Below, piece after piece: positions 1 to 64,000 of a DNA stretch of 64,000 bases. The DNA is taken from positions 50,648-114,647 of the forward strand of contig JAEUWB010000006.1 in NCBI GenBank assembly GCA_016786595.1, written 5' to 3'. Position 1 is the first letter of the stretch, and every line of letters starts with the position of its first letter. The DNA comes from a bacterium (lineage in GTDB: Bacteria; Bdellovibrionota_C; UBA2361; SZUA-149; JAEUWB01). The notes under the pieces were generated by a model, which made no database searches, had not been told where the DNA came from, and saw nothing but the letters and a program-made list of their open reading frames with translations. The position numbers were made by a program, and so were the translations under genes.

Positions 1-280
1 GCGCCAAATCATTCGCTAAACAAGAAGTTGCAATCCCTGCACAGCCCCAAGCTAGGGCTTCAACTACATGCGCAGCTTGTAGATTCGTAAGCCCGATTCC
101 CCCATCTTGCTCGGGGATGATTAAATTTACCAATCCCTGATCGTAGGCCTTGGCGATAACTTTTTCGGGAAAACTCCCAGATCGATCAAAATCTGCCGCA
201 ATCGGCACAATTACTTTTTCGGCAAATTGCCGTGCTGCGGTTTTGAAGGCTAAGTCTACTTCAGAAATAATATTACTCAT
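1..280 (-). CDS. Acyl-CoA dehydrogenase, partial: the first 93 codons lie in the window (start codon = rc of 278-280) and the remainder of the gene lies beyond position 1
   Basis: Reverse-complement translation MSNIISEVDLAFKTAARQFAEKVIVPIAADFDRSGSFPEKVIAKAYDQGLVNLIIPEQDGG... resembles the ACAD N-terminal domain; the ORF runs off the window edge. Confidence 0.65.
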   Translation of the reverse strand, partial: MSNIISEVDLAFKTAARQFAEKVIVPIAADFDRSGSFPEKVIAKAYDQGLVNLIIPEQDGGIGLTNLQAAHVVEALAWGCAGIATSCLANDLA

Positions 281-303
281 GGATAACCTTAATACTAAAC
301 GTG

Positions 304-2604
304 TTACTTAAAATATAGTTCTTCTGCGCCGTCAGCAAAGATCAAGATCTGGCTAGGGGTTACCATGTAGACCTGTTGTCCGGGCTTACGCGTTTGCCAG
401 CGCGGGTGATACGCATAGTTAATCAGCACTGGACCTGATGCTTTAAAGCGCAGGCTTTCAGATTCTTTGACGATTTCAACTGGGTTCACTGCCTGATTGC
501 TCAACCCGAGCTCGTGAATAAGGTCAGCAAATAGCTTGCGTTCCTCCCGGCTCTCCAAACCAGTCACCTGGAAAAAAGGCTTTTTTGAACGGGTTACTGT
601 ACTATATTCGCCATTGATCACGATAATAGAACGATCATAAATTGACTCCTGCTCGTCAAGCCAATTTTGGTCAACTGGAAATTTACTGGGCACAGAAATA
701 ATCACAGCCGAAAGGTCTTTTTCACGCAGGTCGACGTTGTGCTGGTGATCGTAAATTACAGGATAATCGAGTAAGCGGTTATCCGTAAACCACTTTTCAC
801 TAAACTCACGAAAAGTCATCCCGCCTTGATCAACAAATAAAAATGGCTTGTGCTTAACGCTCAATACGAATTGATCCGGTCCATGAATTTCAAACAAACC
901 ATATTTACCTGAATAACGAACCAGCGAAAGGTTGGCATTTGGTTTGTTTGCATATCTTGCCCAGTAGCGTAGATAGCTTTTCGAGGAAGTTAAAATATAG
1001 CGTACGTTAAATAGGCGTAAACGTTCCAGGATCTCACCAGGTTTCATCCGGTTAAAAAAACTCGATTCAAGCAGTTTGCGTTCTCCCCAGCCTAAGGCAT
1101 TACTATTTAATAAGAGTAGCGGGGTAATTAGCTGGGCCGCTGGAGCAGATTCTGCCAAGAGGCCCGGCAATACTGGGCGGTCCAGTAGCAGCGGAATTAA
1201 GCTTGAGAAAAAATGCGGCGAGCCCAGATTAAAGTAAGACGCTGCAGTGCCCTCGATGGCAATTCTTCCAGAATCTGGCAGCGTTTCCAACTGCTGAAGA
1301 AAAGCCATGGCCTCCGTGTAATCGCGGTACTGTTCAATATGAAAATAGTAGGGCCGGCGCTCATGCGCATTAGCAAGATCTGAAGTGCGCACAGTCGCAA
1401 CCAGCATCGCCCAGGCACACAACATCGCTACTACCACGCGATATTTGGATTTGAGTAAAATTGTTAAACCATAGGCACAGACGAAAATATGCAAACAAAA
1501 GATTGGTGCAAGGAATCGATAATAGTGCAGCTTGATTGTTAAAATCTCAGCAAGCCAATTACGTGGAACAACTAAGACAGATAACAGATAAAACCAGGCA
1601 AATAATTGTAGCCTAAAATTGCCGGCTCGTAGAAGCTGCACAAAGCCAACGAGCGCAGCAAGCATGAATAAGCAACCAGTCACTGGAAGATTAAGCAAGC
1701 CAACAATGCTTGGAGCCCGCAGGAACTCCGTGATCAGGCCCGCTCCTACTTCAGGGAATAATGCAATCAATGGGTCGACCAAGTCGTAGCTCAAACCAAT
1801 TTTTTCGCCAGACGAAAGCCATAGATTCCTCGCTAAGGGAATCCACCACCAAGCACTGAGCACTAAGCCCAGAGCTGCCGAAGCTGCAATCCGCAAGCGT
1901 GTGGCTTGATCAAAAATAATCCAAATCAACAAAGTCAGTGCCGCAAATAACGCTGTCAACGGATGACAGAGAATTAATGCGGAAAAAATTATACCTCCGA
2001 AGACGATTCGCTGGCCATGTATCAAACCAAGTAAGACCACGAACAAAATCAAGCCAAGAAATGCAGTCACCTGCCCGTTGGCGATTACACTGACTAGGCC
2101 AATACCGGTATGTAAAAATTTCTCGCTGATTGTCAAAAACAAGCCGCCAAAAAGCAAGGCGCTGACTGCAACTTCACGCGATGAAAAAATCTTCCCTGCT
2201 GTCCAGTAGACCGCAGCTAGAAAAGCAAATGGCATTAAAAAAACTGTCAGATTAAAGCCGAACTCAGGGCTAATTTGCCCAGCCGATAAGTAGAAAAATA
2301 AATTCGAGATTAAATAAAAAAATGGGCCATAAAATGTAAAAGCAGAATAACCGGCAAACCAATTCGGGTCATAGCCATCGATTTTTCCGTGACTGATGTA
2401 TTTGCGCATTAATTCTGAAAGATAAAAATGCGGCGTTAGGTCCCAGCCAGCAGGAATTGTATCAGCCAACATACCGTGTAGGCGGTAAATTAGTAAAAAT
2501 ATTACCCACAAAAAAACAAATCCGCCCATACACTTAAATGCAGAGGTTCGGCCCGGGCCAGGTTTAGATTGAGAAAGCGAATTTTCTTGCGGGGGCAAAT
2601 TCAT
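304..2604 (-). CDS. Large polytopic integral membrane protein (>=12 predicted TM helices) with a ~350-aa C-terminal soluble domain; possibly a membrane glycosyltransferase-like / YfhO-like protein
   Basis: 766-aa ORF; the N-terminal 430 aa are almost all hydrophobic helices and the C-terminus is hydrophilic. The family assignment is a guess from architecture only. Confidence 0.55.
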   Translation of the reverse strand: MNLPPQENSLSQSKPGPGRTSAFKCMGGFVFLWVIFLLIYRLHGMLADTIPAGWDLTPHFYLSELMRKYISHGKIDGYDPNWFAGYSAFTFYGPFFYLISNLFFYLSAGQISPEFGFNLTVFLMPFAFLAAVYWTAGKIFSSREVAVSALLFGGLFLTISEKFLHTGIGLVSVIANGQVTAFLGLILFVVLLGLIHGQRIVFGGIIFSALILCHPLTALFAALTLLIWIIFDQATRLRIAASAALGLVLSAWWWIPLARNLWLSSGEKIGLSYDLVDPLIALFPEVGAGLITEFLRAPSIVGLLNLPVTGCLFMLAALVGFVQLLRAGNFRLQLFAWFYLLSVLVVPRNWLAEILTIKLHYYRFLAPIFCLHIFVCAYGLTILLKSKYRVVVAMLCAWAMLVATVRTSDLANAHERRPYYFHIEQYRDYTEAMAFLQQLETLPDSGRIAIEGTAASYFNLGSPHFFSSLIPLLLDRPVLPGLLAESAPAAQLITPLLLLNSNALGWGERKLLESSFFNRMKPGEILERLRLFNVRYILTSSKSYLRYWARYANKPNANLSLVRYSGKYGLFEIHGPDQFVLSVKHKPFLFVDQGGMTFREFSEKWFTDNRLLDYPVIYDHQHNVDLREKDLSAVIISVPSKFPVDQNWLDEQESIYDRSIIVINGEYSTVTRSKKPFFQVTGLESREERKLFADLIHELGLSNQAVNPVEIVKESESLRFKASGPVLINYAYHPRWQTRKPGQQVYMVTPSQILIFADGAEELYFK

Positions 2605-2630
2605 CAGCTTAGAGTTAACCAGTTTTTAGT

Positions 2631-3509
2631 ATGGAAATAAAATTCCTCAACAAGTTAATAGATTACTCTCAGAGATTTCGCCACGCCAAATATCTGAAAA
2701 TTATTATTGTGCTTTTTCTCGGAGTTATCTTAGCACTAACGATCACAAGTAGCTTGGGGCAACTTGGTCTAGCAGCACGCGTTCAGCCGGGCAAACTTTT
2801 GCAACTCTCACTTATTTCTTTAATTTTTTCCGTGCTCCGCGCAATCCAGTGGAATCAAGCTGCCTTAAACTATGGTCATCGCGAAGCGCTGAGCGCTTCG
2901 ATTGGCACGCAATTTCGTGCTACCTTTGTCGACCTGACAGTTTTTCCGGCACGAATTTCTTCCGATATCTATCGCTATCAAACTCTCAGCGGCATCTCCG
3001 CTCCGGCGAAATTACGAACTGTAGCCACATATCGACTTTCGACAATGATTCCTCTGATCTTAGTTATTTTTTATGCGCTATGCTCCGAGGTCACAACAGA
3101 GATTTGGTCGCTGTTCTTGGCATTACTTGGACTGAGTGTGGGGCTTGTGATCTATAGAATTTTTCGCCGTTATAATTTTTTCAATAGCAGTGATTTAATT
3201 TTACTCGCTAAGCTTGCCGCGCTTGGAGTGCTGGCCTTATTGGTTGATCTTTTTAGGTCCTATTTATTGATCTCAACATTTACGGTGATGCCTTTTGCTG
3301 AATACGCCACTAAACATTTAATCGCGCAGGGGATTGGCGCCCTGAGTGGCCTACCGCTGGGTATTGGCGCAAAAGATCTGAGCTTGATTTACTTTTTTAA
3401 AAGCATTTTGACTTCTCCTCAGGTTGGCGCATTTATCGCAGTGCAGCGGCTTACGGGAGAGCTTTTAGGAGCTTTTCTAGGATTCCTACTATCTCTTAAA
3501 CATAAGTAA
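2631..3509 (+). CDS. Flippase-like / lysyl-phosphatidylglycerol-synthase TM-region-like membrane protein
   Basis: 292 aa with multiple TM helices, divergent from the large membrane protein. The architecture is typical of LPG_synthase_TM-type partners of membrane glycosyltransferases. Confidence 0.45.
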   Translation: MEIKFLNKLIDYSQRFRHAKYLKIIIVLFLGVILALTITSSLGQLGLAARVQPGKLLQLSLISLIFSVLRAIQWNQAALNYGHREALSASIGTQFRATFVDLTVFPARISSDIYRYQTLSGISAPAKLRTVATYRLSTMIPLILVIFYALCSEVTTEIWSLFLALLGLSVGLVIYRIFRRYNFFNSSDLILLAKLAALGVLALLVDLFRSYLLISTFTVMPFAEYATKHLIAQGIGALSGLPLGIGAKDLSLIYFFKSILTSPQVGAFIAVQRLTGELLGAFLGFLLSLKHK

Positions 3510-3621
3510 TTCAGTTACTTAGAGCGCTTACTCGTTGCTACAGTTTTTTAATATTTCTTAAGTCACCCAGCTGCTCGTGAGGGGCATAACGGTGTTGGAG
3601 AATTTAGGATGTAAGGGAACC

Positions 3622-5184
3622 ATGCATAGCTTGAATCATCGGCTGAAAATCACAACTTTAATCGCAGCAGCATTGATTAATTTCTCTCTGACGAATCCTT
3701 CCTTTGCAGACGAGATTAAACGCTACATCGTGTTTAAAAACCAAAGCAGGTCAGTCCTAGCGGCAACTTCTCAGCGGATTCTCGCCCAGGCGCAAGAGCG
3801 AACAACCTTAGCTCATCTCTCCTCAGAGATTGTCAGCATCACAGCAGAGCAAGCAAGTGCTTTAGCTGGCGATGCAAATGTCACTGAAGTAATCGCCGAT
3901 CGCGAAATCAAACTAGTACGTGACCCCAACGACCCACTTTATATCAATGGCTACCAATGGGGGCTTTCACAAATTAATGCACAAGGTCTTTGGGATAGTT
4001 CGACAAATACCTCAAGTGTTGTGATTGCTAATCTTGATACTGGAGTGGATTATACGCATCCGGATCTTGCGCCGAGTATCTGGAGAAATACGGCCGAAAT
4101 TTCTAATAATGGCGTGGATGATGACGGCAATGGCTTGATTGACGATCTCATCGGGTTTGATTTTGCCGATAACGATGCTAATCCAATTGACCTCGATGGT
4201 CACGGCACAGGAACAGCGGGGATCTCTGCGGCACGTGGGAATGACGGCTATGGAATGACGGGCGTTTCGTGGCAATCGAAAATTATTCCGCTCAAAGTTT
4301 TTTCTGACAATGGGCAAGGTTTTCTTTCGGCCGTATTGCAGTCGATCAACTATGTCATTCATTTAAAATCTACGGGTAAGGCCAATATCGCGCTACTAAA
4401 TATGTCCTTTGGTTACCAGGGCTATTCCAAAGCCATCGAAAATGCCTTTGCTGCACTTGATGCCTACGGAATCGTAGCTATTGCTGCAGCCGGCAACGAA
4501 GCAGTTAATAATGATTCGAGCCGCCATGCGCTTTATCCTGCTAGTTTCGACTTACCAAATATGATCTCAGTCGCAGCGAGCACCGAGAATGGCACTTTGG
4601 CATCCTTTAGCAATTACGGCTTGCGTTCGGTTGACCTTGCTGCCCCGGGAACGAACATCGCAATGCCGGTGCCGCTGAGCTATGGTTGGCAGACTCCATT
4701 TGGGCTCGCCGATGGCACTTCATTTTCGGCACCGATTGTTTCAGGCGTTGTCGCCCATATGCTTTCCCAGAATCCAGGCCTTACTCCATTACAAATCCGG
4801 GCGATTTTAAATAAAACGGTGACCCAAACTCCATCATTTCAAGGTAAAACTGTATCAGCTGGGGTTGTCAACGCTTCCAGGGCAGTGCAAGCATCAGTTA
4901 ATCTTCCACTTGCTCGGGTCACCGGCAAGAGCACTGCGCGCGTTGGTCGACGCAACAAGAATTTAGCGGGAGTGAAGGTGCGACTTGTCAGCGAAGATGG
5001 GCGCCTTGCTTATGAAACAAAGACAAATAGCTCTGGGCGCTATACTTTCAGCAACATCCCGCCAGGAAACTATTATTTAAGTCCATCACGAAGAAACTAT
5101 CGTTTTACCCGTTCGAACTACACAACCGGCGATATTATGGGTGGCACAGTTGAGGTTAAATTCTCAGCACGTCGGCGCCGTTAG
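3622..5184 (+). CDS. Secreted subtilisin-like serine protease (peptidase S8) with a C-terminal carboxypeptidase-regulatory-like beta-domain
   Basis: Catalytic-triad motifs DTGVDYTHPDL, HGTGTAGI and GTSFSAPIVSG. Signal peptide MHSLNHRLKITTLIAAALINFSLTNPSFA. ATG at 3622 is preceded by AAGGGA; the listed ORF start at 3577 is a GTG. Confidence 0.85.
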   Translation: MHSLNHRLKITTLIAAALINFSLTNPSFADEIKRYIVFKNQSRSVLAATSQRILAQAQERTTLAHLSSEIVSITAEQASALAGDANVTEVIADREIKLVRDPNDPLYINGYQWGLSQINAQGLWDSSTNTSSVVIANLDTGVDYTHPDLAPSIWRNTAEISNNGVDDDGNGLIDDLIGFDFADNDANPIDLDGHGTGTAGISAARGNDGYGMTGVSWQSKIIPLKVFSDNGQGFLSAVLQSINYVIHLKSTGKANIALLNMSFGYQGYSKAIENAFAALDAYGIVAIAAAGNEAVNNDSSRHALYPASFDLPNMISVAASTENGTLASFSNYGLRSVDLAAPGTNIAMPVPLSYGWQTPFGLADGTSFSAPIVSGVVAHMLSQNPGLTPLQIRAILNKTVTQTPSFQGKTVSAGVVNASRAVQASVNLPLARVTGKSTARVGRRNKNLAGVKVRLVSEDGRLAYETKTNSSGRYTFSNIPPGNYYLSPSRRNYRFTRSNYTTGDIMGGTVEVKFSARRRR

Positions 5185-5524
5185 ACAATTTGGCCCTATC
5201 CTCGCCCGCACTTGGCAATTTCATCAGAAACTGGCATTTAGTATTTTTAAGTTGTTCTCTGTCATTTCCTAAACTCTAGGATCGTCTATTTCGAGTAGAA
5301 GATTTATTTCCCGATTGTTAGGACGGTTGCTGCATAGCTACGTTCTCGCAATTGGGATGACATGTATCAAGGTTTTACCGATCGCATTGTATCTAGAAAT
5401 TACGGCATCAAATTCATCTTGTAGCGATTTGAGTTTTTCCGCGAATTCAGGACGAAAAATTCAAACCGCCGCAAGGTGACGCCACGCTAACCCCATAGAG
5501 GGTGAGTGGCGGGAGAGCATCATT

Positions 5525-5947
5525 ATGTCTGAAGAAATACAAGAAAAATTTGACCCTAAAGCTACCCTGCGCCAAGCAGTTGAGTTCGTTGCCAAGCATG
5601 CTGACGGATACCCAACAGTCGAGGGCCAGCCGCATCTGGCGAGCTTGCTTCGAAGCGTCAAAAAGGCGATCGAGGGAAATCTCAAAATCGTCGAGGACCA
5701 AGCAACTCAAGGCGATTTTCCCAACCAGGCGACAACGCTGATGTTTGCCCTCGAAGGAATTATCGCGCGCGTCTCAAGTTACAGCCCGCTTAACGACTGG
5801 CTTAGAGTCGATACGGAACAGCAAGAGGCTTTTATTCTCCAATGTCAGCACGTTGTTGAATACCTGCGCAAACTCCACGCCTTTCTCAATGAAAAAGTTG
5901 AGCAAGGTTGGGTCGGCAAAGGCGGCGGCACGCCCGGTATCGGATGA
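5525..5947 (+). CDS. Hypothetical protein (140 aa)
   Basis: ATG preceded by GGGAGA; no recognisable motif. Confidence 0.5.
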   Translation: MSEEIQEKFDPKATLRQAVEFVAKHADGYPTVEGQPHLASLLRSVKKAIEGNLKIVEDQATQGDFPNQATTLMFALEGIIARVSSYSPLNDWLRVDTEQQEAFILQCQHVVEYLRKLHAFLNEKVEQGWVGKGGGTPGIG

Positions 5948-6088
5948 ATACCTTGCAAGGGCCGGAGGATTTACTTTCTTCGGCCCTCAAGGCCATTTTT
6001 ACTTAGCGTTTATCGCTGTCATCTCAATCTTTCACTATTTGAAATAATACCTTTCTCTATTCTTCTCGTAATATGTTAAAAATGCTCC

Positions 6089-6709
6089 ATGATAAAATCA
6101 CTCTATAAAGCTCATCCTTGGCACGGCGTTTCAATTGGGGAGAAAGCCCCCGAAGTGCTTAATGCCTATATTGAAATGATTCCAACTGACACAGTCAAAT
6201 ACGAAATCGACAAAGAAACCGGACATTTAAAAATCGACCGTCCGCAAAAATATTCTAACTATTGTCCAGCACTCTATGGATTTATTCCACGCACATATTG
6301 CGGAGAGAGGATTGGCAATTTCGCTTCGACTAAAACTAACCGCCCTAGCATTCAAGGCGACGGTGACCCAATGGATATTTGCGTGCTCACAGAGCGCACC
6401 GTGCAACATGGCGATATTTTAGTGCGCGCTGTTCCTATCGGCGGCTTTAGAATGCTTGATAACAACAAGGCAGACGATAAAATCATTGCCGTACTTTACG
6501 AAGATAACGTCTACGGCAAGTATCGCACCTTGAGTGAATGTCCAGCGAATTTAATTGACCGGCTCAAGCATTATTTTTTGACTTACAAAGAATTTCCGCG
6601 TGATGAAAAACGTGTGGTGGAAATTACGCACATTTATGATGTAAGCGAAGCTCATGAAGTGATTCAGGCTAGCGTTGAGGATTATAATTCGTCGATTGCA
6701 AAGTCCTGA
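6089..6709 (+). CDS. ppa: Inorganic pyrophosphatase (family I)
   Basis: DGDPMDICVL metal-binding signature; 206 aa. Confidence 0.85.
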   Translation: MIKSLYKAHPWHGVSIGEKAPEVLNAYIEMIPTDTVKYEIDKETGHLKIDRPQKYSNYCPALYGFIPRTYCGERIGNFASTKTNRPSIQGDGDPMDICVLTERTVQHGDILVRAVPIGGFRMLDNNKADDKIIAVLYEDNVYGKYRTLSECPANLIDRLKHYFLTYKEFPRDEKRVVEITHIYDVSEAHEVIQASVEDYNSSIAKS

Positions 6710-6744
6710 GATCCGCTTTCAAATCACACTTGAGCAAAATAGTT

Positions 6745-6925
6745 GCTTAGGCTTGAACTTGAACTTCCTCTAATCCTGCTTCAATTCTCACAACAAGATC
6801 ATCGGCTAAGTATCATGATTGCATGGTTGTCACGTAGTCAGTCTAAGAAAAAGAATAAGTTCAAGCCTAAGCTGAAGAATTTCCGTCACTTGCAATCACA
6901 GCCTAGTTCTAAGCCTAAAGCTAAC
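6745..6925. repeat. REP-like palindromic intergenic element (copy 1 of >=7): left arm 'gcttaggcttgaacttgaactt', right arm 'aagttcaagcctaagc' plus 'ctaagcctaaagc'
   Basis: Inverted arms read directly. Lies between the convergent ppa and S1-protease genes. The overlapping 62-aa ORF 6743..6931 is a translation artefact of the repeat. Confidence 0.7.
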
Positions 6926-7049
6926 ACTTAGCTCGCTACTACTTCTAGTTTCTTTTCCGTAAGCTTACTGTCACAAGCTGGCCTTGCAACAGTAAGCAAA
7001 CCCACTTGATTAAAGTGGGTTTGCTAATTGAGTAAAATCTAAAAAGTAA

Positions 7050-8483
7050 TCACTTCTTTTTGATCTTAATCTTTGTCTTTACTTCCGGGCTTAGATTACC
7101 AGCGTTGTCAGTTGCATGTAGCTTTAAACTATACGATCCAATCGCCCGTGGTCGAAGCTTAACTTCATAAATACCCGACCCAACATATTTGGCCGCTACG
7201 CGATTAATTTTCTTACAACCAGAACCTAATTTTCTGCACTCTGCTTTACTCATTTGATAGAGTGCTCGTCCAATCACGCGCGCAATGCCGAGCGAATAGC
7301 CCGGATCAATTGCTCGATAGCGCAGACTACATGAGCCAACCTTGCAATCAGCAGAAAGAAAAGATAGTTCAGGCGCCCTAATATCATTGATCACGACACG
7401 GTAAGACCAATCTGAATCAGCAGACACTTCACCTCCACCATTACTTGCTGTTACTCGACAAGAAATAAACTTCCCAAGAAGATTTTCGACGATAGTTAAT
7501 TGTGCCTGGTTTTGGCCATCAATTTTGGCCTCTTCAGAATTTTCATCATCTTGAAACCAGCTGTAGGTAAATTGGATATTTTCGCCAGTCCATGCACCGG
7601 AATCACACGTCAAAGTTTCTCCGACATATGGGTCGCCGAATAATGTAACATCAGTTTCAAGATATGGAGCTGGTGGTGGAAATGTATAGACCCAGTCGCT
7701 GTAGGCCGCGATACGCGTATAAACACCGTAGGCAAATGAACTTGCACAACCAAATCCCCAACTTGTGATACCTGCTATTTTCCATGATCCATTGCCATCA
7801 GGCACAACCAATGGGCCTCCGGAGTCGCCATTACAGGTATCAACTCCATTTAATTCGCCTGGATCGGATAAAATTCCAGCGCAAAGATGTTTTTGCGGAT
7901 TGAAAAATCGGCCAATACTATCACGACAGGTAGTATCATCTTTGATCGGAATTAGTGCTTGCTGCAGCGTATCTGGCAAAACTGGATAGTCTGGATTTTT
8001 TGTCCCCCACCCTAAAATCGTTGAAATTGTTCCAGCTGTCCATAAGGATTCATCGCCACTTTCGACCAAGGGCACTGCCGGATATGCTACAGGATTTTCA
8101 AGCTTGACTAAGGCAATATCATTAATCTTAAGATAGCTGTCATATAATGGATGCACTGAAATACCCGAAACATTCTCGATTGTTCCATTTTCATTGCTCA
8201 ACGTCGTGCGTCCGACAAGAACCTGGATGTCGCTTGGCCGAGCCCACGCGACACAGTGCCCTGCTGTTACAACATATTGCGGCGCAATTAGTGCGGCCCC
8301 GCAAAAGTGCGCATAGAATGGATTTGTTCCTTTATAAGAGATACTGGCCATCCACGGATACTCACCCTCCGGAGCATTTGACCCATTGATGATAAATGCT
8401 CCCCGGTCAGCAACCGCTGCGGATGCTCCACAGAATGCAAAAAAAGCTGCAAGAATTAATCGAAAAGTCCTATTTTTTAGCAT
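7050..8483 (-). CDS. Secreted trypsin-like serine protease (peptidase S1) with a C-terminal extension domain
   Basis: TAGHC histidine motif, GDSGGPLV serine motif, N-terminal signal peptide. Confidence 0.85.
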   Translation of the reverse strand: MLKNRTFRLILAAFFAFCGASAAVADRGAFIINGSNAPEGEYPWMASISYKGTNPFYAHFCGAALIAPQYVVTAGHCVAWARPSDIQVLVGRTTLSNENGTIENVSGISVHPLYDSYLKINDIALVKLENPVAYPAVPLVESGDESLWTAGTISTILGWGTKNPDYPVLPDTLQQALIPIKDDTTCRDSIGRFFNPQKHLCAGILSDPGELNGVDTCNGDSGGPLVVPDGNGSWKIAGITSWGFGCASSFAYGVYTRIAAYSDWVYTFPPPAPYLETDVTLFGDPYVGETLTCDSGAWTGENIQFTYSWFQDDENSEEAKIDGQNQAQLTIVENLLGKFISCRVTASNGGGEVSADSDWSYRVVINDIRAPELSFLSADCKVGSCSLRYRAIDPGYSLGIARVIGRALYQMSKAECRKLGSGCKKINRVAAKYVGSGIYEVKLRPRAIGSYSLKLHATDNAGNLSPEVKTKIKIKKK

Positions 8484-8589
8484 ATACCCCCCTTACTGCT
8501 TGGCGATAGTTAGATGTGCTTATTGCACATCTAACTTCCCAACGCAAACGTTCCCCCTTATGTTTTTCTCAATAAACTTTAAGAGTGGT

Positions 8590-9675
8590 TTACTGAACTA
8601 TATCTAGTTTCTTCTTCCGTGAGCTTTCCGTCACAAGCTGGCCGCAAGCGGCAGCAATATCCTGCCCTTTGGACCAACGAATCGTCGCGTTCATTCCCTT
8701 AGAAAGTAGCGTTTCTTGCCAGAGTCCAATGCGGTCTCGGTCGGGCGGATAAAAACCCAGACCTGTATTTTCGTTATAAGGAATCAAATTAATCTTTGAA
8801 GGAATATCACGCAACAATCCAGGCAAACGCTTGAGGTCTGCATCAGTGTCATTGACATCTTTCAAGAGCACATATTCAATCGTGATACGCTTGCCCGCCT
8901 TAAGCGGAAAACGCCTGAGCGCGCCGAGCAATGTCTCCAGTGGCCATTTCTTATTAATCGGAATTAATTTCTCGCGCACTTCATCAGTCGTAGCGTTGAG
9001 AGAAATCGCCAGATTTGCTGGGATATTTTCCTCCCCAAAACGATCAATTGCTGGCACAAGTCCAGAGGTAGAAATTGTTACTTTGCGTGATGAGAAATTA
9101 TGCCCGAGGTTATCATTCAAAAGTCGTGCAGCTTCAAAGACATTTTCGACATTATGCAAAGGCTCGCCCATGCCCATAAAAACGATATTGGAAAAAGAAT
9201 CCCTTTCCGGGTCATCCCCGCGCTCGACCACATCATCCTGCACAGCTAAAACTTGGCCAATAATTTCTGCAGCAGTCAGATTACGCGTCAGACCCATCGT
9301 TCCAGTCATGCAAAAACGGCAACCAATCGCACAACCAACCTGTGAAGAAATGCAAAGGGTGTTACGCTTTTCTTGCTTGATAAAAACACTTTCAACCTGC
9401 ATGCCATCGGTAAGCTTAAACAGATATTTGCGTGAGCCATCCTTAGAAAGCAGCACTTCGGCCTTTTCCGGCCGGGAAATCAGGCACTTTTCCTTTAATT
9501 CTTCGCGAAGTTTTTTTGAAAAATCCGTCATCGCATCAAAGTCGGTAACGCGCTGACGATGAATCCATTGAATCATTTGACGCGAGCGATAAGCTGGGAC
9601 TTGGAAGTTTGTCGATAAGTACTCACCGAGCTTAGCCCGCGACAAACCAGTAATGTCAGTTTTTTCAGTATTCAT
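8590..9675 (-). CDS. rlmN: 23S rRNA (adenine2503-C2)-methyltransferase RlmN (radical SAM)
   Basis: CAIGCRFCMTG radical-SAM cysteine motif and RlmN-like N-terminus; 361 aa. Confidence 0.85.
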   Translation of the reverse strand: MNTEKTDITGLSRAKLGEYLSTNFQVPAYRSRQMIQWIHRQRVTDFDAMTDFSKKLREELKEKCLISRPEKAEVLLSKDGSRKYLFKLTDGMQVESVFIKQEKRNTLCISSQVGCAIGCRFCMTGTMGLTRNLTAAEIIGQVLAVQDDVVERGDDPERDSFSNIVFMGMGEPLHNVENVFEAARLLNDNLGHNFSSRKVTISTSGLVPAIDRFGEENIPANLAISLNATTDEVREKLIPINKKWPLETLLGALRRFPLKAGKRITIEYVLLKDVNDTDADLKRLPGLLRDIPSKINLIPYNENTGLGFYPPDRDRIGLWQETLLSKGMNATIRWSKGQDIAAACGQLVTESSRKKKLDIVQ

Positions 9676-9708
9676 AGTTGCTTCAACGATACTACTATTT
9701 CTTTTTCA

Positions 9709-9786
9709 GCTTAGGCTTAACCCTACGCTTACGCCAAATGGGAAGGGTAAGGGAAAGTTCAAGCCTAAGCCTAAGTTTTCCTCGCA
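9709..9786. repeat. REP-like palindromic element (copy 2): 'gcttaggcttaa ... gggaagggtaagggaaag ... aagttcaagcctaagcctaag'
   Basis: Inverted arms with a purine-rich loop; lies between ndk and rlmN, which are co-oriented. Confidence 0.75.
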
Positions 9787-9887
9787 AGCCGATCTGTTGA
9801 ATTAAAGAAAACGACTAACAATATAATTGCGAGCGAATTACAACAGAGAAAAAATCCCCGCAACGACGTATTTAGCCAAAATCACAC

Positions 9888-10298
9888 TTAAAACTCTGGG
9901 AAGAAAAATTGGATTTCCTTGCGTGCGTTTTCCAAACTATCTGAACCGTGCACAGTATTGGCATCGATACTGGTCGCAAAATCCGCCCGGATTGTTCCTG
10001 GAGCTGCCTCTTTCGGGTTAGTTGCACCCATAATTTCACGGTTAAGCGCGACAGCATTTTCGCCTTCAAGCACGCTGACCACCACAGGACCAGAAGTCAT
10101 AAATTCAACTAAGTCTTTAAAGAATGGACGCTCGCGGTGAATATCATAAAATGATCCCGCCAGGTCCTTAGAAAGTGTCAGCATTTTTGTAGCAGCAATT
10201 TTCAGACCGCGATCTTCAAAACGAGTAAAAATCTTACCGATCACGTTCTTTTTAACGCCATCTGGTTTAATAATTGAGAGTGTTCTTTCAGTAGCCAT
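9888..10298 (-). CDS. ndk: Nucleoside diphosphate kinase
   Basis: [15 protein letters not shown] ... NAVHGSDS active-site His context; 136 aa. Confidence 0.95.
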
Positions 10299-10317
10299 TT
10301 TCCTTCCTTTCTATTCT

Positions 10318-10560
10318 TTTTGAGGCGCATTATTATACCAGTTTGCAAAAAGATTCTGAATAAAATCACGATTTTTGCAAACCGGTATAATAGTTGTGTC
10401 GGAGACGCAACTAGCCAATTAATAGCGTTCCCCTCCATTAAAAACATGCAGATGCAAAGTTCATACATATAGAAGGACTGCGTTTTGCGTTTTGTAGCTC
10501 AGATATGATGTTTGCTACAAAATACGAATATTTACGGGGAAAGCTATAATCTTTTTTGTC
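10318..10560. repeat. Copy A of a ~240-bp two-hairpin intergenic repeat (family 2): 'attataccagtttgcaaaaag...tttttgcaaaccggtataa' and 'cgttcccct...ggggaaagctataat'
   Basis: About 75% identical to 52905..53140; contains two internal inverted repeats. Confidence 0.7.
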
Positions 10561-10643
10561 ATAATCGGCAAGTATGGTTCAAAAAACTCATAAATGTTAG
10601 AAACTTAACAAAAATAACGCATCGATCATTAAGCAATAACTTT

Positions 10644-12488
10644 ATGAAATCTGTCTTTAAACCATCGCCACAAACTAGAGAGTTGATTGTCTTTGCCTTG
10701 CTCAACATGCTGGCTTTGCTGCTTATCGCTCGACGCTACAGTGCTGTTTCTAGTGAGCACACTAAGTTTAGCGCACAAGCGTTTTCATACTTAATGACAG
10801 TCGGGCATTTTTCGACTCTGAGCTTGATTGCTGTATTACCTAGTCTCGCGTTGTCTTCATTGAGGAAGATTCCCGCAGTAATCCCTTGGCTGCTCGCCCT
10901 AGCTTTGTGCTGGTTTTTAGACGTCTTTGTGATCATCGATAGCTACGCATTTCAACTTTTTCGTTTTCACCTCAATGCGGCAGTGCTGGGCATGCTCTTT
11001 GGCGACGCTTCCAGCGAGATTTTTATTTTCTCTGACAAAATGCTTTATAAATCACTACTGATTGTTCTGGCTTTATTAATTACACTACTAAGTTTTATTT
11101 GGCTGGCTCGGAAGATCGCCGCAATGCAATTCCAGCGGGGCACTAGCCGCGGCATTCTGACTTTAATTTGCCTGTCAGCAATTACACATAATTTGTTTTT
11201 TGCTTGGGCCGATGCTGTGGCTTATGCACCAGTGACAATTCAGGCTCAGCTTTATCCGCTTTATCCAGCGTTTACTGCAAGAAAGTTTCTTAAGAAACTG
11301 GGGATTAGCACCGATCTCGGTCAGCAAGATATTGTAATTACGCACACTGAAGGTAATTTACACTACCCATTAAGCCCTCTGATCTGCACGACAAATCCAA
11401 CAAGATTGAATGTGATTTTTATTGTGATTGACGCTTTACGTTTTGACGTAATCAATGAAATTGCAACACCACAAATCAAAGCTTTTTCCAGCCAAACTTC
11501 AAAGTTTACTAATCATTGGAGCGGGGGCAGCGCGACGCGCACAGGAATTTTCAGTATTTTTTATGGTATTCCTGGCACATACTGGCAAGCATTTTTACGT
11601 CACCAACAAAGTCCTGTGCTGATCGATAAATTCCTTGAGCAGGGTTACCAGATGGCAATTTTTGGTAGCGCGCCTTTAAGTAGTCCCGAATTTGACCGCA
11701 CAGTTTTTGCGAAAATTCAAAATTTGCGCCGCCGCTCTAGTGCTAAAACCCCGGATCAGCGCGACCAAGAAATTACTAGAGGTTTTAATAATTTCCTTGA
11801 GACGCGTAATCCAATAGAGCCCTTTATGGGATTTTTGTTTTACGACTCAACGCACTCTTTCGATTTTCCGGAAGATTCGCCGCAGGTCTTTACACCAAGC
11901 ATTACCGACGTTGATTACCTAGATTTAAATCAAGACTTTGACCCGCTTCCGCTTAAAAACCGTTATCTTAACGCTGTGCATTTTGTCGATAGTGAAGTTG
12001 GGAAAGTCTTAAACAAATTACGCGAGAAAAATTTAATTAATAATTCTATTATCTTCATCACCGGTGACCACGGCGAAGAGTTTAATGATACAAAAATGAA
12101 CTTTTGGCGCCACACTGGAAATTTCACTAAATTTCAAACACAAGTGCCCTTGCTGGTAGCCTGGCCAAATCAAGAAATCAAGGAGTATCCGCATTGGAGT
12201 AGTCACTACGACATCGCACCGACGCTTTTAAGCGAACTTTTTCAGTGCACTAATCCGCCGCGAGACTATGCTGTCGGTCACAACCTTTTTAGGCCTGAAA
12301 AAAGAAAATTCATGCTTGTTTCTAACTATGGAAACTCAGGAATTATTGAACCTGACCGACTGACGACGATATTTCAATTCGGCGGAATGCATATTACTGA
12401 CCCGCTAATGCAACCACTTACTGAGGCCGTTTCGCGCTCAGATATTTTGCAGCAGACTTTTGAGCAGCAAAGTAGATTTTACAAGTAG
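10644..12488 (+). CDS. Inner-membrane protein with an N-terminal multi-TM domain and a periplasmic sulfatase / alkaline-phosphatase-superfamily domain (DUF3413 / YejM-like)
   Basis: TM-rich N-terminus, then DALRFD and GDHGEEF metal-site motifs of the AP superfamily. ATG at 10644 is preferred over the listed 10512. Confidence 0.7.
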   Translation: MKSVFKPSPQTRELIVFALLNMLALLLIARRYSAVSSEHTKFSAQAFSYLMTVGHFSTLSLIAVLPSLALSSLRKIPAVIPWLLALALCWFLDVFVIIDSYAFQLFRFHLNAAVLGMLFGDASSEIFIFSDKMLYKSLLIVLALLITLLSFIWLARKIAAMQFQRGTSRGILTLICLSAITHNLFFAWADAVAYAPVTIQAQLYPLYPAFTARKFLKKLGISTDLGQQDIVITHTEGNLHYPLSPLICTTNPTRLNVIFIVIDALRFDVINEIATPQIKAFSSQTSKFTNHWSGGSATRTGIFSIFYGIPGTYWQAFLRHQQSPVLIDKFLEQGYQMAIFGSAPLSSPEFDRTVFAKIQNLRRRSSAKTPDQRDQEITRGFNNFLETRNPIEPFMGFLFYDSTHSFDFPEDSPQVFTPSITDVDYLDLNQDFDPLPLKNRYLNAVHFVDSEVGKVLNKLREKNLINNSIIFITGDHGEEFNDTKMNFWRHTGNFTKFQTQVPLLVAWPNQEIKEYPHWSSHYDIAPTLLSELFQCTNPPRDYAVGHNLFRPEKRKFMLVSNYGNSGIIEPDRLTTIFQFGGMHITDPLMQPLTEAVSRSDILQQTFEQQSRFYK

Positions 12489-12620
12489 GCTAGCGCGCAC
12501 TCACTATCTAGTGTGCAATCAAAGGCCGCGCCGACGACGAAAAAAAAATATCCCTAAAAGGCGGGCAAGGTAGAGGAGGAAATGTGCCTACAAAACCTTG
12601 CCCAGAACGATTATCGGAAA

Positions 12621-13142
12621 TTAGGCTTCAACCCCAACGTCATACTCTTCCATCCCTGCTTCGTGAGCCTGGATTTTTGCGCGAAGTCCTTCAACGAGGG
12701 CATCAATTTGAGCCTTCATATTAGACTCGAGCTCAGGTAGCGCTTGCGCTGCTTCGGCGATTGCCAGGCAATATGCAAGAAAAGCGCTGTGTCCTTCTCT
12801 CTGCCGCTCTCCATACGACGGCGAATGCTCGGCCCCGAGTAGAGCTTGCTGACAGCGCAGATACTCTTTATGCTTTTCAGCAACAGCTTCGGGTAATTCT
12901 TTGCCTGCCAGCAAAGTCGCGCAAATTGCAACCAGAAAGTTAACCGCATTGCGCTTCGAGGCTTGGTTTTCTTTTCGCAGCGCCTCACACTGTTCCTCTA
13001 GTTGTCCTAATTGTTTGTTCGTGAAAGCAAGAAGTTCCGCAAGTCTTATTTTGTCAGTCCAGATGTCAACAATCGCGATCAGAATTGCGAATAACAAAAC
13101 ACCGGATACTACGATCACTAGTAACCATTGCCACCAGTTCAT
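12621..13142 (-). CDS. Hypothetical membrane-anchored coiled-coil protein (173 aa)
   Basis: N-terminal TM helix, then heptad-rich sequence. Confidence 0.45.
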   Translation of the reverse strand: MNWWQWLLVIVVSGVLLFAILIAIVDIWTDKIRLAELLAFTNKQLGQLEEQCEALRKENQASKRNAVNFLVAICATLLAGKELPEAVAEKHKEYLRCQQALLGAEHSPSYGERQREGHSAFLAYCLAIAEAAQALPELESNMKAQIDALVEGLRAKIQAHEAGMEEYDVGVEA

Positions 13143-13339
13143 TATTTACTCCAATGCCCAGGTTGGGCAGCCTAAAGTCGCAAACACACCTTAAGCCACC
13201 TAACTCATGGCACTGGGAACAAAACCTTTAACTTCTCTACCTACCCATAAGTTGATTAGAGCTTGTCTAGATATCATTTCGGGCTTAAAAAATAAAGTCA
13301 TGGCTAGATGACAACCTGCGGCAATGCTAAAAACTAACG

Positions 13340-14395
13340 ATGTTTAAACTACTCTTCACACTTCTCTGGTTAATTGCTCTCCCCTGCATACTCACAGCAA
13401 CCTCCCTCTATGCGCGCATTGGCTGGACAGCAATTGCTTTTATCGGACTTTTTTTTGAAAAATTTTCCAGTCGTATGTTTGGAGCAGTTTGTGTGGCGGC
13501 AGCATTCTATGCAGGTCAAACCATGGTTCCGGCAATGCTCAATGTCGATACTTACCAGCCCAAAGTAAAAGTTGAAGACCGCTTCTTTAACTCACCAAAG
13601 GTCAAGGCACATCCGCTCTTGCCTGTAGCTGAAGCCGAGATCTCTCGTTTAGGTATGCTCTTCAGTCAGCCCTTACTTTTTGGTGGCACGCTGCAGCGCG
13701 GCTTTGATTTATTTTTAAAAACAACTGCTACGTATACAGGGTGCAATCTACAAAATATTTCCAGCCAAGGACTTGTTGAGTTGGTGCAAGATCGTTCTAG
13801 CAAGTTTGAGTACAATCACTACTACGAAATCGTCCCCACAGTAGCGCTGGACCGCTCAAAAGGCATTTTTGTCTTCAACCATGGAGCAATGGGAAATTTC
13901 AAGATTTACACCTGCCTTTTAACCGAATTAGCCGAAGAGTTAAGACAAGTTATTGTGGTGCCGAGCCGCGGAGTTGGGCCATGCGACCCTGAGGCAAGTG
14001 CAGAATTTATTTCTAAAATTGTTGATGCTGCCGCAGATCGTAACGCCATTTCTAGCGACAATCACGTCCTGATGGGTTTATCCAACGGAAATTGTGGTGT
14101 GCTTGCTGCGGCCGATCCTGATTTTTCTCGTGCTCAGTTTGCTCGTTCTAGACTGATTCTTTCTTCGCCTGTTTTACCTAAGCCATTAATTAATAACGTT
14201 AGAAATGCAGAAATCCTTGTTCTAACAGGGGAAGACGATAAGCAAACCGACTTTGAGTATGTTAAGCAAGGCGTTAACGACCTTAAAAAAGCCGGGGCAG
14301 ATGTAACTTTTCATCATTTCCCCAAAGAAGATCATTTCCTGATGCTCTCTAACTGGAGAGAGTTATTGCCCATCATCAAAAATTGGTTGGAATAA
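13340..14395 (+). CDS. Membrane-anchored alpha/beta-hydrolase-fold esterase/peptidase-like protein
   Basis: GLSNG nucleophile elbow, then downstream acidic (GEDD) and His (EDHF) residues in catalytic-triad order; two N-terminal TM helices. Confidence 0.5.
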   Translation: MFKLLFTLLWLIALPCILTATSLYARIGWTAIAFIGLFFEKFSSRMFGAVCVAAAFYAGQTMVPAMLNVDTYQPKVKVEDRFFNSPKVKAHPLLPVAEAEISRLGMLFSQPLLFGGTLQRGFDLFLKTTATYTGCNLQNISSQGLVELVQDRSSKFEYNHYYEIVPTVALDRSKGIFVFNHGAMGNFKIYTCLLTELAEELRQVIVVPSRGVGPCDPEASAEFISKIVDAAADRNAISSDNHVLMGLSNGNCGVLAAADPDFSRAQFARSRLILSSPVLPKPLINNVRNAEILVLTGEDDKQTDFEYVKQGVNDLKKAGADVTFHHFPKEDHFLMLSNWRELLPIIKNWLE

Positions 14396-14500
14396 GCAAG
14401 AAAGAAGAAATTTATAAATCTCAAAAAAATACTGCAAAAAAAATGCTGCGGGAAATGCTGTGAAAAAAGTAATGTAAAAAAAGTGCTGTGAGAAAGTTAT

Positions 14501-14531
14501 CTGGGGCAGTTACGACTGTAGACTGCCCCAG
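14501..14531. terminator. Perfect 10-bp stem hairpin 'ctggggcagt-tacgactgtag-actgccccag' between convergent genes (candidate bidirectional terminator)
   Basis: Read directly; it follows a phased A-tract / TGCTG repeat region at 14425..14497. Confidence 0.5.
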
Positions 14532-14546
14532 ATGATGTGTTAACGC

Positions 14547-15536
14547 TTACTTTCCCCGACCGACTTCCATGCGAACAAACAAGACAAGCCTGTCTCCGGG
14601 AGGCACCGCCCAAGGGCCGCCTACAAGTTCGTCTCCGAAATGCCTGTTGAGCCAGAAGGCGTTAGCCGGGCCAGTGCAAAGCTCGACAGCGATTCGCTGA
14701 GGATCGCCGTTGTAGACATGTGCAACTGGAACAGGCCTGCGTTTGGCCGAATCGAGTTTTTGACCAGGACCGACAAGTCCGACCCACGCCTTCATCAGGA
14801 CTGAAAACGTGCAATAATCGACAACCACAGGCTTCTTGGTCAGATCTACGTTGAACGAATGATCTAGTGTTCCAACTTCAGCAAAATGCGGGAACCAGGT
14901 AACCGGATTTTCGATAGCTTGAGCTAGGCGCTTTGACAAGGGGATACTCCCCTCATAACCGTATACTCCCGTAAGCGGCATCCGAATTTCTGGGCGATAT
15001 TGAGACTTGATCCGAAGATCAATCCCCCCGCGGCTGAAAGATGGGTGCCAAGCTGGTGCGTACCACCCGAGTTCATTGCCGATGTTTTCGATTTCTAGCG
15101 TCGCATAGAGGAAGTGACCACGCACTTCGTAGGTAACGGTGTAAACCGCTCGAAACGGATAGTGCGCGGTTTCGCGCATCTCGTGCCGCATCTGAACTAC
15201 GGATGGAGTTTGGCTAACAATCTCCCACTCGTAGTCGATCGCCGATCCGTGAAGGGCGTGAACATCTCCATGAGAGAGCCTGTAATCGGTTCCATCTGGG
15301 GCAGGCAGTACGCCGCCTTCTTGTCTGCCGAAAAACTCGCAGCAAAAATGAGCTCCGGCATTGCGAGCAGTCGGGTCAAACTCAAAAGCATTTCCCGGCT
15401 GAATCACAGGGTCACCAAAGCCTGGCCGATGAAGAGAAACAAGAGCAGCCCCAAGCGGGCTGATTTTAACGTCGAGACCCGGCTTAAGCGGGTTTTGCTC
15501 TCCTAGCGTGAGGAGTCGCGGTGTGATTGATACCAT
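14547..15536 (-). CDS. Hypothetical protein, possibly an aldose-1-epimerase (galactose mutarotase)-like fold
   Basis: 329 aa. Family call is tentative, from HG...H motifs and overall composition. Confidence 0.4.
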   Translation of the reverse strand: MVSITPRLLTLGEQNPLKPGLDVKISPLGAALVSLHRPGFGDPVIQPGNAFEFDPTARNAGAHFCCEFFGRQEGGVLPAPDGTDYRLSHGDVHALHGSAIDYEWEIVSQTPSVVQMRHEMRETAHYPFRAVYTVTYEVRGHFLYATLEIENIGNELGWYAPAWHPSFSRGGIDLRIKSQYRPEIRMPLTGVYGYEGSIPLSKRLAQAIENPVTWFPHFAEVGTLDHSFNVDLTKKPVVVDYCTFSVLMKAWVGLVGPGQKLDSAKRRPVPVAHVYNGDPQRIAVELCTGPANAFWLNRHFGDELVGGPWAVPPGDRLVLFVRMEVGRGK

Positions 15537-15786
15537 CGTGGTTAACTTTGACTCAGTGATTTGAGTCGAGAAAGCTTATCTCTCGACTCAAATCTAACTT
15601 AAATCTACGGCTAAAATTTGGAATCAAATAAAACCTTAAAATTTCTTCTTTCTCGCTAAAGTAGTTAGCGAGAAATTAAAGACTTCTACGAAAAATTAAA
15701 TGTCAAAGAACAAAAATGCAGGATACATAAATCCCAAGAAAATGAGAAGCGCGGAGCTTCTCTGAAGAACCTGAAACGACGAGATG

Positions 15787-16104
15787 CTAGCCCGGGTTTC
15801 CACCTCCAGCAAGAGATGTTCCAAAAAAGGCCTGCAAAATAGCATCAACAACAAGTGTGACGCGCCCGCGGAGATCACCTCCGTTTTCGTCAGCCAAAAT
15901 GGCAGAATCAACTCGCCATCGAGCTTCTCCAACTCGGCCGTTCCTGATCGCATACTGAGCGCTCCCGTATCGAATCACGATGCAGTCATGTGCTTGTGGA
16001 TGCGAATCTTCATGAGCAGTAACTTCGAGGTGACCAGCAAAGTCTTCCTTAAGTTCGTTGACGCAATCGATGACTTCTTTTACAAGTGCTACACACCTAG
16101 ACAT
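15787..16104 (-). CDS. Small hypothetical protein (105 aa) with a strong RBS and a C-terminal Gly-rich tail (...SLAGGGNPG)
   Basis: GGAGG lies 7 nt upstream of the ATG. The antisense ORF 15784..16218 is judged spurious. Confidence 0.5.
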   Translation of the reverse strand: MSRCVALVKEVIDCVNELKEDFAGHLEVTAHEDSHPQAHDCIVIRYGSAQYAIRNGRVGEARWRVDSAILADENGGDLRGRVTLVVDAILQAFFGTSLAGGGNPG

Positions 16105-16391
16105 TTTTTTCCTCCTGGAGCCGCTTGGCCCGCTTACTTGGAAGAATTATTTCCAACTAAGCAGGTCAAGACCGATCGAGAGGAGCCGATAAAAAACCGT
16201 TCTAGCTCCGCGCTTTAGCCGGCGAATTTAGGATTACGCCGATAAAACGAGCTAGAGTTACTTCTACCCCTGATTACTTTTCATTCCAGATAAGGTCAGT
16301 GATTATATAGGAAAATCAGCGGATTTCAAGCCGCTTATGGTACGGGGTTACTTTTTCTCAAATTCCCCACAAAAACACCTTGGATTTTAAC

Positions 16392-16940
16392 TCAGTTCTG
16401 AAAATAAACTGCGTAGAAAACGACCCAGAAAATGCAGAATACTAGCGTCTGGTGCTGGACAGAAGCGTATGGACTAAGAAAATTAGAAACTATCCTAGAT
16501 ACAAAAACACTCAAAATAAACCTAACAAACCTAGCCGGGACACTAACCAATAAAAACAGCAGCAAATCTAAAGGCCCCTGATGCAGAGCTCCGATATTTA
16601 CAGCGTAAATTTTATAGGGCACCCCGGAAAATGCTCCCTGAAGGAGTGAAAAATATCCGAGTTCTGCAATTTGTACCTGCACTAACTGGATTAACTTAAA
16701 ATCAATTGCAGGAATATTGCTCAGCAGATTAAAGGCCAAAGACTCGTCGTAAAATCCAAAGCCATACATCAGAACTCCACCGAAAGTAGCAAAGAGCGCG
16801 GCAATAAAACTTAATTTTAGTGCCAGTCTTAAATCCCTGAGTGCAACGAAACTCAGCAAAATGTCTGGCACAAGAAAAAATAGCGTCGCTTCACCAAAAC
16901 CCCAGAACGCTGCCAAATAAAAAATAGGATTTATTGTCAT
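16392..16940 (-). CDS. Small integral membrane protein (DedA/YqaA-like?), last gene of a phospholipid-synthesis operon
   Basis: 182 aa with 4-5 TM helices; its start overlaps the plsC stop. Confidence 0.5.
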   Translation of the reverse strand: MTINPIFYLAAFWGFGEATLFFLVPDILLSFVALRDLRLALKLSFIAALFATFGGVLMYGFGFYDESLAFNLLSNIPAIDFKLIQLVQVQIAELGYFSLLQGAFSGVPYKIYAVNIGALHQGPLDLLLFLLVSVPARFVRFILSVFVSRIVSNFLSPYASVQHQTLVFCIFWVVFYAVYFQN

Positions 16941-17572
16941 TCCGGGAAATGTCCAATTTTAACAAGCGCACTAAACGCTGCATTTAAATCTTGCATTAAT
17001 TGTTTCTTGTCCGTCCCTCCCGACAAAGCAGCGCCAATAAAAACATCGCAAAAGAAGGGCACTAAAATCGCTTCGCCTCGCGGCAAGGACTTACCCAGGC
17101 CATGCATAAAAATAGGAATGATTGGCACGTCAGGGTGCCTTGCCCCGAGATGCGCAATCCCGGTCTTAAACTCTTGTAGCTGCTCCGGCTCTCCACGTGT
17201 GCCTTCAGGAAATAAGATCGCAATCTGCCCAGCGCTAAGCGCTTGCTCAATCGGCTCGAGCGGGTCCTGCTTCACCGACCCCAGCTTACGATCAATCGGA
17301 ATAATATCGATAACATTTTGCGAAAAAAATTTGAGCCATTTGTTTTTAAAGAAATAATCTGCTGCCGCAACTGGACGAACAATTTTAAGCATCCTCAGCG
17401 GAAAAAGCGACAAAAGCACAAGCGCATCTAGGTGGCTATTATGATTAGCTACAACTAAAGCCGGCCCCTTTTTGGGCAGTTTGTCCCGACCGCTGATATT
17501 CAAGCCAATTACAATCAACACAAGTGGACGAACGATCAGCAGGAAAAAAAGTATTTTTAACGCCGCCCGCAT
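16937..17572 (-). CDS. plsC: 1-acyl-sn-glycerol-3-phosphate (lysophospholipid) acyltransferase
   Basis: HNSHLD (HX4D) and FPEGTRG acyltransferase motifs. Confidence 0.8.
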   Translation of the reverse strand: MRAALKILFFLLIVRPLVLIVIGLNISGRDKLPKKGPALVVANHNSHLDALVLLSLFPLRMLKIVRPVAAADYFFKNKWLKFFSQNVIDIIPIDRKLGSVKQDPLEPIEQALSAGQIAILFPEGTRGEPEQLQEFKTGIAHLGARHPDVPIIPIFMHGLGKSLPRGEAILVPFFCDVFIGAALSGGTDKKQLMQDLNAAFSALVKIGHFPE

Positions 17573-17573
17573 G

Positions 17574-18512
17574 TTAATAATAAAGATATCTTATATAGTG
17601 GAAAAATAGCGGCGCAGTATAAGTCAAACTGTCAATTCGATCTAAGATGCCACCATGTCCAGGCAGCAAGGTCCCGCTGTCCTTAATCCCTAAGTCGCGC
17701 TTAATCGCAGAGATTGTTACATCACCAATAAAACCAAAACCAGCAATGATTAATCCTGCGATAGCGCCTTCACTAGGAGAGAGTGGCGTTAGAAACGTAC
17801 TCAGCACAGTCGCTAAAACAGTTGTCGTCAATACTCCCCCACTAAAGCCTTCCCAAGTCTTCTTAGGACTGACTTTGGGGATAATTGGGGTTTTGCCAAA
17901 CATTTTCCCGGAAACGTATTGAGCCACGTCATTTAATTGCGTGAGCACGACTAGGAATAAAACCAACCCTGCTCCGCCAACTTGCCCCGCGCCATCAGGC
18001 GGCAAAACCAAAAGAAAACCAACGTGGCTGATACAATAAACTGTGACCATCAGGCCCCAGTGCAAAGTTGCCATGGCATTTAGATATCCACTTGTCTCAC
18101 CAATTGTCACAGCACGAAAAGGTAAAAATAAAAACACGTAGACGGGAATAAAAATTGCAAACATCCCATACCATTCGATCCCAATGAAATAATATTGAAT
18201 CGGGATTGCTAGATATGCCCAAAAAAGCACGCGATGGTCCGCGCGGCGAGTTGGGATCAACGAGAGGTATTCTTTAAGCGCTAAAAAACTAATCAGTGCA
18301 AAAAATACGATAGAAATCGTTTTATTGAGCGCGATCGCAACACTAAAGACCGCAACCATTATCCACCAAGTTTTAATTCGTGAAGCTAGTTCGTGGTAGT
18401 CTTTTTCTGGGTTTTGCTTGGTGAGAAAATAGGTAATTGCAGAGCTTATAATTAAGACTGCAAAAATCCCAATTAAAGAATATTTCACTACTGGGTCAAT
18501 GGCACTAAGCAT
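17574..18512 (-). CDS. cdsA: Phosphatidate cytidylyltransferase (CDP-diglyceride synthase)
   Basis: C-terminal signature SGKMFGKTPIIPKVSPKKTWEGFSGG; multi-TM. Confidence 0.85.
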   Translation of the reverse strand: MLSAIDPVVKYSLIGIFAVLIISSAITYFLTKQNPEKDYHELASRIKTWWIMVAVFSVAIALNKTISIVFFALISFLALKEYLSLIPTRRADHRVLFWAYLAIPIQYYFIGIEWYGMFAIFIPVYVFLFLPFRAVTIGETSGYLNAMATLHWGLMVTVYCISHVGFLLVLPPDGAGQVGGAGLVLFLVVLTQLNDVAQYVSGKMFGKTPIIPKVSPKKTWEGFSGGVLTTTVLATVLSTFLTPLSPSEGAIAGLIIAGFGFIGDVTISAIKRDLGIKDSGTLLPGHGGILDRIDSLTYTAPLFFHYIRYLYY

Positions 18513-18524
18513 TAACGGTCCCTT

Positions 18525-19121
18525 TTATTGTAAAGACTTTTTAGCGCGATTCCAAATCGTAAGCACCAAGAGAACAATTCCTACAATAAAAATCAGATTT
18601 AACCAAAAGTGCCCCAGGCCTTGAGTAACGAAAATTGCAGTTAGCCCGTACAAAAATGCTCGATCGCTTTTCCCCAACGGACCATCGTAGCGCCGCAGAT
18701 CGCCAACAACTTGGCCTAGAATTCCAACAAACTCAGTTAATATTGCTAGAATCACGCTCGTGATCACTAACGGTTGCCAAAGGCCAGACACAACCACAAA
18801 CGGTAAGTATAAAGCACTATCCGAAATTACGTCCCCTACTTCGTTCAAGATGCCGCCGAGTTTTGACTGCATCTGATGCTCACGAGCAAGCATGCCATCA
18901 ATGGCATTAAGTGCCATGCGTATAAAAAGCACTATCGGTAAAAGCCAAAAAATTCCGGGGTATTTCCCGCCAAGAAGATAAGCTAATAGACCTGTAAAAA
19001 TACTAATCACAAGCGCCAGGAGTGTAACTTGGTTTGCTGTCCAGCCGCGTTGAGCCAGAGTATTTGCAAGTGGTCTAAGTAGGCCCTGGAACTTCGGCTT
19101 GAAATCGTAAATTGACCCCAT
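18525..19121 (-). CDS. CDP-alcohol phosphatidyltransferase family protein (PgsA/PssA-type)
   Basis: DGMLAREHQMQSKLGGILNEVGDVISD = D-G-x2-A-R-x8-G-x3-D-x3-D motif. Confidence 0.8.
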   Translation of the reverse strand: MGSIYDFKPKFQGLLRPLANTLAQRGWTANQVTLLALVISIFTGLLAYLLGGKYPGIFWLLPIVLFIRMALNAIDGMLAREHQMQSKLGGILNEVGDVISDSALYLPFVVVSGLWQPLVITSVILAILTEFVGILGQVVGDLRRYDGPLGKSDRAFLYGLTAIFVTQGLGHFWLNLIFIVGIVLLVLTIWNRAKKSLQ

Positions 19122-20344
19122 TAGTTACTGATCATCACCTCAGATGGATTGCCAAACGCCAAGTTACGTAACTCCTGTAAACGGCGTTGAGACTTTGCAT
19201 CCAGATTCAAACCTGCGCTTCCCGAATATTGAAACTCGAGATAGCTTTGATACATTAGGAATGCGCGTTCCGCTTCGCGAGTATGTGGAAATTCTCTGAT
19301 CGTTTGTTCCAAATAAAGCTCGCGAAAGGCATCAAAGGTTTTAATCGGCAAATGGAAGTAGGCAAGTGCTAAAAGATAAGTCGCTTGACGACGACTTCTC
19401 AGATCCGCATTACCAGGTTGAAGCTTCCCAGCGCTAGCTTTAACTGCGCGGTCGATTAAAAGCTCTTGATGTAATAGTGAGCTGGCATAAAGAGTCTTAA
19501 TCAAATTCTCCTCATCAATTGTCAGTAGTTGCTGACCAGCAACTGGTTTTAATAAAGTCCGGGCACGCTCTAGGTTTGCGCCGCGGGCACTTATTCCAGC
19601 AAAATTATTAAGATCAACAATCCATCTTTCAACAAGTTTACGGTCGTCACTTGTTAGCTGCGCGGCTAGCAAAAACTGAGTTAATTTCTCTGCAGCACTA
19701 GTATAGGTATTCTTCACGCGCACTTGAATTACTAACCATAGCTTTATCGCCTGCAGCGCATGATGTGAAGTCTCAACCGCCTTCGCTTCGCCTACTGCTA
19801 GAGTGATTAAACTTTCTGAGGCTTGGTCAAATTGGCGAGTTGCAAATAGAAACTCGGCTTGCGCCATTTGCGCCTCGAAATCCTGCCCTAATTGGACAGG
19901 TAGTTTACCAACGAAATCAACCGGTACTTCATAGCGTGAGTGACAGGCCACGCAATTTGCGGTCAATCCACGTAGTTTCCAATTCGCATACTCTTTATCA
20001 CCCTTGGCAAAACTATCACGGATATCTTTAATCATTTCTCGATGAGTCTGTAATGTTACGCGAAAGCCTGGCTCAAACATCGTCAGTGGGGCAGCAATCT
20101 CAACCTTATGAAAATCATTACTTAGCTGCTCAAGCAGCGCCGAAATTTTCGCAGTATTCTTCTGATCCAAAAAAGCATCCGGGGACCAAACGTAAGGATA
20201 AAGTTTACGCGCAACGGCATAGACGTCGCGCATTTCCCCCTGCAAAGTAGTTGGCGCCGCATGTTCATTTGGCTTACGACAGGCAAAGATTACAAGAACT
20301 GTCAAAACTAATAGGAGAATTCTTAGATGGAGTTTTCTGTTCAT
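19121..20344 (-). CDS. Putative lipoprotein with a single CXXCH heme-binding motif (cytochrome-c-like) and a helical repeat domain
   Basis: Lipobox LVIFAC; NCVACH motif. Confidence 0.5.
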   Translation of the reverse strand: MNRKLHLRILLLVLTVLVIFACRKPNEHAAPTTLQGEMRDVYAVARKLYPYVWSPDAFLDQKNTAKISALLEQLSNDFHKVEIAAPLTMFEPGFRVTLQTHREMIKDIRDSFAKGDKEYANWKLRGLTANCVACHSRYEVPVDFVGKLPVQLGQDFEAQMAQAEFLFATRQFDQASESLITLAVGEAKAVETSHHALQAIKLWLVIQVRVKNTYTSAAEKLTQFLLAAQLTSDDRKLVERWIVDLNNFAGISARGANLERARTLLKPVAGQQLLTIDEENLIKTLYASSLLHQELLIDRAVKASAGKLQPGNADLRSRRQATYLLALAYFHLPIKTFDAFRELYLEQTIREFPHTREAERAFLMYQSYLEFQYSGSAGLNLDAKSQRRLQELRNLAFGNPSEVMISN

Positions 20345-20499
20345 AGCTAGAGTCAGTAAAATTTTTATGCTGAATTATGGAAGCTCCGATGAAGAGAACT
20401 TCCTTAAGTCCATAGATTCCCCTAGATAGAGCGCCCGCGCAAGTAGATTAAAACATTCTAGTCCTACAATCTAGCATAGAAAACTCAACTACACCTAAA

Positions 20500-21066
20500 T
20501 CAACGTTTAAAAATGGGCTGATCTGATAGTTCATTGATAGAACGTTTTACAGTCCCTGAATCGTTCGGAAAATGTTCAGCCAGAATTTTGCTGACTGAGT
20601 TAAGGCACTCAATAATCCCTTGAGTAAAATCACCAGACTGAAAAGTTGTCTTCGTTAGCTCGCAAATTTCGTGCCATTGTTGGTCATTAACTTTTGTAGC
20701 AATGCCACGGTCAGCAAGAATCTCGAGGGATCGATCGGCCAAATTAATGTATATGAGGACGCCAGCGTTTGTCTCGGTATCCCAAACTCGTAGCGAGCTA
20801 AACAGCATCTCGGCTTTTTCGCGAACCGTAATCCCACGTAAGAAATCTAACAGATCAAGTGCCGCTTCTACACAAATGCAAATCTCCCCGGTATGTTGTC
20901 TTTCAGAAAGAGAAATCGACTCGGCAATTCTTGCCCGGTTACTTTCAGGAAATATTTGATTTAATTCCCAGTAACCGAAGAAAAAGCATTTCAAGAAATG
21001 CACTTTAAAGAATTTCGAGAAAACTTCTGTGAAGAATTTAGAAAGTTCGGCTTGCATAGTTACCAC
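20500..21066 (-). CDS. TPM-domain (TLP18.3/Psb32/MOLO-1 phosphatase-like) protein, cytoplasmic paralogue
   Basis: Its sequence pattern parallels the upstream TPM gene. Confidence 0.55.
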   Translation of the reverse strand: MVTMQAELSKFFTEVFSKFFKVHFLKCFFFGYWELNQIFPESNRARIAESISLSERQHTGEICICVEAALDLLDFLRGITVREKAEMLFSSLRVWDTETNAGVLIYINLADRSLEILADRGIATKVNDQQWHEICELTKTTFQSGDFTQGIIECLNSVSKILAEHFPNDSGTVKRSINELSDQPIFKR

Positions 21067-21893
21067 CTGCCCGAGGCACCTCCTCCACCAAAACTCCCTC
21101 CTCCCCCACTAAAGCCGCCACCCCCTGAACTCCAACCTCCACCTGAACTTGTTGAATACCTGCCAGTCCCCCAAGTCCGGTTATTCTCCAGGGAGGAAAA
21201 AATGAAAACTATCAGGCCGGCAATACACGCTGTAAGAAAAGAGAGCGCAAACAATGAAAGCACGCATGTGACAAGCGCAGCAATTGTCGCGCCACGTTTG
21301 CGGCCCAGTGAATATTTGAGGATCGAAGCTAAAAACAAGCCAAGAACTACAAAGACCGGGAATAAGTCTACCAATGTTGAATCGTATTGGGGCAGAGGGA
21401 GTTTCTCGCCAGCAATGGCTTTCTGCATCGCCCAAACACCTTCCGTTATACCTTGTCCGAATTCGCCAGCTTGAAATCGGGGAGTGATAATTTCCGAGAT
21501 GATGCGTTTACAAATTGCATCCGGAAGTGCCCCTTCAAGGCCGTAACCAACTTCAATCCGCATACTACGGTCTTGCTTAGCAACAATCAGAATCACGCCA
21601 TCATTGATTTTTTCACGACCAATTTTCCAAGTTTCTGCAAGTCGGATCCCAAAACTTTCGATTGCCTCGCCTGCTGTAGTCGGAAGAATTAAGACAGCAA
21701 TCTGCGATCCTTTTTCTTTTTCAAACTGAGCAAGACCATTCTCGAGCACTGCTTTCTCAGGGCCAGTCAGCGTCGAGCTTAAGTCGACAACACGCCCAGT
21801 CAGTTCGGGAATTTCAATCAGTGCAAAGGCAGAGAGTGGTAGCGTGAAGCAAAGTGTGGCAAGAAACAATTTACAGATTAAACTACGAATCAT
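21060..21893 (-). CDS. TPM-domain protein (YgcG-like) with signal peptide, C-terminal TM and a Gly-rich tail
   Basis: GSQIAVLILP...DRSMRIEVGYGLEG TPM core; GGGGFSGGGGSFGGGG tail. Confidence 0.7.
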   Translation of the reverse strand: MIRSLICKLFLATLCFTLPLSAFALIEIPELTGRVVDLSSTLTGPEKAVLENGLAQFEKEKGSQIAVLILPTTAGEAIESFGIRLAETWKIGREKINDGVILIVAKQDRSMRIEVGYGLEGALPDAICKRIISEIITPRFQAGEFGQGITEGVWAMQKAIAGEKLPLPQYDSTLVDLFPVFVVLGLFLASILKYSLGRKRGATIAALVTCVLSLFALSFLTACIAGLIVFIFSSLENNRTWGTGRYSTSSGGGWSSGGGGFSGGGGSFGGGGASGRW

Positions 21894-21937
21894 TTCCTTT
21901 TCGCTTTATTTAGAACACGTCAGGGAAGTTTTGATTA

Positions 21938-22052
21938 TGTTCGAGGTTGAGACGAGTTCGAGGAACGGGAATTGCGAGCAGCAGAGTTTATTGTAATAAA
22001 TGAGCAGCGCAGCAATGTCCCGTTCTGAAGAAATCGGCCAAGATCGGACATA
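21938..22052. repeat. MITE-like structured repeat (family 3), copy 1, inserted between lemA and its TPM partner genes
   Basis: Shares 'tttattgtaataaatgagcagcgcagcaat' and 'aatcggccaagatcggac' with copies at 23372 and 28411. Confidence 0.7.
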
Positions 22053-22064
22053 AGCAGAGCTTCC

Positions 22065-22649
22065 TTAAAATGAAACCTTCGGCGGCACACTTACCGCTTT
22101 TTCATTTTCAACTGCAAAATTTTCTTTAGTCGAGTAACCAAAAATCTTTGCGGTTAAGTTTGATGGGAATTTGCGCACCAAAACGTTATAGGACTTGACG
22201 GCTTCGATATAACGCAAGCGCGCTACAGCAACGCGGTTTTCTGTACCTTCAAGTTGTGCCTGTAAATCTCTAAATACTCCGTCTGCTTTAAGCTGCGGAT
22301 AATTTTCAGAAACGGCAATCAAACGCGAAAGCGCCGAAGATAATTCACCTTGAGCTGCTTGGAATTTCTGCATGGCAGCAGCATCGCCAATTGAATCAGC
22401 ATTAACTTGAATGCCCCCTACTTTGGCACGTGCATTAGTGATTGATTCCAAAACCTCTTTTTCGTGATCGGCATAACCCTTCACGACATTAACGAGATTC
22501 GGAATCAAATCAGCGCGGCGCTGATATTGATTGAGAATTTCACTCCAGGCTGACTTTATTTCTTCGTCAAATAATTGGAAGCGGTTGTATCCACAGCCGG
22601 CTGTGGATACGATTAGGAATAACATTACTAATCTAATAATATTTTTCAT
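22065..22649 (-). CDS. lemA: LemA family protein
   Basis: N-terminal TM, then the conserved LemA region (...ENYPQLKADGVFRDLQAQLEGTENRVAVARLRY...). The ATG at 22649 with a GGAGG RBS is preferred over the longer ORF. Confidence 0.8.
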   Translation of the reverse strand: MKNIIRLVMLFLIVSTAGCGYNRFQLFDEEIKSAWSEILNQYQRRADLIPNLVNVVKGYADHEKEVLESITNARAKVGGIQVNADSIGDAAAMQKFQAAQGELSSALSRLIAVSENYPQLKADGVFRDLQAQLEGTENRVAVARLRYIEAVKSYNVLVRKFPSNLTAKIFGYSTKENFAVENEKAVSVPPKVSF

Positions 22650-22822
22650 AAAGAAAGCCTCCGAGAAAAGAATCACCTGAAAACAATTACGACAGATACA
22701 GATCGAGAAATCTGGCAAAATTATACATCAATAAGCAACAACTCCCGATAAGTGGCCGATAATTATGATGTAATTCAAAATTTTTCTAACCAGAAACCCA
22801 AAATAACTAAAGAGGATAATTT

Positions 22823-23092
22823 ATGCCAGTCATTTCAATGTTTTACGGCCTGATTGTTACGATGTATTTTTTAGATACCAAAAAGCACAATTTGCCCCAC
22901 ATACATGTACGCTATCAAAATTACGAGGCAGTGTATGGTATTGAAACATCAGAGTTGCTCGAAGGTTCCCTACCAATTAATAAAGAACGGATTTTATTAG
23001 CTTGGATTGAGCTGCACCGTGACGAACTATTGGCAAATTGGAGTTTAGCCATTGAGGCGCTACCACTGTTCAAAATCGACCCATTAAAGTAA
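22823..23092 (+). CDS. DUF4160-family small protein
   Basis: 89 aa; MPVISMFYG...LPHIHVRY pattern typical of DUF4160; strong RBS AAGAGGA. Confidence 0.6.
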   Translation: MPVISMFYGLIVTMYFLDTKKHNLPHIHVRYQNYEAVYGIETSELLEGSLPINKERILLAWIELHRDELLANWSLAIEALPLFKIDPLK

Positions 23093-23101
23093 AATACCTA
23101 C

Positions 23102-23350
23102 ATGAACCCAAGAGTTGTATCAGTCAAAGCAAATGATGATTATACCTTAGTATTGGTCTTTACTAACGGAGAAACTCGTATTTTTGACGCAGCTAATTTG
23201 TTAGATACTGGTGTATTTAAGGCACTAAAAGATATAACCCAATTCAGGCAAGCAGCTGTTGCTTATGGAACAGTAATCTGGCCCGGTGAGATTGATTTGT
23301 GCCCAGATACCCTTTACGAAGACAGTAAACTATTAGCGACTCTAGGCTGA
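23102..23350 (+). CDS. DUF2442-family small protein
   Basis: 82 aa, 9 nt downstream of the DUF4160 gene; this is the canonical pairing. Confidence 0.6.
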   Translation: MNPRVVSVKANDDYTLVLVFTNGETRIFDAANLLDTGVFKALKDITQFRQAAVAYGTVIWPGEIDLCPDTLYEDSKLLATLG

Positions 23351-23371
23351 GTGCCCAAATAAATACATATC

Positions 23372-23470
23372 CGTTGAGGTTCAACAAAAATCTCCCGCGA
23401 CGACTTGTCCGCCGTAGTCGGCGAAACTGCGTAGGCGGAAGAAATTTGGCCAAGAACGGACTTAAATACT
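23372..23470. repeat. MITE-like structured repeat (family 3), copy 2 (right-half variant), abutting the 3' end of sucD
   Basis: 'cgacttgtccgccgtagtcggcgaaactgcgtaggcggaagaaatttggccaagaacggac' matches 28508..28562. Confidence 0.7.
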
Positions 23471-24342
23471 TAGCGATTGAGCAACTCCCGCATAGCCACC
23501 CCAATCGTCGCCGGGGATCGCGTTGTTGCCACACCGGCTTTTTCCAGAGCTTTGAACTTTCCTTCGGCAGTTCCCGAACCACCGCTGATGATTGCACCAG
23601 CATGGCCCATGCGTCGCCCCTCAGGAGCTGTCGCTCCACCGATAAAACCAACAACAGGCTTTTTCACGTGAGACTTAATATATTCCGCGGCCTCTTCTTC
23701 AGCAGTTCCACCAATCTCACCAATCATCACGATCGCATCAGTGTCGCGATCTTCATTGAAAAGCTTCAAGCAATCGATAAAGTTTGTGCCATTTAATGGA
23801 TCGCCACCAATACCAATACAAGTCGATTGACCAATCCCGAGCGAAGTCAATTGATCAACAGCTTCATAGGTGAGTGTTCCTGACCTGGAAACAACACCGA
23901 CTCGACCAGGCAAGTGAATGTGGCCGGGCATGATACCAATCTTACAGGCGCCAGGTGTAATAATTCCTGGACAGTTTGGACCGATCAGGCGCGTGTTAGA
24001 ATTTTTAAGATAGGTTTTGACTTGGAGCATGTCACGCACGGGAATACCTTCAGTGATACAGACAACAAGCGGTACTCCAGCATCGCAAGCTTCAAGAATT
24101 GCATCTGCGGCGAAAGGAGGAGGGACATAGATCACGCTGGCGTTGGCCCCTGTGGCCTTAACAGCATCCTTAACTGAATCAAATACAGGGATGCCTTCTG
24201 CCGTTTCGCCACCTTTGCCGGGACTTACCCCCGCAACCATTTGCGTGCCGTACTCTTTACAGGCCTTGGTATGAAACATGCCGGTTTTGCCGGTCATGCC
24301 TTGTGTTAGTACTTTTGTATTTTTATCAACTAAAACAGCCAT
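23470..24342 (-). CDS. sucD: Succinyl-CoA synthetase alpha subunit
   Basis: Near-colinear with the E. coli SucD sequence ([27 protein letters not shown]). Confidence 0.95.
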
Positions 24343-24348
24343 TTTCTT

Positions 24349-25515
24349 TTATCCTTTCGCAACCTCAGCAACAATCTTCTTTGCCGCATCCGCCATATCG
24401 TCAGCTGGAATGATTTTTAATCCTGAATCAGCAAGCATTTTTTTGCCAATATCAACGTTTGTACCCTTGAGGCGCACTACCAGTGGAACTTTAATCGAGA
24501 GTTCCTTGGCCGCTTCAATAATACCCCCGGCAATTACATCGCAGCGCATAATGCCGCCAAAAATATTGACTAAAATGCCTTTGACACTTGAGTCGCTAAG
24601 AATCAGCTTAAAAGCTTCGGTCACCATTTCCTTAGTTGCACCACCACCGACATCGAGGAAGTTAGCTGGTGAACCGCCAGCCTGCTTGATGATGTCCATG
24701 GTTGCCATCGCTAAGCCTGCGCCATTTACCATACAACCGATGTTGCCATCTAAAGCGATATAGTTAATGCCTAGTTCGCCGGCGCGGATTTCACGCTCAT
24801 CGATTTCATCATAATCGAGGCGATCAAAGCCATCCTTTTGGCGATACAAAGCGTTATCGTCGAGTGCCATTTTAGCATCAAGACAAATGAAATTTCCTTC
24901 CGTAGTTTCAATCAAGGGATTAATTTCTAGCATCGAACAATCAAGCTCGAGAAATGCACGATAGAGGTTTTTTACAACCGGCGTTAATTTCTTTTGCAAA
25001 TCCTTATCAAGCTTTAAGAACTGACCAATCGAGCGGATATGGAAATCCTGTAGGCCCGTTTCGGGAAGCACGTTCACTGTCAAAACTTTTTCTGGATTTT
25101 TGTGGGCGATTTCCTCAATCTCCATTCCGCCTTCGGCGCTGATGATAAATGAAACACAAGTACTTTCACGGTTCATAATCAAACTGAGATAAAACTCACG
25201 TTTGATATCCGAAGCTTTTTCGACCCAAACCTTGCGCACTAAGCGACCTTGTGGACCAGTTTGTGGAGAGACTAGAGTCATGCCGATAATTTTTTCACCT
25301 AAACTGAAAGCCTCGTTAGGAGTTTTGGCAAGTTTAACACCGCCACCCTTTCCACGACCACCAGCGTGAATTTGGGCTTTGACCACAGTCAGTCCGCCAC
25401 CTAAATTAACCGCCGCCTTTTTAACTTCTCGCGGCGTATAACAAAGAAATCCTGGATTAACTGGTAATCCAAATTTTCCTAAAAAATCCTTGGCTTGATA
25501 CTCATGTAAATTCAT
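24349..25515 (-). CDS. sucC: Succinyl-CoA synthetase beta subunit
   Basis: [11 protein letters not shown]... ATP-grasp N-terminus; adjacent to sucD. Confidence 0.95.
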
Positions 25516-25538
25516 TGATTAGTACCTTAATTAATCAC

Positions 25539-26471
25539 TTACTTATTTAAACTTGCTACAAGATCACGCACATGCGAGGCGCTCACAGCTAGTTCTTGCT
25601 TTTCTTTTTCAGTCATTTCGATTTCAACGACTTTCTCTACGCCCTTCGCGCCGATAATTGTGGGAACGCCCATGTAGAGATCCTTAAACCCGTATTCGCC
25701 ACGGAGATAAGCTGCGCAAGGGATCACTTTCTTTTGGTCGAAAAGATAGCTCTCGGCCATTTCGATCGCTGAAATTGCTGGCGAGTAGAAGGCTGAGCCA
25801 GTCTTGAGTAGCGCTACAACTTCGCCACCCGATCCACGCACGCGTTTCTCGATAGCATCGAGACGATCTCCAGGAATCAGCTGCGCAACTGGAACGCCAT
25901 TAACAGTAGTGTAGGATCGGATCGGCACCATATCATCGCCATGTCCGCCAAGCACGAAAGCTGAAACCGATGTCGGAGAAATTTTTAATTCTTCGGCAAT
26001 ATGCGCACGATAACGCGCTGAATCAAGAACGCCAGCCATACCCACAACGCGCTCATGTGGGAAGCCAGTTTCCTTTTGGCAAAGAGTTACCATCACGTCT
26101 AGCGGGTTAGAGACAACAATTACAAAAGCGTTAGCGGCGTATTGTTTAACGCCTTGCGCTACGGTTTTCATGATGCCCGCATTTGTCGCAATTAAATCAT
26201 CGCGGCTCATTCCAGGCTTACGTGGAATTCCCGCTGTAATGATCACGACGTCTGCGCCTTCGATATCTTTATAATCTGTGGTGCCTTTGACTGCTACAGA
26301 AGTGCCAAGCACTGGTGCTGCATGCGTGAGATCGAGCGCTTTCCCGGCGGCAACTCCATCGGCAACGTCAAACATCACAACGTCCCCAAGTCCACGCTCG
26401 AGGGCAAATAAAGCAAGTGTTCCACCAATATTTCCAGCACCGATCAGGGCAATTTTACGACGTGTTTTCAT
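25539..26471 (-). CDS. mdh: Malate dehydrogenase (LDH-like family)
   Basis: KIALIGAGNIGGTLA Rossmann motif; ATG at 26471 preferred over the longer ORF. Confidence 0.85.
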   Translation of the reverse strand: MKTRRKIALIGAGNIGGTLALFALERGLGDVVMFDVADGVAAGKALDLTHAAPVLGTSVAVKGTTDYKDIEGADVVIITAGIPRKPGMSRDDLIATNAGIMKTVAQGVKQYAANAFVIVVSNPLDVMVTLCQKETGFPHERVVGMAGVLDSARYRAHIAEELKISPTSVSAFVLGGHGDDMVPIRSYTTVNGVPVAQLIPGDRLDAIEKRVRGSGGEVVALLKTGSAFYSPAISAIEMAESYLFDQKKVIPCAAYLRGEYGFKDLYMGVPTIIGAKGVEKVVEIEMTEKEKQELAVSASHVRDLVASLNK

Positions 26472-26785
26472 AATTATTTTGCAGTCTCCAATTAACGTAC
26501 AACGCCGGTTTGTATACAGAATTAGATCTGGCCGCAACTGTAGAGATAAATAGTCCGTAATTGCTTAATTTAAAAATCTTGAGTAATAATGAGCCCCTTT
26601 CGGGTAGTAGGGGATTATTAATAGGTTTTGAAACTGTTTTCAAAAGTTAATTTATTAACTTTTAGAAAACACTTCATCGCACCGTAGTCCCAATTTTTAA
26701 TTGGGCGAAGGCGGATAAGCCTTGCGAATCTGTTGGTTCAAGTTGCTCGCCATGATGCGGGCAAGTTCAACCAACAGGTGAAGTT

Positions 26786-27025
26786 ATGGGGAAATTTAAT
26801 CCAGAAGAAAGCCGTCTCTATCGGCAGTTCCGCACGGGCGGACTCGTTCTCGTCATTTGTGCAGTGCTAATTGGCATGCTTGGCATGAGTCCGATCGCCC
26901 AGCGACTTGATGCCTCAGTCTTTGGAATGCTGGCACTGCTATGCCTTTTTGGCGGGGTGATGCTGATCTTGATCGGCCTCGGGCTTTTCCTCCTGACAAT
27001 ACTCAAGGGGAGCAAAAGACTGTGA
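26786..27025 (+). CDS. Small hydrophobic protein (79 aa, 2 TM)
   Basis: ORF only. Confidence 0.3.
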   Translation: MGKFNPEESRLYRQFRTGGLVLVICAVLIGMLGMSPIAQRLDASVFGMLALLCLFGGVMLILIGLGLFLLTILKGSKRL

Positions 27026-27243
27026 AGTGCATCAGTTTAGCGCTACTCGTTGCTCTAACATTGAGCGCAATCGTTGCAACAAAGCTCAATCTTAACACGG
27101 TCGCAGAGTCTCTCTTGCTACTCTCTGCCTTGGGCTGGATTATCGTTTTGGCGATTTTTCATGCTCAGGCCAAAACCAAATTTTGGGAGGAAAACGCTGC
27201 GCGGCTGTTCCCTAACAGCTCCAAAGGCATTCCCAAAGACTAA
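27022..27243 (+). CDS. Small hydrophobic protein (GTG start overlapping the preceding stop; 73 aa, 2 TM)
   Basis: GTGA overlap with the previous ORF; hydrophobic. Confidence 0.3.
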   Translation: MKCISLALLVALTLSAIVATKLNLNTVAESLLLLSALGWIIVLAIFHAQAKTKFWEENAARLFPNSSKGIPKD

Positions 27244-27248
27244 ACACT

Positions 27249-27503
27249 ATGAACGATCAAGGAACGCAAGAAAACTTAAAGGCAGAGTCCGGTCACATTC
27301 CTGGCTGGCTTTTACTTTTGCTCGTCGTGGTGATGTTGTTGTGCTACCTTGATGGATCGATCTTGAACCTGGTCGATCCAAGCAATGCTCCACATCAATC
27401 AACAGGGGAAAAATTGATCGAGTCATTCGAGGCTGGAGCTAATCGATTTTCCCGAGACCCAAGTCTTGATGGCATCAGCCCAGAAGAAGCAGGTGAAAAG
27501 TAA
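27249..27503 (+). CDS. Small membrane protein (84 aa)
   Basis: ORF with one TM helix. Confidence 0.3.
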   Translation: MNDQGTQENLKAESGHIPGWLLLLLVVVMLLCYLDGSILNLVDPSNAPHQSTGEKLIESFEAGANRFSRDPSLDGISPEEAGEK

Positions 27504-27660
27504 CTGCGACTACGACCATGCTTGGGCCTAAGGTTGATCAAAATCCCCTACGGCCCTCTTTGAAAATTTTCTATAAACATCTTGAATGACCTGTTGCATT
27601 AATTTATAATCGTGAACTCGGGCAGTAGAGAGAATTAACCGGTTTTACGAAGGATGATAT

Positions 27661-27724
27661 CCTCGAGGTAATGATTTAAGTCGGCGGCGCTTTACTGTTG
27701 CCAGCTTAAATCATTGCCTCGAGG
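27661..27724 (+). promoter_or_regulatory. 20-bp-stem hairpin ('cctcgaggtaatgatttaag' / 'cttaaatcattgcctcgagg') whose 3' arm contains the GAGGT Shine-Dalgarno of the ORF starting at 27732
   Basis: One mismatch in 20 bp; loop of 24 nt; the ATG lies 7 nt after the stem. Confidence 0.5.
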
Positions 27725-27731
27725 TAAACTC

Positions 27732-27929
27732 ATGAAACGTAGCATCAAACTCGAAATCGCAGCAGCTGTAGTTCTATTTTTGGGCTTTGCTACAACAGTT
27801 GTTGCCCATCACTATCACGCCCCGTACGCGATCCAGCAGGCTTGCGGCAAGTTCGCCTTGCTCTGTATGATTTCTGCGGGAATCTTGTTCGGCATCTTTG
27901 CAGAAAAATTTCGCATAGCGGAAGACTAA
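27732..27929 (+). CDS. Small membrane protein (65 aa, 2 TM; contains an HHYH motif)
   Basis: ATG with GAGGT SD; hydrophobic. Confidence 0.35.
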   Translation: MKRSIKLEIAAAVVLFLGFATTVVAHHYHAPYAIQQACGKFALLCMISAGILFGIFAEKFRIAED

Positions 27930-28002
27930 ACGCAAAGGTCTAAGTTGGCAAAGGTTGCAAGCAATTCTCTCTACTGCCAACTTCCTTCCCCAGAGAACAA
28001 TG

Positions 28003-28311
28003 TTACTTACTATTAGGCGCAGCTTTTGTTGTCCGAGCAATTGAATCCACCTCGTACCCTGCGTCTGTGACATATTTTTTAATTTGCTCATCGGAAAGCG
28101 TCTGACCGTCTTTGATTTCAAGGTGCATATTCTTCTTTTCTAAACTGACTTCAACTTTAGAAACTTGGGGCATATCAGAGAATGTCTTGGTCAGTCCTTG
28201 CGAGCAAAATGAGCAGACCATGCCATTGACGCCGACCTCAATTGTCTCGGCCAAAGCTTGAGTAGCGCCTAAAAACAATAAACATGTGGTAAGAATTATT
28301 TTGTGTTTCAT
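28003..28311 (-). CDS. Periplasmic heavy-metal-associated (HMA) domain protein (CopZ-like metallochaperone with signal peptide)
   Basis: GMVCSFCSQG = MxCxxC metal-binding motif; N-terminal signal peptide. Confidence 0.75.
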   Translation of the reverse strand: MKHKIILTTCLLFLGATQALAETIEVGVNGMVCSFCSQGLTKTFSDMPQVSKVEVSLEKKNMHLEIKDGQTLSDEQIKKYVTDAGYEVDSIARTTKAAPNSK

Positions 28312-28410
28312 GGTTTATACCTCGTTATCTAAGTTAACAGATTGCCGCGGTCGCATGAAATAAAATTTCATGCTCCCTCGCAATGACTGACGGCCCCGTT
28401 CGCCATCTCT

Positions 28411-28576
28411 GAATACGGTTGAGATTGAGTCGATGTCGAGGAACGGACCTTAATACAGAGCAAGAAGCGCGCTTTATTGTAATAAATGAGCAGCGCAGCA
28501 ATCTCCCTGACGACTTGTGCGCCGTAGTCGGCAAAGCCGCATAGGCGGAAGAGATCGGCCAATCTCGGCCGTATTC
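28411..28576. repeat. MITE-like structured repeat (family 3), full-length copy 3 with 17-bp terminal inverted repeats 'gaatacggttgagattg' / 'caatctcggccgtattc'
   Basis: Contains both halves found separately in copies 1 and 2. Confidence 0.75.
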
Positions 28577-28577
28577 C

Positions 28578-29216
28578 CTAGAAATGCACCATCAAAGTCC
28601 CCATAACCTTACCTCGTGTCGTAACTCCCAATTCCCAAAAAACGTTAGATTTAAAAAATCTCAACAGTGGGCCGCCTTCGATTTCGTCCTCACTATCTGG
28701 TTTATAATTTATTTCGGCAAGTATCCAGGAATTTAACTCGTCAAATTCTGCGAGATATGGAGCAGCTCCCAGACGCAGCTTAAGACGATGTACATCGAGA
28801 CTTCCTTCACTTTGTAGTTCGTTGATTTCAAAAGCCGAATAAAGTCTGCGACTCTCGGCATCAAGTTGTAGACCAGCAAAGCTTGCGAGCTTAATGTCAC
28901 CATCAAAATCAGCAAGTCCGGCACCGGCCATCAGATAGAAGTTAGCTTGATAGTCAGGGGCATTTTCCCGGTAAATTAGAAAGTTAAAATGTGGATAGAT
29001 AAAATTTACGTCTCGGTCGGCGATTTCCACCCGCGATACTCCTAGGCCAACTGACTGCCGAGCGGAAAATGAATAATGCAGCATCAAGTCGTTACGACCA
29101 GGTGAGATATAATCCATTACGGCAATGCCCCCCTTGAAGGTAACCGGGTGCGCCTTAACGTATTGAGGCAGCAAAAAAATAGTCAATACAAACAAATTTT
29201 TTAAAGCACTTCTCAT
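28578..29216 (-). CDS. Putative outer-membrane beta-barrel protein (signal peptide, C-terminal Phe)
   Basis: 212 aa, alternating hydrophobic pattern, ends ...LMVHF. Confidence 0.45.
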   Translation of the reverse strand: MRSALKNLFVLTIFLLPQYVKAHPVTFKGGIAVMDYISPGRNDLMLHYSFSARQSVGLGVSRVEIADRDVNFIYPHFNFLIYRENAPDYQANFYLMAGAGLADFDGDIKLASFAGLQLDAESRRLYSAFEINELQSEGSLDVHRLKLRLGAAPYLAEFDELNSWILAEINYKPDSEDEIEGGPLLRFFKSNVFWELGVTTRGKVMGTLMVHF

Positions 29217-29227
29217 GCAGAAAGTTT

Positions 29228-32200
29228 CTATGTTCGATTAATTTTAAGAATGCCAAACAATTTGCATAAAGCAGGCAGCACCAGCAATGTCAATAAGGTA
29301 GAGGTAATCACCCCTCCGATTACCACCGTAGCCAGTGGCCTTTGCACTTCAGCGCCTGCGCCGGTTGCTAAGGCCATTGGCAAAAATCCTAACGCTGCCA
29401 CTAATGCTGTCATTAAAACTGGACGAAGTCTGGAAAGCGATCCTTGGGTAATTGCCACAACGAGATCCTCTCCGCGGTCAAATAAATTACGAATCACGGT
29501 TAACATCACCAAACCATTCAAGACTGCTACCCCTGACAAGGCAATAAAGCCTACTGCGGCTGAGACAGACAGCGGTATACCACGCAAGAGCAAGGCAAAA
29601 ACTCCCCCAGACAGTGCTAGCGGAACTCCAGAAAATACCAAAAGCGCCATGCGCAAACTAGCAAATGAATAATAAAGTAATAGCAAGATTAAGCACAACG
29701 TAATTGGAACAACGATTGATAAGCGCTTTTGCGCTGAGATCATTTGCTCAAATTGACCGCCCCAGACCAGCCAGTAACCTACAGGCAGTTTCAGTTTAGC
29801 GTTTAATAGCTCCTGTCCTGACGCAACAAAACTCCCTAAATCACGCTCCCGGACATTTGCGGTCACGACAACGCGACGTTTTCCATTCTCTCGACTAATC
29901 TGATTTGGCCCAGTAGTGAATTTAATTTCAGCAACACTGGAAAGCGGCACAAAAGATCGGAGCGGCTGATCTTCATGGTCAATCGAGACTGCTTGATCAC
30001 TCTGCCAAACTTCAGGAGGAAGCGGGATGGGCAGCCGCGACAAGGCATCAATATTTGAACGAAGATTCTCCGGCAGGCGAACAATGATTTGGAACCTTTG
30101 GTCACCTTGATATAACTCGCCAGCAACTTGTCCACCAATTGCAGCACTGATGGTATCTTGCGCCTGTTTCATATCAATTCCGAAACGGGCTAAACGTTGG
30201 CGACTAAGCTCAATGCTGATCATCGGCAGCCCAGTTACTTGCTCAATCTTCACATCCTGGGCACCGGGAACACTTTCAAGTAGCTGCGCGACCTGCGTGC
30301 CGCTCTGCAAAAGTTCCTCGAGATCCTCACCAAAAACCTTCACCGCAATGTCACTACGCACTCCGGCAATGAGCTCGTTCATGCGCATTTGAATTGGTTG
30401 GGTAAACTCGTAGTTATTACCAGGAATCTCCGCGACAACTTGCTCGACTTGTTCAACAAGCTCAGTTTTCGACTTAGCTGGATTGGGCCATTCACGGCGT
30501 GGTTTCATGATCACAAATCCATCTGCCACGCTCGGTGGCATTGGGTCTGTCGCAATTTCAGCCGTGCCGATTTTAGTAAATGTATGCGAAACTTCGGGTA
30601 TGGTGCGAATGCGTTCTTCTAGAATCTTCTGCATTTCAATCGCTTGCGTCAGCGAAGTGCCCGGAATACGCAGCGCATGCAAGGCCACATCACCTTCATC
30701 TAAGCTCGGAATGAACTCGGTGCCCAGACGTGATGCCACAAGTAAGCTAATCAAAAATAAGGCGGCGGCAACGATGATTACTCTGAGGGGCCGAGCAAGG
30801 GCATGCGTTAATACTCGGGCATAAACCTCGGAGATTTTCGAGATCAGTTTACCCTGCTGATGTTCGGGTGCTTTTTTAATAAAAATCGCAACTGCCGCAG
30901 GAATAAAAGTTAAGGAGAGCAACATTGCCCCAAATAAGGCAATCATCACCGTAATCGCCATGGGGTGAAACATTTTTCCCTCAACTCCAGTCAAGGCTAG
31001 AATTGGTAAATAGACAATCATGATAATCAGCTCACCAAACATCGTCGCCTGTCGAACCTCGATTGAAGCTTCGTAGGTTACGCGCATACGTTCAGTCAAA
31101 CTTAAAGCTCTCCCGAGCTGACGCTGCATTTGCGACAAACGCGTCATGCAGTTTTCTACGATAATTAATGAGCCATCAACGATTAATCCGAAATCTAGCG
31201 CCCCAAGACTCATTAAATTGGCGCTAACTTTAGAGTTGACCATGCCGGTAATCGTAAACAGCATCGACAAGGGTATGACTAAGGCAACAATTAGCGCGGC
31301 TTGAATATTGCCCAGAAATACAAAGAGTACCGCAATGACAAAAGCTGCACCCTCGAATAAATTCTTCTTTACTGTATCAATTGTCTTATCAACCAGCGTG
31401 GTGCGATCGTAGACAGCTTTAATTGTCATACCTTGGGGTAGCGATCTGACAATTGACTTAATTCGCTCTGAAACTTTAGTTGAAACAGTGCGGCTATTTT
31501 CACCGATCAGCATAAAAACGGTTCCGAGCACTACTTCTTGTCCGTTCTCTGTGGCTGCACCCGTCCTTAATTCTTGACCAAGGTCAACAGTTGCGATGTC
31601 CCGCACAAAGACCGGGCGACCTTCACGCGTAGTTACCACTAATGCTTCGATATCCTCGATTGAAGTGATCTGACCAGGTGCTCTGACTAAATATTGCTGG
31701 CCATTTTTCTCGATATACCCAGCACCGACGTTAAGGCTGTTCTCGCTAATCGTCTGCACTAAATCATTCAGGGTCAAGCCTAGTGAGAGTATTTTCTCGA
31801 CACTTGGAGTGACATGGAATTGCTTTTCGTAGCCACCAATCGAATTTACGTCAACAACTCCTGCAACCGTTCGTAGCTGTGGTTTAACAATCCAGTCTTG
31901 AGCGGTTCTTAACTCTGTTGGCGAATGCTCTGGCGTTAGTGGATCCTCATCATTCTCCACAGTGTACATGTAAATTTCACCCAGACCTGTAGCAATTGGC
32001 CCGAGTAGCGGATTAACCCCACTGGGAAGTTTTTCTCTAACTTCCTGAAGTTTTTCCGCAATCAACTGCCGTGCAAAGTAAATGTCAGTCTGATCTTTAA
32101 ACACTACAGTGATTTGCGATAAGCCGTAGCGGGAAAGTGATCGCGTATAATCTAACCTAGGCAGCCCTGCCAGTGCTGTTTCGATCGGAAAAGTCAGCCG

Positions 32201-32389
32201 CGTCTCAACTTCAAATGGCGTGTAGCCTGGAGCCTCTGTATTTACCTGGACTTGAACATTCGTAATATCGGGCACAGCGTCGATAGGCAATTGCTGATAT
32301 TTATATGCTCCTAATACGGCCATGCCTAGAGTTGCGACAAGCACAAGCCAGCGCTGAGCAATAGAAAATCTAATAATCCGCTCAAACAT
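29228..32389 (-). CDS. CusA/CzcA-family heavy-metal RND efflux transporter
   Basis: 1053 aa with a 12-TM RND architecture and a conserved HME-RND N-terminus. Confidence 0.9.
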   Translation of the reverse strand: MFERIIRFSIAQRWLVLVATLGMAVLGAYKYQQLPIDAVPDITNVQVQVNTEAPGYTPFEVETRLTFPIETALAGLPRLDYTRSLSRYGLSQITVVFKDQTDIYFARQLIAEKLQEVREKLPSGVNPLLGPIATGLGEIYMYTVENDEDPLTPEHSPTELRTAQDWIVKPQLRTVAGVVDVNSIGGYEKQFHVTPSVEKILSLGLTLNDLVQTISENSLNVGAGYIEKNGQQYLVRAPGQITSIEDIEALVVTTREGRPVFVRDIATVDLGQELRTGAATENGQEVVLGTVFMLIGENSRTVSTKVSERIKSIVRSLPQGMTIKAVYDRTTLVDKTIDTVKKNLFEGAAFVIAVLFVFLGNIQAALIVALVIPLSMLFTITGMVNSKVSANLMSLGALDFGLIVDGSLIIVENCMTRLSQMQRQLGRALSLTERMRVTYEASIEVRQATMFGELIIMIVYLPILALTGVEGKMFHPMAITVMIALFGAMLLSLTFIPAAVAIFIKKAPEHQQGKLISKISEVYARVLTHALARPLRVIIVAAALFLISLLVASRLGTEFIPSLDEGDVALHALRIPGTSLTQAIEMQKILEERIRTIPEVSHTFTKIGTAEIATDPMPPSVADGFVIMKPRREWPNPAKSKTELVEQVEQVVAEIPGNNYEFTQPIQMRMNELIAGVRSDIAVKVFGEDLEELLQSGTQVAQLLESVPGAQDVKIEQVTGLPMISIELSRQRLARFGIDMKQAQDTISAAIGGQVAGELYQGDQRFQIIVRLPENLRSNIDALSRLPIPLPPEVWQSDQAVSIDHEDQPLRSFVPLSSVAEIKFTTGPNQISRENGKRRVVVTANVRERDLGSFVASGQELLNAKLKLPVGYWLVWGGQFEQMISAQKRLSIVVPITLCLILLLLYYSFASLRMALLVFSGVPLALSGGVFALLLRGIPLSVSAAVGFIALSGVAVLNGLVMLTVIRNLFDRGEDLVVAITQGSLSRLRPVLMTALVAALGFLPMALATGAGAEVQRPLATVVIGGVITSTLLTLLVLPALCKLFGILKINRT

Positions 32390-32400
32390 AAAGCTCTTTC

Positions 32401-33663
32401 CTAGTGGTCGTGACTAGCCTGAGACTTTTCGATCTCAGCTTTAACAATAAAGCTATTCGTGCTGACATAACGATCCCTGGCATTAAGCCCAGCAAGGATT
32501 TCCACAAATTGTAAATCTTTCCTGCCTGTTTTGACCGGCATTGCTTGAAAGACCTCACCGTCAGTTAGAAAGACAACATCCCAATCGCGAAATTTTTGCA
32601 GTGCTTCGCGCTTAACTGCAACTGGAACGTCCTTAAGGTCACTACTCAGAGTCCCCGAAATAAAAAGACCCGGACGTAGGAGCCGATCGTGATTGTCAAT
32701 CACCGCACGAATTAACTTTGACTGTGTAGCCACATCTGTAAAGGGAGAGACATAGCTGACTCGGGCATTTATCGGGGGCAGGTCTTCTCCGGCATGAATT
32801 GAAATTTGCTGTCCCGGCTCAATCGTTGAGAAATCATCACGATAGACCTGGAAGTCCGCCCAAATCTCCGACAAATCAGCAATCACGAAAAGCTCCTTAC
32901 CTTCCGAGACAAATTCGCCGAGCGTTGCATGGCGCTTAACAACTTGCCCCTTAATCAGTGAGCGAATTTCATAAACTTGCAGTGATTGATTGCTTTCAAC
33001 AAGTGCAAGCACTTCATCCTTCTCCACTGTGTCGCCTAAGCGTTTTCTAATCTCTTTAATCACCCCAGGAAAACGCGGCATAATATGCGCTACGCGATCT
33101 TCATTCGGCAATAATCTACCAAAGACTTCTGTCGTAGTATTAATTTTCTCGCTTTGAGCCTGGTCGATTGATAATTTAGCCGCTGCCAACTCTCGCTCTG
33201 AAAATTCAGCGCGCCCTTCATAGCTTGTATACTCCCAGTCGTAGTGCTGACCGGAGTAATTTGCCTCGACTTTGACAACAAACGAGTGTGGTTCCTCAAC
33301 CACCCGATCTGCAGTCAGATAGTTATCTCTCGCAGTGAATTCAAATTTCTCTGGCGCGCGTAGAAAACGTTCTAAAGTTACTTTAGCCGTTACTAGCTTA
33401 GGATCGATTGGCTGTTGATCGTGATAGGCATAAATTCGATACTGCGGCGGAACTTGATCTTCAAAAATTGCTATCTCCAAGGCGAAATCAGCTAATTCGA
33501 GCAGGCGCCCTCCATGAGGTCCCTTTGCTAGTTCTGCTTTGTCCGTATCATGATCGTGAGCATGCCCGTGCTCGTCTCCATGATCATGACCGCCTCCGGC
33601 TAATGCGCTAGGAATAAAAACTGCCCAGAACAAGACTAAAACTGTGCGATAAAATAATTTCAT
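32401..33663 (-). CDS. CusB/CzcB-family membrane fusion (periplasmic adaptor) protein with a His-rich N-terminus
   Basis: GGGHDHGDEHGHAHDHD metal-binding tract; biotinyl-lipoyl and beta-barrel adaptor pattern. Confidence 0.85.
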   Translation of the reverse strand: MKLFYRTVLVLFWAVFIPSALAGGGHDHGDEHGHAHDHDTDKAELAKGPHGGRLLELADFALEIAIFEDQVPPQYRIYAYHDQQPIDPKLVTAKVTLERFLRAPEKFEFTARDNYLTADRVVEEPHSFVVKVEANYSGQHYDWEYTSYEGRAEFSERELAAAKLSIDQAQSEKINTTTEVFGRLLPNEDRVAHIMPRFPGVIKEIRKRLGDTVEKDEVLALVESNQSLQVYEIRSLIKGQVVKRHATLGEFVSEGKELFVIADLSEIWADFQVYRDDFSTIEPGQQISIHAGEDLPPINARVSYVSPFTDVATQSKLIRAVIDNHDRLLRPGLFISGTLSSDLKDVPVAVKREALQKFRDWDVVFLTDGEVFQAMPVKTGRKDLQFVEILAGLNARDRYVSTNSFIVKAEIEKSQASHDH

Positions 33664-33675
33664 AAATCCAGACCT

Positions 33676-34905
33676 CTAAATCTCTTTCCCAGTCATAATC
33701 GAAAGCTCTACGCGCTCAGACAAAGACTTGATGACCAGTTGAAGATACATATCTTGCGCTGCGCGAAGTTCAATTAAATTTTGCAATACCTGTTGCGGGT
33801 TTCCTTGCCCCGCCCTTAATTCATCAGTAGCTGCTTTGAGCGCAGCTTCTAGTGCCGGCAGCACTTTTTCTTTGTATAGTTTTGCTTGCTGAGTGGAAGC
33901 TTCGAGTGCCCTGAACACCAAGCTGACTTCTGCGTGGAAATTACCTTGATCAATCTGCTGAACTTCTGACTCGTGGAATTCCTCTTCGGCTTTGCTCTTT
34001 AACTTCGCTGCTTGATTGCGATCAAAAATCGGCAGATCTATTTGCAAGCCGAAATTAATGCGGTCGTCACCGTCAGCTGTATGTTCAAAGGCAATTTTTG
34101 GCGCAAACTTTGGGAAAGCATCAAGCGCAGCAAGTTCGCGCTGGGTAGCTGCAATTTTAAGCCGAAGTTTTTTCGCATCAGCCAGCGGAAGGTTTGCAGT
34201 GTCTAGACCGCCATCTAGATCGGGAAGTGGCGGCAGGTTGATGGATTTTAACAATCTTGTTTTATAATCAACGCCACTGCGCTTGATCAGTTCTGCTTTG
34301 GCGCGGTTACGATCTGCTGTGATGCCAATTAATTCAGCGTTTTGTTTTTCAATTTCGGCTAGGAATAATTGGGAAATCGAGCCAGGAAGGAGGCCTTGCA
34401 GATTGGCACGTTGAATAATCTCCGCAAGGCTTCGCGTGCGAGCAACTAAGTCCTGTGCGAGTTTTTCCTTTTCTTGCAGGGCCCAAGCTTTGGCATAAAT
34501 CAGTTGAAGATTTCCGCTAAACTCTAATAGTTCAAGCTTATTACTGAGCACTGTAGATTTTTCAATTAACTCACTGAGTCGCTGGCGAACTCCAAATGAT
34601 GACAAGCGTAAGGGCTGAGTCAGGCTAATTTCATATTCATCATCAAGATTATTTTCCTGAGTAGTATATTGACGAAATTCTCCAGCCAGCTCAGGGTTAC
34701 TAAGCGTTTTTAACTGAACTGCTTCAGCTTTTGTGGCTGCACTTTGCGCTGCGATTGCCTTGACAAAAGTACTGCTTTCAAGGGCTGTTTCAAGAACTTC
34801 TTCGTAAGCAATCTCTGCTGGTGCGCCTAGCGCTGCTTGGGCCGTAAAATCCAATAATAAGAGCATGCCGAAAATCGACAAGTGAATAAATGCTGCCTTT
34901 TTCAT
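33676..34905 (-). CDS. TolC-family outer-membrane efflux protein (CzcC/CusC-like)
   Basis: 409 aa, signal peptide, coiled-coil rich; first gene of the C-B-A efflux operon. Confidence 0.8.
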   Translation of the reverse strand: MKKAAFIHLSIFGMLLLLDFTAQAALGAPAEIAYEEVLETALESSTFVKAIAAQSAATKAEAVQLKTLSNPELAGEFRQYTTQENNLDDEYEISLTQPLRLSSFGVRQRLSELIEKSTVLSNKLELLEFSGNLQLIYAKAWALQEKEKLAQDLVARTRSLAEIIQRANLQGLLPGSISQLFLAEIEKQNAELIGITADRNRAKAELIKRSGVDYKTRLLKSINLPPLPDLDGGLDTANLPLADAKKLRLKIAATQRELAALDAFPKFAPKIAFEHTADGDDRINFGLQIDLPIFDRNQAAKLKSKAEEEFHESEVQQIDQGNFHAEVSLVFRALEASTQQAKLYKEKVLPALEAALKAATDELRAGQGNPQQVLQNLIELRAAQDMYLQLVIKSLSERVELSIMTGKEI

Positions 34906-35020
34906 ATTTTTTCCGTGCTAGAAACAATAAGAACTACATAATTTAGTTCTCAAACGCTTTCCGAAAATTTTGTCAGCTTGGAGCAAGCGCGTAAGAACGA
35001 GCGGGTATGCCAACCCAGAG

Positions 35021-35413
35021 TTAGATCGATTGCGGGGGAGAATTGGGACTAATCAGGCTGATTAATAAATGATCATGTTCGCGTTTGTATGAAACAACCA
35101 AACGCTTGAACGCTGGTGAAGTATCTCGGGTGATTCCTTGCAAGATTTCTTGTAGGAATTGCGTGCCCGCAAATAATAGCTGTGACTCAAGCTGCTTAGC
35201 ACTTTTCAAGCCATAGCTGATTGCAATATCAGACACTTCACATGCAGTGCCAGAGTCATGCGGATCTTCAACCGGCTCGGCTGAATTCTCTTGGTGGTGG
35301 TGATGAGTACGGTTATGGGTCTCTTCAATTACATAACACCCAGCGAGGCAATCACTGATGGCAAAAAGCCAAATTACTAAAACAAAAAGTTTAATAAATT
35401 TATTTGAGCGCAT
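35021..35413 (-). CDS. Small secreted His-rich protein (HNRTHHHHQENS), possible metal-binding accessory protein of the efflux operon
   Basis: Signal peptide plus a His tract; sits upstream of the OMF gene. Confidence 0.4.
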   Translation of the reverse strand: MRSNKFIKLFVLVIWLFAISDCLAGCYVIEETHNRTHHHHQENSAEPVEDPHDSGTACEVSDIAISYGLKSAKQLESQLLFAGTQFLQEILQGITRDTSPAFKRLVVSYKREHDHLLISLISPNSPPQSI

Positions 35414-35493
35414 CTTCGTATGATCATCAGTCTACAACTTCAATCAACTGTTAACAAGAAATGAATTAACAATCTAGATTTATTCAGCAATTG

Positions 35494-36543
35494 CTAGTAG
35501 CTCAATAATTTCTCAATAATATGCTGCCAAGTGCTATTGAAAGCTTGGCCGGAAGTCTTCGCGCCTTCACAAAGTTTAGTATATAAACTTGCGTCACTGA
35601 CCAGGCGGTTAATTCCTCGTGAAATTCCCTCTTCAGTTGGGTCACAGACCAGTCCATTTTCCTCGTGACGTACAAATTCTAAAACGCCACCACTATCGAG
35701 CGCCGTAATCACGGGCTTGCCACTCGCCAATGTTTCTAAAGTGACATAACCATAATCTTCATCATACGGTGCATAGTAGACAGCATAGGACCGGGCATAA
35801 AGCTCCAGAAGTTCTTGATCGGAAACCCGCCCCAGAAAATCAACACGACTTTGCATGTTATAAAGATCGAGTAAATCTTGAAAATGCTGTTCAATCCCCG
35901 GTTCATCTGGCGTGCCCACGATCTTAAGTCGTAGCTTATCTTGCACCCTCGAGAGGGATTTAATCATCAGGTCCACGCGCTTAATACTACAGAGTCTGCC
36001 AACTGAAAGAATATAACCTTCTTCGGGTGCATTCTGATAACGACCAGCAAGCGGTAACGGGGGCAAAAGCGGCGCACTTTCGATATTTAAGTAGCGCTTA
36101 AGGCGCTTACTCACATTCGTAGAAATCGTATAGCGATTCTTACACTCTTCAAGCGCTCTCGTATCTGCTTCCATGAGCATTTGTCGCAAGGCTTCATCGC
36201 GAGCCTCGGAACAAAAATCCCCAAAGCGCGTCTGATAAAGATCATACATTTGCCGATGCTGATGAATCAGCCACAAGCTTTTGCGTGGATGCTTGACGAC
36301 ATAGGACGGAAACTTAGTTGGGATTACGAGATCAACTTCTTTCCCACCAAAGCTGCGTAGATCAAGCGAGCGCCAGAGTGCCACACTTTTCAAGAGATCT
36401 TCCTTAGGGTCAGCAAAAAATGGCAGTTGCACTAGCTCCGTATTATGGCCCGCAGCCTTCAGTGCCTTAACCAGCCCATCAACGAGCACTTCCGCACCAC
36501 CACGCGAAAAAGGAACTTGCACTGCTGTAACGATAATATTCAT
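35494..36543 (-). CDS. Glycosyltransferase family 4 (GT-B fold)
   Basis: Conserved E-x7-E GT4 motif region near the C-terminus (...YDEDYGYVTLETLASGKPVI...). Confidence 0.75.
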   Translation of the reverse strand: MNIIVTAVQVPFSRGGAEVLVDGLVKALKAAGHNTELVQLPFFADPKEDLLKSVALWRSLDLRSFGGKEVDLVIPTKFPSYVVKHPRKSLWLIHQHRQMYDLYQTRFGDFCSEARDEALRQMLMEADTRALEECKNRYTISTNVSKRLKRYLNIESAPLLPPLPLAGRYQNAPEEGYILSVGRLCSIKRVDLMIKSLSRVQDKLRLKIVGTPDEPGIEQHFQDLLDLYNMQSRVDFLGRVSDQELLELYARSYAVYYAPYDEDYGYVTLETLASGKPVITALDSGGVLEFVRHEENGLVCDPTEEGISRGINRLVSDASLYTKLCEGAKTSGQAFNSTWQHIIEKLLSY

Positions 36544-36546
36544 CAG

Positions 36547-37932
36547 TTATTTTTTAACTACAATTGCAAAATCTTGAAAACCGTAGAGCTGCTTGTTTAA
36601 ACGGCGCAGGTTTTCGTTCAATTGATCAATTGCTTCCATAAAACGCGCTGGCAAATATTCTTCGAGGATTAATTCTTTAAGCATTGCCTCTTTGGGGTAA
36701 GGCGAACTGTAGAGAATTTGTTCGGGATTAAAACCTTTAATCTCTGCCATGAACTTCAAAGTTTCAGGGTGCAGTGGCCAAATATGTGTCGGGTCGCGGA
36801 AAAAATTCGAGGCCAAGGCAGTAAAGGACTCTGGATTAATTGTTTCCAGAATTAAGCGCGCTCCAGGCTTTAACTTCGCGTGCGCAAGTTCAAAAAACTT
36901 TTCTAACACTTTTCGCGGTAGGTGTTCGACTAATTGTGCAGCAAAAATTCCACCTGCAGAGTTGTTGGGTAGCTGTTCCAAGAACTTGATGCAATCCAGC
37001 GTAACTACATTTAAGCCCTTGGTTTTACAGATTTCTGTCATCGCTGGATTGAGATCGATGCCAATTGCCGGAATACCGCTGGCCTTAAGTAACTCTAAAA
37101 ATTCCCCGCGCCCACAGCCAAATTCAAGAACTTCAGCGGTAGCGTTACTAAAAAAATGTAAATATTCGCGCATCCTCTCGCGAATTAGATGCTCTGAACC
37201 GCGATAACGATCTTCAAGCACAAGATATTCTAAGTCAGACGGCTCAAAGCTTGTCGGCTGATCTTGACCTTGCTGAAGCATTGCAGCTGGAGTCTCGGAA
37301 GTATTTATTTTAGCACGTGCAATCATCAGCGTTGTGCGTTCGAGGGCATGTAATTCATCCCGTAAGCCTTCAATCCGGTCTTCAAAAACACGCAGGCTTT
37401 CCGTACGCACCAGCTCACGGCCAAGTGAGCGCATCTCTCCATGCAGCCGCTCCAAATCTTCACGCAGTAGCTGGTTCACGTCACGATCAATTTTCTGAAT
37501 AATTCTGGTCCAGACATCGGTATCCCGAGCATCGATATAGCGCGCAGTTTGATTGAGAAAGCGTACTAGATTCGACTGGAATTTACGCTCGCGCTCAAAA
37601 TACTCTCCCAGCACAGTGTTCCAGATCATATTAACGAAAAATTTCTTGAACTTTACAATCAGCCGACCAATGATTGGTCGATGCGATGAAATTTCTGACG
37701 GCACGGCCCAGTCATGCCAATGCGAATTGAGGTAATTTAACTCTTCACTTAAGATTACTGGATTATTCGCAGCCCGATTCTGCGACAATTGAATTGTTGG
37801 TGCAGCTGTTGGAAGTTGCTCTAAATCGCGCTTAATTTTTTCACGAATCTCTGCCATTAATGCTTCTACATTAACCGACGGTGTCGTGGGTTTCCGATCT
37901 TGCTCAGTATTATCTTTAACAGCTGCTTGCAT
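36547..37932 (-). CDS. Class-I SAM-dependent methyltransferase with a ~250-aa N-terminal coiled-coil region
   Basis: VLEFGCGRGEF motif I; overlaps the downstream GT4 gene by 4 nt. Confidence 0.7.
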   Translation of the reverse strand: MQAAVKDNTEQDRKPTTPSVNVEALMAEIREKIKRDLEQLPTAAPTIQLSQNRAANNPVILSEELNYLNSHWHDWAVPSEISSHRPIIGRLIVKFKKFFVNMIWNTVLGEYFERERKFQSNLVRFLNQTARYIDARDTDVWTRIIQKIDRDVNQLLREDLERLHGEMRSLGRELVRTESLRVFEDRIEGLRDELHALERTTLMIARAKINTSETPAAMLQQGQDQPTSFEPSDLEYLVLEDRYRGSEHLIRERMREYLHFFSNATAEVLEFGCGRGEFLELLKASGIPAIGIDLNPAMTEICKTKGLNVVTLDCIKFLEQLPNNSAGGIFAAQLVEHLPRKVLEKFFELAHAKLKPGARLILETINPESFTALASNFFRDPTHIWPLHPETLKFMAEIKGFNPEQILYSSPYPKEAMLKELILEEYLPARFMEAIDQLNENLRRLNKQLYGFQDFAIVVKK

Positions 37933-37983
37933 AGGCCCACACTAATAAGCTATAAAACGGTCAATTTCAATATCGCCAAGCTT

Positions 37984-38373
37984 ATGGATAATCTTTCCAG
38001 TAAAACCCTCGAGATCGCACGTAGAAACTTAGCTACGAGGCTAGCCCAGCACCCGTCATACACGAACCAGGAGATTCAAAGGGTGACAGAGCTTGAGCAC
38101 AAAAGTTTGTCCGGAAACGCCGCGCTGACGAGCGACGCGATTGACTTGCTACGAGCACTATCGAATCACGCTCAAGTTACAATTAAACCTGAAAATGATT
38201 TCAAATCTCACCGTAAATTGATTGGACCGCTAATCAGTTTCGCAAAAAAACTAAGCTTTCCACTGGTCAATTGCCACGTAAAAAAGAGCCTGACTACGCA
38301 GCAAGAGTTCAACCAAACCGTGGTTGAAGCTCTAGCAAAAATAGTTTCCAACCAAACTAGCGACAAGCGCTAG
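37984..38373 (+). CDS. Hypothetical protein (about 130 aa)
   Basis: ORF only; start uncertain (37900 or 37984). Confidence 0.3.
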   Translation: MDNLSSKTLEIARRNLATRLAQHPSYTNQEIQRVTELEHKSLSGNAALTSDAIDLLRALSNHAQVTIKPENDFKSHRKLIGPLISFAKKLSFPLVNCHVKKSLTTQQEFNQTVVEALAKIVSNQTSDKR

Positions 38374-38942
38374 AAAGAAGTTAGTAAGTTCAACAATTTA
38401 CCGTCAGCAGCCACTTGTTGCAGTGCTTGACTCATAGAAATCTGCAAGGCTTCGCGCACTTGAGCGTCCTCAATTTTTGGATTCTTAACGTTAGAAGAGC
38501 CACGATATGTGCCAATATACATTGCCTTGTTAGTTGGGTCTAAGATTGTGAGCTTAATTTCCGCAGCACTACTCACCGTGCGCATTGCCATTCCCGAACT
38601 TAATTCGGCAGTCCAATTCACAAGCTCAGCACGAATTACAATCGGCGCACCCTCAGTAACAGAAAAACCTTTATCGCTTAAGACGCGCTTTAAGGCCTGC
38701 TCAACTACCTGAGTGGCGCTACCCTCTGCTGTCACTTCAGAAGATCCACGCAACATTAAGACTGGACTTGTGCGCGCATCGCCCACTTGCTCAAGATAGA
38801 CTTCGTTGTCTTGGAGCGACGAATCACGCGTGACACTTATCCCTGCAATCTCTGGCAAGGCAATCTTCTGGCCAATGCGTGCAGAACCGCAAGCACTAAA
38901 AATTAATAGTAAGGTAATTGTTAGAATTAAACGAAAACGCAT
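38370..38942 (-). CDS. Hypothetical lipoprotein
   Basis: MRFRLILTITLLLIFSACG lipobox; ATG at 38942 preferred. Confidence 0.5.
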   Translation of the reverse strand: MRFRLILTITLLLIFSACGSARIGQKIALPEIAGISVTRDSSLQDNEVYLEQVGDARTSPVLMLRGSSEVTAEGSATQVVEQALKRVLSDKGFSVTEGAPIVIRAELVNWTAELSSGMAMRTVSSAAEIKLTILDPTNKAMYIGTYRGSSNVKNPKIEDAQVREALQISMSQALQQVAADGKLLNLLTSF

Positions 38943-39016
38943 AAAGTCTCCATCGCACAAGGCTAGTTTTAAGAGTCTGTCGCGAAACTAAATTTCGCGA
39001 CAGCCCCCTGAAAAAA

Positions 39017-40180
39017 CTAGCATGACTCAGTTTCTGGCGAAAGGGTCTGAAGTAACTGCTCGACCCGTTGTTTTTTGGACCGTTCTAAGCTGGGAAGTAG
39101 CTGATTCAGTGTCAACCGCGCTTGCTGGCAAATTAGCTGATCATTTTCAATGCTGACTAACTTTAAAATGTCATCTGTAGCATCAAGATAATTTGTGTTT
39201 GCAACTACAGCTAGTGCATTGCGAATTAAGCCACTGCGCTTGGTGCGAAGTAATGGCGTATCTTTAAACTTAGCATTAAACTCTGCGGCACTCTCCAAGG
39301 CTAAAACCTCCTTCAGCGAGAGATACGGCCCAGTTCCAAATTCAGGTTTGAGCTCTTTAAGCATGATCTCTTGCTCAGTGTGATTAAATGGGCACACTTC
39401 TTGGCAAACATCACAGCCGAAAATCCAGTCTCCGATGGCCCGGGATTCCCACTCCAGAAAAGCACTCCGCTTCTCGATCGTCAGATAAGAGATACACTTT
39501 CGCGCATCAAGCCTCCCGTCTTTTTGAATTGCCGTTGTCGGACAACTTTCGATGCAGCTTTGGCATCTTCCACAACCAGCTCCAGGCTCCGCCGACACTG
39601 GCAACTTCAGATTGCTTGTCGATGCTGCAATCTCAACTTCACGATCAAGTAAGATTTCACCGAGCAAAGCAAAGGACCCAATCCCTGGGCGAATCAGCAA
39701 AGTATGTCGACCAATAAATCCAAGCTTTGAGGTCTGTGCGATAACTCGTTCTAGGAGTGGCACTGCATCAGTAAAAACTCGGCCAGAAAGCCCTGGAAAT
39801 TCTCGCTGCATATCGCCAAGTAGCGTAACGAGCTTTTCACGTAAACACAGGTGATAGTCTTTGCCCCAAGCATAGCGCGCAACACGCCCAAACCCAGGAC
39901 GTGAAGGAAATTCCTGAATACTATTATAGGGCACGAAACAGGATAGAATTGAACGGATGCCAGGCAAGTAGCGATTTAACTCGGTTGCTAAGCTTGGGTC
40001 GCGCGCGAGATATTGCATTTCGCCGGCATAACCGCGCGCTTGAAATTCTTCGAGATAGGAGCGATTTAGCGACAATGCCTCTTGAGCGGAATCGACCGCA
40101 ACGATTCCAGAGATCTGGAGGCCACGACTCGCCGCAAGGGTTTTGATGTTGGTTTCAGGAATGATTCTCATACCACACAT
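39017..40180 (-). CDS. queG: Epoxyqueuosine reductase (tRNA queuosine biosynthesis; 4Fe-4S)
   Basis: Two ferredoxin-type cysteine clusters (CGRCQSCIESCP, CDVCQEVCPFN) plus C-terminal HEAT-like repeats. Confidence 0.8.
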   Translation of the reverse strand: MCGMRIIPETNIKTLAASRGLQISGIVAVDSAQEALSLNRSYLEEFQARGYAGEMQYLARDPSLATELNRYLPGIRSILSCFVPYNSIQEFPSRPGFGRVARYAWGKDYHLCLREKLVTLLGDMQREFPGLSGRVFTDAVPLLERVIAQTSKLGFIGRHTLLIRPGIGSFALLGEILLDREVEIAASTSNLKLPVSAEPGAGCGRCQSCIESCPTTAIQKDGRLDARKCISYLTIEKRSAFLEWESRAIGDWIFGCDVCQEVCPFNHTEQEIMLKELKPEFGTGPYLSLKEVLALESAAEFNAKFKDTPLLRTKRSGLIRNALAVVANTNYLDATDDILKLVSIENDQLICQQARLTLNQLLPSLERSKKQRVEQLLQTLSPETESC

Positions 40181-40203
40181 GGCGTATCTGAAAACGCGAT
40201 TTG

Positions 40204-40284
40204 GCTTAGGCTTGAACTTATACTTCCCCTTAAGCTTTTTTAAAAAAGGTTAAGGGAAAGGGAAAGGGAAAGTTCAAGCCTAAG
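40204..40284. repeat. REP-like palindromic element (copy 3): 'gcttaggcttgaactta ... ggttaagggaaagggaaagggaaag ... ttcaagcctaag'
   Basis: Read directly. Confidence 0.75.
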
Positions 40285-40298
40285 TTTGAAAAAAACAA

Positions 40299-41867
40299 CT
40301 AATACTCGCCCCAAAGCTCGCGAAAAATGTTAGATATTTCCCCCAAGGTCACACCACAACTAACAGCCTCAATAATTTCGGGCATAACATTTTGATTCTG
40401 ACTTGCAGCCTGTTTGAGCTGGGCAAGCTTGCTTGCAACAAGCTGCTGGTCACGCTTAGCCTTAAAGGCCTGAACACGCTCACGCTGATCTTGCTCAAGC
40501 TTGGCATCAACCTTAAATACCGGCACCTTGGCAGCTGCAGAGTTTTCATTGAATTTATTTAGGGCAACTACAATTCGCTCGTGGCTATCGATTTTCTTCT
40601 GATACTCGTATGCGCTACGCTCAATTTCTTGCTGTGGGTAGTTTTCTTCGATTGCCTGAAGCATCCCTCCCCGAGCTTCAATCGCTTCGAGAATAAGCTT
40701 TGTTTCTCGCTCAATTGTATCAGTTAAATTCTCAATGCAATAACTTCCACCAAAGGGATCAACCGTATTCGTTAGACCTGACTCGTAAGCAATTACCTGC
40801 TGAGTGCGCAAGGCCAAACGTGCCGCGTCTTCAGTTGGCAGACCCAAAGCTTCGTCATAAGAATTCGTATGGAGCGATTGCGCACCGCCCAAAACTGCAG
40901 CTAATGCTTCAATACTCGTACGCACGGCGTTGACAAGTGGCTCCTGTGGCACAAGTGAAGACCCCGCAGTTTGCACATGAAAACGCAACATCTGCGACTT
41001 GGGATCTTTAGCACCAAAGCGTTCCTTCATGATCTTTGCCCAAATGCGCCGCGCGGCACGAAATTTTGCAATCTCTTCAAGAAAATCAATCTGGCAGTTA
41101 AAGAAAAAAGCAAGCCGCGGGGCAAAGGCGTCGATGCTGATACCGCGCTGAAGCGCTTGCTCGACGTAAACAATCGCATCAGCGAAAGTAAAAGCAAGTT
41201 CTTGTGGGGCAGTCGACCCCGCCTCGCGGATATGATAGCCCGAAATACTAATTGTGTTCCATTGTGGAACTTCCTTGCTGCAAAATTCGATAATATCAGT
41301 AACAAGTTTTAATGCCGGTCGCGGTGGGTAAATATAGGTGCCGCGGGCAATGTATTCTTTAAGAATATCATTCTGCACTGTGCCGGAAACCTGGTCCCAA
41401 CTAATTCCTTGTTGGCGCGCTAGTGCCAAATAAAAACCAAGCAAAATCGCAGCAGTCGAATTAATCGTCATGCTCGTTGAGACTTGAGAGAGATTAATTC
41501 CGGCAAACAATGTTTGCATGTCTTCAAGTGTTGAGATTGAAACGCCAACCTTTCCGACCTCCCCCTTGACGATCGCTTGGTCAGCATCGCGCCCCATTTG
41601 CGTGGGCAAATCAAAGGCAACACTTAATCCTGTCGTGCCCTGTGAAAGTAAATAGTGATAGCGTTTGTTTGTTTCTTGGGCAGTGCCAAACCCTGCATAT
41701 TGACGCATCGTCCAGAATCGACTGCGATACATTGTCGAGTGAATTCCACGGGTATAGGGGAATTCACCTGGTCGCCCAATTTCCGGGCTTAATTTTGATG
41801 GCGCATAAACAGCTGCAAGCTCAATGCCGGAAATTGTTTGCTTAGTATCTTGCTGTTCTTTTTTCAT
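40299..41867 (-). CDS. Methylmalonyl-CoA mutase family protein, catalytic (substrate-binding TIM-barrel) subunit without a fused B12-binding domain
   Basis: N-terminal MCM signature ([16 protein letters not shown]..., [14 protein letters not shown]); 522 aa. Confidence 0.85.
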
Positions 41868-41880
41868 TGCTATTAGAGAA

Positions 41881-41986
41881 TCTTGAACTTTGGCTTGAGC
41901 TTGAGCTTACCTCTATTCCCATAAAATAACCAATAGATTTTGTTACTCAGATTAAGGTAAAGGATAAGCTTATATTCAAGTTCAAG
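41881..41986. repeat. REP-like palindromic element (copy 4, degenerate left arm) in the divergent mcm / acyl-CoA carboxyltransferase intergenic region
   Basis: 'tcttgaactttggcttgagcttgagctta ... aagttcaagcctaagcc'. Confidence 0.6.
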
Positions 41987-42037
41987 CCTAAGCCTATCAG
42001 CACAACACGCTTGAATGCTATATCGCTGAGATAAGAA

Positions 42038-43576
42038 ATGACGAATAAAAATACAAAACTTAATGAATTTTACGATCGTGAAGCAGCGGCAAAAATTGGC
42101 GGCGGCCAAGCTCGCATCGACAAGCAACATGCCAACCAAAAACTAACTGCCCGCGAACGCATCGAGCAGCTCCTCGATTCGGGGAGCTTCGCTGAATTAG
42201 ATCGCTTCGTAACTGCCCGGCAAGGTGAAGAAAAAATTTACGGCGACGGAGTTGTCGCGGGAAGTGGCACAATTGACGGAAGAAGCGTTTTTATCTTTGC
42301 CCAAGACTTCACCGTTTTTGGCGGTTCACTCTCCGAAGCAAACGCCAAAAAAATTGTAAAGATCATGGACCTTGCTGCAGAAGTAGGCGCTCCGGTGATT
42401 GGCTTAAATGACAGTGGCGGTGCGCGTATTCAAGAAGGCGTTGAAAGTCTCGCGGGCTACGCCGATATTTTCCTGAGAAATGTTTTATATTCCGGAGTAA
42501 TCCCCCAAATTTCTCTGATTCTTGGTCCCTGTGCGGGTGGCGCCGTTTACTCACCGGCTCTAACTGATTTTATTTTCATGACCGACAAAATCGGGCACAT
42601 GTTTATCACTGGGCCAGACGTAATCAAAGCCGTAAATAAAGAAGAAGTCACCAAAGAAGAACTTGGTGGAGCAAGAACTCACAACGAGGTCAGCGGTGTT
42701 GCCCATTTTTTCGCCGAGAATGAAGCAGATTGTTTTGCACAAACACGCAGGCTCTTAAGCTTCTTGCCGACTTCTAATCAAGCCAAAGCCCCACTCGTCA
42801 CAACAGCTGACAGTGACGACAGAGAAGACCCCGCGTTAAATACAATTGTTCCGGAGAACCCTGCACAGCCTTACGACATCAAAGAAATCATTACGCGCGT
42901 AGTCGACAAGGCAGATTTTTTTGAAGTCCAAGAGAGCTATGCCAAGAATATCAGCGTTGGTTTTGCACGCCTCGGCGGACAAAGCGTGGGAATCGTGGCT
43001 AATCAACCCAAGCAACTTGCTGGATGCTTAGATATTAATGCAAGCGTTAAGGCTGCGCGCTTTGTGCGCTTTTGTGACTGCTTCAACATTCCAGTTGTAA
43101 CTTTCGTTGATGTGCCTGGATTTCTCCCCGGCACAAGACAAGAATTTGGCGGGATTATCCGTCATGGCTCAAAACTCTTATACGCCTATGCCGAAGCCAC
43201 TGTTCCCAAACTGACAGTAATCACACGCAAAGCCTATGGGGGTGCTTACGACGTGATGAGTTCCAAGCACTTACGAGGAGACCTTAACTTTGCCTTTCCA
43301 ACTGCAGAAATTGCCGTAATGGGGGCTGAGGGGGCAGTCAATATTGTTTATAAGAATGAGATTGCCCAAGCTGTAAACCCCGAAGAAAAACGCAAAGAAC
43401 TAATCAATGAATACCGCGGAAAGTTCTTAAATCCGTGGGAAAGTGCAGCACTTGGCTACGTTGATGATGTGATCGAGCCAAAAAAGCTTAGATCAAAGTT
43501 GATTTGGGGCCTTAAACTCTTGGCGGCAAAACAGCAATCAAATCCGCAGAAAAAGCACGGGAATATACCACTTTAG
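42038..43576 (+). CDS. Acyl-CoA carboxylase beta subunit (propionyl-CoA carboxylase / methylmalonyl-CoA carboxyltransferase)
   Basis: 512 aa, conserved carboxyltransferase N- and C-domain pattern. Confidence 0.85.
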
Positions 43577-43678
43577 CATTAAATTGTTAATTGCTTAATC
43601 GTCTCTGCGAAACAGCCTTTACTACAGATTTATGAGGGGCTATACCCTTTGATCATCGATTATTACGACAGGAGAAAA

Positions 43679-44974
43679 ATGTCATCTGATTTCGCTGAAT
43701 TAAAGCTTCCCGACGGTAAAACAATTCAACTCCCAGTGATCGTAGGCAGCGAAAACGAGAAAGCTGTCGATATCACTCGCCTCAGGCAAGATACTGGCTA
43801 CATAACTTTTGATAGCGGCTACGGAAACACCGGGTCGTGCAAAAGTGCTATCACTTACATTGATGGTGATGCTGGAATTTTACGCTACCGCGGTTATCCC
43901 ATCGAGGAATTGGCTGAAAAGTCATCCTTCATCGAGACAAGTTATTTACTGATCTACGGAGAGCTTCCCACTAAAACACAACTCGAGTCTTTTTCTCGTT
44001 CTTTAAGTCTACACACTTTAATTCATGAAGACATGAAGCGCTTCTATGATGGATTTCCTCGTGACGCGCACCCAATGGCAATTTTGTCTTCTGTAGTCGC
44101 TGCAACATATACCTTCTATCAAGACTGGGAAGATCCGAAAGATCCACGCCAGCAAGAATTGAATATCATCCGCATCCTGGCAAAATTGCCAACGATGACA
44201 GCTTTTGCTTATAAGAAATCCCTGGGCCAGCCTTTTATCTATCCGCAAAATCGCTTGTCCTACTGCTCAAACTTCTTGAACATGATGTTTGCAACCCCGG
44301 CCGAGGAATATTTTGTCGATCCAGAAATTGAGCGTGCGCTAGATTTGCTATTTATTCTCCATGCTGACCATGAACAGAACTGCTCAACCTCAACAGTGCG
44401 CCTCGTGGGCAGCAGTCTCTCCAACCTTTTCTCCAGCATCTCTGCTGGAATTGGTGCCCTCTGGGGGCCGCTGCACGGTGGCGCTAACCAGGAAGTCATC
44501 GAAATGCTCGAACAAATTGTTCGCGATAAAATCGATGTGAGAAAGTTTGTCGAAATGGCAAAATCAAAGGACAGTAAAGCGCGCTTGATGGGCTTTGGCC
44601 ATCGTGTTTACAAAAACTACGATCCGCGGGCAAAAATCCTTAAAGAGACTTGCGCCAAAGTTTTACAAAAACTTCCACTGAAAGACCCCCTTTTCCAAGT
44701 CGCGCAAGAGCTTGAAGAAATTGCGCTGAAGGATCCATATTTTGTTGAACGCAAACTTTATCCGAATGTGGACTTTTATAGTGGTATAATTTACCGCGCC
44801 CTAGGAATCCCGATTAAGAGTTTTACAGCGATGTTTGCCCTGGGGCGATTGCCAGGCTGGATTGCGCAGTGGCGCGAAATGCATCTTGGTGGTGAGACTA
44901 AGATTGGTCGTCCACGCCAAATTTATACCGGAGAAGCCAAGCGTAGTTATACGCCACTTGAAAAACGGGGATAA
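43679..44974 (+). CDS. gltA: Citrate synthase (type II, GltA-like)
   Basis: GFGHRVYKNYDPRA signature; the N-terminus parallels E. coli GltA; GGAG RBS before the ATG at 43679. Confidence 0.9.
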   Translation: MSSDFAELKLPDGKTIQLPVIVGSENEKAVDITRLRQDTGYITFDSGYGNTGSCKSAITYIDGDAGILRYRGYPIEELAEKSSFIETSYLLIYGELPTKTQLESFSRSLSLHTLIHEDMKRFYDGFPRDAHPMAILSSVVAATYTFYQDWEDPKDPRQQELNIIRILAKLPTMTAFAYKKSLGQPFIYPQNRLSYCSNFLNMMFATPAEEYFVDPEIERALDLLFILHADHEQNCSTSTVRLVGSSLSNLFSSISAGIGALWGPLHGGANQEVIEMLEQIVRDKIDVRKFVEMAKSKDSKARLMGFGHRVYKNYDPRAKILKETCAKVLQKLPLKDPLFQVAQELEEIALKDPYFVERKLYPNVDFYSGIIYRALGIPIKSFTAMFALGRLPGWIAQWREMHLGGETKIGRPRQIYTGEAKRSYTPLEKRG

Positions 44975-45123
44975 TTCTCGAAAGCGCTGAACCAAACTTT
45001 GATTTTCGAAAGACTTACTGAGCTAGTTGAATTAAAAGCTGAGTCAGAGATCTTAGAAAAACTCAGAAAAATATTTAATAAAATTCATGATTAACGATTG
45101 CGCCAATAAAAAAGGAGATTGCT

Positions 45124-45726
45124 ATGGAAATCGAAAAACTGTTTAGTTACGCAGAACAAGCTCTCGGACCAGAAATTAGTTCCGTGCTTTCCGCACAAGG
45201 TATTGCTAATTCCAACTCTTCACGCGCTACTGCTGAAACAGTGGTGAACAGTCTTTTTCAGCAATTACAAAACGGCAATGCCAAGCCCTTTGCGGAAATG
45301 CTTTCTGGCATGGAAACAAGTCAAAATCATGAAGTCGTGCAAAATTTAAGCCCGACAATCAGTAATGATCTAGCAACTAAATTAAATATCGATAGCCGCA
45401 CCGCGCAACGGATCGCGATGGTCGCCTTGCCAATTGTGCTCAACATGTTCAACAAGCGCGCCTCGGGACTACATTCTCAAGGCGGCGATTTTGGTTCAAG
45501 CTTCGGTAAAATTTTCGGCAGCATGGTCGGTAAGCAACTTGGCCAAATGGCTGGTGGCCAACCGCAGCGTAGTGGCTTACCGCTAGGCAGTATCTTGTCC
45601 AAAATGATTTCTGTATTTTTTGGTGGAACTAAGTCAGCTGTCCCCGCCAACCGAATCGGCAATCAACCGAGCTCAGCAAACATGGAAGCTGTGGTCTGGG
45701 AGATGCTTAAGAAGGTGATGCACTAG
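45124..45726 (+). CDS. Hypothetical protein, DUF937 (YidB)-like
   Basis: Low-complexity Gly/Ser-rich protein; family call is weak. Confidence 0.45.
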   Translation: MEIEKLFSYAEQALGPEISSVLSAQGIANSNSSRATAETVVNSLFQQLQNGNAKPFAEMLSGMETSQNHEVVQNLSPTISNDLATKLNIDSRTAQRIAMVALPIVLNMFNKRASGLHSQGGDFGSSFGKIFGSMVGKQLGQMAGGQPQRSGLPLGSILSKMISVFFGGTKSAVPANRIGNQPSSANMEAVVWEMLKKVMH

Positions 45727-45736
45727 GCGTAGTTTA

Positions 45737-45801
45737 AGCTTAGGCTTGAACTTCCCCTTCCGTCTTCCTAGGATAAGTAAAAGTCTAAGTTCAAGCCTAA
45801 G
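45737..45801. repeat. REP-like palindromic element (copy 5): 'gcttaggcttgaactt-cccctt...-aagttcaagcctaag'
   Basis: Read directly; lies between convergent genes. Confidence 0.8.
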
Positions 45802-45820
45802 TAAATAGCTGATAATCTGC

Positions 45821-46972
45821 TTACGACCCCTTCGGCAGTCCAAGCACGCGCTCGGCGATAATCCCACGCTGAATTTCAGAAGTGCCCGCGGCAATGGTTC
45901 GTCCCCGCGAATAGAGATAGCGGTGCTCCGCGCTTAAGGCTTGATCCCCAATCCCTAGCACACCAGCTGAGCCGAGAATTTCTAGTGCAAATTTTGAAAT
46001 CTCTTGAAAGTTTTCACTCCAGAAAAGCTTATCCAGAGACCCCTCAGGCCCTGGATTTTTCCCGGAAGAATATTCCACTAAGTGACTTAGCGCCAGGGTG
46101 CGCACAGCCATATTGTTAGCAATCAAGCGACCGAGGCGGTCAAGTTCAAGCGCTGTCGCTCCACGGGCGTTCAACACTTCTACAATCTCTGCTAAAGCTT
46201 TTTCTGATTGCAGGTGCCGCGCGAAAGTCAAAATTACGCGCTCATACATTAAAGTCGATATTGCGATTTTCCAGCCATCGCCGGGCTTTCCCACAATCAT
46301 CTCACCAGGCACTTTAACATCTTCAAAGAAAACTTCATTAAACTCTTGGTCACCTGAAATCTGTGTAAGTGGGCGCACGCTAATGCCTGGTGTTTTCATG
46401 TCAACCAAGAAATAGGTCAGCCCTTTGTGTTTCGGAACTGTTTGATCGCTACGCGCTAAGACAAAACAAAACTGTGCATACTGAGCAAAACTCGTCCAAA
46501 CTTTTTGTCCTGAAATCGACCAATTTGAACCCTGCTGGACTGCCTGCGTTTTGAGTGAAGCTAAGTCACTGCCAGCCTGAGGTTCACTAAAGCCTTGGCA
46601 CCAGATTTCTTCAGCTAAGAGAATTTTCTGTAAAAATCTCTGTTGCTGCTCGGCCGACCCATGCTCAATTAATACCGGGCCAACCATGGTTAGGCCGAAA
46701 AGATTAATCAGCTGCGGGGCATCAGCCTTACCCAGCTCTTCTTGAATTACAGCCTCTTCGACTAAACTTAATCCGCGTCCGCCATATTGCTCAGGCCAGT
46801 GCACTGCGACCCAACGTGCCTCGGCTAATTTACGTTGCCAAGCGCGAGAGACTTCAACAAATTCCGAAAGATCTGCGTGCTGACTTAAAGCTGGAGGTCG
46901 GTTACTTTTTAACCAAGTTTTAATTTCGCTGCGGATTTTTTCAGCGCGATCGCTTAAAGTAATTTCAATCAT
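45821..46972 (-). CDS. Acyl-CoA dehydrogenase family protein
   Basis: ACAD middle and C-terminal domain pattern; ATG at 46972 preferred because the longer ORF overlaps zwf. Confidence 0.8.
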   Translation of the reverse strand: MIEITLSDRAEKIRSEIKTWLKSNRPPALSQHADLSEFVEVSRAWQRKLAEARWVAVHWPEQYGGRGLSLVEEAVIQEELGKADAPQLINLFGLTMVGPVLIEHGSAEQQQRFLQKILLAEEIWCQGFSEPQAGSDLASLKTQAVQQGSNWSISGQKVWTSFAQYAQFCFVLARSDQTVPKHKGLTYFLVDMKTPGISVRPLTQISGDQEFNEVFFEDVKVPGEMIVGKPGDGWKIAISTLMYERVILTFARHLQSEKALAEIVEVLNARGATALELDRLGRLIANNMAVRTLALSHLVEYSSGKNPGPEGSLDKLFWSENFQEISKFALEILGSAGVLGIGDQALSAEHRYLYSRGRTIAAGTSEIQRGIIAERVLGLPKGS

Positions 46973-46982
46973 ACTTCTACTC

Positions 46983-48503
46983 TTAAGATTTATACCAGCC
47001 ACGCCCAATACGACGTAGCAAAAGTTCATCGGCCATACTCGGTCCAGCACTACCAGCTTCATAACCGTAAACAGGTGGCATGCGTAGTTTACTTGTTTTC
47101 CAAGCTTCAAGAATTGGTGCTACTACCGCCCAAGCCTGCTCAATTTCGTCGTTACGAGTAAATAGTGTCGGGTCTCCCTTCATCGCATCAAGTAGGAGGC
47201 GCTCATAGGCTTCAGGTGGTTCCACTCCAAATGATTTTCCATAACTAAATTCCATGTCCACGCCCTGCAGCTTGACACTCGGTCCTGGAGGTTTACAGTT
47301 AACACGAAGAAAAATCCCCTCATCTGGCTGAATTTGGAAGGTGAGCACATTTGAAGCTACTTGATCGATACCAAACTTTTCAAAAAATAAGTGTGGCGCT
47401 TCGCGAAAAAAAACAGAAATTTCTGTGACCCTTTCACTCAAGCGCTTGCCAGCTCGCAGGTAAAACGGCACGCCGTTCCAACGCCAATTATCAATTGCAA
47501 ATTCAATGCCGACGTAGGTTTCAGTTTCTGATTTTTTATCAACTCCGGCTTCTCCGAGATATCCCGCTACAGCTTCATTACCAATTTTGCCGGCGAGATA
47601 ACGCCCCCGCACAACTTTATTGGCTACATCTTCCGGCGAAAATTTACGAATCGATCTTAAGACTTTAACCTTTTCATCACGCACTGCGTTAGCTTCAAAG
47701 CTCACTGGTGGTTCAAGCGCCACTAAGCAAAGTAGCTGCAAAGCATGGTTTTGCACCATATCACGTAAGATTCCGGATTTATCGAAGTAGCCCGCACGCG
47801 TGCCGACGCCAATTGTTTCCGCAACTGTAATCTCTACATGGCTCACATATTTATGATTCCAGAGCGGCTCAAAAATACCGTTGGCGAAGCGGAATACTAA
47901 AATATTTTGCACCGTTTCTTTGCCAAGGTAATGATCGATGCGGTAGATTTGTTCTTCGCGCATCGCATTCAGCAGCTCTTGGTTCAGTTTTTTTGCCGAT
48001 TCCAAATCATGGCCAAAAGGCTTTTCTACAATCACACGTGACTGCTTCCAGGCATCTGGATTTGTAGCGATAGCTTCGCCGCTCAAGAGTCCAACTTCCG
48101 ATAAATACTTCGCTGCAGGGCCAAAAAACTCAGGTGCAGTTGCTAAATAAAAAACAACGTCACGTGAAGTCGACCCAAACTGAGTCAAGGCCTGACGCAG
48201 TTTCTCGTAGCTTTCCTTGGCACCGAGATCCCCAGAAACGTAGGCAATCTTACTGGTAAATTTGCTCCAAAGCGCTGGATCAATTGGTCGGCGGCGCGAA
48301 TATGTATCAACAGCCTCACGTAAGAATTCAATAAATTCTTCGCGAGTAAATTCTCTTCGAGAAAAACCAACTAAAGCAAAATCGTCGGGCAAGAGACCGT
48401 CGAGTGCCAGATTGTAAAGCGCCGGCACGAGTTTACGTTGCGCCAAATCGCCAGTTGCACCAGCAATCACTAAAGTTGTGGGACTGACTGTTTTGGGCTG
48501 CAT
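46983..48503 (-). CDS. zwf: Glucose-6-phosphate 1-dehydrogenase
   Basis: AGATGDLA NADP-binding motif and the DHYLGKE active-site region. Confidence 0.95.
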   Translation of the reverse strand: MQPKTVSPTTLVIAGATGDLAQRKLVPALYNLALDGLLPDDFALVGFSRREFTREEFIEFLREAVDTYSRRRPIDPALWSKFTSKIAYVSGDLGAKESYEKLRQALTQFGSTSRDVVFYLATAPEFFGPAAKYLSEVGLLSGEAIATNPDAWKQSRVIVEKPFGHDLESAKKLNQELLNAMREEQIYRIDHYLGKETVQNILVFRFANGIFEPLWNHKYVSHVEITVAETIGVGTRAGYFDKSGILRDMVQNHALQLLCLVALEPPVSFEANAVRDEKVKVLRSIRKFSPEDVANKVVRGRYLAGKIGNEAVAGYLGEAGVDKKSETETYVGIEFAIDNWRWNGVPFYLRAGKRLSERVTEISVFFREAPHLFFEKFGIDQVASNVLTFQIQPDEGIFLRVNCKPPGPSVKLQGVDMEFSYGKSFGVEPPEAYERLLLDAMKGDPTLFTRNDEIEQAWAVVAPILEAWKTSKLRMPPVYGYEAGSAGPSMADELLLRRIGRGWYKS

Positions 48504-48527
48504 GCTGTTTTTCCTGATTTTTCAAGG

Positions 48528-49433
48528 CTACTGATCGGCACCGGACTTTACCGCATGTCCGCCAAATTGCTTACGTAAAATTGCCAGCACACGGTCAGAA
48601 AAGGTGTTTTCACGACGCGAGCGAAAGCGATTCATTAAGGACATTGTAATCACGGGAGTTGGAACGCTGAGCCGAATCCCTTCCTCAACTGTCCAGCGCC
48701 CTTCCCCAGAATCTTCAACAAAACCCTTGACCGTTTCCAGTCGTGGGTCGCTCTTAAAGGCATCGCCGAGTAATTCAAGCAACCATGAACGCACCACACT
48801 GCCATGCTGCCAGAGTCCTGCAACCTTTCCGAGATCAAGATTGAATTGACTTTCCTTTAAAAGCTCAAAGCCTTCGGCATAAGCCTGCATCAAGCCATAC
48901 TCAATGCCGTTGTGGATCATTTTCGTATAGTGCCCTGCTCCACTTGCACCGACATGCAAAAGCCCGCCTTCCTGAGCCAAACTCTTAAACGCAGGTTCAA
49001 CTTGGGCATAGGCTTCCTTTTCTCCGCCAACCATCAAGCAATAGCCTTTTTCTAAACCCCAAATTCCGCCACTGGTCCCAACATCAAGCATTTGCATGCC
49101 GTAGCGTGCCACCTTTTGCGCGCGTAAAACGCTATCTGAGTAACGACTATTTCCGCCATCAATTAAAATATCTCCGGCAGCACAAAGTGGCACGATATCG
49201 TTAATCATCTCGTCGACAATTTTCCCTGCAGGAACCATCAGCCAAATCACGCGTGGCGCGCTCAATTTGGAAACTAAATCTTCCAAAGAATTAGCAGCAG
49301 TCATGCCTTCTTTAGCCAGTACGGCACTGACCTCACTTGAGACATCAAAACCAACAACTTGGTGTCCTGCCTTAATCAAGCGGCGCGTCATATTGCCGCC
49401 CATTTTCCCTAAACCGATAAATCCAATTTGCAT
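48528..49433 (-). CDS. gnd: 6-phosphogluconate dehydrogenase (decarboxylating), short ~300-aa form
   Basis: GFIGLGKMG Rossmann motif; 6PGD C-domain. Confidence 0.85.
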   Translation of the reverse strand: MQIGFIGLGKMGGNMTRRLIKAGHQVVGFDVSSEVSAVLAKEGMTAANSLEDLVSKLSAPRVIWLMVPAGKIVDEMINDIVPLCAAGDILIDGGNSRYSDSVLRAQKVARYGMQMLDVGTSGGIWGLEKGYCLMVGGEKEAYAQVEPAFKSLAQEGGLLHVGASGAGHYTKMIHNGIEYGLMQAYAEGFELLKESQFNLDLGKVAGLWQHGSVVRSWLLELLGDAFKSDPRLETVKGFVEDSGEGRWTVEEGIRLSVPTPVITMSLMNRFRSRRENTFSDRVLAILRKQFGGHAVKSGADQ

Positions 49434-49436
49434 AAA

Positions 49437-50543
49437 TTATAAACTAGCCATTTTATTGTTGATTGTTGTGTTCAATGAATGAAAAGAATCGCTAAAAAGC
49501 TTTACGCCCTCGACCTGCAATTTTGTTAATAAGGGTGCTACCTCGACGCCAACTTCCTTAAGTAGCGCAGGGAAGTCTGAAACTTCCGAGAGCTCTTGCT
49601 CGATTGTAGCAGCAACTTTCCCGTGGTCGATGAAAGCTTTTAAGGTCGCAAGTGGCATGGTGTTAACCGTGTCTTGGCCAATTAACTGATCTACGTAAAG
49701 CGTATCTGGATATGCTGGATTTTTAGTGCCGGTCGATGCCCAGAGTGGTCGCTGGACCGCAGCCCCTTTTGCACTGAGTGCAGAAAATTCTTTTGCTGTG
49801 AAAAGCTTCTGATATTCAGCGTAGGCAGCACGAGAATTATAAACACCAAATTTACCCTTAAGCTCAGCCGCTTGAGGAAACTTCAGCGCGGCAGTATCAA
49901 GCGCTGCATCGACAATCGTATCAACACGGCTCACAAAGAAACTCGCAACGGAACGAATTGAATCGATCGGAAGTCCTTTAGCTGCACGTTCAGTCAACGC
50001 CGCAATGTAAGTTTTAGCCACGGCAACGTAATTTTCAACCGAGAATAGTAGAGTTACGTTAACGTTAATCCCGTCAAGCAAAAGTGCTTTGATTGCCGGA
50101 ATTCCTTCAGATGTTCCAGGCACTTTAATCATAATGTTAGGGCGACCCAGTTCTTTGAATAAACGCTTACCTTCTGTAATCGTTCCGGCCGTATCAGTCG
50201 CCAGTAATGGTGAAACTTCAATACTGACAAATCCGTCAGTGCCGTGGGTGCGTTCAAAAACAGGCAAGAAAAAATCAGCGGCTCGACCGACATCTTCAAC
50301 CGCAAGTCGTTCGAAGGCCTGTGCGGAATTTAAGCCTTGCGACTTAGCAGTTTTGATTGTCGCGTCATAAAGGGCGCTTGAGCTAATTGCCTTGTCAAAA
50401 ATTGTTGGGTTTGAGGTCATCCCCAAAATTCCCCACTCGTCGATCATTTTCTTGAGTTCGCCAGTCTCGAGCATGTCGCGGCTGAGATTATCGTACCAGA
50501 CACTTTGTCCGAGTTTGTGTAATTGTTTGAGCTTATCTGACAT
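49437..50543 (-). CDS. tal: Transaldolase
   Basis: ...VWYDNLSR...TSNPTIF transaldolase motifs. Confidence 0.9.
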   Translation of the reverse strand: MSDKLKQLHKLGQSVWYDNLSRDMLETGELKKMIDEWGILGMTSNPTIFDKAISSSALYDATIKTAKSQGLNSAQAFERLAVEDVGRAADFFLPVFERTHGTDGFVSIEVSPLLATDTAGTITEGKRLFKELGRPNIMIKVPGTSEGIPAIKALLLDGINVNVTLLFSVENYVAVAKTYIAALTERAAKGLPIDSIRSVASFFVSRVDTIVDAALDTAALKFPQAAELKGKFGVYNSRAAYAEYQKLFTAKEFSALSAKGAAVQRPLWASTGTKNPAYPDTLYVDQLIGQDTVNTMPLATLKAFIDHGKVAATIEQELSEVSDFPALLKEVGVEVAPLLTKLQVEGVKLFSDSFHSLNTTINNKMASL

Positions 50544-50555
50544 GTAACCGTATCC

Positions 50556-50667
50556 TTTGGCTTGAACTTATCTTTAACCTTCTGAATGAATGAAGGATAA
50601 AGAACTACAAGAGTTTAGGACAAGGATCAGGATCAGGTAAAGGGCAAGAGCAAGTTCAAGTGCAAGG
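50556..50667. repeat. REP-like palindromic element (copy 6, long-loop variant)
   Basis: 'ggcttgaactta ... aagttcaagtgcaagg' arms around a ~80-nt insert. Confidence 0.6.
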
Positions 50668-50674
50668 CACGAAC

Positions 50675-50836
50675 TTACTTATTCTCGTCTTTCTTTTGGT
50701 CTTTTTCCATTTCACGCAGTAATTCAATCGACTGCTTGATTAGACCAAGCTCAAAAGCCATCGAAGATGGGCCAAAACGATTAGTAAATGTTGGACGACG
50801 CTTTCTTTTGCGGCGGTTGGATTTCAGAGTTTCCAC
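50675..50836 (-). CDS. Possible small basic protein (53 aa, GTG start; VETLKSNRRKRKRRPTFTNRFGPSSMAFELGLIKQSIELLREMEKDQKKDENK)
   Basis: Below the 60-aa cutoff of the ORF track; found by manual translation; weak RBS. Confidence 0.2.
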   Translation of the reverse strand: METLKSNRRKRKRRPTFTNRFGPSSMAFELGLIKQSIELLREMEKDQKKDENK

Positions 50837-51027
50837 TGTCAATTCCCTGCTTACTAGTTCTACTACTTATTTGATGCCTAAACCACAGACCGGCATTCAA
50901 GTTTTTTGTTAAAACCAATATCTCTAATTAACAACCTACACCATTTATGCTACGAGTTGTGAAAAGTGTAACCTCTTATTTTTACATTATTTTTTGATTT
51001 TTAAGGTCAATAATTTCAAATACTTAC

Positions 51028-52830
51028 ATGAAGCAAGAAAACACCCTCAAAACTAGACAGGATCAGCTCGATTCAGACACATGGGATGCGTCCTCAATTT
51101 ATAAAAATATTGAAGCCTGGGAAAAGGATTTTAATGAAATTGCGGCCAAGCTACCGCTACTCGAGCAGGCCAAGGGCAAAATCAAAGTTTCTGCAAAATC
51201 CTGCCGAGAGGTTTTAGACCTCTTCTACGAGACCTATCGCAAAGCAGAACTTGTTTATACTTACACCAAGTGCTTGATCGACGTTGATACGACAAACCAA
51301 GCATCCTCGGCCTTAAGCCAACGTGCCATGCAGCTCTTTACGAGAATTAGCGCGGCAACAAGTTTCCTTAGACCTGAAATCATGGATTTGCCTGAGGCAA
51401 CAGCTCAGTCTTACCTCGAAGACAAAAGCTTGGAATCTTACCAACGAGTCCTGGCTGAGATCTTACGTTTTCGTCCGCATGTATTAACCGACAAGGAAGA
51501 GAAACTTTTAGCCCTCGGCAGCGAAGCCTTGAGCGGAGCAGAACGAATTTTTTCAAAATTGACAAACGCCGATTTTGATTTCGGGACAATTGCTTGGCAA
51601 GGTCAAGCGCTGCCGCTCTCGCATTCCACATTTTCTTTGTATTTAAAAGATCAAAATCAAGAATTAAGAAAACTTGCGCATCAAAGCTATTATGGCGTTT
51701 ATCGCGCGCACGAGAATTCAATTACCGAAATGCTTGTAGCCTCGATTGAACGTGACGTTTTTCATGCTCGTGCCAGGAATTACTCTTCTGCCCGCGAAGC
51801 TTCGCTCTTTAGCGACAATATCAAGCCAGAAGTTTATGATAATTTAGTTACTTCAGTTTCGACCGGAATTGCCTGCTTACATCGCTACTATCAATTCCGT
51901 AAGCAAACGCTCGGGCTCAAAACGCAAAATATTTATGACACCTACGTGCCAATTGTCGAAAAAGTCGAAACCAATATCGCTTTTGATGAGGGCATTGAGA
52001 TTCTGCTGAGCGCTTTAAGGCCTTTAGGCGAAGATTATGTCTCGGTCTTGTCGACAGGCTTGAAAGAAGCGCGTTGGTGCGACCGTTACGAGAATAAAGG
52101 AAAAATTAGCGGAGCCTATTCAGGCGGCTGCCACGACACCTATCCCTTTATTTTAATGAATTATAAAGCCACTGACATCCGTGATTTGTTTACGCTGGCA
52201 CATGAAGCCGGTCACTCAATGCATTCCTACTATGCCCGAAAAAATCAAGCATATCAGGATAGCGATTACACAATTTTTGTAGCTGAAGTCGCTTCGACCT
52301 TCAATGAGCAGTTACTCTTTAGGGAGCTAAAAAAACGCTACGCCCACAAACCTGAGATGCTCAAGTTTCTCACTAACCAGCAAATTGACGACATCAAGGC
52401 GACTTTCTTTAGGCAAACAATGTTTGCCGAATTTGAGCGCGATACGCACGCGACCATGGAACGGCATGAACCATTAACGCTTGAGGTGTTACGCAAGATT
52501 TATCGCAAGTTACTTGAGAAATATTTTGGTCCGAGTGTGACAATTTCGGAGTTAGACGAGCTTGAATTTTTACGCATCCCGCACTTTTATCATGCCTTTT
52601 ATGTCTACAAATATGCGACGGGAATTTCTGCGGCGATTGCGCTTTCGCAAAAAGTCATGCAAGGCGATGTTGTAGCGCGTGATCGCTACCTAAGTTTCCT
52701 TAAAACTGGTGGAGCAAAATATCCGCTAGAAGTGCTGAGTGAAGCTGGTGTAGATATGACTAAGTCTGACGCTGTAAATGCCACGATTGCTCGCTTTGAT
52801 GAGCTCTTGATCGAGCTAGAAAGCAGCTAA
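51028..52830 (+). CDS. pepF: Oligoendopeptidase F (M3B family zinc metallopeptidase)
   Basis: HEAGHSMH zinc-binding HExxH motif; 600 aa. Confidence 0.85.
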   Translation: MKQENTLKTRQDQLDSDTWDASSIYKNIEAWEKDFNEIAAKLPLLEQAKGKIKVSAKSCREVLDLFYETYRKAELVYTYTKCLIDVDTTNQASSALSQRAMQLFTRISAATSFLRPEIMDLPEATAQSYLEDKSLESYQRVLAEILRFRPHVLTDKEEKLLALGSEALSGAERIFSKLTNADFDFGTIAWQGQALPLSHSTFSLYLKDQNQELRKLAHQSYYGVYRAHENSITEMLVASIERDVFHARARNYSSAREASLFSDNIKPEVYDNLVTSVSTGIACLHRYYQFRKQTLGLKTQNIYDTYVPIVEKVETNIAFDEGIEILLSALRPLGEDYVSVLSTGLKEARWCDRYENKGKISGAYSGGCHDTYPFILMNYKATDIRDLFTLAHEAGHSMHSYYARKNQAYQDSDYTIFVAEVASTFNEQLLFRELKKRYAHKPEMLKFLTNQQIDDIKATFFRQTMFAEFERDTHATMERHEPLTLEVLRKIYRKLLEKYFGPSVTISELDELEFLRIPHFYHAFYVYKYATGISAAIALSQKVMQGDVVARDRYLSFLKTGGAKYPLEVLSEAGVDMTKSDAVNATIARFDELLIELESS

Positions 52831-52904
52831 CTGACAGTTTGAGCTAAGTGGAATGATCTGTTGACTTAGTTATTCACCCGTCATTGCGAACGAAGTAAAG
52901 CAAT

Positions 52905-53140
52905 CTGTTCACCGATATATTATACCAGTTTGCAAAAAGATTTTGGATCAAACACAGGGTTTTTGCAAACTGGTATATAAGTTGTGTCGTAGACGCAACC
53001 AGCCAACAAATCGCGTTTCCCCTTTATAAACAAGCCCGTGCAAAGCTTATGCACTCAAAGGCAATGTTTTTTATAACTCAGCTGCGTTTGCTATATATTC
53101 AAAATATTTAGGGGAAACGCTATAATATTTTTTCGTAATC
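52905..53140. repeat. Copy B of the ~240-bp two-hairpin repeat (family 2)
   Basis: Aligns with 10318..10560; flanked by the inverted 'gtcattgcga' / 'tcgcaatgac' sequences at 52876 and 53180. Confidence 0.7.
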
Positions 53141-53331
53141 AGTGAACAGATTGCTTCCTCGCCTGCGGCTCCTCGCAATGACAGCTGATTTGCAAAGTGA
53201 GCAAAAAGGCGATCGCAATGTCACGCAGTGCAAATAAATTGACGCAACCGCTGATAAAACTTTCAAGCTCCTGAACTGGTGCTTGAAACCTTGAAAAACA
53301 TCCGTGTCACGGGTGAAATACAAGATTAGAC

Positions 53332-54072
53332 CTAGGCCATAGTCCGCGGATCCGTGAGTTCTTGATCAGCGGGTTCTCGATCCCTAGGTGCCTCATTCTG
53401 GTCGACTTTGGGAAATGTTACCTGGACATTAAAGCCCGGACGCATTTCCTTCAAGGCTTGCGCATGGTCTGCCGCAGAATGCGAACTACCTAGAAACGCC
53501 GTGCCGATGATTGCAACAACGAGCTCAGAATTTTGATCTTGAATGAATCGCGCTTGAATCACACGATACTCAATCTTATCCCGATCTACGGATTTCAACG
53601 TGACGATTTTCTCGTAATAACGCATGCCATTGCTTACCTGACCATCCATTGTCCCGTTACTGACATCGATGATTTTCAGATCCTTTCGAATCTGGCGGTA
53701 AGCCCCAATGAACGCAGCAAAGTAAGTCAGAGCGCCATCTTTGAAGGAGCTACTGCCAAAATCAAGCTCCGAGTAATTGACTGTGATTGTCCCAGATCCA
53801 CTGCGTCGAGCTAAATCCCCAAAGGCGGGATCGCTCAGCCGATCTTGTTCCTGCTGATAGGAGCGCCGGATCGTGCCCCAATCACTAGCAAATCGACCCT
53901 CGACGACGATTCCGGCTGGCGATTCGAATGTGTAATTGCGATCGAACAGGGCCACTCGCTCGATCGTTATTATCAGTAGGCTCGTGAGTATGGCTACCAA
54001 AGGCCAATACCAGAGCGGTCGTCCTCGATATGTTGATGATGGTGGGTTAGTCCCCAGAGATTCTTCTTGCAT
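53332..54072 (-). CDS. Hypothetical membrane-anchored protein (246 aa)
   Basis: One N-terminal TM helix; no recognisable domain. Confidence 0.5.
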   Translation of the reverse strand: MQEESLGTNPPSSTYRGRPLWYWPLVAILTSLLIITIERVALFDRNYTFESPAGIVVEGRFASDWGTIRRSYQQEQDRLSDPAFGDLARRSGSGTITVNYSELDFGSSSFKDGALTYFAAFIGAYRQIRKDLKIIDVSNGTMDGQVSNGMRYYEKIVTLKSVDRDKIEYRVIQARFIQDQNSELVVAIIGTAFLGSSHSAADHAQALKEMRPGFNVQVTFPKVDQNEAPRDREPADQELTDPRTMA

Positions 54073-54275
54073 TTCAAAACCTTCCTTATTTTATTTTGCA
54101 CCAGTTCAGTGCTGGAGCTTAGCTTACACAAAGCAAAACTTGAGCACTGAGATGAAAGCGAAATACCCAAAGAAAAGGTTTTGAAAGAACTGCAAAAGAC
54201 TATAACGAAGAAAATATAGAAATAAAAGTGGAGGTTGGTAGCACCAAATAACAACCTCCTGAGACCTTGAGTTAC

Positions 54276-56102
54276 TTAAGCAACGTGCTCAGTGAAAATC
54301 TTCCACCGCACAAAACTGCTGACACCTTCACGATCCGCTCGAGGAGTGCTTCTGACTTTTTCTCCGGATTTAACTCCGTCGAGTTTAGACATAAAGCGTT
54401 CTCTCTGGAATCCACTCTTTGTGAGATCGGTAACCACAAAGTCAAACGTCAATGCATCACCATGGGCGACAATCCGCGTTCCATAGATCGCTTGATGTCC
54501 CTGCCAGTGCTCAATTTGGCCATCTCCCATGGCAATGATGTCTTCTTCAAGTTTGCTAAATGGAGTGCCGGCCGTGTTTTGATTGGCACGACGCCAGTCA
54601 ATGTCCATTCCATCTGCGATGCGTAAAAGCGCGCAAACAAAAGCGGCCTTAAGATCCTTTGGAAAGGGCATACCCCCTCCATGATAGAGGCAAATTTCGG
54701 CCAGTTGTCCGACTTCCTCATCAGTGAGGAGCCCCTCAAACTTGCCGTTCTTGGCCATTTCCAGAATCATGTCATGTGAATACTCGTAGTGGTGCTTACG
54801 AGCGTCCTCGGGCGACTTATTCTTCATGCCATGACCGATGTCGTGCAGAGCTCCAGCAAGACGTAACAGCAAGAGCGCTCGATCGTCGAGGTACTTGAAG
54901 TTACCACCTTTCCTTCCAAAGAAAAGCGAAGCCAAGGACTCGACAATCTTGAGGACCCTGATCACGTGACGTTGAGTGTGTTCGGTCATGTACCAGGGCG
55001 CATGAACGCGCGTCATGATGCCAAGCCCAAAACTCACCATATCCTTAGCAGTAAGTTCCGCCTCTTCCGGAATCGGCTGAGCGAGTTTACGAGCGATTTC
55101 TCGCATCAGCTCACTCTGATCTTGACCTTCTTCGAGTCGAAGCGTGACTGCATCCTGCTGACCGCGCAATTCATATTCCGACAAGCGCCAGCGCGGAGGC
55201 TGAGCATCTTTCTTCCAATGACGAAGCACAACGAGCTTTGTTACCCCGTTTTGCATTGCGCCGATCGCATAGTGGCAGTCATGCTTTTCCGCCAAGGCTT
55301 CCAGTTGCCGGTAACCCCAATTGGAATAGAGCGGTTCCTGACAAATCAGCACTCGGTATTCGCCAGCAACGACCTCGATCGCCGATTGCTTGACGATGTC
55401 CGGAAGCGGATTTGTTTCGGCAAGACCAAGCAGCCACTTCCAAGCGTCCTTATCCCTACGACGAGTATCGTTCGCGATGCAGACTAGTGCATTGAGAGGT
55501 GCTTCTCGCACGACAACGTCAAGGCCATGAGCAATACGGACCTCTGATGACTTGGCGTCTCTGTGGTAATTATCGCGGTCACAAATGGCCCCGATTCTTC
55601 CCCAACGCCGAGCATGTTTGTCGACTTGTCCATTCGACCCCCAAGCACCGGTAAAGCAAAGCGCAGGATTTGAGACAATCACAACCTTTGCCCCAGCCTC
55701 AACAAGCGGAGCCCAATTGATTTTCGTGCCCCGGTGATGGTCGATGATTTCAACCAAAGTACCTGTGCGCGTGAGTGCTTTGACTTTAGCCTGCACTTGT
55801 TCGACAAGCCCCTGGTCGGAGGACGGTAACGGTGTTTCGAGGATGATGATCCTACGAGTTCTGCCCGGATCAACTTGAAGTGCAAGGAAGGTGTCACGCC
55901 AGAAACTTTTGGGGTTCCCAGTTTGTTCTTCGCTGCAAACAACGTCTACGCGTTCCTTTGCCGCAAGAAGTTGCCGAAAGGTAATCGCCCCCATTGCAAC
56001 ACCATGAGCATCGGGACGCACGAAAAGAATCGTCTCTCGCCGATGGAATGGCAAGCTGCCATTTTGCTTTCGCTCCCGTGGAGCGCGTGTAGTTTTTTTC
56101 AT
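54276..56102 (-). CDS. DHH-family phosphoesterase fused to an HD-domain phosphohydrolase (unusual two-domain predicted nuclease/phosphatase)
   Basis: IIDHHRGT (DHH motif) in the N-terminal half; LAGALHDIGHG (HD motif) in the C-terminal half. Start taken at ATG 56102 (MKKTTRAP...). Confidence 0.65.
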   Translation of the reverse strand: MKKTTRAPRERKQNGSLPFHRRETILFVRPDAHGVAMGAITFRQLLAAKERVDVVCSEEQTGNPKSFWRDTFLALQVDPGRTRRIIILETPLPSSDQGLVEQVQAKVKALTRTGTLVEIIDHHRGTKINWAPLVEAGAKVVIVSNPALCFTGAWGSNGQVDKHARRWGRIGAICDRDNYHRDAKSSEVRIAHGLDVVVREAPLNALVCIANDTRRRDKDAWKWLLGLAETNPLPDIVKQSAIEVVAGEYRVLICQEPLYSNWGYRQLEALAEKHDCHYAIGAMQNGVTKLVVLRHWKKDAQPPRWRLSEYELRGQQDAVTLRLEEGQDQSELMREIARKLAQPIPEEAELTAKDMVSFGLGIMTRVHAPWYMTEHTQRHVIRVLKIVESLASLFFGRKGGNFKYLDDRALLLLRLAGALHDIGHGMKNKSPEDARKHHYEYSHDMILEMAKNGKFEGLLTDEEVGQLAEICLYHGGGMPFPKDLKAAFVCALLRIADGMDIDWRRANQNTAGTPFSKLEEDIIAMGDGQIEHWQGHQAIYGTRIVAHGDALTFDFVVTDLTKSGFQRERFMSKLDGVKSGEKVRSTPRADREGVSSFVRWKIFTEHVA

Positions 56103-56107
56103 TTTTT

Positions 56108-56173
56108 CACCTGTTCTCAGAACCGAAAACAAGTTGGGCGAATTGTTATTATTTGCGGTTAAGAGAACAGGTG
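56108..56173 (-). promoter_or_regulatory. 5'-UTR hairpin: perfect 11-bp stem ('cacctgttctc' / 'gagaacaggtg') that sequesters the AGGTG Shine-Dalgarno of the DHH-HD gene
   Basis: Loop of 44 nt; the stem ends 5 nt before the ATG on the minus strand. Confidence 0.5.
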
Positions 56174-56469
56174 AACTGGAAATGAAAAAGAAATTAAAAA
56201 AACCTAAATGTGCTACCAACTTCCTTCGCGAATTTTAGAGCCCAAATAATCCGCTCTTCCGCGAAGGAAAGGTATAAACTTCTACCCGTAATAGCCTATA
56301 AAAATCAGGCCATAATTTAGCATAATTTTAGTGCTTTTTCAAAGCGTGCCTTTTTAAGGGTTTTATGTTTAGTTTCAGGTGAAAAAATTAATACGGGTAA
56401 AGAATTAAATTACAGTCTCGTAGAGACGTTCGATTTGACTCTGTAAGACTGTAACTTACGATAATTCAG

Positions 56470-57029
56470 GTTTTATATTCGTTGAAGGCTTTGCGTTTAA
56501 GGAAACTTTCGTCACCTGATATGTATTTAGTTTACCATTAGCTTTGAATTTTTAATCTGAGAGTTCAAAGCTGACGGTGACTGAACTAACGAGAAGCGTA
56601 ACGCTCGGTGATGTAAAAAAAATCACCGAGTTTGCCCATACGCATCGTAGCCAGGAACGTGCCTCACTCTTTCAGCCTTCGAGAGCATAGGGGCAATTTT
56701 GTCAGCCATAGATGAGGAATATACCAATAGACTTGGTCTCATCTGTTGTCCCAGGCTTCAGCTTACCTCTCCACTGAAGTCTGGATTCTTTTTATTAACT
56801 GCGAGAGGAACTCATCCTCTCTCCTCCACTACTACCACCTCCCCTTGCTGTTGCACCCCCACTTCTAGCGAGTGGGAGGTTGGTAGACTAAACTGACGAA
56901 TTTCTGACCGCAATTCAACACCTAAAGGCCACGCAAAGATGGTCACGGTTAGTCAAGCAAACAAATAGGTGGGGGGCATCTCCCGACGGCTAGCTGCTCC
57001 TAACTAGCATGTCTCCCACCATTTTTTCC
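56470..57029 (+). ncRNA. Candidate ~560-nt structured non-coding RNA, class unknown
   Basis: The whole 1.37-kb region has no ORF of 60 aa or more in any frame. It holds a run of stable hairpins at 56745..56900, a candidate promoter (TTGACT 56435-56440, N19, GATAAT 56460-56465) and a strong plus-strand terminator at 56968..57029. Strand and ends are inferred. Confidence 0.3.
56968..57029 (+). terminator. Rho-independent terminator: GC-rich nested hairpin 'ggtggggggcatctcccgacggctagc...gctagcatgtctcccacc' followed by 'attttttcc'
   Basis: Read directly; the T-run is only on the plus strand. Confidence 0.6.
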
Positions 57030-57444
57030 GTCTTCTATCCTTGCAGTGAGCCCTCCGTAGCTCTCTTGCCATCTGCCTTTCCTCGTCGAGTTCACTTGAC
57101 TTTTGAGACGTGGCAGAACACGGCCCGTGGGTAGAGAAGCCATCTTACAGCTTCACTGGAGTGCTTTCCTCCGCTACCCCGGGTTCGTTTAAGGTTTATA
57201 AATTTTTCCTCCCTAGCCCTTTTTAACCGTCAAAGGGCAGTGTAAAGCCCGGAAGTAGCAGTGCTGGCTAAGTCACCTAGTCCAGATCACGAGGATCCCG
57301 CGGCAAACAGATCCTCAGCTACTCTCCGGGCCCGTTGAAAAAATTATGGTTATAAAATCGTACGTTACAGTCGCTTCCCTATTGACCATATCGCACTTGT
57401 AATTTTTTTTGCACCTCGTGTCGTTGGATTGCGAAAAGATTGAA

Positions 57445-57578
57445 GCTTAGGCTTGAACTTTTACTTAACCTTATCCTGCCCCTTCCTTTTTCAATTAGGG
57501 GTGGACTCTATTCGGGACAGGACAAGATCAAATTCAAATAGGGAGAAGGATAAGGTTAAGTTCATGCCTAAGCCTAAG
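57445..57578. repeat. REP-like palindromic element (copy 7, long nested-hairpin variant) 8 nt downstream of the TLP stop codon
   Basis: 'gcttaggcttgaactt' / 'aagttcatgcctaagcctaag' with an inner 'ttaaccttatcct' / 'aggataaggttaa' pair. Confidence 0.75.
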
Positions 57579-57585
57579 TCCCGAT

Positions 57586-58332
57586 CTAAATCACTTCTTC
57601 AAGCAGCTTGAGATAATCTGCATCAGACTCAGGCAATTTTGTCTCAACGAGGAATTTGCCATTCTTTTGAATTACTCCTGCGCCGCGCAAAATCCAACCT
57701 GGAGTTTTATCGGTGATCAATCCGCGCTCGCGGGCAAGTGACTCACGTTCTTCAAGTAAGAGGCGGCCAATTTCAGCGTTAATCTCTTGAGGAGATTTCC
57801 CTTCACGTTTTAAGCGATCACTGAGTAAGGCACCGGTCAAATTACGCATCGCAACTTTGCGCTGCCAAATAAAATAGTCGGCAACATGCTCCCGCGAGGG
57901 TAATTCTAGAAGCTTGGTATGAAAAAGCACGCAGAGCCCCAGGGCTTGTGCAAAATTCAAAGCCGCAGCACTAGCTAAGCCCGAGACTAGGCGGCCACGT
58001 TTACGCGGATTCAAGCTCTCGTTTAAATCAAAAAGTAGCGAGATTTCGTCGCCGTGAATGAAAGAGTAATTGATTTTATAGCCAACATCGTAAAGCGCTT
58101 TGGCGGTTTCAACTAAGGCATCAAATACTCGCTTGTCGTAAGGGTAGTCGATATCGGCTTTATCCCAGGCAGCGCCGTAACGCCTTCCATCCATGCGAAT
58201 GATTAGATGCGTATCAGGGAAAACTAAAGTATCGCCGTAGTTTTCAAAGCGTTCAAACAGGCGTTGGTATTCGGCTAACGTCTTTGGCCCATCTTGATCG
58301 GCTTTTGCATCGCGTTTACGTTTTTCTGTCAT
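57586..58332 (-). CDS. Thg1-like protein (TLP): tRNA-His guanylyltransferase family 3'-5' nucleotidyltransferase
   Basis: Thg1 hallmark motifs in the correct spacing: IIRMDGRRYG (hh-R-h-D-G-R) and FIHGDEISLLF (S/G-D-E-x-S-h-h-F carboxylate pair); 248 aa. Confidence 0.65.
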   Translation of the reverse strand: MTEKRKRDAKADQDGPKTLAEYQRLFERFENYGDTLVFPDTHLIIRMDGRRYGAAWDKADIDYPYDKRVFDALVETAKALYDVGYKINYSFIHGDEISLLFDLNESLNPRKRGRLVSGLASAAALNFAQALGLCVLFHTKLLELPSREHVADYFIWQRKVAMRNLTGALLSDRLKREGKSPQEINAEIGRLLLEERESLARERGLITDKTPGWILRGAGVIQKNGKFLVETKLPESDADYLKLLEEVI

Positions 58333-58523
58333 GGAATTGATCTCGATTATTTATTAACCTTTAAAGCACAGCTAACAACTAGCTCCGAGTTGCAGATCTT
58401 TCGGCTGGGCCGTAGTAAAACAAAGCTTTACTACGTGCTCGCTCAAGATGACAAGCAATTGATATTGGTGCAGTTTTGAGACGAAAACAAGGCGCAAAAA
58501 TTTTTTAGGGCCGACTTTATTAC

Positions 58524-58802
58524 AATAAACGTAAGATTTTTAGCCCAAAGACGAGGCGCGGGAATTTTTGAGGCTTTCCAATGTATGTAAATACATGAAA
58601 GACGAGAAAATTTCCCGTAACGACGTATTTGGCAAAAAGCGTAGATAAAAAGCTTAACAAACGCTAATAAACGTAAGATTTTTCGCCCAAAGACGAGGCG
58701 CGGGAATTTTTGAGGCTTTCCAATGTATGTAAATACATGAAAGACGAGAAAATTTCCCGCAACGAAGTATTTGGCAAAAAGCTTACGTTTATTAGCGTTT
58801 GG
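58524..58802. repeat. Tandem direct duplication of a 117-bp structured unit (period 142 bp, 3 mismatches) immediately 3' of rpsI; copy 2 is flanked by a 20-bp inverted repeat
   Basis: Units 58524..58640 and 58666..58782, with a 25-bp spacer. Each unit contains a 'cgggaattttt...aaaatttcccg' long-range stem. ORF 58443..58868 is an artefact. Confidence 0.8.
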
Positions 58803-59190
58803 AGAATTGCGTAGACTTACGAGCCTTATGCCGACCTGGCTTTTTACGCTCGACCTTACGCGCATCACGAGTAAGAAAGCCTGCTTTCTTCAAGGTAGCT
58901 CGTAATTCGGGCTCAACCTTAAGTAATGCACGGGCAATGCCAAGACGCACAGCACCAGCCTGTCCCGAAGCTCCGCCACCAGAAACATTAACTTTAAACT
59001 CGTAGCTATTTAAGCGCTCGGTAAGTTCAAGTGGTTGACGGATGATTAATTGAGAAGTCTTACGTGGAAAGAACTGTGTAAATTCGCGGCCGTTGACGAC
59101 GATTTTACCTTCTTTGCTTTTCTTGATGTAAACGCGAGCTGTTGCTGATTTACGTCTGCCAGTGCCTGTGATGTTTTGAACGCGTGCCAT
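58792..59190 (-). CDS. rpsI: 30S ribosomal protein S9
   Basis: Ends ...[14 protein letters not shown]; 132 aa. Confidence 0.95.
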
Positions 59191-59216
59191 GTAACTGCTT
59201 ATCTCTCCGGTAAAAA

Positions 59217-59654
59217 TTACTTAGTAGTAGAAATGATTTTTGGTTGCTGCGCAGTGTGCGGATGCTCAGCTCCCGCATAGACTTTAAGCTTCTTGATTTG
59301 TCTTTTGCCTTGTGCGGTTTTTGGCAACATTCCCTTCACGGCATCAATAATGATGCGGTCAGGATGACTGCTCAAGCGCGTGCGTGCGGTTTCAGATTTC
59401 ATGTTACCAACAAAGCCAGTGTGCTTGTGGTAAATTTTCTGATCAAGCTTATTACCGGTGAAGCGTGCCTTTTCAGCATTGATCACGACAACAAAGTCGC
59501 CAGAGTCTTGATAGCCAGCAAAATAGCTTTTGTCTTTGCCACGTAGTGTCGTTGCAATTTTAGAAGCTAGTCGACCAACTACTTGATTTGTTGCATCGAA
59601 TAAAACCCAGCCGCGATTCTTAATAACTTCTTGTTCAGTAAAAAACTTAGTCAT
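59217..59654 (-). CDS. rplM: 50S ribosomal protein L13
   Basis: [31 protein letters not shown]... is a canonical L13 N-terminus. Confidence 0.95.
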
Positions 59655-59738
59655 AAAGTGACCTTAAAATAAAATTCTTCAATAAACTCAGGATCTAACC
59701 GAGTTAGAAATCAGCCTGAGGGAGGGTAAGCGTATAGC

Positions 59739-60104
59739 TTAAGCGGCGGTTAGGTGCAATAAGCTGGAGATTTTTTCAGTAACTTGCTGTTCTGAAAGGC
59801 TTTTTCGGGAATTAGTATCGAGCAATTTAGCGCTTTGGTCAGCAATTTCTGCATATCCCTCAGAAATTAGCTTTTGCGCTAAAGCTAATGCTTCACTACG
59901 CACCTCGCGCAGTGCCCGTTGTAGGGCTAAATTATTTCCAGGATTTTCGCCCGCTTCGCTCAGTGCCAATAACGCCACGTGAGCAGATTTCCAATTAATA
60001 AAACTAAAAATCAAACTTTGTCTGGCCTGTTTTGCCTTGAGACTTGATTCGCAAAACGCAGCAAATTCATTTAATGCATTAATTTCAGTTTGTAGTTCTG
60101 ACAT
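59739..60104 (-). CDS. Hypothetical protein (121 aa)
   Basis: ORF downstream of the anti-sigma gene. Confidence 0.45.
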   Translation of the reverse strand: MSELQTEINALNEFAAFCESSLKAKQARQSLIFSFINWKSAHVALLALSEAGENPGNNLALQRALREVRSEALALAQKLISEGYAEIADQSAKLLDTNSRKSLSEQQVTEKISSLLHLTAA

Positions 60105-60117
60105 GCAAAGCTCTTAA

Positions 60118-60690
60118 CTATTTATTCTTGCTCTTACTATTATTACGTGCCGAGACAAACCGCAACGCTTCTTCGGGTCGGCTTTGGTCAATTTCTATTC
60201 CACCGACTCTGAGCATTTGAGAGTTCCCCTGAAAATTGCGCATCATTTCGGTTTTCACTGAACGTTCCAAAAATTCTCGATACTGGCGAATTTCCTGTTT
60301 GTCGCGTTCAACAGTATTACCAACCAGCACAAGACCAGAGTTAGCTGAAATGGTTTGCTGCACAGGCGACTGCTGACTGGATTGCTGATTAGTGGCAACT
60401 TGCAATTGCGCTGAACCAGTTCCGCTCACGCTAAAACGCCCTAAGGCAAAGGCAAAAAGTGCTACCGAGCCCAGCGCAAGACCAGCACGTAAGGGGGAAA
60501 AATTCTGCGCTGTAGCAGCACCAGAAAATAGCCCGGCAAACCACAGGCGTAAATTTGCGATGCGGCGTCTTTTGGCGGCAATAGTTTCGACTTCGGCTTG
60601 AATCGAACTCCAGACAGAAGGCAAGCCTTCGATACCAGCGCTAAGATGGCTGCGGAGTTGCTGTTTTGCTTGAGGTGATAATTCGTCCAT
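60118..60690 (-). CDS. Putative anti-sigma factor (single central TM helix)
   Basis: Immediately downstream of the ECF sigma gene; N-terminal cytoplasmic segment, then a TM, then a periplasmic domain. Confidence 0.5.
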   Translation of the reverse strand: MDELSPQAKQQLRSHLSAGIEGLPSVWSSIQAEVETIAAKRRRIANLRLWFAGLFSGAATAQNFSPLRAGLALGSVALFAFALGRFSVSGTGSAQLQVATNQQSSQQSPVQQTISANSGLVLVGNTVERDKQEIRQYREFLERSVKTEMMRNFQGNSQMLRVGGIEIDQSRPEEALRFVSARNNSKSKNK

Positions 60691-60713
60691 AACAATCTAC
60701 TTTCGCTTAATAG

Positions 60714-61463
60714 TTAATCTTCACTTTCCTCTTCAGCAGTTTGACCTTCAGGTCTAAATTCGCCGAGCGCGGCTTGGAGTTTTTTGCGGGCATGATGCAA
60801 ACGACTCATTACCGTACCCTTATTTACTTTAGTGACTTCACTAATCTCTTCATAGGAAAGCCCTTCGAGCTCCCGCAATACAATCACTGCTCTATGTTCT
60901 GGACTCAACTCAGCCAGAGCAAGTTCAAAAGACTTTCTAAATTCGCCACTCTGCGCCTTGTGCTCAGTCAAGGCAGTTCCTGACTGCAATTGTGGGGCCT
61001 CAGAGAATTCGCGCTCCTCACCAACCAGTGTTTCGACGTGTCGAAAGCGCTTTCTCTTCTCATCAATGGCAACATTATATGTAACGCGGTAAATCCATGT
61101 ATAAAAACTGGATTGCCCTTTAAATGAGCTAAGATTGCGAAATGCCTTGAGAAATGCCTCTTGAACAATGTCACGAGCGTCTTCGCGGTTGCGCATAATT
61201 CCAAAGGCTAAGCTTAAAAGTTTTGCCTCATAGCGCTCAACTAGCCTTTGATAAGCATCGACTTCGCCCAAAAGTGCGCGTTCAACAAGCCGCTCAGAAA
61301 CACGGTCATCGATTCCAGCCCCAGATTCGTTTGCCGATTCCTTAGCGGACGACTTTAGGGATTGGCGCGCAGTGTGCGCCTTAGCGTCGAGTGGTTCAGA
61401 TTTTGTGCTTAAAGCCATAGGATTTGCTACCACTCCTGAAATGCCAGCTGAAGTTATCTTCAT
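60714..61463 (-). CDS. ECF-type RNA polymerase sigma-70 family factor with a ~60-aa N-terminal extension
   Basis: Region 2 (IVQEAFLKAFRN...FYTWIYRVTYN) and region 4 (LSYEEISEVTKVNKGTVMSRLHHARKKL) motifs. Confidence 0.85.
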   Translation of the reverse strand: MKITSAGISGVVANPMALSTKSEPLDAKAHTARQSLKSSAKESANESGAGIDDRVSERLVERALLGEVDAYQRLVERYEAKLLSLAFGIMRNREDARDIVQEAFLKAFRNLSSFKGQSSFYTWIYRVTYNVAIDEKRKRFRHVETLVGEEREFSEAPQLQSGTALTEHKAQSGEFRKSFELALAELSPEHRAVIVLRELEGLSYEEISEVTKVNKGTVMSRLHHARKKLQAALGEFRPEGQTAEEESED

Positions 61464-64000
61464 AGCTCGCCCCAGTGCATGCCAATTTCTGCATCAACTC
61501 TAAGTGGCACTGTTAGTTCTACAGCATTTTCCATAGTTGTTTCAACTAATGTTTTGATCTCTGGTGCAAGATCTTCTCGGGCCTCAACGAGAATTTCGTC
61601 ATGAACTTGAAGCACGATTCTGGCCTTGTCAGCATAAGGTCCAAGCTTCGTATGCAGGTCAATCATTGCGCGCTTCATAATTTCTGCCGCGCTGCCTTGA
61701 ATTGCAGTATTAATCAGGGCGCGCTCTGCATAACCAGGGTCTCTTCCCTGACCTTCGACATCCTTAAGATAACGTCTGCGTCCAAACATTGTCTCGACGT
61801 AACCGGTTTGATTGAGTCCGACTGATAAGGCATCAAAATACTTACGCACGTTGGGATAACGTCCAAAATATCCCTCAATGTAAGACTCCGCTTCTGCGCG
61901 AGAGATTTTCAAATCGCGTGCTAAACGCGGCGCGCCAATTCCGTAGACAATTCCAAAGTTAATCGTCTTTGCCAGGCGGCGGTAGTGGTCGCGCTCCCCA
62001 CCCTGCATGGCAATGGGTCCAAAGATGTCCTCGGCCGTGCGTGTATGAATATCTGCTCCGGCCTGGAAAGCCTTAATCAAATTTTTATCTTCGGCAAGAT
62101 GCGCCAACACGCGAAGCTCAATCTGTGAATAGTCTGCACCAATTAATTTATACCCCTGCTCAGGAATAAAAGCTTGGCGGATGCGTCGTCCCTGTTCGCT
62201 GCGAATCGGAATATTCTGTAGATTAGGGTCACTCGAACTTAAGCGACCTGTGGCCGTAACTGTTTGATTAAAACTCGTATGCACTCGCCCGGTGCGGGTA
62301 TTGATCAACTGCGGCAGAGCATCAATATAAGTTGAGACGAGCTTAAAAAGGGTGCGGTACTGTAAAATTTCCTGAACGATCGGGTAATCTGCGGCAAGTT
62401 TTTCCAAAACTCCGGCATCAGTTGAAAAGCCACTTTGCGTTTTTTTAACACCTTTGGTGGGAATCGCTAAACGCGTGAAGAGCACTTCACTTAACTGCTT
62501 CGGCGAGTTTAAGTTAAACTGCTCCCCGCCTGCTAATTCATAAATACGTGCCTCGAGCAGTGTCAGTTCTTGGGAGAATTCAGCCTTAAGACCGGCTAAA
62601 ACATCGGAGCTAATTTTAATACCTGCAAACTCAATTGCTGCCAGTACAGGCACAAGGGGCATTTCGATTTTCTCAAAAAGTTTTTTGGCGTGTGCGTTTT
62701 GATCTAAAAGTTTAGCGAATTCAACTGTGAGGCGATGCGTTTTCTCGGCATCGTCACAGGCGTAATCTTTAACCTTCTCGACAGGAATTGCTTCGAGCGA
62801 ATCGGCTTCCCCGACTAACTCTTCGTAGGTTGTCATCTGCTCGCGTAAAATTTCACGAGCTAAGGACTTAAGTCCATGCTGACGCCCTTCACAGCGCAGT
62901 GCATAAGATGCGAGCAGTGAATCAAAAAATTCCCCGGAAACAACAATTCCTTGTGCAGCTAAGATTTGTAAATCAAATTTAAGATTATGGCCTGACTTTC
63001 TAATGTTTTTGTTGGCAAAAATCGGCGCGAAAGATTGTTTAAATTCTTCGAGATTAATTCCAGCTGAGCCGAGATCGGATCCGAGCGCAACATAAAAAGC
63101 CGCACCAGGCTGCCAAGCAAAAGATACTCCCAGTAATTTACAGCTATGTGGGTCGAGGCTTGATGTTTCAGTGTCAAAGGCAAATTCTTTGACTTGTGCC
63201 AGTGTTTCAACAAAACCCTGCAAATTTTCGCGTGTAATTAAGCGATAGTCACGCGCCACATGTTCCGTGGCTTTATTCCCAGAGCTCAGTTGAGCATGGC
63301 CTAAAACTTTTTCGACTAAGCGGTCGCTAAATTCCAAATCAGCAAAAAGGCTGGCACAAGCTTCAGTATTTGGCCCGGGCCAAAGAAATTCGTCGAGATT
63401 TGTGGTGGTCGCAAACGGCATCACGTCTGATTTGAGAAGAATTAAGCTCTGGCTTAGACGGATTTTATCTTGGGAGGATTCAAAGCTTTCGCGGACTTTT
63501 TTTGCACCGCGTAGCCCCGGAATTTCCTCAATCTTTTGCGGATCTTTCAGTGCAGTTTCAATGGAGTTTAGTGCGTTTAGCAATTGCGCTGCAGTTTTCT
63601 GTCCAATCCCTTGAACTCCTGGAACGTTGTCGGAGCTGTCGCCCAATAAGGTTAGATAATCAACGATTTGATCAGGTCGCACGCCAAATTTCTCGTTCAC
63701 TACTTTTGGCGTAAAATGTACTTCGCGCATTGCGTCATAAACTTCGATGCGTTCAGTTACGAGTTGGGTGAGATCTTTATCGCCACTGACGATCACAATC
63801 TTTTCAGCAGCTTCCCCGCAGGGGGCTTTGACGATTGTCGCGATAATATCGTCAGCTTCAACTCCAGGAAGTTTTAAGGCTTGAATGCCTAGGGCTGTTA
63901 CGATTTTTTCAAAGTAGGGCATCTGGGCGATCAGTTCCGGTGGGCGTTCGGTGCGATTGGCTTTGTAGTCGCTATACATTTCGTGGCGAAATGTTTTGTG
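61460..64000 (-). CDS. polA: DNA polymerase I, partial: the N-terminal part of the 5'-3' exonuclease domain lies beyond the window end
   Basis: 5'-nuclease (YKANR...), 3'-5' exonuclease and polymerase motifs (RRLAKTINFGIVYG motif B, VHDEI motif C). The reading frame remains open to position 64000. Confidence 0.95.
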   Translation of the reverse strand, partial: HKTFRHEMYSDYKANRTERPPELIAQMPYFEKIVTALGIQALKLPGVEADDIIATIVKAPCGEAAEKIVIVSGDKDLTQLVTERIEVYDAMREVHFTPKVVNEKFGVRPDQIVDYLTLLGDSSDNVPGVQGIGQKTAAQLLNALNSIETALKDPQKIEEIPGLRGAKKVRESFESSQDKIRLSQSLILLKSDVMPFATTTNLDEFLWPGPNTEACASLFADLEFSDRLVEKVLGHAQLSSGNKATEHVARDYRLITRENLQGFVETLAQVKEFAFDTETSSLDPHSCKLLGVSFAWQPGAAFYVALGSDLGSAGINLEEFKQSFAPIFANKNIRKSGHNLKFDLQILAAQGIVVSGEFFDSLLASYALRCEGRQHGLKSLAREILREQMTTYEELVGEADSLEAIPVEKVKDYACDDAEKTHRLTVEFAKLLDQNAHAKKLFEKIEMPLVPVLAAIEFAGIKISSDVLAGLKAEFSQELTLLEARIYELAGGEQFNLNSPKQLSEVLFTRLAIPTKGVKKTQSGFSTDAGVLEKLAADYPIVQEILQYRTLFKLVSTYIDALPQLINTRTGRVHTSFNQTVTATGRLSSSDPNLQNIPIRSEQGRRIRQAFIPEQGYKLIGADYSQIELRVLAHLAEDKNLIKAFQAGADIHTRTAEDIFGPIAMQGGERDHYRRLAKTINFGIVYGIGAPRLARDLKISRAEAESYIEGYFGRYPNVRKYFDALSVGLNQTGYVETMFGRRRYLKDVEGQGRDPGYAERALINTAIQGSAAEIMKRAMIDLHTKLGPYADKARIVLQVHDEILVEAREDLAPEIKTLVETTMENAVELTVPLRVDAEIGMHWGEL

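Follow-up and report, generated by a model that had tools for sequence, protein, structure and literature searches.

The stretch of DNA analysed here, referred to as the window, is 64 kb long. In it rplM and rpsI, the latter encoding ribosomal protein S9, are followed on the same strand by a gene for a Thg1-like protein (TLP). The co-directional rpsI and TLP genes are separated by a spacer of 459 nt, and in this spacer sit two nearly identical repeat units, unit 2 next to rpsI and unit 1 on the TLP side. The initial annotation had considered the units as possible regulatory sites for a divergent TLP promoter. That arrangement is not found: TLP is co-oriented with rpsI on the minus strand and lies downstream of it. 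The features of the locus, from rplM onwards, are the following (R1 is the covariance model described below).

59217-59654, minus strand: rplM
58792-59190, minus strand: rpsI (ribosomal protein S9), open reading frame, Pfam Ribosomal_S9, E=2.8e-47
58658-58801, minus strand: unit 2, complete family member; R1 match at 58665-58794, fold z about -10
58776-58801: unit 2 proximal outer-stem arm, covering the rpsI SKR codons and stop; 26 nt, 96% complementary to the distal arm
58723-58738: unit 2 apical hairpin, ATGTAT-loop-ATACAT
58658-58683: unit 2 distal outer-stem arm, in which the final 10 nt of rpsI recur in inverted form
58644-58657: inter-unit spacer, resembling neither flank
58522-58649, minus strand: unit 1, family member without the 5' strand of the outer stem; R1 37.7 bits; direct-repeat copy at 58524-58643
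58581-58596: unit 1 apical hairpin, the same as that of unit 2, 142 nt apart
58517-58530: 14-nt palindrome (TTATTACAATAAAC), probable apex of a decayed third copy
58474-58509, minus strand: putative degenerate 3'-arm-like remnant of a third copy, from local alignment; no detection by R1
57586-58332, minus strand: TLP gene, Pfam Thg1, E=1.6e-15; "hypothetical" at NCBI, MBL7661501.1
54276-56219, minus strand: HD-CE-domain gene

The repeat pair behind rpsI

A repeat search of the window yields a direct repeat of 120 nt per copy (58524-58643 and 58666-58785) with 97% identity. Its core of 117 nt (58524-58640 versus 58666-58782) differs at 3 of 117 positions, as initially described, and Tandem Repeats Finder (score 497, 1.8 copies, period 142) and BLAST of one copy against the 64-kb window (E=1e-56) agree with this. 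None of the three differences is compensatory. Each unit is composed of an inverted pair of arms, 40-45 nt long, with a small apical hairpin between them, which corresponds to the inverted repeat around a palindromic core of the first description. Over its entire 144 nt, unit 2 is an imperfect palindrome (BLAST against its reverse complement gives 76% identity), with a predicted fold of -57.8 kcal/mol on the minus strand (z=-10.4) and of -62.4 kcal/mol on the plus strand (z=-9.4). The 20-bp inverted repeat said to bracket this copy and to overlap the end of rpsI is borne out as well, the outer 20 nt of the two arms being perfectly complementary. The right arm includes the rpsI codons Ser-Lys-Arg and the TAA stop (58792-58801, the stop itself at 58792-58794), with the final 10 nt of rpsI serving as the 5' strand of the outer stem. 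All of these constrained nucleotides (10/10) are mirrored 124 nt downstream in the distal arm. The coding end is common to relatives (TCCAAACG(C/T)TAA), which suggests that the coding side is original and the distal arm a derived inverted copy of it.

The 22-25 nt between the units and their outer flanks have no mutual similarity; the pair is thus no plain tandem duplication. Moreover, a third, older copy seems to have left traces next to unit 1. The 14-mer TTATTACAATAAAC, with 3 matches against 0.03 expected, is also the apex of two further family members (at lemA and at 28.4 kb, see below), and 58517-58530 is therefore probably the apex of a decayed copy. The adjacent stretch 58474-58509 aligns with a score of 27 as compared to 17.2 +/- 2.3 in shuffles, a value reached in 0 of 300, and together the palindrome and this stretch look like the remnant of such a copy. 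The tandem duplication of the initial annotation is therefore real as a direct repeat, but not as a simple doubling of unique sequence. Its statement that the locus is not a CRISPR array holds, as only two units are present.

Two ENA metagenome contigs, L001 and L002, also contain this spacer of 459 nt, with the pair of copies differing at the very same three positions. L001 differs from the window by 4 SNPs in 5.8 kb, all outside the spacer; L002 matches the window throughout, apart from a scaffold gap of 100 N in the middle of copy 2, and copy 2 is also where a Logan contig, L011, breaks off. The pair is hardly an artefact of one assembly. We regard it as scarcely credible that the pair is just a recent, locus-specific tandem duplication of a unique rpsI 3' untranslated region (UTR), or an assembly artefact, which the initial annotation had named as a reservation. 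The high identity of copies 142 nt apart would agree with such a duplication; against it stand the spacer and flanks, which are not duplicated, the members that R1 detects at other loci and in other genomes, and the same structure in other assemblies, one of them from a SNP-differing strain.

A dispersed family of hairpin elements

The gene order common to the relatives is polA, an ECF sigma factor gene, two or three small genes, rplM and rpsI; what follows is variable. In the collections searched the nearest S9 protein is 72-74% identical. Four relatives show the following arrangements behind rpsI.

L014: a canonical bidirectional intrinsic terminator, then convergent pepF
L013: the next gene, beginning 9 nt past the rpsI stop
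L012 (S9 71% identical): a 190-nt nested hairpin starting from the rpsI stop codon, -92 kcal/mol, z=-6; element at 4404-4596
L090 (S9 74% identical): a 145-nt palindrome starting from exactly the TAA, with 38-nt arms, 92% complementary; element L090_A at 1475-1619

L090 carries in addition a second, partial tandem copy (a module of 5' arm and apex; period 127, 86% identity; both copies within 1475-1690), so that multiple copies behind rpsI recur in a second lineage. The stem of L090_A is preceded by a run of seven A and followed by a run of seven T. The window units align with L090_A, L090_B and L012 along the 5' arm and the apical hairpin, and the latter covaries between the three genomes (ATGTAT/ATACAT in the window, ATGTGC/GCACAT in L090, TTTAC/GTAAA in L012). 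A hidden Markov model (HMM) of these arms and hairpins led to two further full members in the window, and a solo arm was found behind ndk.

21931-22057, minus strand: lemA member, 7 nt past the lemA stop and 37 nt ahead of a TPM-domain gene; R1 132.9 bits
28414-28541, minus strand: 28.4-kb member with an internal insertion, 36 nt past the stop of a 212-aa gene; R1 47.8 bits
9839-9889, minus strand: ndk partial member (5' arm only), 6 nt past the ndk stop, in the orientation of the gene

The lemA member (21974-22052) was found at E=1e-9 before it entered any model. Likewise, the 28.4-kb member (28460-28507) was found at E=6e-4 before its use in training, and at E=4.9e-7 with an HMM that excludes it; the 212-aa gene in front of it closes a metal-efflux cluster, and an HMA-domain gene lies downstream. 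For the ndk solo arm BLAST gives E=1.9e-4 and a four-arm HMM built without it E=7e-4. Four loci in the 64-kb window thus carry no fewer than 4 full and 2 partial copies, and two other genomes contain further ones. In substance, the unit is the dispersed repeat that the initial annotation had set against its own proposals.

With profiles of sequence alone, the AT-rich copies at rpsI and ndk could not be linked significantly to the other subfamily (E=0.29), and a structure-aware covariance model, R1, was therefore built. It was trained on the lemA, 28.4-kb, L090_A and L012 elements only, with lineage-specific insertions trimmed beforehand, and comprises 39 pairs, 17 of them with compensatory changes in the training alignment. 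The window was scanned with filters off. Unit 2 is recovered over the full length of the model on the minus strand (58665-58794, 64.7 bits, E=2.3e-13) and scores 23.1 bits on the plus strand; unit 1 (58522-58649) reaches E=7.3e-7 on the minus strand and is absent on the plus strand among matches at E<=10. All other hairpins and palindromes of the window stay at or below 17 bits on either strand. In 588 kb of other loci the sole matches are the L090 and L012 elements, without a false match. By this model, which scores sequence and structure jointly, the rpsI pair belongs to the family, and we identify the units as two adjacent copies of a previously undescribed family of dispersed hairpin repeats of about 130 bases.

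A family element forms one continuous imperfect hairpin of 127-145 nt with a stem of about 39 bp and an apical hairpin of 5-6 bp. It is longer where it carries internal insertions, which lie at differing sites (22 nt in L090_A, about 37 nt in the 28.4-kb copy, 66 nt in L012). Insertions between members do not come in multiples of three, and a six-frame chimeric protein query against 5.8 billion clusters returned no protein match, so that the elements are non-coding. A type I toxin or small peptide was rejected as well: the candidate frame has no ribosome-binding site, encodes a peptide that is not hydrophobic and has no homologues, is not kept across the family, and differs between the two copies by two synonymous changes and one nonsense change. 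Conserved blocks are TTGGCCGA...CTTC...GAACGGGA.ATTGCTGCG.TGCTCAT on the 5' side and TCCCGTTCCTCGA..TCG.CTCAA on the 3' side.

In the alignment fitted by R1, 89% of the cells are paired and 24 of the 39 pairs are changed on both sides. The covariation score of this model-fitted alignment is 0.49 as compared to 0.19 after shuffling (reached in 0 of 500) and about 0.1 with the partners slid, and a small MAFFT alignment that is not model-fitted gives the same picture. The apical helix (helix 2) is 100% paired, with changes on both sides in three of its five pairs. Compensatory changes in palindromic DNA can arise from DNA-level processes without selection on an RNA. By minimum free energy, the antisense strand is 4-15 kcal/mol more stable than the sense strand in 6/6 full members, whereas wobble counts in the model alignment lean to the sense strand (12 G-U versus 5 A-C). 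The antisense-favoured fold, despite a sense-specific orientation and sense-specific R1 scores, may reflect loop energetics or a role of the other strand.

At all six loci in the three genomes examined, the 5' end of the element lies 0-36 nt past a stop codon, and in every case the element reads in the same direction as the gene preceding it (rpsI, once in each genome, then lemA, the 212-aa gene and, as a partial copy, ndk). At rpsI in each of the three genomes, R1 position 1 coincides with stop-codon base 1 or 2. Several copies are intercistronic by gene order, namely those between lemA and the TPM-domain gene, the efflux cluster and the HMA gene, ndk and rlmN, and rpsI and TLP. The rpsI elements of L012 and L090 are 65-73% identical to the lemA copy of the window, but only 41-42% to its rpsI copy; the family therefore has a consensus that persists between genomes, and its copies have not merely been inherited locus by locus. 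Sequence conservation amounts to about 70% across order-level distances.

Origin and possible role of the elements

We consider it somewhat better than even that the units represent dispersed, lineage-conserved hairpin elements placed behind stop codons, and that at this locus the 3' hairpin insulates rplM-rpsI from TLP. The element would be co-transcribed with the upstream gene and fold into its stem of about 39 bp. Located 3' in the rplM-rpsI transcript, such a stem would block 3'-to-5' exonucleases, and possibly it would also serve as a partial terminator or as a target of a double-strand RNase. A strongly expressed ribosomal operon would thereby be uncoupled from the downstream TLP gene. 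The 2.6% divergence of the two copies would result from a recent local duplication inside a cluster that contains an older copy remnant. The perfect 20-bp outer stem of unit 2 may have arisen by inverted copying of the rpsI end (palindrome extension, template switching) or by selection for pairing. A structured 3' UTR of the rplM-rpsI operon, one of the options of the initial annotation, comes near to this reading, except that the units are not specific to the locus.

A selfish or neutral element of the MITE or REPIN type, tolerated only at gene 3' ends and forming a hairpin without any role as RNA, is possible as well, although we think it rather doubtful. The pair would then have arisen by insertion into or beside an existing copy, or by local duplication. 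The family is indeed a dispersed palindromic one with terminal inverted repeats (26 nt, 96% in unit 2; 38 nt, 92% in L090) and, at 127-145 nt, within the MITE size range of less than about 300 bp. Clustered copies, decayed remnants and internal insertions at differing sites fit such an element, the greater proximity of L012 and L090 to the lemA copy than to the rpsI copy would fit a conserved master sequence, and the same genome contains further palindromic repeat families. Nevertheless, no target-site duplications flank unit 2, the lemA copy or L090_A, the flanks of unit 2 being inverted copies, and Pfam reveals no transposase, RAYT or integrase among the approximately 60 ORFs (>=120 aa) of the 64-kb window. 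The uniform sense orientation together with conservation over order-level distances would be unusual for neutral DNA. Finally, since unit 2 takes its proximal arm from the rpsI coding sequence itself, its stem is not an inserted terminal repeat.

Conversely, the elements could be a dedicated, orientation-specific RNA signal acting in cis, a proposal that we rate as unlikely. Anchored at the stop codon, where the terminating ribosome would melt the base of the stem, the signal would be read by a conserved trans-acting RNase or RNA-binding protein and would set operon polarity and mRNA 3' ends. If true, this would explain the conservation of sequence and structure across order-level distances, including that at rpsI, and would define a new class of bacterial 3' or intercistronic RNA element.

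The initial annotation had also proposed a pair of tandem small RNA genes. With an own promoter for each unit, such genes would find some support in a weak sigma-70-like TTTACA-16 nt-AAAAAT in each unit on the gene strand, and in the high degree of structure of the units. Promoter-like sites, however, number 6 as compared to 4.6 in shuffles, and terminator-like sites likewise occur at shuffle frequency; no terminator follows the units, and no Rfam family matches them in the search that the initial annotation had advised. Other members lie 7-37 nt from their flanking genes in likely operons, which leaves no room for independent small RNA genes. Taken together, we consider this explanation improbable. 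Rfam gave nothing at gathering score in the window, with hairpin noise only at E<=10 (56000-58900), and hairpin noise only at E<=1 for L090 and L012. No tRNA or tmRNA was found.

Regulation at the level of DNA, with a dimeric protein binding the arms or the core and controlling transcription of TLP, is still more improbable in our judgement. It could draw on the 190 nt upstream of TLP, in which there is no sigma-70-like promoter, the only candidates lying within the units, and on the conserved stem sequences (GAACGGGA / TCCCGTTC). Yet members precede unrelated genes (the TPM-domain gene, the HMA gene, rlmN, an M28 peptidase gene, a convergent his operon) and are tied to the upstream stop codon, not to the downstream start. 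By eye, no match to dif or a LexA box was seen.

Several known repeat classes resemble the family in part. ERIC, Correia and SPRITE elements have documented effects on transcript 3' ends, stability and RNase cleavage, and ERICs at the 3' ends of Yersinia genes alter transcript levels (PMC10969869). ERICs are imperfect palindromes of about 127 bp, located in transcribed intergenic regions or gene 3' ends, conserved across related taxa, variable in copy number and, in some copies, interrupted by internal insertions; in all this they are like the elements described here. However, they belong to another host lineage and lack sequence similarity: blastn of unit 2 and the lemA copy against 5,426 E. 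coli genomes gave no match at E<=0.01, and by sequence the family is thus not ERIC, REP or BIME. The present elements, unlike ERICs, are sense-oriented and abut stop codons at six loci, without a TA target duplication. Correia elements of Neisseria are co-transcribed with their neighbours, can carry promoters and, as paired repeats, are cut by RNase III (PMC10969869). Compared by description only, their size of about 100-200 bp and terminal inverted repeats of about 26 nt recall the 26-nt arms and 20-bp perfect stem of unit 2, whereas here there is no TA duplication, and in unit 2 one arm is part of the rpsI reading frame.

REPs have been hypothesised to act in mRNA stabilisation and termination (PMC3733652), and a REPIN is described as two inverted REPs with a spacer that form one long hairpin (PMC3337134). 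REP, BIME and REPIN sequences are extragenic palindromes at gene 3' ends or between cistrons, often in tandem clusters, as are the elements found here. A REP unit measures 20-40 nt and is a short palindrome in its own right. The arms of the present elements are not, a single arm folding like shuffles (z -0.4 to -1.4); each element is one continuous hairpin of about 39 bp, and the window contains no RAYT gene. 

An intrinsic terminator consists of a short G+C-rich stem directly followed by a U-tract. SPRITEs and intrinsic terminators share with the family a hairpin right behind the stop codon; L014 has its terminator at the same position, and L090_A has its T7 tail. The window units differ in their AT-rich and very long stems, with a T-run on the 5' side and an A-run on the 3' side, and in lacking a 3' U-tract, and some members lie in likely operons; a terminator search of the units gave only weak 7-pair sites at shuffle frequency. 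Integron attC sites, which carry the cores RYYYAAC and GTTRRRY at their two ends, are likewise imperfect palindromes (60-140 nt, e.g. the Vibrio cholerae repeats) that follow ORFs in a fixed orientation and fold better on one strand. Here, however, R''/R' cores at both ends, an integrase and a cassette array are missing, and dispersed housekeeping genes flank the elements. As an attC candidate the pair was rejected: only one GTTAAGC lies beside unit 2, without an inverse core, and there is none in the other members.

The family is best read as a new family of intercistronic palindromic elements, similar to ERIC, Correia and REPIN elements. Nucleotide searches of the collections brought up no match above chance level. 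With the spacer and the lemA copy as blastn queries, neither plasmids nor phages nor E. coli genomes returned a match, and the same was true of JGI metagenomes searched with a pattern for the R arm and of viral contigs searched with a conserved-block pattern. The exact 20-mer of the unit had one chance match among GTDB species genomes, in a coding region of an unrelated MAG. A degenerate arm pattern gave 63 metagenomic and 10 viral single matches, none of which extends past the pattern, so that all are at chance level. If our reading is right, this lineage and its distant relatives have an equivalent of their own to the ERIC, Correia and REP repeats, unusual in its strict stop-codon placement and its deep conservation. 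Such elements influence the relative expression of neighbouring genes, break assemblies and are easily taken for locus-specific regulators, as happened at this locus. R1 permits a census of the family, and with it a test of function versus mobility as the cause of its conservation.

TLP and other unusual stretches of the window

The closest homologues of TLP (<=46% identity) are found in a tsaD-rsmA-TLP-methyltransferase-glycosyltransferase context without such an element; counterparts of the methyltransferase and the glycosyltransferase are located in the window at 35494-37932. TLP thus seems either to have moved to its present site in this genome or to have been separately acquired. Neither the homologue neighbourhoods nor a text search gave evidence of a link between TLP and the element, and no TLP-associated RNA was found in the literature text search. 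TLP, the HD-CE protein and a 246-aa protein have no PADLOC or NCBIfam matches. Compared with L014, approximately 5.5 kb, reaching from TLP to the 246-aa gene, are inserted between rpsI and pepF. Window positions 53332-58332 (TLP, an ORF-free stretch, the HD-CE protein and the 246-aa protein) are missing between rpsI and pepF in L012, L013 and L014, and by comparison with these three the region 3' of rpsI is a hot spot of variation.

Between TLP and the HD-CE gene, within an ORF-poor gap (56220-57585), lies a stretch of approximately 926 nt (56447-57372) with no ORF of more than 65 aa. In G+C content it resembles coding DNA, and its minus strand is rich in G. A 16-nt inverted repeat (15/16 complementary) brackets it and closes the predicted fold, which has a z of -5.25. 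Comparison with Rfam, Pfam fragments, plasmids and phages gave no match, and L001 as well as L002 breaks off inside the stretch, at window position 56759. It may represent a large RNA missing from the annotation or the decayed remains of a non-autonomous element. A strong 95-nt hairpin (56095-56189) covers the region where the HD-CE gene is predicted to start with TTG. Translation probably begins at the ATG at 56102 instead, and a protein look-up returned neither of the two candidate products.

A second, unrelated palindromic family occurs at 6745-6872, 9709-9770, 40200-40284 and 57437-57587. Its arms of 35-45 nt are conserved (GCTTAGGCTTGAACTT..., with an AAG recurring at 6-nt intervals), and its centre varies. 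Each of the four copies is found at the 3' end of a gene, among them one directly adjoining the stop codon of TLP and one in the ndk spacer, next to the solo arm. A third, small type of palindrome (TATACCAGTTTGCAAAAA / TTTTTGCAAACTGGTATA) is present at 10331-10392 and 52921-52977, one copy between divergent genes and the other behind pepF.
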